From NCBI GenBank assembly GCA_040437565.1, contig JBDOQK010000065.1, forward strand, positions 124,001 through 186,999: a stretch of DNA of 62,999 nt, read 5' to 3'. The notes beneath the pieces are model-generated. The model had not been told where the DNA came from. It saw nothing but the letters and a program-made list of their open reading frames with translations, and searched no databases. This document shows, in pieces, positions 1 through 62,999 of this stretch (positions are counted from its first letter, which is position 1; each line of letters starts with the position of its first letter). The stretch is from Albugo candida (taxonomy: Eukaryota). The translations under genes were made by a program, and so were the position numbers.

Positions 1-552
1 CGATCTCGCGACAACTTGCAAGGGATTCCAATTCGTAAACCGTTTCCAACTGCTTACTTTGACCCTCCTCATAGTCATCCTCGACGAAGCTTACGATATT
101 TTGGATTTAGAGACTCAACGCCGACGTCCCATTCATACTTTCATGGAACTCCAAAGTTTGGAAGAACAAATCTCGAGTCGACCTTCCAGGACGAGTATTA
201 CCCGGAATCTCATTCCGATCTGAACACCCACACAATATCGAAATTTCGCGACGTTTCTTCCTCTGAGCATTCAGACCACATCTTGACTAGTTCAAATGCA
301 ATCAGACCATCGTCATCTGAAGATCTCCACGCTTCGGATTGGGGTTTATCGCTTCAATCAGATTCAGCTGAGGAATTTTTCTCGGACTCGACCAGCTTGT
401 CAGACAATGCACCAAATTCGATAGGCATTACCATGAAAACAGACAAGATTAACTCTCATATGCCAATTCTCGAGATACCAGCCGCTGTTGGTGCAGAGCG
501 TGTGGCGCACAGAAATCGAAATAGTTCCAGTTGGTCGATATCTCCAAAATGA
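1..552 (+). CDS. 3' part of a Ser-rich hypothetical protein, open at the window start
   Basis: Frame is open from base 1 to stop at 552; low-complexity Ser/Asp/His-rich; no recognisable domain. Confidence 0.4.
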   Translation, partial: RSRDNLQGIPIRKPFPTAYFDPPHSHPRRSLRYFGFRDSTPTSHSYFHGTPKFGRTNLESTFQDEYYPESHSDLNTHTISKFRDVSSSEHSDHILTSSNAIRPSSSEDLHASDWGLSLQSDSAEEFFSDSTSLSDNAPNSIGITMKTDKINSHMPILEIPAAVGAERVAHRNRNSSSWSISPK

Positions 553-1779
553 TAAATTCATGTTGTGTAGCGTCCCAATATTTAAACACGAGCAAGCAGA
601 AGTTAACGAATGCGATTGAAGTGCAAGCAAAATACTGTCGGCGTCAGCGTTGCGATCTGATACGAGTTTCTTGCCCCTTTGCCCAAATGTGTACTAAGGA
701 GAGTATCAGTCAAGAATAAAGTAGAACCCGCCGAATATCGAGTGTGAAGCAGGATGATGAAATTTGCGCTTGCCGAGTGGTACCCTGACGTTATTATACT
801 AAACTCCTCCAACAGGAAGCTGTTAAGGTCCAAAGTAAATCTATAAACTATACTGGATTTGTCATACTGCATCCTATACGCTGCTCATTCACATCTTTCT
901 GACAGGTTTTGTGTGATGTCACTTCGTCAAACAGTCTGTACAATAAGCTATGAACNNNNNNNNNNNNNNNNNNNNNNNNNNNNNNNNNNNNNNNNNNNNN
1001 NNNNNNNNNNNNNNNNNNNNNNNNNNNNNNNNNNNNNNNNNNNNNNNNNNNNNNNACAATATCGAAATTTCGCGACGTTTCTTCCTCTGAGCATTCAGAC
1101 CACATCTTGACTAGTTCAAATGCAATCAGACCATCGTCATCTGAAGATCTCCACGCTTCGGATTGGGGTTTATCGCTTCAATCAGATTCAGCTGAGGAAT
1201 TTTTCTCGGACTCGACCAGCTTGTCAGACAATGCACCAAATTCGATAGGCATTACCATGAAAACAGACAAGATTAACTCTCATATGCCAATTCTCGAGAT
1301 ACCAGCCGCTGTTGGTGCAGAGCGTGTGGCGCACAGAAATCGAAATAGTTCCAGTTGGTCGATATCTCCAAAATGATAAATTCATGTTGTGTAGCGTCCC
1401 AATATTTAAACACGAGCAAGCAGAAGTTAACGAATGCGATTGAAGTGCAAGCAAAATACTGTCGGCGTCAGCGTTGCGATCTGATACGAGTTTCTTGCCC
1501 CTTTGCCCAAATGTGTACTAAGGAGAGTATCAGTCAAGAATAAAGTAGAACCCGCCGAATATCGAGTGTGAAGCAGGATGATGAAATTTGCGCTTGCCGA
1601 GTGGTACCCTGACGTTATTATACTAAACTCCTCCAACAGGAAGCTGTTAAGGTCCAAAGTAAATCTATAAACTATACTGGATTTGTCATACTGCATCCTA
1701 TACGCTGCTCATTCACATCTTTCTGACAGGTTTTGTGTGATGTCACTTCGTCAAACAGTCTGTACAATAAGCTATGAAC
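232..1779. repeat. Gap-flanking duplicate (232-955 repeated at 1056-1779), likely assembly overlap
   Basis: Apparently identical 724-bp copies, offset 824, on either side of the 100-N gap at 956-1055. Confidence 0.9.
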
Positions 1780-1890
1780 CAAGCAATTAGTTCCGAAAAA
1801 CAGCGCCATTTTGACTGAAAATGTTAGTAAGAAACTCTATTGGATTTATTGCCCAATCGGTTTATCAATTGCATTCGAGAAAACAATCCA

Positions 1891-3513
1891 ATGTTTATTT
1901 GGCTTGTCTACGCGTTTGTCGCGCTTCTTCTCCTCGGCTCGAGTGCGTCTGTGGTGTATTACCTCCAACCAGGCCATAAAAGCAATTCCGCATCCAACAT
2001 CACTTTCCCATTAGTCTCTTCTTCTCTATTCTCATCCTATTGTATCAGCGCTTCTTCCGTTGCATCGATTGCATTATCTCTTCTCACACTTTTTTTGGTC
2101 CCTATCGATGTGTATTTACTTCAACACAGTCGTAATGAGAATATCCAAATGACGGAAGAGATTCTTACTCAATTTTATCGAATTAGTTTGATGATTCTCA
2201 TTGTCTATTTGTCGATTATCGCTCCTTTGGCGTATAATTACGCAAAGCAGCGGGAATTGGCGCATGTGACTCTCAATTTCGATACCAAAGAGCATCTCAA
2301 AGTGGCCATTAAAAGGACACTATGCATGTTGATTGGGATCGGACTACTTTTATCGATTTTTACGGTTCTTTTGCTATGTGGAAGACCGAAAAGCGAGTCA
2401 CAAGTCGAATGGATCAAACCACTTTTGAAAATCTCATACGACTTTAACACATTTGTTCAAATTCTGGTGGGAACATTGATTGTATGCGGTTTGTATATAT
2501 GGATTTTCGTATGCGCTCAGGGTCTGGCGTTTGTGCCTTTAGCGGGTCTCTTGATGGAAGGTAATAGTGATGAACAAATGACAAGCGATGGAAGTACATT
2601 TCAAGAGCTGCTTCGAGAAAACGATATGGAAAGAGAAGCGATCGAACAAACCCAAATAGCTCTTCATGCACGCTACATAAAGCAGCCAGGGCAGCTTGAG
2701 CCGGATCCAGTGCTCATGAGTGTTGCCGATCAAGAACGTATCCACCGGATCAAATCTCGTAAGGAGCAACTGAGAGAGCGTCAACACGTGCTGGAAGATA
2801 ATATGAAGAGAGCTTTGCGATCACAACGACGATGGAAATGCTGGCGCATCCCACTCGGTCTCCTTTGTCTCTGTTTGAGTATATCTATCATCATCTCGGC
2901 ACTCACTACCAACTTTGAAAAGCTTCTCCGCTCCGATTTTCGTCAGGGATTTGTGATGGATGGACCCAGCCATCTCACAGTAGTTGACACACTCCTCGTA
3001 GCGAGTTCACAATTCTTTCCGATGGATTACATTTTGTTTGGGATTTTATTCTATTACATATTCATTGTCTCATTTCGAGTACTCATGCGGGGTCAAGTAC
3101 GCTTACTATGCCTACAGTTTGGACGGGTGAAGCCAAGACTCACAGCAGCTTCCACCATAACAATTGCGTCTTTTGTGATTGTTTACGTGGCGCTCATAGG
3201 ACTATTCAGTCTACTCACTCTCGCTCCTCAGTACTCAAGCTTTGGCCACCAAACGTACGTGAATGCACAAACGAATCAAACCCGTATGTGCACATTGAAG
3301 GAAGCTGTGGTTGGACCACATTGCCGAGTGACTCGTGTGGCTGAACTCTATAACTCTATAGTAGTTAGCATGCCCACATTTGGTCTGCTTATGTTCCTGG
3401 GTCAATGGTTGTTTGCACTCAGCTATATTCCATGGAGTTTCTTCGCGTACTCATTGGCAAAGCCGCTCAAGGATCCGGATCCAAAGATGGAAAATCTGTT
3501 GAGCAACTACTAA
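1891..3513 (+). CDS. LMBRD1: LMBR1-family membrane protein, LMBD1 (lysosomal cobalamin transport escort)-like
   Basis: First ATG at 1891; about 9 hydrophobic segments split by a coiled-coil loop; motifs LVPIDVY, FFPMDYILF and APQYSSFGHQTY resemble LMBD1. Confidence 0.75.
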   Translation: MFIWLVYAFVALLLLGSSASVVYYLQPGHKSNSASNITFPLVSSSLFSSYCISASSVASIALSLLTLFLVPIDVYLLQHSRNENIQMTEEILTQFYRISLMILIVYLSIIAPLAYNYAKQRELAHVTLNFDTKEHLKVAIKRTLCMLIGIGLLLSIFTVLLLCGRPKSESQVEWIKPLLKISYDFNTFVQILVGTLIVCGLYIWIFVCAQGLAFVPLAGLLMEGNSDEQMTSDGSTFQELLRENDMEREAIEQTQIALHARYIKQPGQLEPDPVLMSVADQERIHRIKSRKEQLRERQHVLEDNMKRALRSQRRWKCWRIPLGLLCLCLSISIIISALTTNFEKLLRSDFRQGFVMDGPSHLTVVDTLLVASSQFFPMDYILFGILFYYIFIVSFRVLMRGQVRLLCLQFGRVKPRLTAASTITIASFVIVYVALIGLFSLLTLAPQYSSFGHQTYVNAQTNQTRMCTLKEAVVGPHCRVTRVAELYNSIVVSMPTFGLLMFLGQWLFALSYIPWSFFAYSLAKPLKDPDPKMENLLSNY

Positions 3514-3664
3514 GATGGATGTAGCTCCTGCGGGATCAAGATCACGTGCAAAGTGAACAACAAGCCTCGTCATATTTTACGACTCTTTCGACGGCCAAAT
3601 TCAATAGCTATACTGTTTGGATTTTACGCACAACAAATTCCGATAAATGGCTGCCGTGGACGCT

Positions 3665-5122
3665 TCATTTTTTCAGACGAGAAGATAATCCATAAAATAC
3701 ACTTCGAGCTCCGGTAGCATTCGTGTCGACATCTAACGTAATGCTTCGACGACGATGAAAGAAATGATGAGAATGATCCAAGTTGTCAGTCCGAGTTATT
3801 GGATTATCATTTGCTACACAAGCGCTTAGAAAGTCGTCGTATGCCTGTTCTCGCTTCTNNNNNNNNNNNNNNNNNNNNNNNNNNNNNNNNNNNNNNNNNN
3901 NNNNNNNNNNNNNNNNNNNNNNNNNNNNNNNNNNNNNNNNNNNNNNNNNNNNNNNNNNGGTAGCATTCGTGTCGACATCTAACGTAATGCTTCGACGACG
4001 ATGAAAGAAATGATGAGAATGATCCAAGTTGTCAGTCCGAGTTATTGGATTATCATTTGCTACACAAGCGCTTAGAAAGTCGTCGTATGCCTGTTCTCGC
4101 TTCTTTAAAAGCGTTGTTGTGTTCACCTTTTTCTCTTCTGCCTGCGCCTGCACGCGTTCGTATGCTTTTTTCGCTAACGTGTATTCCTTTTCAAGTGTGT
4201 TGAGTTCTTCCTTGATACGAAGGAGATTGAGCTCAGTCTCGATGATTTCGTCCAAGGCACTTGATGAAGTATTCATGTGTAAGCACTTTACGGAATACTT
4301 GACAGCAGACAGCCAATTGTCACCATAGACACAGAACAAGTGACTGCCTCTTTCTAGAGCAGCAGTTTGCCGTACTTCGTACGTCGAGAGCTTTGTAAAC
4401 AATTCGGGTAGCTCCGATCTAGAATTCGTCAAGTGTTGTGATGGCCACGTTTCCGTCAAATCCATAAACTCAACTTGACTCGTGAAGTACATATCGGCTG
4501 CCGTACATTTAGACTTGACTACTGATTCTTCAACCATGCGTACACCACCAGAAGAGTCGAATAAAACGAGTTTGAACTTGCTTTTCACCAAAGATCGACA
4601 TACCAAAACTAGCGATTCTCCAGCTTTATCGACCCGAATGCGGTAGAAATGGGCGTCTTGTTTGTCCACCTTTGAATTTTTTTCTATGCCAATAGCAAGT
4701 TCAACCACATTCGATTTGGAGGTACAAGTGCTCCGTGGGTCGCATAGATCACGAGCTGCGGAAAGCACACTTTGTGAGATTTGCGTTGGAATCGAAAGAC
4801 CGATCTTAGAGAACAATGCGCCTACAACACGTCCTATTCCGCCCATAGATTCCACATCGACACTCTCATATTCCACCATTTTCCCTGATTCAGCGCTCAG
4901 ATCGTACTGCCGGCGTTTGTTTGGATCACCTAGTACTCCATATGCAGTTGCAACGCGTTTGAACTGCTCTGCTGCTTCTTCTGAGCCTCCATTACGGTCC
5001 GGATGGTACTTGAGAGCGGCTTTACGATATGCGGTCTTGATATCGAGCTCACTCGCCGCTTTCTCCACACCCAAAACCTTATAAAAGTCCAAGGAATAAG
5101 CATCAGACTTGGTCTCCGACAT
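3665..5122 (-). CDS. DnaJ/Hsp40 co-chaperone, ARG1/ARL-like with C-terminal coiled coil
   Basis: J-domain DFYKVLGV...KYHPDRN...[20 protein letters not shown] resembles plant ARG1-type DnaJ. The 3' end is duplicated across gap 3859-3958. Confidence 0.85.
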
Positions 5123-5178
5123 GTGAATGTTCTCGCTTGTATTCTGGTACTCACGGTACTAGTCTTGTATCACAGAAA

Positions 5179-6542
5179 ATGGCAAATGACATTTCTTCCA
5201 ATTTTCGCACTTTTGCGAGGAAGAAGCTGCAAGAAGCAAAGGAGAAAACAGCTTCACTTGTAAATGTAACAGCTTCCAAGGCGTCCACACTCAAAGCTGT
5301 CNNNNNNNNNNNNNNNNNNNNNNNNNNNNNNNNNNNNNNNNNNNNNNNNNNNNNNNNNNNNNNNNNNNNNNNNNNNNNNNNNNNNNNNNNNNNNNNNNNN
5401 NTTGGATATCAGTGTGCAGACAGATGTGACGCGCAGACAGACCGCGTTCATCTATCCGATACTTAAGAAATTGATAGAAACTTTTGAGAAATCCGGCTCC
5501 GGTACCTTATCGAGTTGACTCTCAATTAAGTACTAATGCTTTTGTATCAGAATACATTAGCGAATGGAGTCGGCTGAATGAGTATCGGAGCAAATTGGAG
5601 CCTTTTTTGGAAAAAATTAAATCTTCAGCCACGCAATCGTTCCATGCGCCATCCCCAGCGACTGAAGTACTGAAACTCGGCATTCAAACGTCAAGTAACT
5701 CGCCACAGAGTGAAAATGCAGCGGCGGAGAGTCCCCAGGCCGACGACAAGACATCCGATACGAATAAACCGAGCGGCTCAGTCAATGCGTCTTTGAGCAG
5801 CACAGCAGGAAACCCACAGAACGCCCGAAATACTACTTCTGTTCTGACGTATCAGCCAAAAGCATTCCTCCAAAAAGAAGTTCCAAGTGGAAATAAGGAA
5901 CAAAATCGGCAGTATTTCCCCCACAGCGATGAAGATAATGACGAGGATGACGGCGAGCCAATAGAAGATTCAGTGATAACCAACGTATCGCAATCGGCGC
6001 TTTCAGCTTCCTTGGACCAAAAATTTCGAAGTCATGGACATTTAATGTCATATGAGGAGCGAAATCGGTGCCAATTGTGTCGTCGGATGAACGCCAAGCG
6101 ATGCATGCGATGTGGATACTGCACGAAATGCTCCCAACGCGAATTGTGTCCGAATGCGAGCATGTCTGAGATCTCCCAACCGTCCGAAAACTTGTCAGTC
6201 AAAGATCGAAATCAGCAGGTTCTCGGATCTGCGATGGATCAAGCGATATATCGGGCATTCAAGCAGGAAGATTTCCATTCGGTATTCAGTCTCATTCAGA
6301 ATGACATGGATGTGAACTTCCAGCGAATGGAATCGGACCATTCCACAGCGCTGATGGCTGGCGCTCATCATGGACGTGAGGATGCTGTGCGGAAATTGCT
6401 ATCTCTTGGAGCCAATCCTTGTTTGACGGATAAAAACGGACACGAGGCATGGGTCTTTGCGGATCGAAAAGGATACAAGTCGCTCACTGCGCTGCTCAAA
6501 GATGAAGCGGCCGAATGGAAGCGGAAACAGCGTCAGAGTTAA
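5179..6542 (+). CDS. Ankyrin-repeat protein with a Cys-rich putative zinc-binding motif
   Basis: ATG 5179 (MANDISS...), gap at 5302-5401, likely acceptor TAG at 5475-5477; CQLC...CMRCGYCTKC...C cluster; ankyrin repeats TALMAGAHHGREDAVRKLLSLGANPCLTDKNG. Confidence 0.7.
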
Positions 6543-6640
6543 ATGCGGCGATCCCCGCTGGAGTATGTGCCCACGTTCTAACATTCACGCCTTAGCTGTC
6601 TCTATTCCACAAATGCAAGACACAATGATCTTTTTCCTGT

Positions 6641-9460
6641 TCAGAATTTCCAGTCTGGAGTAGCATCCATGGCCCAGACAAATTTTTCCCGCAAAGTCTT
6701 TGCAAAAACAGCGGATATTGGCACCTCATTCTACAGAGAAAGGCACATGCATTCGATGTATCAACAATAGGACGTAGTCTTTGACAGTAAGACGTACCCG
6801 TTTGCACCATGCAACTGTGATACGAGGATCCATATAATTGATCTTGGAAGTTCCTAGCGCGACTTGCTTGTTGTCTGATTTGTCTTGCAGTCGAATTGCT
6901 AGCGTATTGACCTTCTTTTTCCACGCATCACTTCGTTTCTTCACTTGTTCTAAAGACGGTGTTTTTGGAAACAAGTGACTTTGTGCTTTCTTGGCAAGCA
7001 AATCCTTCAGATCCTTTTGATCTCCTTTCTCTTTCTCATCTCCGTTTTCGTTGGCTACGTTTTGCTTTAATTGAATGGATTTGGACTTTCCACTTTGGAT
7101 AAACGTTTGCATCTTTTTCAAATCTTGCAATTGCTCTTTCAGCTGGTCTAATTGGGCAGTCATCTTTTCGAGTGTGTTGTCAAAAGACTTTGGAACCGTG
7201 CGCTGATGATTACACAGAATGGCGACTTCGCGATTGGCGTCATTGTACGCCACCACTTTAACGTTGGTGTCCAATTTTCCGTCAGGATCCAAAGCGTAAG
7301 GCAGCTCCTTCTCCAGTGTTACAGAAGCGTTGAATGTACGAAACACCTTGGCAGTCAAACCGGGCATCAATGAGCTCAAATGCTTGTTCAAGTCTGAAGT
7401 TGCCAGCTCGTCAAACACTTGATCCATTTTGCTTTTTTTGTGGCAAAACATCTTCAAATTCGAGTACACTTGTTTTCCAACTTGACCGTATTGAGCCAAT
7501 GTGACTGTGTTGTTGTACGGCATGGAATCTTTACCGAGAAACGCGAGCGTCAATTCACAGTTTTCATCATTGAAGGACATGTGCTCCACACGAAGACTAC
7601 AGCACCCAACAGTATCGGCCTCGTCTTCTCCTTTTTCGTTACCCACACGAAGCGCCAGNNNNNNNNNNNNNNNNNNNNNNNNNNNNNNNNNNNNNNNNNN
7701 NNNNNNNNNNNNNNNNNNNNNNNNNNNNNNNNNNNNNNNNNNNNNNNNNNNNNNNNNNTGGTGTCCAATTTTCCGTCAGGATCCAAAGCGTAAGGCAGCT
7801 CCTTCTCCAGTGTTACAGAAGCGTTGAATGTACGAAACACCTTGGCAGTCAAACCGGGCATCAATGAGCTCAAATGCTTGTTCAAGTCTGAAGTTGCCAG
7901 CTCGTCAAACACTTGATCCATTTTGCTTTTTTTGTGGCAAAACATCTTCAAATTCGAGTACACTTGTTTTCCAACTTGACCGTATTGAGCCAATGTGACT
8001 GTGTTGTTGTACGGCATGGAATCTTTACCGAGAAACGCGAGCGTCAATTCACAGTTTTCATCATTGAAGGACATGTGCTCCACACGAAGACTACAGCACC
8101 CAACAGTATCGGCCTCGTCTTCTCCTTTTTCGTTACCCACACGAAGCGCCAGTACGTCAATCACCCACATGGCGGTCGACCGTTGTTGCGTAGAGCGATC
8201 TTTTGCCTTGAGGCCACTAGTATAATTCTTTCGGATTCTGTCAATGTGCTTTTTCAGCTGTCGTGCTTTTTCATACTTTATCATATCCGATTTTCCCTTG
8301 AAGCTCGAACTCGCAGCCAGCCAAACATATTTGATTCCACCCATTACGTTCTCATTCCAGTATGCCAGCCATGATACTGTATCTCGATGTATAACTTCTT
8401 TCCACGCATGTCCTGGCATATTACAAACGGGCACCCGGTCCGAGATGCCAACATTCACAGTGACTTCTTCTGGTAAGACGCGTTCCTTAAGAGTTCCAGT
8501 CTTTGGGTGCTCACCCCGTCCTCGAAACAAACCAGGCGGCTCAATTCTATAATTCCCGACTTTTTCCAAGTGACCATCTACAATAGCGAATCCATTCGTA
8601 AATTGATCCAATTCTTTACGTTCTTTTTCCAGCTGTTTCTCCTCTTTCGTCCTATTTTTCTTCTCTTCACGTGTTATGTCCAAGTGCTGCCGAATCAGTG
8701 AGAAATCACAGAGATCGAAATCTTTGATAATGTGATTTTTTCCGAGCAGCTTTTGTAAGTCTTGAAAGAAATTCTGGTTGAATATTTTACGTGTTTTCGG
8801 ATTGCCCAGCTGCGGACCATCGGGAGGTATCGCAGCATAAAAGCTGACAATTTCTTCTTGAGCCGGAGTGAGCTTTAGAGGTTTCCCTTTATATAATAAG
8901 GAGACTCCATGAGGTGCATATGCTGGAGGAAAGAAAACACCATTGTGCTCTAGCGTCCGCCACTGTATCCCCTCCGGCAATTCCTCTGCTTTCCACCAGC
9001 GATACGCCTTGATGGCCATATCCAAACGCTCCGCTTTAGAATGCACTTTGAGTTTGTGGACACTCTTTCTCGTGACTTCTGTTTTGATCTGCACTTTGAC
9101 TTCTCGTTTTGGCTTTTTTGATGGGTTTGCCGAAGACGTTTCCTTTTGACAGATCTTTCGCTTTTGCACCAATTCACTTTCATCCGTTTTCGTCTTTTTC
9201 GTATTCGTTTTAGATTTCGATTTTCTCATCTGCGAAATCGGAATATCGTCGCTGTCGTCAGAGTTGTCATCGGATGACCATACTTTAGAGCTTTTGAAGC
9301 GCTCTGTAGTGGAAGTCTTTTGCTTAATTCGACTTCGTACTGTCTTGAGCTTGTTTGTCTCCGTTTTCACTACAGATTTCCCGTTTCTCTGCTGCTGTAT
9401 CTTGTTTCGTAGCTGTGAAATTGGAATCAAATCATCTTCATCAGAGCTTCCGCAATCCAT
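6641..9460 (-). CDS. TOP1: DNA topoisomerase I (type IB)
   Basis: Motifs WRTLEHNGV, EPPGLFRGRGEHPKTG, ADTVGCCSLRVEH, GLTAKVFRTFNAS and the catalytic Tyr in SKINYMDPR. Intron 6731-6797 gives ...WCKR/NEVPISAVFAKTLREKFVWAM...KF*. An internal segment is duplicated across gap 7659-7758. Confidence 0.97.
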
Positions 9461-9700
9461 TTCCGAGATCCACAAATAGCGTACCGTACCTTACACGTTA
9501 AATTTATATTTCTGTTATCATTTCAATNNNNNNNNNNNNNNNNNNNNNNNNNNNNNNNNNNNNNNNNNNNNNNNNNNNNNNNNNNNNNNNNNNNNNNNNN
9601 NNNNNNNNNNNNNNNNNNNNNNNNNNNTACACGTTAAATTTATATTTCAGTTATCATTTCAATAAAACATGTCTTTATCTGTAAATTTCGCAATTTCTCA

Positions 9701-10876
9701 ATGGATGCAAAAGTTTGGATCGCGCAAATAAGCGTTGCCTTTTGCGTGACATACACTGTCAATTATGCAAAAAAACGCATCGCTCGACGCCGAATAAAAC
9801 ACTCAACCACCCGCACACTTCATATTCCATCCATTCCGTCTGTAACTCCAATCGCATCCGCTCAAAAAGACGACTCTAATAGCGCTCCATTACAATCCGT
9901 CACTGTGCGCGTTCCCGCGACAACTGCCAATATGGGCCCGGGATTCGATACAATCGGAATGGCGCTGGACATATGGAATGAGATCAAAGTGGAGATACTG
10001 CGCAATTGCAGCGCAAACACTCCACAATTTCAGCTTTCGCATGAAGGCGAAGGCGCAGAAGAGCTCCCAACCAATGATTCCAATTTGATTATTGTGGGAT
10101 TTCGTGCGGCGTACAAAGCCGTTGACACGCCTCTGCCCTCACATGTGCGTATCCATTCGAAAAATCTCATTCCCTTTGCGCGCGGACTCGGCAGCAGCTC
10201 TGCTGGAATTGTTGGAGGTTTGCTTGCAGGATTGGCGCTCTCTGGAAAGCGCTTACCCGTACGAGGACAAGAAACACTGCTACAGCTAGCGTCTGAGATC
10301 GAAGGACATCCTGATAATGTGGCGCCAGCTATCTACGGTGGACTTCAGCTTGGAATCTTTGCAGAGAATCGATGGTATTCTTCCAGGGTCCAAATTCCAG
10401 ACGGCTTGCAGTGCGTCATGTTTATCCCCGACACTACTGGTCCCACAAGTATCGCTCGAGCCATTCTTCCCGGTACAGTGGAGCGTCAACAAGCTGTCTT
10501 TAACATTGGGAGAGCAGCGCTGCTGGTAAATGCATTTCGATCCGGAAACTTGGATGAGCTCAAATATGCGACCCAAGACAGTTTGCATCAGCCACAACGC
10601 GGTGAAACGCAATATCCGCATCTTGATCCGATGATCCAAGCCGCTCTATCCGCTGGAGCACATTGCTGCTTTCTCAGTGGAGCTGGTCCCACCGTTCTGG
10701 CGATCACAAGCGGTCGATCAGGAGATATATTCACACAAAAACTCGGTGAACGACAGGAAAGACAGGTTGCTGACGCCATGCGCGGAATTGCCGCTTCAAT
10801 GAAAATTTCCGGATGTGTAGTTATCACTAATCCCGAACACAACGGTGCAGGCATTTCCGACTTGGTTCGAGCGTAA
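9701..10876 (+). CDS. THR1: Homoserine kinase (GHMP family) with N-terminal extension
   Basis: VRVPATTANMGPGFD, PFARGLGSSSA, EGHPDNVAP, LSGAGPT motifs. Confidence 0.95.
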   Translation: MDAKVWIAQISVAFCVTYTVNYAKKRIARRRIKHSTTRTLHIPSIPSVTPIASAQKDDSNSAPLQSVTVRVPATTANMGPGFDTIGMALDIWNEIKVEILRNCSANTPQFQLSHEGEGAEELPTNDSNLIIVGFRAAYKAVDTPLPSHVRIHSKNLIPFARGLGSSSAGIVGGLLAGLALSGKRLPVRGQETLLQLASEIEGHPDNVAPAIYGGLQLGIFAENRWYSSRVQIPDGLQCVMFIPDTTGPTSIARAILPGTVERQQAVFNIGRAALLVNAFRSGNLDELKYATQDSLHQPQRGETQYPHLDPMIQAALSAGAHCCFLSGAGPTVLAITSGRSGDIFTQKLGERQERQVADAMRGIAASMKISGCVVITNPEHNGAGISDLVRA

Positions 10877-10914
10877 TGTAGCGAAATGCCATTATCCGAA
10901 GATTGGTCTCATTC

Positions 10915-13776
10915 TCATTCTTGGCTTCTCTTCCTTATATTTGTGAATAGCACGGCTGTTATCATCCCATTCGCGTGCATGGATTCCTGACCACACAATA
11001 GAAGGCCTTGCTGACCGTCCGAGGATGTTCCCATGATCGCTGCCGACTGAAAATGCTTCCTAATGGCCTTGGCAATCGGCTTGATCCTTCCATTCATCAA
11101 GCGAGGATAGTTGCTGCTTATGCTCATCACGCATCCGACAATATCATCGCGATCCAGACGATGAGCCCCCACGTGCATCATTTCTGTAAAGCCTCCGATA
11201 ATTTGGTCGGGAATTCTCTGAACATCTACTGTCATGAGACGCAAATGCTCGCCATTTCGTACTGGCGCATTGAGACACAATGCGAATTCTTCGTCAGCGC
11301 ACTCGGGTTGAATGACTTGATACTTTGAAAACTGCGTGGTCGTATGCATACGATCTTCCTCGTCTTGTGTCAGTTGTTCGCGACAGAGAGGATAATGAAG
11401 CGGAACCACACTGCAGCTTGTGTCGTACTTGCACGGATCCCCCACAAAATCGTGCAAGAGATCATAACAGGCTTTGTTGAGCTCCAGGAGTGCGGGATTT
11501 CCATTCAAAGTATCGATTCTTTTGCCCGAGCAATGTGAGACAACCAGCGGCTTGACCGCGTCATGTTCATAGCATGTGAAGAAAGCATGCGCGATCTCCA
11601 CACTCGGAGAGCAAAATGCCATCGCGATCCCACGCTGTGTCACATTTCGATTGATTGATGTCCAGGAGCAGATTTGTGTGGCGTCATATTGTTTGGGTCC
11701 GTTTGGATGGTATACGCAGGCACAAAGTGCATCAGAAAGCGCGCTTGCTTCCGGGGTCACACTTTCCTGTTCGCTTTCGGAAATCGGTGCCGTTGCAAGA
11801 TCGGGGCATTGATTCGAACAATTTGGACAGGACACAGAACGACTGCGTACAGAGCATCCGGCGAGAAACGATAGAGTGGAATCCACCAAATCATTCGCAG
11901 TCTCCATGACAGCTGCTTCGTCGTTATAGCTTGTCTGCATCCAAATCAAATCGGCGGCCTCTCCATTACACACTTTGCCATATTCTTGTGCCAGGCATTT
12001 CTTGACTCCTTCAGAGACGGAATCCACGCCAAAATCAGCATTAATGACCGAATAAAAGCCTTCAGGGTCGTAAATACCCCATAATGCAAAGACCGGACCC
12101 TGGGGCACTGCATTTTTATGTGTGAAAATTCCATCACTGGAGCTTCCTCCCATAAATAACGTCTCATTTGGAACCGATTGTTTCAATTGCTCGTATATTA
12201 TGAGACCATCATGAGCGAGTGAATACGATACGATCATCAAATGAGGAGCTTTGTTATTCAGGTCCTGACAAAGCATCGAATAGGCTGAGTGAACCGCTAT
12301 TGCCGCATCCGGGTCATAAGATAAAGCGCTTGCAATTCGAATCGATGAATCCGTATCGACTGGTTGCTTCGATTTGTTTTCCAAGAGCACATGTTCCTTA
12401 GAGGCTGATGTCGAAGTAAGTGAAACTTCTCTCTCTGGTGCTTGACGGATGAATTGGTCCCTCGAGCTTGCGTCTTGGGCCTCCGGCATGTTGCTAGTAT
12501 GAAGACGTACTTTGGAAAGACAAAGCAAACAAAGCCGAACTGGCTGCTCACAATATGTCCATTTCTCGCCACAACGATTGCAAATAGCTCTAGAACAACT
12601 TCTGCAATGCTTTCGAAGCTTGAGAATGGAAAAGGTTGAGTGGCAAAATGAGCAATGTGATGCTTTTTTCCTTGATGCTGAACAGATTTCTGGTGCTGTT
12701 TGTAAATCAAACTGATCCAAATCGATATCGTACGACCCAAACCGCTGTTTTCGATACGAATTTTCAGGAAAAGCCTGACTCCAATCGCTACAGATAACCG
12801 TACTGTCCGAAGCGGTTCTCTTTAGAATTTCACGGCCAATCTGATCGCGGATGTTACTTAGCCGATTTGCGTACGCAATCGCTACTTCCTGTGCCATTTC
12901 TTCGTGCAATGGACTCGGAAAATCAATTGTCACAGAGCATATGACATGACATGAATTTGGGTTTTTCTCAGATGGGAGAACAAGATGGAAGCCATTTTGT
13001 ACGACTGAACGTTTACAGTTGTTAATAAAACCAGTGAGAAGATTCTGTTCTGCGAGAGAGAGAGTGGAAATCACTCTACTGGTCAAGTTATCGCTCAACG
13101 AGTGAAAGTACTGAAAACCAATTGGAATTGGATCAGTTGATAGCGTTGCGTATTCCATAAAACAGAGATCGACTGGCTCAGGTGACAAACTCTGTATTCG
13201 ATGAGCCTGCCACTTTATAGTCGTTCGAGGGAATTTTGTATCGTTTGAGGAAGATAGAGATTTCAGAACTGAGGCCTGCAAGCATCCTGGAAAGACTTGT
13301 GATTCCAGCTTCTGATACGCTTCAGAACCGTTTGGAGCCAGGAATTCCACCATCTCCGTTACATTTGCGTTCATATCACACGAAATTCTAAAAATTAAAT
13401 TATTTTGCGAGTTTGGCAGTGCTCTCTGATAGATTTCCACGTCTTTGACCTTTGTCATATAAGTCCATCGTCCGCGTACATCTTCTGCTTTTGTGAGCCT
13501 TTGAGCTGATACCCTCAGCTTTTCAATCAATTTAAAAGCGTAAGTAGCATCCTCCACATCACCAATCAATTTGGCTGAGCAACTCGATAGAGCGTTCGCA
13601 ATGGCATGGAATTCCTCAATATTTCTTAATGTGGTTTTATGATAGGCTTGAGCCACGCGTTGTGTTTTATATTGAAAGAAGGATTTTGTGGGGTTTCGTC
13701 CATCGATATTTCTTGATTGAGTACCACATTTAAGTATTTCAAATGCTGCTGTATTAGTTTTAGTGTAAGACTTCAT
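10915..13776 (-). CDS. START-like + FYVE zinc finger + FIST (FIST_N/FIST_C) domain protein
   Basis: N-terminal oomycete START-like region (WTYMTKVKDVEIY, IKWQA...DLCFMEY); FYVE CSFC...RKHCRSCSRAICNRC...CLLC at about 12510-12655; FIST-like C-terminal half (FMGGSSSDG, RIDTLNGNPA, APVRNGEHLRLM, GQQG...HANGMITAVLF). First in-frame ATG 13776; an upstream exon is possible. Confidence 0.75.
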   Translation of the reverse strand: MKSYTKTNTAAFEILKCGTQSRNIDGRNPTKSFFQYKTQRVAQAYHKTTLRNIEEFHAIANALSSCSAKLIGDVEDATYAFKLIEKLRVSAQRLTKAEDVRGRWTYMTKVKDVEIYQRALPNSQNNLIFRISCDMNANVTEMVEFLAPNGSEAYQKLESQVFPGCLQASVLKSLSSSNDTKFPRTTIKWQAHRIQSLSPEPVDLCFMEYATLSTDPIPIGFQYFHSLSDNLTSRVISTLSLAEQNLLTGFINNCKRSVVQNGFHLVLPSEKNPNSCHVICSVTIDFPSPLHEEMAQEVAIAYANRLSNIRDQIGREILKRTASDSTVICSDWSQAFPENSYRKQRFGSYDIDLDQFDLQTAPEICSASRKKASHCSFCHSTFSILKLRKHCRSCSRAICNRCGEKWTYCEQPVRLCLLCLSKVRLHTSNMPEAQDASSRDQFIRQAPEREVSLTSTSASKEHVLLENKSKQPVDTDSSIRIASALSYDPDAAIAVHSAYSMLCQDLNNKAPHLMIVSYSLAHDGLIIYEQLKQSVPNETLFMGGSSSDGIFTHKNAVPQGPVFALWGIYDPEGFYSVINADFGVDSVSEGVKKCLAQEYGKVCNGEAADLIWMQTSYNDEAAVMETANDLVDSTLSFLAGCSVRSRSVSCPNCSNQCPDLATAPISESEQESVTPEASALSDALCACVYHPNGPKQYDATQICSWTSINRNVTQRGIAMAFCSPSVEIAHAFFTCYEHDAVKPLVVSHCSGKRIDTLNGNPALLELNKACYDLLHDFVGDPCKYDTSCSVVPLHYPLCREQLTQDEEDRMHTTTQFSKYQVIQPECADEEFALCLNAPVRNGEHLRLMTVDVQRIPDQIIGGFTEMMHVGAHRLDRDDIVGCVMSISSNYPRLMNGRIKPIAKAIRKHFQSAAIMGTSSDGQQGLLLCGQESMHANGMITAVLFTNIRKRSQE

Positions 13777-14028
13777 CCACTTCACCCGTTCAGAACGTTT
13801 AATGTATCTATAAGAAAAGCGCTGGTAGTCGATTCGGGTTGATCAATGAGCCAAACCCATTTCGCGTGTGATCTCTATGACACTTCCATCAAAGTACGGA
13901 ATCATACTTACGCAGACGGTCCATCGAGGTACCTCCTCACGGCCGATCAGAACACAAGTGATCGAATTCTGATGTATACTTTTTATATAGAAAGCGAGAT
14001 GCGAATTGGTAAATAAATCGTGTTCTAG

Positions 14029-16224
14029 TTAAAGCAGCTTAAGGTTGAAATTTGCGAGGTCTTTCTCCGAGTATTTATGATGAGCGCTGCTGTATTTCCA
14101 ATCTTCCGATTGCGCGCGAGTTGATCGTTTGACGGTAGCGCAGGTCTTTAGAATAGCAGCTTCCTTCTCTGCCAAGAGAACAATTCTTGGTCCGAGTTGA
14201 GAAGACTCGAGTTTACCATCTTTAGCCGTCGCGGTAGGAGTAGCCTCTGCAGCCGTTTGACACCTCCTGATACCTACGACCAAATCGCCCATGGTTCTTG
14301 TCCTATCACGATTCCCAGCTTCGCAATCATGTCTTGCTGATGCTTCTGTGACCGGGTAGCTCGTCGATCTTGTCGAACCGCGCGCTAACATATCCTGTGG
14401 CGCAAGACACGAATCCCGAGAGCAACGATTCGCTGAAGTGCGTGACGATTCGTGAAGATCTCCAGTTTGGGTATGTCGCGGGGTGAATTGCATGCGAACA
14501 CTAGAGCTGATCCTGGAAGCTGCATCACTTGCACTGGAAGGTCCAAAAAGATCACATAGGATACATTCCCGAAAACTTCCTCGAGCTGAGCCACCAGAAA
14601 GCTGTTTATTTTCCAGTACATTATCATCATCCAGGTACGATAGATCGTTTGTTGCGTGATTCCGGGGAAAGAACGTGATGCGTTCGGCAAAATTATAGCG
14701 CATACTGTTGGTGCAGGGATCATTCTTCAGCATGAGCATCGCTGAAGTCTTTCGAACGCAGCATTTCTGGCAGATGAATGAAGTGCATGTAATGCAGCGA
14801 ATCTTTCTTCGCAGCATCGAAAAAGATGTGAGACAGATGGCACAGATCTGTGATTTCGAGGCTCCCGTACTTTTTCGACGAAATTGATTTCGTATCATAC
14901 TGGCTGCCGAGACAGATGGATCTAAACCAGCTTCTCGTATTTGTTCCTTCCACTGCTTTGAAAGCACCACACGTAATGACGCCATCTGATGAGCAAAAAA
15001 ATCAAAAAACTCCAAGCTGAGTAGGTGACTCGATATTGGACGGATCTCTGGAATGTACACCCGACACGTCAGAATGACTTTACAAACGTTTGCATTCGAT
15101 GTTTCCTCAATCTTATAAAGCCAATCACGAATGTAATACATCAAACATGATTGCTGGGGTTTGTTTTTCTTCCTCATGGTAATTCTCGCACGAGCTTCCT
15201 GCAGATGTAGTTGTTTTTCATCAATTGATCGCCGATATACATAAGCTTTACGAAGAAGTTTCGTTCTCCGCTCACTGTTGCTTGAATGGCCAGAATCCAC
15301 CAAAGATGAATGCACCAAATCATCCATCAGTAATGCTCGATTTTTGTTTCTAGACCGCTCCACGTCTTGTGTTTGATGGACACTACTGACAGGGCTATTT
15401 TCTACACTGGAAACATTACTTATCGTTTTGTCACTTTCACCAAAACTTATTGAACTTTCGATAACTTCTTCTTTGGCATGTCTCAAAGTCTCGCGTGGAG
15501 CAGGTATTGTGCTCGCTTGTAATGAGACCGCCTTTTCTGGCACATCATAGCGAGCATATTCAGCATAACAGACCTCAAATATATCCCTGGTATTTTTCGA
15601 GAATTGTGATGCCAAATACTTCAAATTCATTCTCGGAAGGGCTTCACGAGGGTCCTTGTTCAATCGCGAATGACCACATATTTTCGTTGACGCAAAACCT
15701 TTGATAGTGTGCATGCTGATCCAATATTGTTCCCGAACATCCGCAGTTGACAGAATCTCGACAACAGTTTCAATGGACCCTGGAATTCGAGTACAGCCTC
15801 TGTATTCCTTCTCGTAACAACGTAAAACGTTGGGCTCAATATTTTCGACTTCCCTATTTCTACCAGTAACTTGGCCTTGGTTTCCAGCTTTAGCATTCAT
15901 GTCAAAGTGTCTCGTAGTAGTCGTTTTGAGGATTTCATCCTCGGAGGAGGGAATACGTTCATAAAGCCGTACACCATCAATCTCTTTCGATAATATATAC
16001 GCCTTCCGTGGGTCCTCGCTATTAACGCTCCGGATGGCTTTTTCAGCGTGCTTTTCAATAGTTTCCACATGTGTCGAATTTTGCGTTCCAGAGCCCCATA
16101 AAAAGCGCTCGACGCTATTTTTGAATTCATCATTCGCTTTTATTGTGCGCGCGCATTGGACTGATTTCTGTGCGTCAAACTTTTGCGATCCACTTTGTGT
16201 GTGATTTCGTAATGATCGAAGCAT
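14029..16224 (-). CDS. START-like + FYVE-type zinc finger protein with disordered tail
   Basis: DGVRLYER, IPGSIETVVEIL and FEVCYAEYA (START-like); CAIC...RRKIRCITCTSFICQKC...RECILC (FYVE with long insert). First ATG 16224. Confidence 0.75.
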   Translation of the reverse strand: MLRSLRNHTQSGSQKFDAQKSVQCARTIKANDEFKNSVERFLWGSGTQNSTHVETIEKHAEKAIRSVNSEDPRKAYILSKEIDGVRLYERIPSSEDEILKTTTTRHFDMNAKAGNQGQVTGRNREVENIEPNVLRCYEKEYRGCTRIPGSIETVVEILSTADVREQYWISMHTIKGFASTKICGHSRLNKDPREALPRMNLKYLASQFSKNTRDIFEVCYAEYARYDVPEKAVSLQASTIPAPRETLRHAKEEVIESSISFGESDKTISNVSSVENSPVSSVHQTQDVERSRNKNRALLMDDLVHSSLVDSGHSSNSERRTKLLRKAYVYRRSIDEKQLHLQEARARITMRKKNKPQQSCLMYYIRDWLYKIEETSNANVCKVILTCRVYIPEIRPISSHLLSLEFFDFFAHQMASLRVVLSKQWKEQIREAGLDPSVSAASMIRNQFRRKSTGASKSQICAICLTSFSMLRRKIRCITCTSFICQKCCVRKTSAMLMLKNDPCTNSMRYNFAERITFFPRNHATNDLSYLDDDNVLENKQLSGGSARGSFRECILCDLFGPSSASDAASRISSSVRMQFTPRHTQTGDLHESSRTSANRCSRDSCLAPQDMLARGSTRSTSYPVTEASARHDCEAGNRDRTRTMGDLVVGIRRCQTAAEATPTATAKDGKLESSQLGPRIVLLAEKEAAILKTCATVKRSTRAQSEDWKYSSAHHKYSEKDLANFNLKLL

Positions 16225-17326
16225 TCTCCACACACGCTTTATTTATCTGCGAATTGGTCAACAACAACAAAGCTATCGTACTGAGCACTCGATTGTTGAT
16301 TATTAGCAAAGGCAAAGGAGTTGGATCGGTCGAATAATTCAACCCCCTTTGTTACACTATACCGAAGGTGCAGATGCAAAGAGTACAATTTCGTGGAATC
16401 GGTTCAGTCTGTTTTTTTCCGTCCCTAATCTCTACCCGTAAAAATTGTTGAATTATCGAACATGACGATACTGGATTTTATAGTGAAAGAAAGACGTGTT
16501 TTCATTCTCGTAGCAGGGTAAGGTGGAGTGAGACACACACAGAAAGCCTTACAGTTTCAGCAAGTTGTGGTCACTGATATAAAGCAAGTGTAATCGCTTT
16601 GTACAAATTGATCAAATGTGTGAGCTAGCCACAATATAGTAGTACAATGACTAGTGCGACTTTACAAGGCTTCAATTTAGATGCGTCAGCAACCAAGCCA
16701 GAAACGCCATTGTGCACAGCTGGAGGACAATGTAGGAGGTAAAATGACAAATGACGCTTTCTTCCCATTGATTCGACTAGACGAGAATTAGTGCAAGTCA
16801 TACACACCAACGTCACACAAACACTATTTAAGCTTCGTTTATTTGGCGGGATCTAACAAGTTGTCAATGAAACTACGCCATTCCCGATATGTCATGGCTC
16901 AATCTTAGGGATAAGGAGGTACAAAACATATGAATGTAGATGCGTGATGTACATGGCTTAGCTGTACGCATGCCCTATGAAATAGTATGATAGTTGAGTT
17001 ACTCATCGGTCCATTCGATACCCAAAAAGCTTGAAAAAGCGTCCCTTGCAAGCGCATGGACTAAATCCGCATTGTAACTCCTAATAATATTATATTTGGT
17101 TATCGAATCCGCAGGTTGAATTAGCTAGCAACTGAACGGGATGCGCACATGTCTTGATTTTTGGAAAGCGTTCTCAACCATTTCTTTATCTAAATCCCCT
17201 TCTAGCACATTCAAGACTTGCAAAGANNNNNNNNNNNNNNNNNNNNNNNNNNNNNNNNNNNNNNNNNNNNNNNNNNNNNNNNNNNNNNNNNNNNNNNNNN
17301 NNNNNNNNNNNNNNNNNNNNNNNNNN

Positions 17327-19761
17327 ATGCAGCGAATCTTTCTTCGCAGCATCGAAAAAGATGTGAGACAGATGGCACAGATCTGTGATTTCGAGGCTCC
17401 CGTACTTTTTCGACGAAATTGATTTCGTATCATACTGGCTGCCGAGACAGATGGATCTAAACCAGCTTCTCGTATTTGTTCCTTCCACTGCTTTGAAAGC
17501 ACCACACGTAATGACGCCATCTGATGAGCAAAAAAATCAAAAAACTCCAAGCTGAGTAGGTGACTCGATATTGGACGGATCTCTGGAATGTACACCCGAC
17601 ACGTCAGAATGACTTTACAAACGTTTGCATTCGATGTTTCCTCAATCTTATAAAGCCAATCACGAATGTAATACATCAAACATGATTGCTGGGGTTTGTT
17701 TTTCTTCCTCATGGTAATTCTCGCACGAGCTTCCTGCAGATGTAGTTGTTTTTCATCAATTGATCGCCGATATACATAAGCTTTACGAAGAAGTTTCGTT
17801 CTCCGCTCACTGTTGCTTGAATGGCCAGAATCCACCAAAGATGAATGCACCAAATCATCCATCAGTAATGCTCGATTTTTGTTTCTAGACCGCTCCACGT
17901 CTTGTGTTTGATGGACACTACTGACAGGGCTATTTTCTACACTGGAAACATTACTTATCGTTTTGTCACTTTCACCAAAACTTATTGAACTTTCGATAAC
18001 TTCTTCTTTGGCATGTCTCAAAGTCTCGCGTGGAGCAGGTATTGTGCTCGCTTGTAATGAGACCGCCTTTTCTGGCACATCATAGCGAGCATATTCAGCA
18101 TAACAGACCTCAAATATATCCCTGGTATTTTTCGAGAATTGTGATGCCAAATACTTCAAATTCATTCTCGGAAGGGCTTCACGAGGGTCCTTGTTCAATC
18201 GCGAATGACCACATATTTTCGTTGACGCAAAACCTTTGATAGTGTGCATGCTGATCCAATATTGTTCCCGAACATCCGCAGTTGACAGAATCTCGACAAC
18301 AGTTTCAATGGACCCTGGAATTCGAGTACAGCCTCTGTATTCCTTCTCGTAACAACGTAAAACGTTGGGCTCAATATTTTCGACTTCCCTATTTCTACCA
18401 GTAACTTGGCCTTGGTTTCCAGCTTTAGCATTCATGTCAAAGTGTCTCGTAGTAGTCGTTTTGAGGATTTCATCCTCGGAGGAGGGAATACGTTCATAAA
18501 GCCGTACACCATCAATCTCTTTCGATAATATATACGCCTTCCGTGGGTCCTCGCTATTAACGCTCCGGATGGCTTTTTCAGCGTGCTTTTCAATAGTTTC
18601 CACATGTGTCGAATTTTGCGTTCCAGAGCCCCATAAAAAGCGCTCGACGCTATTTTTGAATTCATCATTCGCTTTTATTGTGCGCGCGCATTGGACTGAT
18701 TTCTGTGCGTCAAACTTTTGCGATCCACTTTGTGTGTGATTTCGTAATGATCGAAGCATTCTCCACACACGCTTTATTTATCTGCGAATTGGTCAACAAC
18801 AACAAAGCTATCGTACTGAGCACTCGATTGTTGATTATTAGCAAAGGCAAAGGAGTTGGATCGGTCGAATAATTCAACCCCCTTTGTTACACTATACCGA
18901 AGGTGCAGATGCAAAGAGTACAATTTCGTGGAATCGGTTCAGTCTGTTTTTTTCCGTCCCTAATCTCTACCCGTAAAAATTGTTGAATTATCGAACATGA
19001 CGATACTGGATTTTATAGTGAAAGAAAGACGTGTTTTCATTCTCGTAGCAGGGTAAGGTGGAGTGAGACACACACAGAAAGCCTTACAGTTTCAGCAAGT
19101 TGTGGTCACTGATATAAAGCAAGTGTAATCGCTTTGTACAAATTGATCAAATGTGTGAGCTAGCCACAATATAGTAGTACAATGACTAGTGCGACTTTAC
19201 AAGGCTTCAATTTAGATGCGTCAGCAACCAAGCCAGAAACGCCATTGTGCACAGCTGGAGGACAATGTAGGAGGTAAAATGACAAATGACGCTTTCTTCC
19301 CATTGATTCGACTAGACGAGAATTAGTGCAAGTCATACACACCAACGTCACACAAACACTATTTAAGCTTCGTTTATTTGGCGGGATCTAACAAGTTGTC
19401 AATGAAACTACGCCATTCCCGATATGTCATGGCTCAATCTTAGGGATAAGGAGGTACAAAACATATGAATGTAGATGCGTGATGTACATGGCTTAGCTGT
19501 ACGCATGCCCTATGAAATAGTATGATAGTTGAGTTACTCATCGGTCCATTCGATACCCAAAAAGCTTGAAAAAGCGTCCCTTGCAAGCGCATGGACTAAA
19601 TCCGCATTGTAACTCCTAATAATATTATATTTGGTTATCGAATCCGCAGGTTGAATTAGCTAGCAACTGAACGGGATGCGCACATGTCTTGATTCTTGGA
19701 AAGCGTTCTCAACCATTTCTTTATCTAAATCCCCTTCTAGCACATTCAAGACTTGCAAAGA
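17327..19761. repeat. 2.4-kb duplicate of 14792-17226 (second copy of START-FYVE 5' part and upstream), likely assembly/haplotype overlap
   Basis: Offset 2535; near-identical, with one visible difference (gatttttgg vs gattcttgg); abuts gap 17227-17326. Confidence 0.9.
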
Positions 19762-22700
19762 ACCGTCATCACTACAACGAATTGAGCGTGAGGATACAAG
19801 TGGAAGACAAGACGGAGCGGATGGAGGCGGATGCAAACTTCGACTTGTCTACAGTGAGTAGAATGGTCTCTAACGAGACCTGGGATGAATTTTCAACAGG
19901 AAATTGATTTGATTAGAGAGAACAAAAGAATGTATCTTACGAAGTCAGCAATGCCTCTGGCTGGTTGAAACAAAATAACCCAGCAGGTGTGTGAGGAGCA
20001 AGCATGCTAAATAATTATGTCCAGGGTCTTCTATTGAGAATACTTGGTGTTTGTGACCTTCTCCTTGTAACGTTGGTGTCCATACATGCATGCATCCATA
20101 ACAGGTCAGGTATAACTCCAAATGCGTCGCATGCAGTGCTGTCTCAAGAGCAGCATGTATTTTTCGACTTGTTAATTATTGATTATTGGAGGACAGAATC
20201 AATTGTACTGCTCACCCATTTGATTTACAGGTCCATTTATATTTATTATGCGTTGAATTGATAAATTGACAAATTGACCCACCCCTCAATACATCCCCCT
20301 CCCGAATTTTTATAAGTGCAATTATCCAACTTAACAACCTGATGCCTTCTAGTATAATGTAGTGACCAAGAGCCCGCATTTCGCCAAATTTCAGTCTGCA
20401 AAAAAGCTTTCGTTGACTCAGCTGCCACATAGATCTATAAAGGTATACAAGGACAATTGACGCTTAATGGCGCGGTCACAAAACATGTAACTTCGGAAGT
20501 TTTAGTAAATGTTTGGATTCAATCATCCAACCTAACGTTCCTTCGTCTAGATATAGACTATTACACAGGAAACCCTCCGATTGACCAAAGGCTTTCCTGC
20601 AAGCATTCTCTCCTTAGGACCGACTAATCAAAAGCGCATTGCCTGAGAGGCAAACTGATAGAGTTAAGAGACGGTGATTGCATCCGCATATCACCTCTAG
20701 AATGAGGTATCCTTACCGATGAACCCATAAGCATACATACCAAAATTCACTTCAGTTGAGATAATCAGCAACGAATAAATAGTATGCGTATACTCCAGCA
20801 CACATTACCAAGAGGTCAAAAGTTAGGCAGCATCTCTAGCATTTAAAGGGCCAGTGTTGAGTCTTCATGTGCACCATATGATTATAAGTTAAAAATCCCG
20901 CAACAAATGTTTAGAGCACAGCCATAGTCCTCACTTAACAGGACTTATTATCGAATTGACCACCAAGCAGCATTTGCATATTCATATAAGCCATTTAGAA
21001 GCAATGATTGATCCTCTATACTTTTTTCTCTGAATCGCTCCCAAATTATTCCTCAATGTCAGAGGACTCGTCTACGCACTGCGTCTGCATCCTCCTCATA
21101 TGCTTGGAAGGGTCTGCTGTAACAATAAGCTGAGATAGACAAAAAGTCACAAGGCAAAAAAGAGTTTGCAGCTTGGTTTCTAAGCTGGACAATAGACGCG
21201 ACATGGAGAACGTGGCGTACTCTTAGAAATGGCTCATACGATGAAATGGCTCTTTTTAAGTTCAGGCATACAACAAAGCCAAAATCTGCAAACTTGGCCT
21301 GCGGTCATAACCATAGTAATTCGTGCATGGTTTGAATAGTTGATATCAAAAGTATCTTGTATCAAATCAAAAGAGACTAGTTGAGGCGTAGAGTATCTCA
21401 TTTATCAGGTGGCCAGCCCCAAGAAATCATGGCAGAGTTATCTGAAACTCATAAGGCCAATTATTACTGCATTCGCAAATGTTGGAACAAGAGGACAATA
21501 GCGGTACTTCATTTTTACGCAATGACAAAACTTAAAGGGTAAGATACCCGACGGCATACAAACACGATTGTATTCCTAGCTAGTTGATGGGTTGTAACAC
21601 GGACTCGATGAAAGTTTTGAACGATTCATAATCCACGTCGCGCAGCTCCGGGGTTGACACACCATTGATGAGATAGATATCAGTATCGTATATTTCTCGG
21701 GAAACAGCATACTTCCAATACAAGAGTAGTCTTTCCGTTCCGTCAAGTCGGTCATTTTCGTCAGCCCAATTTTTGTGCGAGAGGCGTGGAAAAGATGCAC
21801 TTGCAAGTTCACGAATTCTTTTCCTTACATCAAGCGGTGTCAAGTACAGATCCTTAAAATCGGTGAACCTACACGATAAAGTAATTAGACAAGATGGTTT
21901 GTGGTGAAGAAACGCACAGAACACATACGACATTCGATGCTCGTAGATTATTTCCAACCATTCGAAAAAATACATCATCTCCAAGCTCTTTTGTGACTTG
22001 ATAGATTGACGTGTATATCTCAAATAATTGAGCGTTGTCTGGATGATTAAACAAGATAAATCGGACGCAAATTTGGTCTTTATATTCCTCCGCGAGCTTC
22101 ATCATGATATCGTATGATGTATAGGTCCTGTTGACCAGCTACACGATAAGATGGATTAGATTAATTGCAAATCATCAAAAGATATTAACTTGCAGGATCG
22201 GTAAACGTTTCTATTTGAACAGGGGCAGACAAGCTACACTTGTGCAGTCTAAATCCAGCAGGTACTGGTGGAAACTCAGGCCGCGCTTGCACACGGATTA
22301 TTTGAAGCATCAAAAATAGTTTCAAGGCCACCATACTGATTAGCTGATGTTTTTCGTCTTCTTGGGTGAATTTGCTTGTGTGATCCTCTCTACAAGCCTT
22401 GAAGTAATTTTGAGTGCATGTGTAATGTGACTCTATGGACAGTGAAATTGTAGAGCGTGCTCAAGCAGCATTTTCTATATATCGATGTAAAAATGATATC
22501 CATTTCTGTATGGATGTCGTCCATCCATAAGCGCTTCCTATGCATTACAACATTCTTTCAATGGCTAAAAGTATCCCGAAGGGGCCTTTCATCCAAGAGT
22601 ATTACGGCGTTGTGTATGCCCTATACCATTAGCAAGAAAATACATAAAGAGGATACGCCCCAAAAAACTATTCATGACGGTTCACCGGGCTCTGGCTCAG

Positions 22701-22780
22701 TGTCGTTACATTCGTCATACTTTTGGGTATCCGAATCCTGGGAACTAGCCTCACAAAATGGGTGATCATAATATCATTTA
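19660..22780 (-). other. Candidate degenerate endogenous viral element: relic of a negative-strand RNA virus L (RdRp) gene
   Basis: One minus-strand frame with many stops carries, in order, CFVTAPLSVNCPCIP (20441-20485, motif-A position), YKNSGGGCIEGW (ending 20279, motif-B-like GGIEG), TIDSV (about 20200, motif-C position) and LAPHTPAGL. Coding-like fragments lie upstream at 21580-22105. Confidence 0.45.
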
Positions 22781-25700
22781 TTCGTGGAAGTCAGTCTCCA
22801 TTCTGAGTTATTCGTCCTCCATGCGTCTTAAGACAGGTAAAAGTATCCTTTGTTTACGAATATATTCTCAATTATGTGCAATCATTTGCTCCCTTTTCGT
22901 CTTCAATTCACTCATCGCACGCCTTCATTTAGCTTCACCAAATTCCCGCATTCGTATCGAGTTGTAAAATCTTTGATGCCATAAGCCCATCCTTCTTTAC
23001 ACTTGTCCGTCAATAATCAATATAGGCACTTGTGGGGAACAAGGTCCTGGAAACCTTTTATGTGTATACGTGACCGATGGTGGGTTTCAAGGGTTTCTCA
23101 TGCCCCAAATGTAAACTAGAAACTTCATGATTGACACTCCGTCGCATTACTGACCATAGGAATTCCAACACACTCCAAGTGCCGCAACAAAAACCGCTTT
23201 CTGCCACAAAAGAGCTCGATAAGTTGGTGGATTTGAGATTGCAAAGCTTTGCTTGGGTGAAGTCGATATCTTTATAGATAATGTGTGAGCCAACCGTATG
23301 ACTTCTATATCCCCATGCTGAAGTGATTCAAAGTTGTTGCAGTGCTCGACCGTAGTGTTCGATGGCCACTTCTTGTACCTCTGCTATAAATTACCAGTGT
23401 TTGCTATGTTTGAATGGCAAATTTCTTGATTTAGTTCCATCATGAAGGATTTTGGAGCATGTACTATCGTTGTTGACCTTGTTCGAATTGCTTATACGAT
23501 CAGCTGTAGATCTCTACGTGCAAGCGACGCCATATTGCTCCATATGAGAGCATGTCATTGAACATGCCAAGTAAACGCCCGATAAAACACAAAATAGGCC
23601 ATCGCAATACTTCTCCTTTTGTAATTATGAGAATCCTGAGAGTTTGACCGCACCAACTCGCTGCAGACAATCATGTGACGTTGTGGAAGCAGTCGATATT
23701 GTTCTCGTACATCCGAAGCTGATAAAGTGATGTGCTAGTACTGAAGTTTTGCATCCAGCTCTTCTATTTATATAAGACGGGTCGAATGAGGCTTTAGGAT
23801 GCTGTGAACGATGTCGTTAATAGACGCTCCGGGCAATATGCGATCATATAAAAACCACTGAAGGTAGGACCTTCCGCTGATACACCTTTGACATGTTCTT
23901 CGTTTCGTTAGAGAATCGTGCTGTAAAATACATGATATGTATTCTTGAAAATGCCGCAAGTTGTAAATGACCACGCAATCACAAGCATTAAGTGCACAGC
24001 ATGCATGCTCATGGGTTATTCTTTCCGTACATTTGTAGCTGATACATTTTTAGGACAAGTCAGCGGATCTGAGATTTGTGGAAAGAGACATAAGGTATTC
24101 TCTCAATCCCAAATCGTCTTCTTGACATGTTCCCAGAGAACAGATTATACATTAGTGTCACTTAGATGCCATCCATGTGGTACACGACAATTGGATGATT
24201 TTGCATACAAAGTGACGTAAAGTTGCACGTCACAGAGACTGTATCAAGTCAGGCACCAAAATTCACTAATGAGTCTGACTGACGGAACCCAACGAATCGA
24301 TAGAAGACTGCCACCAATAGTCTGGCCATTTCATTGCTTCCATAGATACCAGAAACACAGTTACCTCGCAAAGACCAGCGCTGTAGATGCCTCGACTACA
24401 AGCACACTTGGTGAACCAAAGCTCCTGGTGTAGTGCTGCCGCAAGGTTATTGGAATAGACCGACTGCTTTCTGAAGAGATTGAGAGAGTTTATATTGCAA
24501 GCGCTTGACCTGGTGCATCGGTGAGATTTTGAAAGCTCTGTAACAGTCTACTTCTGGAGCGTAAACGCGCAATGAAATTGACGAGATTTTGTGCGGAGTA
24601 AAATGTGTAGAACGCATATATGTCTTGATTCTTGTTCAAGCCCTCCCACCAACTTTGTAGACGTCCTATCCAAGCATATTTGTGGCATCGAAAGTGACGT
24701 TTTCACGGTACATCCATGAACGACATGCATGTAATTGGATACAAGACGGCGCAAAACGCAATAACCCGAGATCTCTATCATGGCGCTCATCTTTTTTGCG
24801 AGAAAGAAAGCTGCACTGAGAGCGTTTATTGTAAATCTGAAAACCTAAAAAACAATCGGCTTTCCAAATCGACAAGAGCCTCTAGTTGGATAGGGTAGAA
24901 CGGCTGCTTCACATGCAGCAAGAGGAACAGAATACACCAAGAGGATCGAATAAGCCGCCATGCTATCAAATTGGAAATGCTCAACTTGTTTGGAAAAGGT
25001 TGGTCTGGGGTCCTCTACCAATGAAACTCCACCAATGCAAATATGGTGTACAAAATGGATCCAATATGTGATTCCGATGTTTAGAGAGGGTCTCCACAAG
25101 TCACATTCTACCCCTGAAGAAGTGTCTCACCACGAAGTGAAGTGGTGGACCATTCTCATATCCGCTTTTTCTCTTATACAAGTGATTGAGTGCATCATGC
25201 TTCATTTCGAGACTGCTGGAATCACCTCCGCGGGGACACGAGAAAACATTTACACTGACAGCTATGGAATTTTACAAAATCTGATATTATCCAAGGTTTA
25301 TCCTTCTATCATAGTGAGGTGCAATCATGTGAGAAAGCGGTCGAGCTCTACTCCTTTCTGCTGTATAGAATCATATCGACTATTGGAGCGCATCTCACCA
25401 TAAAGAACTCTATCCGCTTTGATTGTACAACTGTATAAACTGTGTGACATAATATTATTATGAAGTATTGTTGACTTTTCCTTTTCATTCAACAACCAGG
25501 AAATCTTCCTCTTCTCATTCTTACTCAAAAAAACGAAGTGAAAGAAAACTTTTTTATGCATTCACAGTACGGGTGTCTGAAGTCAACTTTTACTAATGCT
25601 GGTTTTCACGTCGATTCCATGGAGATGTGTTGATGTAAAAGAAAATTGGCGGACTGATCACAGGTTGACAAATGATGCGTTCAACACGACGCTCAGTTAT

Positions 25701-25950
25701 TATCTGTCTCTAGCAATCGTTAAGAGCTTTTACCTATCCGTTCTTATTAAATTGAGGATGGCTTCCATGTATTAGAAATCACAGAGAGGACGAACGAGAA
25801 TGAATTTGAAATTGAATTAGCATCCGAAATCATTGTCTGCTGTCGACTGTTTGAGTGGTCAACTCGTATCAAAGTCAGACTTTCCTGCAAGCAGTGTTGC
25901 TGCAATACATTGAATAGTATTAATCACATATGGTACAAAAAATATTTGAA

Positions 25951-28900
25951 TCAAAATGTTGCTTTGAAGATGGTCACTACACTCTTTTTCATTTTTTTCA
26001 TGCGTCTATACAAAGATACAGTCAGTTTCTTACTCGGACTTGCATTTAAATGGGATACAAGCGCTCCATATTTTCGTGGAGTGCCCTGTGAAGGTAATCG
26101 CGTTCGGGATACCAGTACCTCCTTCAGCATTGCGACGCGCGCAAGAGCAGTAGTCGGCTGATTCATATCCTGACACCATTTGCGAATGATTTGAGCTTTG
26201 ATGCACGCATGCTCTTTCTCGTCAATTCGACCTCGGAGATATAGGTCCGCAACGTCATACAATTGTTCTTCCATCTTGATGACATGCTCTCGTTCTTCAG
26301 TNNNNNNNNNNNNNNNNNNNNNNNNNNNNNNNNNNNNNNNNNNNNNNNNNNNNNNNNNNNNNNNNNNNNNNNNNNNNNNNNNNNNNNNNNNNNNNNNNNN
26401 NTGGAGTGCCCTGTGAAGGTAATCGCGTTCGGGATACCAGTACCTCCTTCAGCATTGCGACGCGCGCAAGAGCAGTAGTCGGCTGATTCATATCCTGACA
26501 CCATTTGCGAATGATTTGAGCTTTGATGCACGCATGCTCTTTCTCGTCAATTCGACCTCGGAGATATAGGTCCGCAACGTCATACAATTGTTCTTCCATC
26601 TTGATGACATGCTCTCGTTCTTCAGTGTCCTGATCTTCAACAATTGGAGGTGATACGATTGTATTTTCACTAGAGCCATCGTGCATCAGAGCTGCAGATT
26701 TCGTGTTGGAGTGCTTTATTGGGCTCATTTTTGGATAAAGTGGATTGGGAAAATCAGCGACAACATCCCTTTCACGACTTGCTCTGCGTTTGTATACCGT
26801 GTCTCTTGTGTTAGCCAATCCAGAACACACAGAGGTCGATGAGAATATCGATGGAATTGCATTGCTGCTCCCACTTCTCCGTCTGAAATGCTCTCCTAAT
26901 TTGATAGAATCTGAATTGGAATTCGTTTGTTTAGATGCTTCCAGTTGTTGTCGCATTTCTATTTTTTTCGCTTCATACGCCGCAAATCGTTCCATTACTT
27001 CGTCCTTGTGGATGAGCCTCAATTCGTGAACAATGGAAGGCTCCAGCTGATTGATGATGTATCGGCTCGTGTCTAGAAAACTTCGAATATCACGACTTGT
27101 TCCGAGTGTGAAGATCCCTTTTCCAGGAATGTTTACTCCACTGCTAAGGTACTCATTGATGGTCAACAACACTTCTCCTGCATCTTTGGTTTCTAAAAGT
27201 GGGACTCGTAATGTGAAGAAAATGGCAATTCCAACACCCAACAACACACGCGAAGCTGATTGATTTTCTTGTGCACGAGTGAACAGCATGTCGATGACTT
27301 GCATACCACCACTAACTGGTAATGAAGTCAGAAAGCATGTGACGAGCCACTTGGTGCACAAAATCTCCATATTTAGGCCCAGCACTTGCAAGTGAGCGTG
27401 CAGTTGCACATCATTTTGAAAAAGTAATGTGTCCATCACTGCACAATCGGTGTGTAAACCGATCATTGAATCGACGTGATATGCAGGTAACAGCTCCTCA
27501 ATGAGAAGAATTAAGGCGCACAACGTATGCTCTTTGTCAAGATAACGTAGTAGTACGATCAAAATTTCATTCATCCCTTGACAATATCCAACGCGACGAT
27601 TTCTTCTAGCAAATTCGATTAGAATCTGACGAATGTCGTTGATAACTACTGGGTTGATATCTCTTGTTCGTGAAATGTCAGTCTCAATAGCTTTCCAGAC
27701 TTCTGCATCTAGATCCTCACACGTGCTGGAAGGTGCCTCATCTCTACTCAAGGTCTCTAGATTTGAGGCGAATGAAGTCACATCTTCCAACAGAATGACC
27801 CAAACCCATGACCGATGCTCTTCTGGGATACCATGAAGACTCTGTGCTCGAACCTGATTGACAAATGACTGCCACACAGTCTCTACAGATCGATCTGCTA
27901 TTTGTGTAAATCTCGCTCTCAGTGCATCCCACGCCCGAAAAGAAGACTTATCGTACGCCAAATCGACACTAGCACTGAATCCATACATTCTTCCCTGATC
28001 TTGAACGCGTAAGGACCGCGGCGTGACCGCTAAGACTCGTTTTGAAGCATCTTTCTTACTCATTCGGAGCGAAGTGCTGTTCGACCGTCTTCGATTCACT
28101 TTTCGTATGCCTTCATCCAACTTCTCCAAAACCTCCATTTGTGTTGGTGTCGTGACGATTTCTAATGCCACACTTTCATCATCTCGCTCCTCAAACCCCA
28201 ACCAGTGTTCACTACAGTCTTTAAATGATTCCCTTTCTGGCAACTTGGGTCGCCTCAAATCTTTTCCTTCGCCGTCCTCTTGATCGATATGCTTCCACTG
28301 GATGATCAGCCGGATATTCTGCCCTCTACCTCTGCGACTATTACTTCGTGCTCGTTCCTGAACGTCAGCGTTCGATGATGAAGCAGTCTTTCTGGTAACA
28401 ATCGCGTCTGCCTGGAATTGTTCTTCTTGTTGCTTTACATATAAATATAGGCGTTGCCTTAAGGATTGCAGCTTTTCGTCGTTTACGTGAGAGTGAATAA
28501 AGACCACCAAATCCAAAAAAGAATTTGCGACCACGGCTTCTTGTAAACTTGTAAAGCAGAATTCCACAATGAGTTCAATCATCACACTTGGATCTTGGAC
28601 TTCCACTAAATATCGACTTAGATACAATAAAATGGCCAAAGAGGTCGCAAATATCACTTTTGCATCGAAACGAGAGCAGCAAATATCGACAAAAAGCAAG
28701 TCATAGAGACGACAGACAACTTCGAATGGAATTGACTCGGCAAAAAAAGAAAAGAACCACTTGGTGCACAGCAATTGTACGGTGATCCCAACGTCTATAC
28801 AAAAAGAAGCATCAGAAGGAGTAGAATCGTGTCAGTTCCTCGGATATTGTACCACTAAAGTGACGACCGAGGATAGGATCGTACTGGTCCAATAATTCCT

Positions 28901-29588
28901 GCAGCACTAAACAATCGACTTGAAAGTCTAAGATCGAAGCTTCATGATATTTCGGCAACAATACTTCCATTAAGAGTCGAAATCCCCAAAAGGAGTCTTT
29001 TTCTGATAAAAATGTGCTCAAAACGACACAGATTTCGACCATTCCCTACCACAAGAAAAGCTCAATCAATTGCAAATTGCGAATTTTAAGAGATTTTATA
29101 GATTTATTTACATGGCAGTAATAAAACTCGTCCCGTGACTCTGTGTACGCCAGCATAATCCTCTTAATCTTCTCTTCCTGAACTTGATTCAAGTGATCAA
29201 AGCGCTCAATCGCGACTTCTTGTGCCTGTGCAAGCGTATTTACAATGGTTCCTCCATTCATACCGCTACTTTCTTCGCATTCCTCTTCGCATTTTGCATT
29301 CGTTTGTGCTCTCGATGCGCTGGTTTCCAACGCCACTTCTTCAATATTTCTAATGAGTTCTTCGTACGAATATAGACTCTCGCAGTTTTCAGCTTGCAGC
29401 TTTTGTGTCTGGGAATGAAGTAACACGGGCCAAGCCCATTCACGATGACTCGGAGGTATTCCGTGATGTTGTATTGCTTCTAGTATCATGGGATTGTGGA
29501 GCATGGAGTGATATTGTCGCCCATGATCCTCGCTGACGCGATCCAGCTGTTGATATTCTTCATACAATTGACGCCATAATTGCTCCAT
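25951..29588 (-). CDS. Rab-GAP protein with two TBC domains
   Basis: TBC1: GIPPSHREWAW, YCH/GMVEI, LLCTKWFFSFF. TBC2: GIPEEHRSWVW, IETDISRT, GYCQGMNEI, KWLVTCF. Introns 29046-29111 and 28795-28852; the 3' end is duplicated across gap 26302-26401. Confidence 0.9.
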
Positions 29589-30123
29589 AATGAGAGAAAG
29601 TCAATGCAAACACGTATAAAGTACAAGCACACGCAGCACGCAACGCACGAAGGAGGCGACTCGAGTCGATTTTACTGTTCGATTGTTTCAGTAAGTATCG
29701 ATTGTAAGCCTCTATTATCAAATATTTACGTGAAAAACATATTATTTAATATCACATTTTCTTGCGTCATTCCTGAGACTCCATAAGGTGAGACCACGAA
29801 AGTGAATGAGACACCTCATTATAGTACTTTAGAACTAGCTCTTATAAAAATTGGTCGTCAGCATGCACACTTTTGCGTGTCCAACTAATTGCAAACTTAA
29901 TAGAGCTTTACAAGTAGAGTAAGTCAAAGTACTCAAAACAATATCGCGTTGTTCGGAACTTATGAATCGTCTGCTTGGCATTACATTGATACAAATGATC
30001 TACACACATCATGCACCACTTATTCAATTCCTATTGTAAATATACGTCACGCTTTTGCAGTAAGCACGCCAAGTGATGCTCAAATCTGATCGTGAAAAAC
30101 GTGGAAATAATATGAATTATTCG

Positions 30124-31036
30124 CTAAAGCTCTGCTGATTGGCTATTAGACAAAAGCAAGGACTCTTGTTTCTTGTCGTTGATATACGCATCTTGCGCTT
30201 CTTCCCTTGCTTGTATCAGGACACTCTATTTTATTTCATATATATGAGCCACCAGCGCAAATCAATATAAGTGTCTACCTTTGCGTGTTTGACGCTTTTC
30301 GGATTAGCTTTCTTGGTATTACGTACCACAACGTCCTCTACCTTACTGTCCGCATCATCGTCGATAGGAGCGTTGGTCATTGTGAATGAATGTGCGCCCT
30401 CTGAAGCCGAAGTGAATCCGCTGCTGCAGGAAGTAAGGAGATCCGTTGGAAGTTGATTGCGGAGATAGCTACAATATTCGAAACGCGCCGACCACAACTC
30501 CTGGTGGTCAGTGGTACCGGAACAATAATGCTCACATCCAGTTTTACTTCCTTCACAGCGTATCAGTGCATTATCGGATAGAAAGACAAGTACAGCCANN
30601 NNNNNNNNNNNNNNNNNNNNNNNNNNNNNNNNNNNNNNNNNNNNNNNNNNNNNNNNNNNNNNNNNNNNNNNNNNNNNNNNNNNNNNNNNNNNNNNNNNAC
30701 AAGTACAGCCAGAAAGTACCCGAGCTGTAGCCGTTTTGACAAGTGGACCGGAACAATAATGCCCACATCCAGTTTTACTTCCTTCACAGCGTATCAGTGC
30801 ATTATCGGATAGAAAGACAAGTACAGCCAGAAAGTACCCGAGCTGTAGCCGTTTTGACAAGTGGAAAATAGATCTGGGCGGGGTAGCCGCTCACGCCACA
30901 AAGAGCATTTTTCTTCCATTTGCTTCATTACTTCGGAAGTACAAACCCCAATGCATTGCTCAGTATCATTGCCTGCTATCTGGACGTATTCCATGCTCCA
31001 CACCATCACAACAGCAACACAGGGGAGAAGTTGCAT
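30124..31036 (-). CDS. Small Cys-rich secretory-pathway protein with two C-x6-LP...C-x2-G[YF] repeats and C-terminal SAEL
   Basis: Signal peptide MQLLPCVAVVMVWS...; predicted introns 30782-30837 and 30226-30278 restore the frame; repeats CSLWRERLPRPDLFSTCQNGY and CSYLRNQLPTDLLTSCSSGF; locally misassembled at the gap. Confidence 0.65.
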
Positions 31037-31145
31037 ATTGAAAGCGAACGCGGTTGCAAAGTGTTTTCAGCGGACAATTTCGTGTGCCGTTTTGAGAAGA
31101 CGCATTATTGGATCTAAATTCAAATTAAAACGATTTTTTAATTGC

Positions 31146-32488
31146 TTACAACTGACAAATGTTCAGACTCGGCAGATAATCCATTGAGAGAGCTAGAAAG
31201 TGTAATCGTCGACGTAAGAGATACGCTTGAAATACTTGGGGTAATCTCTCAGATCCAAGACCATCCATACATTCAAAGCTTTTTTGTTTAGCCAAATCAA
31301 CATTTAACCGGCGAAATCTCGGCGTGATATGCGTTGGATTCGGATTGTACATTCGACTGAGTTTAACCTTTGCGGTCGGAGAACGCCCAGCCGGATGCGG
31401 CTCTAGAAGCGCCTTTCCGTTCACGTACAAGACTTGAGATGGTTCGGTATCGAGCTCATATGGAACGAAGTGAGCCATACTTCCACATAATGTGTTGGGA
31501 TGCTTCTTGAGACACCCATTTGGAACAGAATCGAGAAGACTCAATCCCCAAGGAGAGAAAAAGTAATCTTGCTGCGCCAATTCGAAGGCAAGCCAATATG
31601 CCTCCTTATCGCCCCTAGAAAGCGCAAGTGAGAAAGAAAATGCATACGCGAGTCAAAAGACCCTTACCAGGAAAATCTCAATTCATAACGCACGTGAAAG
31701 ATCAAGTACTCTAGTATTTTCATTGCTTTCCCGGCTCTCGATTTGTCGATCAAAACGAGTGAGGAGTCTTGTTCGTGAGCAACATTGTATCGATACGTTA
31801 ATGACCTTTTGAGGTGCTCGGAAGGATTGGGACCTTGTAATCCGAATTGGGCGTAGTCAAATGTGCTGATGAGATGACGCAATAATGGTGTTCCATTGAT
31901 GCGTCTGGCTAAGAAATTATGCAACTTTACATGCCGATCGTAAAAAAAGGTGGTCCCCGTCTTCGTATACCCACTCAGCCGTCGAAGACTGGCTGGATCT
32001 TGTAGAAAAATATCGTCCGCGTCCATGAGCACAACTTCTGTCAGATTCGTTAAAATCAATGCAAGAGGCTTGATCCAATATCCTTGAAAGTCGGAAGGTC
32101 GGACACCTTTTGGGAACATATTCTGACGCTGTGCTTGCTCACATATATCGATTATTTGAATATGGTCGTCAATGCTTCGAAGCAGCTGTTGCGATCGCGT
32201 GGAGAGCTCGTTCATACAGTGATGCACTTGAATTATCTCTTTATTCCCAAGGCAGCGCAATTCACGGATGAGCGAGACGCCCATTTCCATGGCTTCTTCA
32301 AATAGACACAGTATGATTCCTGAGGAAGCTTCGCCATGAGCAGTTCGGCCAGCTCGAGGTCGTATAAGGTACCTGTACGGAACTTTTGGATCAAGTTTCC
32401 CAGTGAATAGGAACACAATAAAGTACAAAAACAACGACAGTAAACTCAGACTACGCCATAATCGCGTGAATCGGATCGGAATCCGCAT
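31146..32488 (-). CDS. Alpha-mannosyltransferase, GT71 (MNN1/MNN2-like), type II membrane protein
   Basis: N-terminal TM; WIKPLAL, VVLMDADD (DxD), GTTFFYDR, EQDSSLVLIDK; intron 31615-31667 joins FSW/GDKEAYWLAFEL. Confidence 0.9.
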
Positions 32489-32536
32489 TATACGAACGAA
32501 TGCTCCAGAAATAGGATATTGTCAAGCGTCTAAATC

Positions 32537-34835
32537 ATGCGAAATAAAAGCGCTTTATATTGTGAAATTGATATTGCAAAATGGAGAAAAGCGATACATC
32601 GCTGTCTGCAGTCAAAAGGATGCGTGTTATTGGATTCTGAAAAACGATGTGGCACAATTTTATGTTGTATTGTTCCGGGTATTTTATATCATCCGTTGCA
32701 GTCCTTACTCTATCGTAGAGAAAGCACTAGCGAGGTGTCGCAGTGTATCTGTATCTATCGGCTGCATCCAGTCGTGAACGATCTTTTGAAAAATGTATCA
32801 CATTCATTGAGTGAGGAGGACCAGAGCATACTACTGCGAGCTTTTTTGTATACACCAGACACGCATGGTATGTCTTGGATGGAATCAACACAGTGTGCAA
32901 GTGTACTGAATCTACATGATGACGTTATTCTTCCATACTGTCGAGACGCTGAGAACGCACGAACGGTTTTGATCAATATCAATGAAGCTCTCGCCATAAT
33001 CGAAAGCCGTCACTTTGGTGGTGGACGCATCAGAATATTAATTTCGCATCAGAATGGTTATTTTGGACGGGATTTTGATTTCTTTAACGCTAAAATCACT
33101 CGTTTCATACGTTTGGAAAAGGAGGAAGACGTCGCATTGACTGAAAATCTTGTGAAAAAATTTGATAGTTTTTGTGAAAAGTATCAAACAGAATGTCAAG
33201 TAGCAACTCAAGTGCGGAGACCATCAACGACAGTTGGATTGGATTTGAATGTACACGTGAATGCTCAGTACAACGTATGGATGGATCCATCTCGACTTGA
33301 GCAAGAATCTGAGTTTGGAACTGATTGGATGCAAGGACACATGTTCAAGCTTACCTTTGTATGGAACGGACTTGAGAATACTCGCGCGTTTTTGTGTCCA
33401 CCTATCGAGTCATCTGAAGCTCATATATTGTTCTCAGTCCAATTGCGACAAGCAACTTCTGACGACCCACATCCGAATGTAGCGTCTACTTCGTCCCCGG
33501 AATACCAGCCATGCCACTGGGAACGCGATCTTTACTTACTGCGTGCTTTAGGGAAGGTATGCTCACACAAGAGGATTTGTCGCTGTGTACCTGAAGCCCT
33601 TTTTGCATGCAGACATTGGAAAATCCGAAACATCGTACCAAAGAGCATGACGATGGTATGTGTAGTGAAGAAAGGCGAGTCGGCATTATAAACGATTTCC
33701 GGGAGCTTTTGGTCAAGTCTGTTTCGACCCATTCCGTTGGGCCCCTTGTAGCACCAGACAGCGAGAATGGAATGTCTAGCGACTCACCAGGTTCAAAATT
33801 ATCGACGAGATGGATGCTTCTTCTAACTTGGTTTCTGAAGTGCTAAAGCGCTGTAATTTCGACTTGCTTGAGAAAATCTGGGTATTCTTTGCGTCTTCAG
33901 GAGCATCCGTCAGATTGGTGATCGATCTGATGCAGGAGACTTTCCGATGGCTATCCTCGATCCGATCAATGCCATTATTACACGCAACAAATCAAACAGC
34001 ACTGGCAAACTATGTCAGATTGCAACTGGAGTATACAAGAGCAAAATCGAATGGAAACGCACAACAAGCAGCAGAACACGCAGCTCAATTGAAAACTCTG
34101 CAGAGTTTGAACGAAGCATTGGAAGCTCTATCGGAGCTCGGACGTTGGAAGATCGGTCGTGATATTGCGCATTATCTCTCAAAATTGGGTATTTTATCAG
34201 AGTCCGTCACCACTGCAATACAAAACCTGATGGTGGATGGCGATGTACGGCTGCATCCGCGTGATGTGATCACGATCATTCTCGTGGTGCGCTTTCTATC
34301 AAGCGCAGGAGTAACTCACGATAAATGTCGCGGATATGTTGAATCCATTTGCATTTTACTGGAACAACAGCGATCAGAATTCCGAAAGGATCGCTGGACC
34401 TCAAAAAGAATATGCGTCAAGTGGCCAGTATCAGCAGCTATCATCATGCGCTCAGAGAGCGTCCGGCGATTGTTACCAGGTGCGTATGAGCGAATACTCT
34501 ATTTGATAAAAGCTGCACTGACGCTGATTGTAGACTTGGCAACATGGGATTTGCAATTGACAAACGACACTGCTATTCAGCGGCATGTACGATTATGCAG
34601 GCAATCCATTGAATCGTGGCATCCCACGTGGAAGACTATGCGCTTTGAAAGCGAGACAACTCTAAGGTTGGACGCTTCCACATTGCAACGATTGCGTCGT
34701 GTTCCTATACATATCGCTTCAATCCCGGCTATCCACAGTTTCCTGCGTGATACGGCTTCAAAAGCGTCCGTTATTGAATCAGTCGATTATCAGTGTTACG
34801 TCTGCACCATCGAAGCGATTCAGTATGGAGAATAA
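32537..34835 (+). CDS. ZWILCH: Zwilch-like kinetochore RZZ subunit (multi-exon)
   Basis: ORFs 32537-33691, 33607-33846 and 33810-34835 are joinable by GT-AG introns; NFDLLEKIWVFF, MPLLHATNQTALA and LSELGRWKIGRD resemble conserved Zwilch blocks. Confidence 0.65.
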
Positions 34836-34877
34836 TCGAGCGGATATGTCGACAATGTAATGTGATGAAAATACATT

Positions 34878-36851
34878 TTAATTTTTTGTTGACTGAATCA
34901 GTGCGTTGGCAACAACAGTAACAGCCATCATAGTGGTGATTCTAGGGAAGAACGTGCTCGATTTCAGAGCTTTTTGAAAGGGGCATTTTTCCTCTCCGAA
35001 ATGCTTGAGCATAAGCTCTCCTGTTCCTTCCAATTCGAATCCCAGACGTCGATAAAAATTACGAACTCCCACGCCCGCAATGACAGCGACTTTTGTGTAT
35101 CCATGCATTCGGGCAATTTCTTCTGCTTTACGCATGAGTTTAGTCCCAAAACCAGTGTGTTGCGCCGCACTCATACTGCCAATCAACTCATTTGCATCGG
35201 CCTCGTCTTCCTTCTTGGGAACGGACACCAGTTGACCATACACGTGCAATTCTCGTATCAGAGCTGCGTTCTCGAGCTCAGGAAAGACATCTCCACCGGC
35301 AGTTGGTGAGATACGAAGACGGACAAACCCACATATTTTGCGCCGATCAGGAGATTCAAAACTGATGAAGAATTCTTTCCCTTCATTAGCCTCATATTCT
35401 CGAACCACCAGCTCGGCAGAGGCAATAGCGTCATCGTCGGCCTTTACTTCTCGACATCGAATACAAGGACAAAAGGTACCTCGCTGCTCCATTTTCTTTG
35501 TCAAAACTTGCCGAAGATTTGGTTCGTCCATTCCACCAAGAATGTACTGACTTGGAATGTCACGAATGACTCGATTCAAGCGAATCCACGGATGTACTTG
35601 CGCCTTGACTTCCATCAGCAATTCGATCAACTCGTCATCGGAATATGGTATGTAGCTGCCAGAATCATGCCATTTTTTGATTACAGTCCAAGGCGTGATC
35701 TCACAAGGATAGATTTTCCATTGATCTGCTTGTAATTGCGTGGAATTCAAGACGAAAGAAAACATTTGACGATCCATTTCGGGGGTACTACCCGGTAGAT
35801 TGGGCATCAGATGTATGTCTGTTTTATAACAGCAGTCGCGCAGCAGTTTCATTGCTCTTATGGCATCTTCAGTTGTACACCCTCGATTGATTTTTGTGAG
35901 AATCCCATCGTCTGTATGTTGTACCCCCAGTTGGACACGGGTACATCCATAACGCCGAAAACGTCGAAGTTCTTCAGGCGTGATGCAATCCGGACGAGTT
36001 TCCAATGTGATGCCAATTATTTTGACAGCAGCGGTCTCATTTTCCAGCTTTTCTTGATCCAGTGTCCCTTTTAAACGTTTTTCTCGATGATAAAATGTAT
36101 TTGCAGCGTAAAACAAATCTCTTATAAACATTTCCTGATACTCGTGTGGATACGAGGACCAAGTTCCCCCCAAGACAAGCAGCTCAATCTTGTCCACTGG
36201 ATGACCGTTCATCGCCAAAGTAATCGCACGGTCACAGAACTGTAGCACGGGATCAAAGTCATTGCGATTGGCACGAAGCACACTGGGCTCATCGTGAAGA
36301 TAACTGCGAGGCTGGCCAGGTTCATTGGGACAATAATAACAGTTCCATTGACAGCTGAAGCGTTGCTTTGTTTCGTTGACTGTTGGATAAGGACTTGTAA
36401 GAACAGTTATTACGAGCACACCTGACTGACTTTTTTGAGCTTTTTTCACGAGAAGCTTCTCCATTTTCATCCCACCATCAAGTTTTTTCTGCTGGACCAG
36501 GAGATTGTACACAAAACGCATTTGTGACTTTTTTGGTATGCATTTAAACTCACGTCGCAGCTTCACAGAAGCTTTTTCCAGCTGTTCGGGGGTTTGTGGG
36601 TCTAACTTTGCGAGAAAATGAACCATCTCTTCATATTTGGAGATCTCGTCTGCAGGAATCAGTGTGTCCCATGATTTATAGATATCTTCAATCGAGTTAT
36701 TCTTCCAGTCTTTATCTTGACTTCTCTTGTAGGTTTCTGGATCATTCAAATTTCCGACTCTTGTACGTGTCGCTTTCACTTTTGTGCTTTTCACTGTGAC
36801 AGTATTTGTAGTCGTTCTCACAATTCGGGTCGTCTTACGTTCCGCAGCCAT
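34878..36851 (-). CDS. ELP3: Elp3-family radical SAM / GNAT acetyltransferase with hydrophobic C-terminal tail
   Basis: CQWNCYYCP (CxxxCxxC), ITLETRPD, RVQLGVQH, LIRELHVYG, QHTGFG, GVGVRNFYRRLGF. Confidence 0.9.
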   Translation of the reverse strand: MAAERKTTRIVRTTTNTVTVKSTKVKATRTRVGNLNDPETYKRSQDKDWKNNSIEDIYKSWDTLIPADEISKYEEMVHFLAKLDPQTPEQLEKASVKLRREFKCIPKKSQMRFVYNLLVQQKKLDGGMKMEKLLVKKAQKSQSGVLVITVLTSPYPTVNETKQRFSCQWNCYYCPNEPGQPRSYLHDEPSVLRANRNDFDPVLQFCDRAITLAMNGHPVDKIELLVLGGTWSSYPHEYQEMFIRDLFYAANTFYHREKRLKGTLDQEKLENETAAVKIIGITLETRPDCITPEELRRFRRYGCTRVQLGVQHTDDGILTKINRGCTTEDAIRAMKLLRDCCYKTDIHLMPNLPGSTPEMDRQMFSFVLNSTQLQADQWKIYPCEITPWTVIKKWHDSGSYIPYSDDELIELLMEVKAQVHPWIRLNRVIRDIPSQYILGGMDEPNLRQVLTKKMEQRGTFCPCIRCREVKADDDAIASAELVVREYEANEGKEFFISFESPDRRKICGFVRLRISPTAGGDVFPELENAALIRELHVYGQLVSVPKKEDEADANELIGSMSAAQHTGFGTKLMRKAEEIARMHGYTKVAVIAGVGVRNFYRRLGFELEGTGELMLKHFGEEKCPFQKALKSSTFFPRITTMMAVTVVANALIQSTKN

Positions 36852-37458
36852 TCCTTTTCTGAGGGTCTTCTATTTGGAGTTAGCGCTTGAACTCGAAGCT
36901 TTCATAAACGCTGCGGAATCACGCGCGCTCGTGCGACTCATGATTAGAATAAAGTCGCTATGTGCACGCGTTGACGAACATACCATGTGGCGTTATGTCG
37001 CGAATAGATGGTCGCAATGCACTGTGGGCAATTCGAATCGCCTGACGATACGCTCGATAATAATAAAGCACGGAAAATGGTTCACGAGGGACTGAAAAAT
37101 AGAATCGACATTCGATTTATCCGATAGTATCTATGCCCTATGATTTCCACATCTTTGACTCATTGCGCATTTTCGAGTCGATTGCATTTTTTCGGTAGAT
37201 TGCATGTGTTTCTTTCGATAGTACGTGTGCTTCTTTAGGGTCGTCTTCGTCACATTGCAACCATTCAATCTTAATGAGGTGTTCGCGTATCCCTTGTCGC
37301 CACATCCAATTTGATATCTATTCAATAAAGTTATCTTGTTCAGCTGTCTCTAGTATCGACATCTGCAGGCTCCTACAACCTTTGTGATCGCTGGGTCAAT
37401 GCAAGTTTTGCTTACGGATGAGCAAAATTGTTTTTTTAGATTTTTGATGAATCTCTAG

Positions 37459-39183
37459 TTATCTATTCGATGATGATTGCCGGCTTTTTATGAAAGTGTC
37501 CAATTGCTTCGTTGCTGCTAAAATGAGACCGTAGAATGGAGGGGATGGATCGTTCGGGTATGATTGAAACTCCGGGTGATATTGAGTTGCAAAGTAGAAA
37601 GGATGAACGTCAGTTGCCAATTCGAGTATCTGCATTCGTTCTCCTTTGACATCTCTGCCCACAAAGCGGAGTCCTGCTTTTTGTAAGTCTTCAACAAATG
37701 CCGGATTTACTTCATATCGATGGCGATGACGCTCGAAAATTCGATCATGATCCGGGTACAGAAAGGAAGCGAGGGACTGTTGCGAATTTGAAGCTTCCAA
37801 ATGCAAGATTGTTTGTCTGGATCCGCATCGCATCGTGCCTCCCATCTCATTCGGATCAATTTCTGGCATAAATATAATGACATTGTGCAGAGTCTTGGGG
37901 GTAAATTCTTCACTATCGGCATCTTCCCATCCGAGTACGTTGCGAGCATACTCTATCACAGCTACTTGCATCCCCAAACAAATTCCGAGATAAGGCTTCT
38001 TCTCTTCTCGAGCATATTTAGCCGCCAAGACTTTACCATCCACTCCACGATCTCCAAATCCTCCGGGACAAAGAATTCCGTCGGCTTGTTTGATGCTCTC
38101 CCAGCTTTCTTTGTATTTTTCGTAGTTTGAAGACTTCATCTCTGGCTCCAAGTCACTTGCTTCAATCCACACAATTTTCAGATCGTAATCACATTTCATT
38201 GTTGCGTGCTTAAGCGCTTTGATGACACTAAGGTATGAGTCTTGCAGCCCGGTGTATTTCCCAACCAGTGCTATCGTACATGTTCGTGCGAACGAGTCGA
38301 CACGATGCGCCATTTCAGCCCATGTTGTCAAATCGGGTTCCCGGAATCTTTCCATTAACTGTAGCCTTGACAGTAGAATACTTGCGGCTCCTTGCTTTGC
38401 CAACAGTAATGGAACGTGATATATATTACTGACGTCATGCACGGATAGAACATGATTTTTGGGAACCTGACAAAACATTCCAATTTTGGCTTTCGTTGCC
38501 TCTTCCAATTGTTTTTCACTCCGACAAATGATGACATCAGGAGATAATCCAACACTTCGCAACTCTTTTATTGCATGTTGAGTGGGCTTTGTTTTTTGTT
38601 CTCCAACGGATCCCAACACTGGAACAAGAGAGACATGTACAAGGCAGAAGTTGTCAACGCCAACTCGAAATTGGAATTGTCTCAATGCTTCCAGAAAAAT
38701 CATACTCTCGATATCCCCAACAGTGCCACCAACCTCAATCAGACAAACATCTGCGATTTCCTTATTGCTGCCATCCGGTCCCTCGACACTGATCTGAGCC
38801 ACTTCTTCTATCCAGTCTTGTATCGCGTCCGAGATATGTGGGACGACTTGCACTGTCTTGCCCAAGTAATCTCCCCGACGTTCTTTTGAGATGACTTTTT
38901 GATATACTTTTCCAGTTGTAATGTTATGATCGCGGGTTAATGTGATCTTGAGGAACCTTTCGTAATTGCCTAGGTCTAGATCACTCTCACCTCCATCGTG
39001 TAGCACAAAAACTTCGCCATGTTCGAATGGTGACATAGTTCCAGCATCACAATTCAAGTAAGGGTCAATTTTGATCGATGTGACACGCAGACCGAGGGAC
39101 TTTAAGACGACACCGATACTACTGATTGTTATTCCTTTGCCAAGACCACTTACTGTGCCGCCAGTAACAGCCAGATACTTCAT
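37459..39183 (-). CDS. CTPS: CTP synthase
   Basis: [60 protein letters not shown] 39183. Confidence 0.97.
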
Positions 39184-39332
39184 TTCGCTTTCAGTATTTG
39201 TGTCAGCGGATATAATTCGCGGTAATGATTGGNNNNNNNNNNNNNNNNNNNNNNNNNNNNNNNNNNNNNNNNNNNNNNNNNNNNNNNNNNNNNNNNNNNN
39301 NNNNNNNNNNNNNNNNNNNNNNNNNNNNNNNN

Positions 39333-39812
39333 GCGATTTCCTTATTGCTGCCATCCGGTCCCTCGACACTGATCTGAGCCACTTCTTCTATCCAGTCTTG
39401 TATCGCGTCCGAGATATGTGGGACGACTTGCACTGTCTTGCCCAAGTAATCTCCCCGACGTTCTTTTGAGATGACTTTTTGATATACTTTTCCAGTTGTA
39501 ATGTTATGATCGCGGGTTAATGTGATCTTGAGGAACCTTTCGTAATTGCCTAGGTCTAGATCACTCTCACCTCCATCGTGTAGCACAAAAACTTCGCCAT
39601 GTTCGAATGGTGACATAGTTCCAGCATCACAATTCAAGTAAGGGTCAATTTTGATCGATGTGACACGCAGACCGAGGGACTTTAAGACGACACCGATACT
39701 ACTGATTGTTATTCCTTTGCCAAGACCACTTACTGTGCCGCCAGTAACAGCCAGATACTTCATTTCGCTTTCAGTATTTGTGTCAGCGGATATAATTCGC
39801 GGTAATGATTGG
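39333..39812. repeat. Gap-flanking duplicate of CTP synthase 5' region (38753-39232)
   Basis: Apparently identical sequence, offset 580, across gap 39233-39332. Confidence 0.9.
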
Positions 39813-42060
39813 TTATGGGCGAATTCCAATCTGTCCGATAGGTTGAGTACGCATTTACACAAGCATAGCCAATCAAACTGTAGACTCAGACACTTGTGAC
39901 TGGCCTGTTTCATCTGATTCATCCAATTAGATGAGAAGCGGTGAATGGAACAACCGCTCGGATTCTCAATTTTGTCACTATGAGCGCAAACTAGATCTTT
40001 CGCGTTTATGTTTCTATGCTGATGATTGGATATCCTGATCAGCGCTCAACTTCTCAAGCACTATGAACCTTTTGTTGTGATTATGCTCACTTGGCTGAGC
40101 TTTAGTCAATGAGATATCTATAAAGAGGGCGTCGACAGGGTACAACCGTTTGTTTGATGAGTATGCGCTCAGTCTTAGTCGCAAAATGGAATCAGGGACG
40201 ACAGAAATCAGCAAGTATCAAATACCAGTCGATCAGTGTGTAAGACTGAGGTGATTTGGCTTAGAATCCATACTCAAATTGTGCTGGTAAAGTATACAGA
40301 TACTCATGCAAGCCNNNNNNNNNNNNNNNNNNNNNNNNNNNNNNNNNNNNNNNNNNNNNNNNNNNNNNNNNNNNNNNNNNNNNNNNNNNNNNNNNNNNNN
40401 NNNNNNNNNNNNNNCATCCAATTAGATGAGAAGCGGTGAATGGAACAACCGCTCATGCAGAACAAAATTCTCAATTTTGTCACTATGAGCGCAAACTAGA
40501 TCTTTCGCGTTTATGTTTCTATGCTGGTGATTGGATATCCTGATCACCGCTCAACTTCTCAAGCACTATGAACCTTTTGTTGTGATTTTGCTTACTTGGC
40601 TGAGCTTTAGTCAATGAGATATCTATAAAGAGGGCGTCGACAGGGTACAACCGTTTGTTTGATGAGTATGCGCTCAATCTTAGTCGCATAATGGAACAGG
40701 GACGACAGAAATCAGCAAGTATCAAATACCAGTCGATCAGTGTGTAAGACTAAGGTGATTTGGCTTAGAATCCATACTCAAATTGTGCTGGTAAAGTATA
40801 CAGATACTCATGCAAGCCAGGAGTTATGTTGCGGACATGTTAGCTGCGCTGTTAAGTGCTAAGCAACGTCATCTTGAGTCGCCGTAGCGTCAATAACAAT
40901 ACCGATGCGTCGAGTACGTAAGCACAGCTTCAAAGTATGTGTCGCAGTCGTGAATCAAAACCAATCTATACGAATATAGCCGTAGCCGATAAGGTTTGAT
41001 TTCTGGCCCAGAAGCCCGTCATCGATCGGTCTCGACTACCTCGTTTTTCATTGGCTTAGACGAACGTTTGTCGTCCACTAAATTGTTTAGTGCAAAGCTG
41101 GTCGCATCGCTTCAAAGAAACGTAGGACAACGCCGAGAGTAACTTTTTTGATTCCGAAAAAGAGCTTCAAACAGGGTATAATCTTAACCTAGTCTTGTCA
41201 ATGGGAACAAATCCATTTGCGATACGCCAGTACGATGCTTACCAGAGGATTATTGGTGAAGGGGCCTTTACCATTGTACACGTAATATATTTAGCATTGA
41301 AGCAGATTTTATACTATAAAGGAAAGAAAGCTTATGAGGTTGACTCACCTGCTCTCGTGACTCACTCTACATCGTACTGAATGCTTGCAGACACTTTCAC
41401 ACTCATTTTTAACGACAGAGTGTTCTTCTTGTACGTTGTACTAAAGCGTAAACATTCTTCTGGCGTAATTATAGCTTGCGAAAAAAAGCATCGTTTATAT
41501 AAGAATTGATAAATTACGCGTATAGGTGCCATGGAGTCATTGTGCTTCTCCAACTGAATAACAGTATCGAATACCTGAGTAACGGACCTTCCAGATTTTT
41601 CAAAGGTGCTATTGCCGAAGTCAACACCAAATTCAAGTCTCAGTAGTGCTCAATTCAACGACACATTACGACTCAGCGTTCCTATACGACTTGTCGCATA
41701 CAGTCGAAATCAGTAATACTTCACCGCACTAATCGATTCTTCTTAACATGGAACATTCGAGCGCCTTGTCATTACATTCATGGCTGAAAACTGAGCGTGT
41801 TCTTTGCACATGCTGTGAGCANNNNNNNNNNNNNNNNNNNNNNNNNNNNNNNNNNNNNNNNNNNNNNNNNNNNNNNNNNNNNNNNNNNNNNNNNNNNNNN
41901 NNNNNNNNNNNNNNNNNNNNNAAAGGTGCTATTGCCGAAGTCAACACCAAATTCAAGTCTCAGTAGTGCTCAATTCAACGACACATTACGACTCAGCGTT
42001 CCTATACGACTTGTCGCATAAATCAGTAATACTTCACCGCACTAATCGATTCTTCTTAAC

Positions 42061-43208
42061 ATGGAACTTTCGAGCGCCTTGTCATTACATTCATGGCTGA
42101 AAACTGAGCGTGTTCTTTGCACATGCTGTGAGCAAGATTTCACCCAGAAGATAGATCAAACTCCATGGCAAGTCGCAAGCGATGGAAGCGATCTTTGTGC
42201 CGCCGCAAACTGTTTACAGTTGGCAATTCGCCGTCATTTGTGCTTTGACCATGTNNNNNNNNNNNNNNNNNNNNNNNNNNNNNNNNNNNNNNNNNNNNNN
42301 NNNNNNNNNNNNNNNNNNNNNNNNNNNNNNNNNNNNNNNNNNNNNNNNNNNNNNGCTGTGAGCAAGAATTCACCCAGAAGATAGAACAAACTCCATGGCA
42401 AGTCGCAAGCGATGGAAACGATCTTTGTGCCGCCGCAAACTGTTTACAGTTGGCAATTCGCCGTCATTTGTGCTTTGACCATGTTTTACATCACGAAATG
42501 TGGGAACAACAACAACCAGAATGTGACGAAGAAATCTTTCTGCTTTCAGATCATATAGTAGAGCCTCTTGAGCTAAAAAAATGCGTAAATTGTAATCGGA
42601 ACCCCCTGGATATTTACAAAAGCGGCGACCGTGTTGTATACTTGGTGATATCTCGCGATATTCAAGTGCCAAACCTTCATTGCTCTCAAACGAGTGATGA
42701 TGATGCTCAAACTGAAAAGTCGATCTCCAGCATAACCTCGCCATCGGTTCGCTCTCCACATCTTAAGTCAAAGAAGCGGGTCCGTAAAAGCCCATTTTTT
42801 CACGAGTCAAAATACCGGCAACAGAGACGAAAATTGAGGACCCATACGGGTGTTGAAGAAGATTTGAAGTCGTGTATGAGAAACAAAAAATCACATATGT
42901 ACTTGTGGAGAGGTTGCGACCAGCACGCCAATTCTGATGATGAATTAGAGACCATTCCTTCGCGTCATGCGACCAGGACCATGGCAGCTCAGTTTCAACA
43001 TACACACACATCAATCGACACTCAAGTTGGGTGTCGAATTGAACCCGACAAATTCGAATATTTAGAGCCTACGAGCATTCTTTGTGCTGCAGCAGGCTGT
43101 GATCGATTTGCAAAGACAGGAAATCGATGTCGTTTTCACACAAAACAGCCATTGGAAACCTTTCTCCGTTACACAACAGCATTATCACAGATTTCTGCTC
43201 AGTGTTGA
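42061..43208 (+). CDS. Hypothetical protein with C-terminal C-x4-C-x9-C-x2-H zinc-finger-like motif
   Basis: ATG 42061 (alternative copy at 41748); continues after gap 42255-42354; CAAAGCDRFAKTGNRCRFH resembles the WRKY19-like fingers common in oomycetes; basic KSKKRVRK patch. Confidence 0.6.
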
Positions 43209-43550
43209 ACAAGCCACAGTTTTTTCGTAGCAAAATTATGAGTCTGAATAGTAAACAGATTTATGCATTTTTTTATTATTCGTTGTTCACGTACGATGCT
43301 ACTAGCTACTCGACAAAGTGACATCCCCGTTCCAGAAATGCCTCTTTCCGTTTTCAAAAATCTGTCTTTCCAAGCAATTCTGTAGTATTATAGAGTATCA
43401 GAACGCTACGAGGGGCCTCTTGCATTTTGAGCTGCTAATAAGAGCACTACAGTACTCCATCCTAACGGTTTGCACACCAGCCACCAATTGCTTGAGACCA
43501 CAAACGCATTGGTAAAGAAAAAAGCGAGTATCTAAAACCAAGAACTAAAC

Positions 43551-44918
43551 ATGGCTGAAGAACAAAGACCAACAACGTACGTACTCACTTCTGCGTGTTT
43601 TTCAACGTACACATATATGTAAATGAATACAAACCATTTTATAGTGAGCAACCACCGGCTGGACGCCAACAGGAAGAACATGACGACGCGCTACCCATTC
43701 CAGACAAGGACATTGAGTCAAACTGGGACGAAATTATTGACACCTTTGATGCGATGGAACTTCGAGAGGATTTACTTCGAGGCATTTACGCGTATGGTTT
43801 CGAGAAACCTTCCGCGATCCAACAAAGGGCCGTGAAGCCAATTCTTATGGGTCATGACTGCATCGCGCAAGCGCAATCGGGTACTTCATATCTTTGATGA
43901 TATACCAATTGAATCTAACAAGCGGTACTGAGCAGGAACGGGAAAGACTGCTACATTCACTGTTTCAATCTTGCAAAAAATCAACACGAATCTGAAAGAA
44001 ACTCAAGCCCTCATATTGGCTCCGACACGTGAGTTGGCTCAACAAATTGTTAAGGTTATTGTGGCAATCGGTGATTACATGAGCGTGAATGTGCATGCTT
44101 GCGTGGGAGGAACAGCAGTAAGGGATGACATCCATACGTTACAGCAAGGTGTTCATATCGTAGTCGGTACTCCAGGTCGTGTCGGAGACATGATCAATCA
44201 AGGTGCCTTACGTACGGAGGCCGTCAAAATGTTTGTATTAGATGAAGCTGATGAAATGCTTTCTCGCGGTTTTCAGGATCAAATTTATGACGTCTTTCGA
44301 TTTCTTCCTGAAAGCGTTCAAGTGGCGCTCTTTTCAGCAACGATGCCGCAAGAGGTGTTGGAAGTCACCCACAAGTTTATGCGTGATCCTATCCGTATTA
44401 TGGTCAAACGCGACGAATTGACTTTAGAAGGTATCAAGCAATTTTTTGTAGCCATAGAGCGAGAAGAATGGAAGTTTGACACATTGTGCGACTTGTACGA
44501 AACGCTGACAATCACACAAGCGATTATTTACTGCAACACACGTCGAAAAGTAGATTGGTTGACTGAAAAAATGCAATCTAAGGATTTTACTGTGTCTGCT
44601 ATGCACGGAGATATGGATCAGCGCCAGCGAGATATCATCATGCGCGAATTCCGTTCGGGATCAAGCCGTGTGTTGATTACCACTGATTTGTTGGCGCGAG
44701 GAATTGATGTTCAGCAAGTCTCACTAGTCATCAACTACGATTTGCCCACAAATCGCGAGAATTATATTCATCGGATTGGACGTTCTGGTCGATTTGGTCG
44801 TAAAGGTGTGGCCATCAACTTTTTGACGGAAAGTGACGTGCGATATTTGAAGGATATTGAAAAGTTTTACAACACACAAATTGAAGAAATGCCGATGAAC
44901 GTTGCCGATCTTATTTAA
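43551..44918 (+). CDS. eIF4A: Eukaryotic initiation factor 4A (DEAD-box helicase)
   Basis: [46 protein letters not shown]; introns 43577-43644 and 43881-43935. Confidence 0.97.
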
Positions 44919-46105
44919 CGTCAATAGTGGATCGATGCATATCACCAGCTGAACGCGTTTATTTTTCGATATCTTGTTTAACAGTGAATCGGAGAAGTTG
45001 AAAATTTTTCGCGTTTCTTAAGTAGCGGTGTGGGTGTCTGATCAACTAGACCACGACCTGTAACCAAATAAGTTTTCTCTATCACCCGATATAAACGACC
45101 GATGACCTCAAAATTTTATGAAATATTGATTGCTCACTAGGTGCTATACGGTAACGACCACGCTACACACGACAGCCAAGTTTACGTATCCAACCCTAAT
45201 ACGACAAAGACGTGTACAGGTAATAAATGTACCGTAGAGCTGTAAAATCATTCAAACTGTCCTTCGAATAGCTCACCGACTCGTAGGTCTCATATGCAAA
45301 CAAATATTCCTACTTTTCACAACCGTTTCTACATCCAGCAAGATGAAACTCGCGAGACTCTCGGAATCTTGGCATAGATGACGACGATCTCGACATAATC
45401 AAGATCTCGTACAAACAAGCGAAATAAATAGCAACAGCTTGGGATGCCGTGATCGTGCAATCCCGTTCCTTGATGCATCTTTTCGATCGACACCCACAGC
45501 CATTGCATAAGTCCGATAAATAGGCTAGAGATTGTAGTAGTAGTATAGACGTGCGTCCACGTGCTGAACTTCCTAACATAAGCCAAAACCTGAGCGTGCT
45601 ATAACCAAGTCAATGTAGGTCGTGTCGCTTCTGGTCATTTTGATTTTGATATTTCGGGCGGCTAGGGATTGTGTCTCTGCTTCAACTTGGCAATCTCACC
45701 CAATCGGATTGCAATTACATTAATATCAACTTTCCATATCAAAAATACTATTGAAAGCTACATGTTACAAACTGATCAACGTGCATATTTCAGTCAACAC
45801 CTTTCTCACGTACCGAGAACACTCAAGCGTACTTAAGACTCACTGTGATTATAAACTTTCATCTGGATCCAGGTCACAGCATAACAATATGCTAGACGAC
45901 TTGATTAAATTATTCCGAAACAGTCCACGATGGACTAACTCTTCGTTCGCAAAACGATTGGGCTTTCAACTCGACCATACTTTTGATGAGACAACCAGAG
46001 AACCTAGTGCATCAGGTAATGTTATGATAAGAATAGACACACGGTTTTGCAACGGACACGATTCAAGCGTCTTCGTGTTGCATGTGTTGTTGTTCCACTC
46101 GGTGA

Positions 46106-47320
46106 ATGTCATCGTCTGATTTCTCCACATGGACAGAAAAATCGAGCTGGGTCAACTTGAGGACATCAGGGTACCGGCCAGCAGTTCGCAGTGGTCATTC
46201 CTCACTCGTGGTCGGGTCGACAATGTATATTTTTGGAGGGTACAATGAAGGAAATTGTCATAATGACATTTATGAATTCGATTTGCTTCGTCATCACTGG
46301 GAACAAATCGATACAATCAGTGGTATCACACCTGGTAGGTGCATGCGTACGGAATGTGTAGATAACTTAACGCGTTTTGTAGACGGACGAGCTTCTCATG
46401 CATGGTGCGCTTCTTCTGATGGAAGGAAGCTGTATTTGTTTGGCGGATCCGGGCCGCATTGGGGTCAAACGAATATGGGAAAGCTTTTGCAGTTTGACAT
46501 CAAACAAAGGAATTGGTCGATTGCTGAAACACATGGTTCGAATCCGCCACCAGGATATGGACAAAGTTTATGTGCAATCAATTCTAAGCTATACCTGTTT
46601 GGAGGAACGTCTGGTCACGTTTATGTCAACGACCTGTATATTTTTGACGAAATTGGCAAATTATGGAAGAAAGAAGAAACGAGCGGACAGCGTCCAAGTC
46701 CACGATATAAGCATCAAACTATAGCGGTAGGGAACCGAATGTATCTGATAGGTGGAGGACTGTATGACCCCCCTAAAGGACCTATTGATGTATATTACTT
46801 GGACGTGGACTCTCTAATCTGGTACAGGGTAAGAAGCACAGGATTTGTACCACGATCACGAATAGCACATACCATTTGCAAAATAGAACGACCGTTAAAC
46901 ACTCGCATTTTGATGTTTGGTGGTCGTGATGACTCTGGATCACGGTCTAATGAGTTATCCGAGTTTGACATGGAGACAGGGAACTGGCGGCTCATCCTGC
47001 AACAAGCGGGACAACCTGATCCGTGTGATTTTCATACAGCCATCATGTACGAAGACCAAATGTTTGTCTTTGGAGGCTCTAATGGTCTTGAACGAAATAA
47101 TGACGTTTATCGCTACACCGCCATCCATCAACCATCGACCCTGACCGCGCTATCAATGGTCACGTTGCGCCACGGGCCAAAGCCAATCTCTCAGAGTCAA
47201 CTAAAAATATTACCGAAGGAGCTCCAGCTCGGTGTTAAATACATCAATCAGGACGTGCGGGTCACTGAGAATATCATTTGGTATGAGAGAAAAAGTCAGC
47301 GCGCAGCATGCTTTATGTAA
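46106..47320 (+). CDS. Kelch-repeat protein, KLHDC10-like
   Basis: Six kelch blades (IFGG, LFGG...); GYGQ..LFGGTSG and RYKH blocks; C-terminal PSTLTALS BC-box-like; probable in-frame intron near 46334-46382. Confidence 0.8.
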   Translation: MSSSDFSTWTEKSSWVNLRTSGYRPAVRSGHSSLVVGSTMYIFGGYNEGNCHNDIYEFDLLRHHWEQIDTISGITPGRCMRTECVDNLTRFVDGRASHAWCASSDGRKLYLFGGSGPHWGQTNMGKLLQFDIKQRNWSIAETHGSNPPPGYGQSLCAINSKLYLFGGTSGHVYVNDLYIFDEIGKLWKKEETSGQRPSPRYKHQTIAVGNRMYLIGGGLYDPPKGPIDVYYLDVDSLIWYRVRSTGFVPRSRIAHTICKIERPLNTRILMFGGRDDSGSRSNELSEFDMETGNWRLILQQAGQPDPCDFHTAIMYEDQMFVFGGSNGLERNNDVYRYTAIHQPSTLTALSMVTLRHGPKPISQSQLKILPKELQLGVKYINQDVRVTENIIWYERKSQRAACFM

Positions 47321-47371
47321 ACGCATATCGACAGTAGAATCACATGTTTAGATCTATCCTATTTATTTGTA

Positions 47372-48223
47372 ATGTATGACATTATCTCTGACAAATACCT
47401 TGTATATCGTATGCGATGTCAAAGTACTCGTACTCTCGTTTTCTCGATGATTGTGAAGCTCTCATCAAATTGTCAAAGCACCAAAATAATAAAGGCGGTG
47501 AGTGTTTCGGTCAGTGGCAGCGAAGAGAAGGATTACAAAAGGTTTCGTTCGATCAATTCAGGAATAGTGCTCACGAGCTTATGATCGTATGATACTATAG
47601 CACTTACCCGGAAATTGTTTTCTCGTGTCGAGTGACAATGTGAGGCTCTTGGATCATTACGTTGAAGCAAGTCCAGCGGAAAATGCGGCAGGAACACCCG
47701 ATGAAGAATTTGTACGTTTTCCGATCGAGAAAGTGATGCTCAGGCCAGCTCTGACTTTGTCAATCTTGCCAACTAGAACGTTGTAGATGAAGCAGCATTA
47801 AGCTTCTCACCGCCAGAGAAATATGCTTTTCATTTTCGATTTCATATTGTCTTTCACGCTTTATATCAATCACCCGTTTTGTATTTTAGTGTGTCTCGAG
47901 AAAATGGTCAAGAAATAACAACAAAAGAACTTCTCCAGACCATTTCTATGAGATGCAAAGCTATCAAACAGTTTGTATCAATCGGAGAACATCCAATTCT
48001 ACACTCGCTTTATTATTTTGTTCATCCTTGTGAGACGTTGGAAACGATGAGATTGTTACTTGACTCAGACGCTCAATCGCCCAACTATCTGCTAAGTTGG
48101 CTAACAATCATGCAGCCTATAACTGGATTTAATGCAACAAAATGGTATGCTGAAGAACCCAGATTGAGAAGCAGCGTGAAAGAGACCGAGAATTCAGTGA
48201 GCTATCAACAAAAGATAGAATAA
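47372..48223 (+). CDS. ATG10: ATG10-like autophagy E2 enzyme (5' exons uncertain)
   Basis: FHIVFHALYQSPVLYF and EHPIL...YFVHPCET (catalytic HPC), NYLLSWL; start codon not determined. Confidence 0.75.
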
Positions 48224-60743: not shown

Positions 60744-61382
60744 ATGTATAACTGCAAAAAACTTACGCTTATTGCATGCGCATGTGTCGCAATCACGGAA
60801 TATGCAATGGCAGGATCAGATGAGCTTTTGTCAGACCAGAAAACCATAAATGAGAATTTTGAGCAAGTTTCTACTCAAACTGGTGAAAGACAAAAAGGCG
60901 ATAATTGGGACTTACCGCAAGAGGATCCCAAGCCTGATTATCCTGAAGAACCTACGACAACTCAAGATGCATGTGGTTGCATTCCAGTAAGCGTGGTAGG
61001 GGACGCGACATATTGTGTTACTGGTCCAATATGCGCTGGATCTGGTCCTACTCCCGCAGGAATCTCATGTCCAAAGCATCAAGAGTATGCGATCGAGGGT
61101 TGTAAGGAAAATCTCCCTAGCAGTCGCAATGGGAGCTGTCAAGCCCCAAATGATGCAACATGTCGGCGGATGAACGGAACATGGATGTGTGTATATTCGG
61201 ATACTAAGCCACAAGTTGTTGAAGATGCTCCTACTCAAGCTCAGCCAGCTGTCCAATCTCCGACTTTGGAAAACCAACCAGCCGAAAAAGTGCCAGAAGA
61301 CATTTTCACAAAGGATGATCATACAGTTGATCAACCAAAAAAGGAACTTGGTAAGGATGCCTCCTTTTCCAATGACTTTTAG
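60744..61382 (+). CDS. Secreted protein with oomycete Car/mucin-associated Cys-rich domain
   Basis: Signal peptide; VSVVGDATYCVTGPICAGSG..PAGISCPK...LPS...CQAPNDATC...WMCVY is typical of Phytophthora cyst-germination acidic repeat/mucin-like proteins; acidic P/T/Q-rich flanks. Confidence 0.85.
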   Translation: MYNCKKLTLIACACVAITEYAMAGSDELLSDQKTINENFEQVSTQTGERQKGDNWDLPQEDPKPDYPEEPTTTQDACGCIPVSVVGDATYCVTGPICAGSGPTPAGISCPKHQEYAIEGCKENLPSSRNGSCQAPNDATCRRMNGTWMCVYSDTKPQVVEDAPTQAQPAVQSPTLENQPAEKVPEDIFTKDDHTVDQPKKELGKDASFSNDF

Positions 61383-61668
61383 CTCAAGATACGCCAAAAC
61401 GCGTCCGCTGCAACATTTGGTTCACTAGATAGCTCCCATCAAAACCTTTTAGTCAGTCACCACTGAACAAAGTGATACCAATTCGCAGTATAGATGGCTC
61501 TTGCAACTACTCATGAGAGCTGAAACTCTCATGAGTAGTTGCAAGAGCCATCTATACTGCGAATTGGTNNNNNNNNNNNNNNNNNNNNNNNNNNNNNNNN
61601 NNNNNNNNNNNNNNNNNNNNNNNNNNNNNNNNNNNNNNNNNNNNNNNNNNNNNNNNNNNNNNNNNNNN

Positions 61669-62100
61669 CCTACGACAACTCAAGATGCATGTGGTTGCAT
61701 TCCAGTAAGCGTGGTAGGGGACGCGACATATTGTGTTACTGGTCCAATATGCGCTGGATCTGGTCCTACTCCCGTAGGAATCTCATGTCCAAAGCATCAA
61801 GAGTATGCGATCGAGGGTTGTAAGGAAAATCTCCCTAGCAGTCGCAATGGGAGCTGTCAAGCCCCATATGATGCAACATGTCGGCGGATGAACGGAACAT
61901 GGATGTGTGTATATTCGGATACTAAGCCACAAGTTGTTGAAGATGCTCCTACTCAAGCTCAGCCAGTTGTCCAATCTCCGACTTCGGAAAATCAACCAAC
62001 CGAAAAAGTGCCAGAAGACTTTTTCACAAAGGATGATCATACGGTTGATCAACCAAAAAAAGAACTTGGTAAGGATGCCTCATTTTCCAATGACTTGTAG
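61669..62100 (+). CDS. Second, 5'-truncated (gap) copy of the Car/mucin-like Cys-rich protein
   Basis: Same domain with several substitutions (PAG>PVG, PND>PYD, NDF*>NDL*); 3' flank clearly diverged. Confidence 0.75.
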   Translation, partial: PTTTQDACGCIPVSVVGDATYCVTGPICAGSGPTPVGISCPKHQEYAIEGCKENLPSSRNGSCQAPYDATCRRMNGTWMCVYSDTKPQVVEDAPTQAQPVVQSPTSENQPTEKVPEDFFTKDDHTVDQPKKELGKDASFSNDL

Positions 62101-62999
62101 CTCAAGTACGCCAAAACGTGTCCGCTGCAGCTTTGGAAGCACTAAACAGCTCCCATCAAAAGCCTTATAGTCAGTTGCCACTAGCAAAGTGATAACAGTT
62201 CGCAATATGGGTGGTTCAAGCAGCTACTCATTCAAGTCCACGTTACCCGTCTTTCTGTTGTGTTCAATACATATTTCGTTTTTTCATCGTCCAATGACGT
62301 TGATCCTTCATTAAATTATCTGATGTGATGAAGCTTGTTTACTCCAAACCACACGTGGATAAGATTCGCTCATCATTTTGCGGTCGAACCACTATCGCGA
62401 TGTGCAGACGAGACAATTAACAAGGCAGCAAGATAAGTTTATGATCCTATCCGTCAGAGATGGGAACAAAGTTACCCCTTAAATTCTCGCATTCCCGCTG
62501 TTGCTATAGTAACGTGCTACCTTCACTTTAATAAACATCCATCGCGATGGTCTACCTCCAAATAGCCGTGCTACAGTAACCATAAAGTCAAACATTGCGG
62601 ATTGGAACGACTGAGCGAAAACTTCAACCCATCTACTCAATAAAATCCAAGCGGATACTGACGACAATTCGATCTCGACTGAAATCGTGTATTAAATCTG
62701 GAAGAAGCAAGCCAGAATGGATCAGACGGCTGCATGATGGAGCCAGCACTGTAACAAAAGCTGACACAAGAGCCGCGGACAAAAAGCATGCATGGTATTG
62801 GAGGAGGACAAGGGTTCGTACTACCTACAATTACGACTTGGAGTAGGCTCTTGAAGCTGCTATTGCGTTTGCTCTTCATCTTCAAATGATCTACTTTCTT
62901 TGCGACTGTTCTGCTATTACACAAAAGCAACTGTTCAGAGATCCGAATGCGTTTGACTTCTCTAATGAATGGCACACGAAGCCTGCTTTAAAAAAATTA

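What the first reader, a model, noticed from the sequence alone, without database searches (positions are those of the whole stretch)
10915..13776. START-FYVE-FIST fusion: a candidate membrane-targeted small-molecule sensor
Seen: START-like N-terminus, 8-Cys FYVE and a roughly 470-aa C-terminal region with FIST_N/FIST_C-like motifs plus a CPNCSNQC insert. Known: FIST is mainly a bacterial sensory domain (including haem/NO-binding NosP) and is rare in eukaryotes (FBXO22-type); oomycetes have expanded FYVE fusions with sensory GAF domains. Inference: a bacterial-type sensor swapped into that scaffold, possibly sensing NO, haem or amino acids at endomembranes.
Basis: partly seen in the sequence, partly recalled or inferred. 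Interest (0 to 1): 0.72.

Follow-up and report, generated by a model that had tools for sequence, protein, structure and literature searches.

The report
Albugo START-like, FYVE, FIST fusion protein
This is an intact gene of the white-rust oomycete Albugo candida for a three-part protein (lipid-pocket fold, membrane-lipid zinc finger, bacterial-type FIST module) that belongs to a family found across oomycetes whose FYVE-FIST part is already in print, so it is a real but only moderately new finding.

Summary
Window 10915-13776 (-) is one 953-aa ORF with three parts. There is a START-like fold at about residues 65-330, seen only at fold level with no Pfam START hit. There is an 8-Cys FYVE finger at 369-423, above Pfam's cut-off. 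There is a complete FIST_N+FIST_C module at about 479-948 (AF2 pLDDT 87.9; FBXO22 FIST Z 20.5; phmmer E 1.8e-15 to bona fide FIST proteins). The "CPNCSNQC" insert is an Albugo-specific, disordered, non-conserved loop.

The gene is an Albugo paralogue of an oomycete-wide family found in Pythium, Phytophthora and Thraustotheca. Its FYVE motif is variant: RKHCR, with the Trp displaced by a 42-aa insert. It has lost the family's conserved N-terminal peptide. It differs at 7 of 28 FIST consensus positions.

FYVE+FIST in oomycetes is already published (P. sojae PsFYVE1), and START-FYVE is in a 2026 preprint. In the tree the oomycete FIST modules group with other eukaryotic multi-domain FIST proteins (Cafeteria, Rozella), not inside a bacterial clade, so recent horizontal transfer is not supported. 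Binding of NO, haem or amino acids cannot be tested here. The only experimentally studied eukaryotic FIST modules bind proteins. No transcript data were found.

Verdict: a new member of a known kind, of moderate interest.

The parts
10915..13776 (-). Whole coding sequence, 953 aa plus stop (P0001); a single uninterrupted ORF.
   Evidence: A 99%-identical 953-aa protein (P0003) occurs in other assemblies. DNA contigs of 4 runs cover what they cover of it without indels.
12787..13584 (-). START-like (helix-grip) fold, residues about 65-330. Predicted order of elements: helix, 3 strands, 2 helices, 4 strands, inserted helices, 2 strands, long C-terminal helix.
   Evidence: Secondary structure (low-confidence model). 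Foldseek: all 16 PDB matches at E<=0.001 are START domains. The Atlas model gives TM 0.63-0.67 to START clusters. No Pfam START hit.
12655..12780 (-). Insert of 42 residues (333-374) between the conserved Trp332 and the first FYVE cysteine. It is absent from non-Albugo relatives; the A. candida paralogue P0012 also has extra residues here.
   Evidence: Alignments.
12508..12672 (-). FYVE zinc finger, residues 369-423. It has eight Cys. The basic motif reads RKHCR instead of R(R/K)HHCR, the RLC motif is kept, and there is no WxxD next to the finger.
   Evidence: Pfam 31.4 bits against 27.8. Motif table. Motif definition from passages of the PsFYVE1 preprint. PDB FYVE domains matched a family profile, e.g. 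Hrs 3zyq at 6.1e-13.
12343..12507 (-). Linker, residues 424-478. It is poorly conserved and predicted without confident structure.
11497..12342 (-). FIST N part, residues about 479-760. Pfam FIST N of six bacterial-type proteins maps to 512-760.
11704..11835 (-). Albugo-specific disordered loop inside FIST N, residues 648-691. It holds CPNCSNQC (650-657).
   Evidence: pLDDT below 50 at model residues 181-224. Absent in relatives. Different sequence in A. laibachii P0016.
10933..11493 (-). FIST C part, residues about 762-948. It holds the conserved G-Q-Q-G ... H934-x-N936-x-M938 end motif.
   Evidence: Mapping of Pfam FIST_C from six bacterial-type proteins. phmmer second stretches. Model and FBXO22 match across model residues 12-481.
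13843..13924 (-). Decayed remnant of the family's conserved N-terminal peptide (MDRF...VEPxR...). 'MDRLRKYD...' is read in one frame. 'YFDGSVIEITR' is read in the frame of the main ORF, closed by an in-frame stop at 13843-13845, upstream of the present start codon.
   Evidence: Three-frame translation compared with the N-termini of 10 relatives. No indel in contigs of other strains over this stretch.

Best explanation
Shown: the gene encodes a cytosolic, non-secreted multi-domain protein of Albugo candida. It belongs to an oomycete-wide family built as START-like fold + FYVE finger + FIST_N/FIST_C. It is one of two Albugo paralogues of that family.

Inferred mechanism:
1. The FYVE finger places the protein on a phosphoinositide-bearing endomembrane. 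This is PI3P in relatives with the canonical motif and less certain for this copy.
2. The START-like pocket holds a hydrophobic molecule, such as a lipid, sterol or terpenoid.
3. The FIST module is the recognition end. It has no catalytic output domain behind it, so any signal must pass by binding a partner protein, possibly gated by a small ligand held in the bacterial-type FIST core.

This copy is a diverged member. It has a variant FYVE motif, has lost the N-terminal family peptide, and carries seven substitutions at FIST consensus positions. Where the A. laibachii fragments cover those positions (6 of the 7), they are substituted too, five of them by the same residue, so this is a stable lineage state rather than fresh decay.
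For: - Architecture.
- Family range: full-length relatives include Pythium oligandrum and Phytophthora lilii, P. nicotianae/infestans/cactorum and P. kernoviae, and Thraustotheca clavata. An Atlas cluster has 119 members, 89% with FIST and 86% with FYVE, all Oomycota where known.
- Species and paralogy: the neighbour's cluster is named A. candida. The A. candida paralogue is P0012 and its A. laibachii counterpart is P0013. Window + P0012 + P0013 form a clade at 99/95.
- Not secreted: no hydrophobic N-terminus in 14 of 14 proteins (19-residue Kyte-Doolittle maximum 0.57 or less in the first 30 windows).
- Bacterial-type FIST core: 21 of 28 consensus positions are kept here, including D570, E620, H934 and N936, and 26-28 of 28 in eight non-Albugo relatives.
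- A. laibachii fragments carry the same S, K, N and A, A substitutions.
- PI3P binding by a FYVE of a FYVE-FIST protein, and protein binding by its FIST_C, were shown for PsFYVE1 (preprint passages). FBXO22 FIST binds BACH1 through its third repeat (PMC11185555 passages).
Against: - No transcript evidence of any kind.
- The START reading rests on predicted models only: my model has pLDDT 47, and the Atlas model of the whole protein has pLDDT 0.61. There is no sequence-level START hit.
- This copy's FYVE lacks the first His of HHCR and the adjacent WxxD, so membrane targeting may be weakened or altered. Its A. candida paralogue has lost the motif altogether.
- No ligand, partner or localisation is known for any member of this exact family.
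- Non-synonymous polymorphism is high: 7 of 10 SNPs in one strain, and 14 aa differences to P0003. The A. laibachii counterpart is annotated as two fragments. Both would also fit relaxed constraint.
Confidence: 0.6

Rival explanations
1. A NosP-like haem/NO (or amino-acid) sensor acquired from bacteria and fused to an oomycete membrane-targeting scaffold.
For: - The FIST core is of the bacterial sequence type. Among the nearest non-oomycete phmmer hits, the two that carry names, Marinobacter and a Myxococcota MAG, are bacterial FIST_N+FIST_C proteins of about 400 aa (E 2.6e-12 and 2.7e-12); the best such hit, at E 1.8e-15, is unnamed.
- Consensus polar residues are kept.
- FIST proteins NosP and CdpA are reported to bind NO or haem (review passages).
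- The fold is related to small-molecule enzymes: chorismatase Z 14.7 and barbiturase Z 11.3.
Against: - The tree puts the oomycete FIST modules with other eukaryotic multi-domain FIST proteins and not inside the bacterial set, so no bacterial donor is indicated.
- The haem-binding residues of NosP are not known to me and were not in the texts I read, so no test was possible.
- There is no partner kinase or output domain.
- FBXO22 FIST has no ligand pocket and is insensitive to haem.
Confidence: 0.15
2. A PsFYVE1-type effector: a secreted protein that enters host cells by PI3P binding and uses FIST_C to bind plant RZ-1A-type RNA-binding proteins.
For: It has the same FYVE+FIST_N+FIST_C core as PsFYVE1, which the preprint reports as needed for virulence, and Albugo is a plant parasite.
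Against: - No signal-peptide-like N-terminus here or in 13 other family members examined. The preprint itself says only PsFYVE1 has one.
- The family also occurs in Thraustotheca clavata and Pythium oligandrum, which are, from my own knowledge, not plant pathogens.
- The FYVE motif here is not classic.
Confidence: 0.1
3. A paralogue under relaxed constraint on its way to loss: still an open frame, but no longer doing the family's job.
For: - The N-terminal family peptide is lost through a frame change and an in-frame stop upstream.
- The FYVE motif is variant and the Trp is displaced.
- 7 of 28 FIST consensus positions are changed.
- 7 of 10 strain SNPs are non-synonymous.
- The A. laibachii counterpart is annotated as two short fragments.
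Against: - A 2.86-kb frame is open in all strains seen.
- 79% identity to A. laibachii over FIST_C, with the same substitutions shared, implies purifying selection since the two species split.
- All eight Zn cysteines and the H-x-N-x-M motif are kept.
Confidence: 0.12

Closest known systems
PsFYVE1 (Ps136834) of Phytophthora sojae, bioRxiv 10.1101/2021.12.02.470886 (passages and one section read)
   Same: An oomycete protein with one FYVE finger followed by FIST_N and FIST_C, said there to be conserved among oomycetes.
   Different: - PsFYVE1 has a signal peptide and a classic FYVE motif. This protein has neither.
- The preprint does not mention a START-like N-terminal domain ('start' occurs 0 times).
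- Orthology is not established.
Stand-alone bacterial FIST_N+FIST_C proteins (the NosP type)
   Same: The same two Pfam domains, the same consensus residues (21 of 28 here), and direct phmmer similarity (E down to 1.8e-15).
   Different: The bacterial proteins are about 400 aa, stand alone and work with a partner kinase. This one is a C-terminal module of a 953-aa eukaryotic protein, and haem or NO binding is untested.
FBXO22 FIST domain (PDB 8ua3/8ua6/8s7e)
   Same: The same three-repeat fold over the whole module: Z 20.5, rmsd 3.6 A, 286 residues.
   Different: - About 10% identity, and no sequence-level match.
- FBXO22 has an F-box and serves as a ubiquitin-ligase substrate receptor. No F-box is found here.
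START-FYVE proteins PITG_07422/07423 of the Phytophthora mating-type cluster, bioRxiv 10.64898/2026.04.23.720443 (passages read)
   Same: An N-terminal START-like domain followed by a FYVE-like finger, with weak database matches. The authors propose a role in handling or perceiving a lipid-like hormone.
   Different: Those proteins have no FIST module and sit beside a P450. No P450 is among this gene's neighbours, and the authors found no orthologues outside the Peronosporales.
Oomycete START-like+FYVE+GAF and START-like+FYVE-only proteins (Atlas clusters)
   Same: The same N-terminal scaffold by predicted structure: TM 0.68-0.78 by query.
   Different: The C-terminal module is different (GAF or none). 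These are automatic clusters that I did not examine further.

Membership tests
FYVE zinc finger (PF01363) | Pfam model above its gathering score | tested here: met
   31.4 bits against 27.8, residues 369-423; 34.3 bits on the N-terminal part alone.
FYVE zinc finger (PF01363) | Eight zinc-binding cysteines in four CxxC pairs | tested here: met
   C375/378, C391/394, C399/402, C416/419.
FYVE zinc finger, PI3P-binding type | Central R(R/K)HHCR motif | tested here: not met
   It reads L-R-K-H-C-R: the first His is Lys. Eight of the 10 other family members that have the finger aligned keep HHCR. Motif as defined in the preprint.
FYVE zinc finger, PI3P-binding type | WxxD just before the first cysteine | tested here: not met
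   The conserved Trp332 is followed by SQA and lies 42 residues before C375.
FYVE zinc finger, PI3P-binding type | C-terminal R(V/I)C motif | tested here: inconclusive
   It reads R414-L-C416. The Arg is kept, and Leu stands there in all canonical relatives too.
FYVE zinc finger, PI3P-binding type | Binding of PI3P | not testable with these tools
   Needs a lipid overlay or liposome assay.
FIST (PF08495 + PF10442) | Pfam models above their gathering scores | tested here: inconclusive
   The window protein scores 23.0 for FIST N against 23.2, with no FIST_C hit. Among relatives, 12 of 12 full-length rows hit FIST N and 10 of 12 hit FIST_C.
FIST (PF08495 + PF10442) | Significant direct similarity to bona fide FIST_N+FIST_C proteins over both halves | tested here: met
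   phmmer E 1.8e-15 to 1e-3 to 130 proteins, most with two stretches. 43 of 48 sampled carry FIST N and 33 of 48 carry FIST_C.
FIST (PF08495 + PF10442) | Three-repeat FIST fold | tested here: met
   Model pLDDT 87.9. FBXO22: Foldseek E 2.2e-9; VIA Z 20.5 across model residues 12-481.
START (PF01852) | Pfam model match | tested here: not met
   0 of 13 family members at E<=10.
START / Bet v1-like helix-grip fold | Helix-grip fold with a long C-terminal helix | tested here: met
   Met at predicted-model level only. All 16 PDB matches at E<=0.001 are START domains, from a model of pLDDT 47. The Atlas model gives TM 0.63-0.67 by query to clusters whose aligned part is PF01852.
START / Bet v1-like helix-grip fold | Binding of a lipid in the pocket | not testable with these tools
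   Needs lipid-binding or lipid-transfer assays.
NosP-type haem NO sensor | Haem binding and NO response | not testable with these tools
   No haem-ligand residues were available to compare. The review says the mechanism is little known.
NosP-type haem NO sensor | Stand-alone FIST protein working with a co-encoded histidine kinase | tested here: not met
   It is a fusion protein in a eukaryote. Its neighbours are a GHMP kinase, topoisomerase I, a DnaJ protein and an ankyrin protein.
PsFYVE1-type secreted effector | N-terminal signal peptide | tested here: not met
   Hydropathy maximum of -0.26 in the first 30 windows. This is a simple hydropathy test, not a dedicated predictor.
PsFYVE1-type secreted effector | Orthology to Ps136834 | not tested
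FBXO22-type F-box FIST protein | F-box before the FIST domain | tested here: not met
   No F-box family among Pfam hits at E<=1.

The most novel reading that the evidence does not exclude
START-like+FYVE would be an oomycete-specific receptor chassis. It would sit on endomembranes, hold a hydrophobic signal molecule (a sterol or a terpenoid hormone of the kind made at the Phytophthora mating locus), and carry interchangeable C-terminal sensor modules: none, GAF or FIST. The FIST version would then be a true two-input sensor that couples a lipid ligand to a small soluble ligand bound in a bacterial-type FIST core. That would be the first ligand-gated FIST protein in a eukaryote. The published 'effector' PsFYVE1 would be a housekeeping signalling protein read in the wrong context.
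Probability: 0.15. Interest if true: 0.7.

Novelty: new member of a known kind. Interest (0 to 1): 0.38.

Why it matters
FIST is one of the least understood widespread sensory domains. Passages of a review that I read say little is known of how it binds anything.

The oomycete family keeps the bacterial consensus core almost untouched (26-28 of 28 positions in the eight Pythium/Phytophthora relatives), yet sits in a eukaryotic, membrane-addressed, lipid-pocket context. A canonical member from Phytophthora or Pythium, rather than this diverged Albugo copy, would therefore be a convenient soluble eukaryotic handle for asking what FIST binds.

The finding also bears on the PsFYVE1 effector claim. 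The family has an unreported START-like domain, has no signal peptide in the 14 proteins examined, and occurs in oomycetes that do not infect plants.

For this window itself the gain is annotation. It holds two adjacent START-like/FYVE genes, and this one is a diverged paralogue.

Tried and rejected
- Transcript evidence: no RNA holder is listed for 10700-14100. The four runs laid are contigs, with no joints, indels or loose ends. Introns, the true start and the one-gene-or-two question stay open.
- Word-based homologue searches with the N-terminal part and with the family alignment returned only the protein's own cluster.
- NCBIfam: 0 families.
- PDB by sequence: the family profile found only FYVE domains plus weak chance-level rows. 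The FIST profile found nothing at E<=10.
- Own genome: not held, so paralogues could not be counted in the assembly.
- Introns as an explanation of the two Albugo inserts and of the broken upstream peptide: I read the sequence by eye. I found no in-phase GT...AG pair that joins the upstream peptide to the ORF while keeping its conserved part, and no AG in the last 60 or so bases of the loop insert. This was not a computed splice-site scan.
- A mating-locus-like cluster: no P450 among 7 neighbouring ORFs.
- Earlier notes of this scan: nothing near the locus or by words.
- The conserved acidic N-terminal peptide of relatives (..EDE[FY]DAVEP..) reminded me of an FFAT-like ER-targeting motif. This is recollection only. 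The fit to the recalled consensus is poor, it was not tested, and this copy has lost the peptide anyway.
- CPNCSNQC as a metal site: rejected as unsupported, because it is in a disordered loop and is not conserved in A. laibachii.
Full report
**What is there.** Window 10915-13776 on the minus strand is a single open frame of 953 codons. It lies in a compact, intron-poor stretch of about 42% G+C. On one side is a GHMP-kinase gene (9701-10876, +). On the other is a second FYVE-type gene (14029-16224, -; P0002). Topoisomerase I, DnaJ and ankyrin genes lie further off. The cluster of the neighbour P0002 holds proteins named Albugo candida, so the window is from that species or a very close strain. 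A 99%-identical 953-aa protein (P0003) is present in other assemblies.

**The FYVE finger.**
- Pfam gives FYVE at residues 369-423, 31.4 bits against a cut-off of 27.8.
- All eight zinc cysteines are present.
- The central motif reads RKHCR instead of R(R/K)HHCR.
- The conserved Trp (W332, followed by SQA) is separated from the first cysteine by a 42-residue insert.
- R414-L-C416 is kept. The motif definition comes from passages of the PsFYVE1 preprint.
- Eight relatives from Pythium, Phytophthora and Thraustotheca keep xHHCRxCG with the Trp next to the finger.
- The A. candida paralogue P0012 has lost the basic motif altogether, and the P. kernoviae model P0015 lacks the finger.

The finger is real, but PI3P binding by this copy is uncertain.

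**The FIST module.**
- On its own the window protein just misses Pfam's FIST N cut-off (23.0 against 23.2) and gives no FIST_C hit.
- Six full-length relatives (31-38% identity, 97-98% coverage) remove the doubt. Together with the window protein, 7 of 7 hit FIST N (best 1.1e-16) and 5 of 7 hit FIST_C.
- An exhaustive phmmer search with the last 486 residues against 1.84 billion representatives gave 130 proteins at E<=1e-3, 18 at <=1e-10 and 7 at <=1e-30.
- I scanned 48 of these 130. Of them, 43 carry FIST N and 33 carry FIST_C.
- Most hits are proteins of about 400 aa matched in two stretches that cover both halves.
- An AlphaFold2 model built on 75 sequences has pLDDT 87.9 and pTM 0.86.
- The best PDB match is the FBXO22 FIST domain: Foldseek E 2.2e-9, probability 1.0; VIA Z 20.5, rmsd 3.6 A, 286 residues spanning model residues 12-481.
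- Next come chorismatase (Z 14.7) and barbiturase (Z 11.3). These are the same neighbours that the authors of the FBXO22 structure report for the three-repeat FIST fold (PMC11185555, passages).
- Pfam boundaries of six bacterial-type proteins map to residues 512-760 (FIST N) and 762-925 (FIST C).

**The insert.** The CPNCSNQC string (650-657) lies in a loop, residues 648-691. The loop is predicted disordered (pLDDT below 50) and is absent from non-Albugo relatives. The A. laibachii fragment P0016 has a different sequence there. I see no support for a metal site.

**The START-like part.**
- No Pfam START match appears in any of 13 family members at E<=10.
- My own model of residues 1-439 is poor (pLDDT 47, pTM 0.34; 13 sequences).
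- Its order of elements is that of a helix-grip domain. With that model, all 16 PDB matches at E<=0.001 are START domains (StAR 3p0l 6.2e-6, STARD13, STARD5, STARD4, MLN64, CERT, STARD10).
- The ESM Atlas holds this very protein. Its own model, residues 60-335, aligns to clusters whose aligned part is PF01852: STARD9 at TM 0.66, a plant PH-START cluster at 0.67, STARD13 at 0.65, and a bacterial START cluster at 0.63 by query and 0.82 by target. The Pythium relative gives the same picture.

I accept a START-like fold at predicted-structure level. Membership of Pfam START was tested and not met.

**The family.**
- Relatives carry names from Pythium oligandrum and Phytophthora lilii, and from P. 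nicotianae, P. infestans, P. cactorum, P. idaei, P. aleatoria and P. kernoviae.
- Others are from Thraustotheca clavata and from Albugo candida and A. laibachii.
- The Atlas cluster has 119 members, 89% with FIST and 86% with FYVE, all Oomycota where known.
- A second, more distant START-like+FYVE+FIST family exists: P. infestans P0062 and Achlya hypogyna P0114.

**Paralogy in Albugo.** In a maximum-likelihood tree of the FIST region (73 rows, 397 columns), the 13 rows of the first family form one clade at 100/100. Within it the window groups with A. candida P0012 and A. laibachii P0013 at 99/95. The closest relative of the window protein is A. laibachii P0010 at 79%, so Albugo has two paralogues.

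**State of this paralogue.**
- The window paralogue has lost the family's conserved N-terminal peptide (MDRF..VEPxRPSSFD). That peptide is present in 10 of the 12 other START-like+FYVE+FIST proteins listed and absent from P0062 and P0114.
- A recognisable remnant lies at 13843-13924. It is read partly in another frame and is closed by an in-frame stop before the present ATG.
- Contigs of other strains show no indel there.
- The window protein differs at 7 of 28 positions that are at least 85% conserved across the FIST alignment. The positions it keeps include D570, E620, H934 and N936.
- Eight relatives from Pythium and Phytophthora keep 26-28 of 28.
- Where the A. laibachii fragments cover those positions, they are changed too, mostly to the same residue. 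The divergence therefore predates the split of the two species and has been kept since.

**Origin of the FIST module.**
- Seven rows are multi-domain: P0028 is Cafeteria roenbergensis, P0057 is a Rozella allomycis 7tm_3-FIST protein, and the TIR-FIST and other rows are unnamed.
- These seven group with the 15 oomycete rows, apart from 51 stand-alone rows of about 400 aa.
- The five stand-alone rows that carry names are bacterial: Marinobacter, a Myxococcota MAG, Neomegalonema, Pseudoalteromonas.
- The split has SH-aLRT 99 in the quick tree and UFboot 96 / SH-aLRT 64 in the careful tree, whose bootstrap had not fully settled.
- Two fragments (P0010, P0016) were left out, and the tree is unrooted.

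This does not show where FIST came from. It gives no sign of a bacterial donor nested next to the oomycetes, and it shows that FIST fusions are more varied in eukaryotes than the F-box type.

**What is in print.**
- A full-text search for FIST + FYVE + oomycete found 2 papers. One is the 2021 preprint on P. sojae PsFYVE1. It describes a signal peptide, one classic FYVE and FIST_N+FIST_C. It reports PI3P binding through the FYVE motif and binding of plant RZ-1A proteins through FIST_C, and it says the protein is conserved among oomycetes. I read passages and section 5. The word 'START' does not occur in it.
- A search for START domain + FYVE + Phytophthora found 1 paper. This 2026 preprint calls START-FYVE a combination not reported before and suggests a role in deploying or perceiving the mating hormone (passages).

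The FYVE-FIST fusion and the START-FYVE pair are therefore each in print. The three-part reading of this family did not turn up in these two searches.

**How it most likely works.** Shown here: the architecture, the family, the lack of a hydrophobic N-terminus and the lack of any catalytic output domain. Inferred from here on:
1. The FYVE finger addresses the protein to a phosphoinositide-bearing endomembrane.
2. The START-like pocket holds a hydrophobic molecule.
3. The FIST module recognises a partner protein, possibly under control of a small ligand in its conserved core.

The near-complete retention of the bacterial consensus in canonical relatives argues for a shared biochemical property with bacterial FIST proteins. 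On the other side, FBXO22 and PsFYVE1, the only eukaryotic FIST modules with experiments behind them, work by protein binding, and FBXO22 has no ligand pocket. I put about 0.6 on the combined reading. Most of that weight is on identity and architecture, and much less on any particular ligand.

**Rivals.** A NosP-like haem/NO sensor of bacterial origin gets 0.15. A secreted PsFYVE1-like effector gets 0.10. A paralogue sliding towards loss gets 0.12.

**Verdict.** There is no evidence for recent transfer, the ligand cannot be tested, and the fusion is already described. This particular copy is a diverged Albugo paralogue, so it is not the best member to study. It is a new member of a known kind, with interest of about 0.38.

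Noticed in passing
window 14029-16224 (-): The adjacent gene (P0002, 731 aa; cluster named Albugo candida) is another FYVE-type protein on the same strand. Its Pfam FYVE score is 23.6 bits, below the cut-off, and its basic motif reads RRKIRC. Its N-terminal part shows weak similarity to the START-like region of P0001 (BLASTP E 0.001, 21% over 183 aa). The two look like a tandem pair of START-like/FYVE genes.
   Followed up: partly
window 13296-13688: In the contigs of runs X1 and X6, all 10 differences from the window over 10700-14100 fall within about 400 bases of the START-like region, and 7 of the 10 change the residue. P0003 differs from P0001 at 14 residues spread over the protein. This may be a recombinant or fast-evolving segment.
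   Followed up: partly
A. laibachii proteins P0010 and P0016 (relatives, not in the window): The A. laibachii counterpart of this gene is annotated as two neighbouring short models, AlNc14C168G7933 (234 aa, FIST_C) and G7934 (156 aa, part of FIST_N ending in the loop). This is either an assembly or annotation break or real disruption at the variable loop.
   Followed up: no
window 6726-9460 (-): Eukaryotic topoisomerase I is split over two overlapping ORFs (7550-9460 and 6726-7580). Both hit the catalytic-core model, which suggests a short intron or a frame change.
   Followed up: no
relatives P0050, P0057, P0058, P0081, P0105, P0123, P0028: Other FIST fusions turned up in the search: class-C GPCR (7tm_3)+FIST, including Rozella allomycis; TIR+FIST; and multi-pass membrane+FIST in Cafeteria roenbergensis. 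These are eukaryote-type architectures beyond the F-box form.
   Followed up: partly
N-termini of relatives P0004-P0009, P0012, P0014, P0015, P0017: A strongly conserved acidic N-terminal peptide (MDRFxLDDVEDE[FY]DxVEPxRPSSFDM) of unknown role heads the family. It is lost in the window copy.
   Followed up: no
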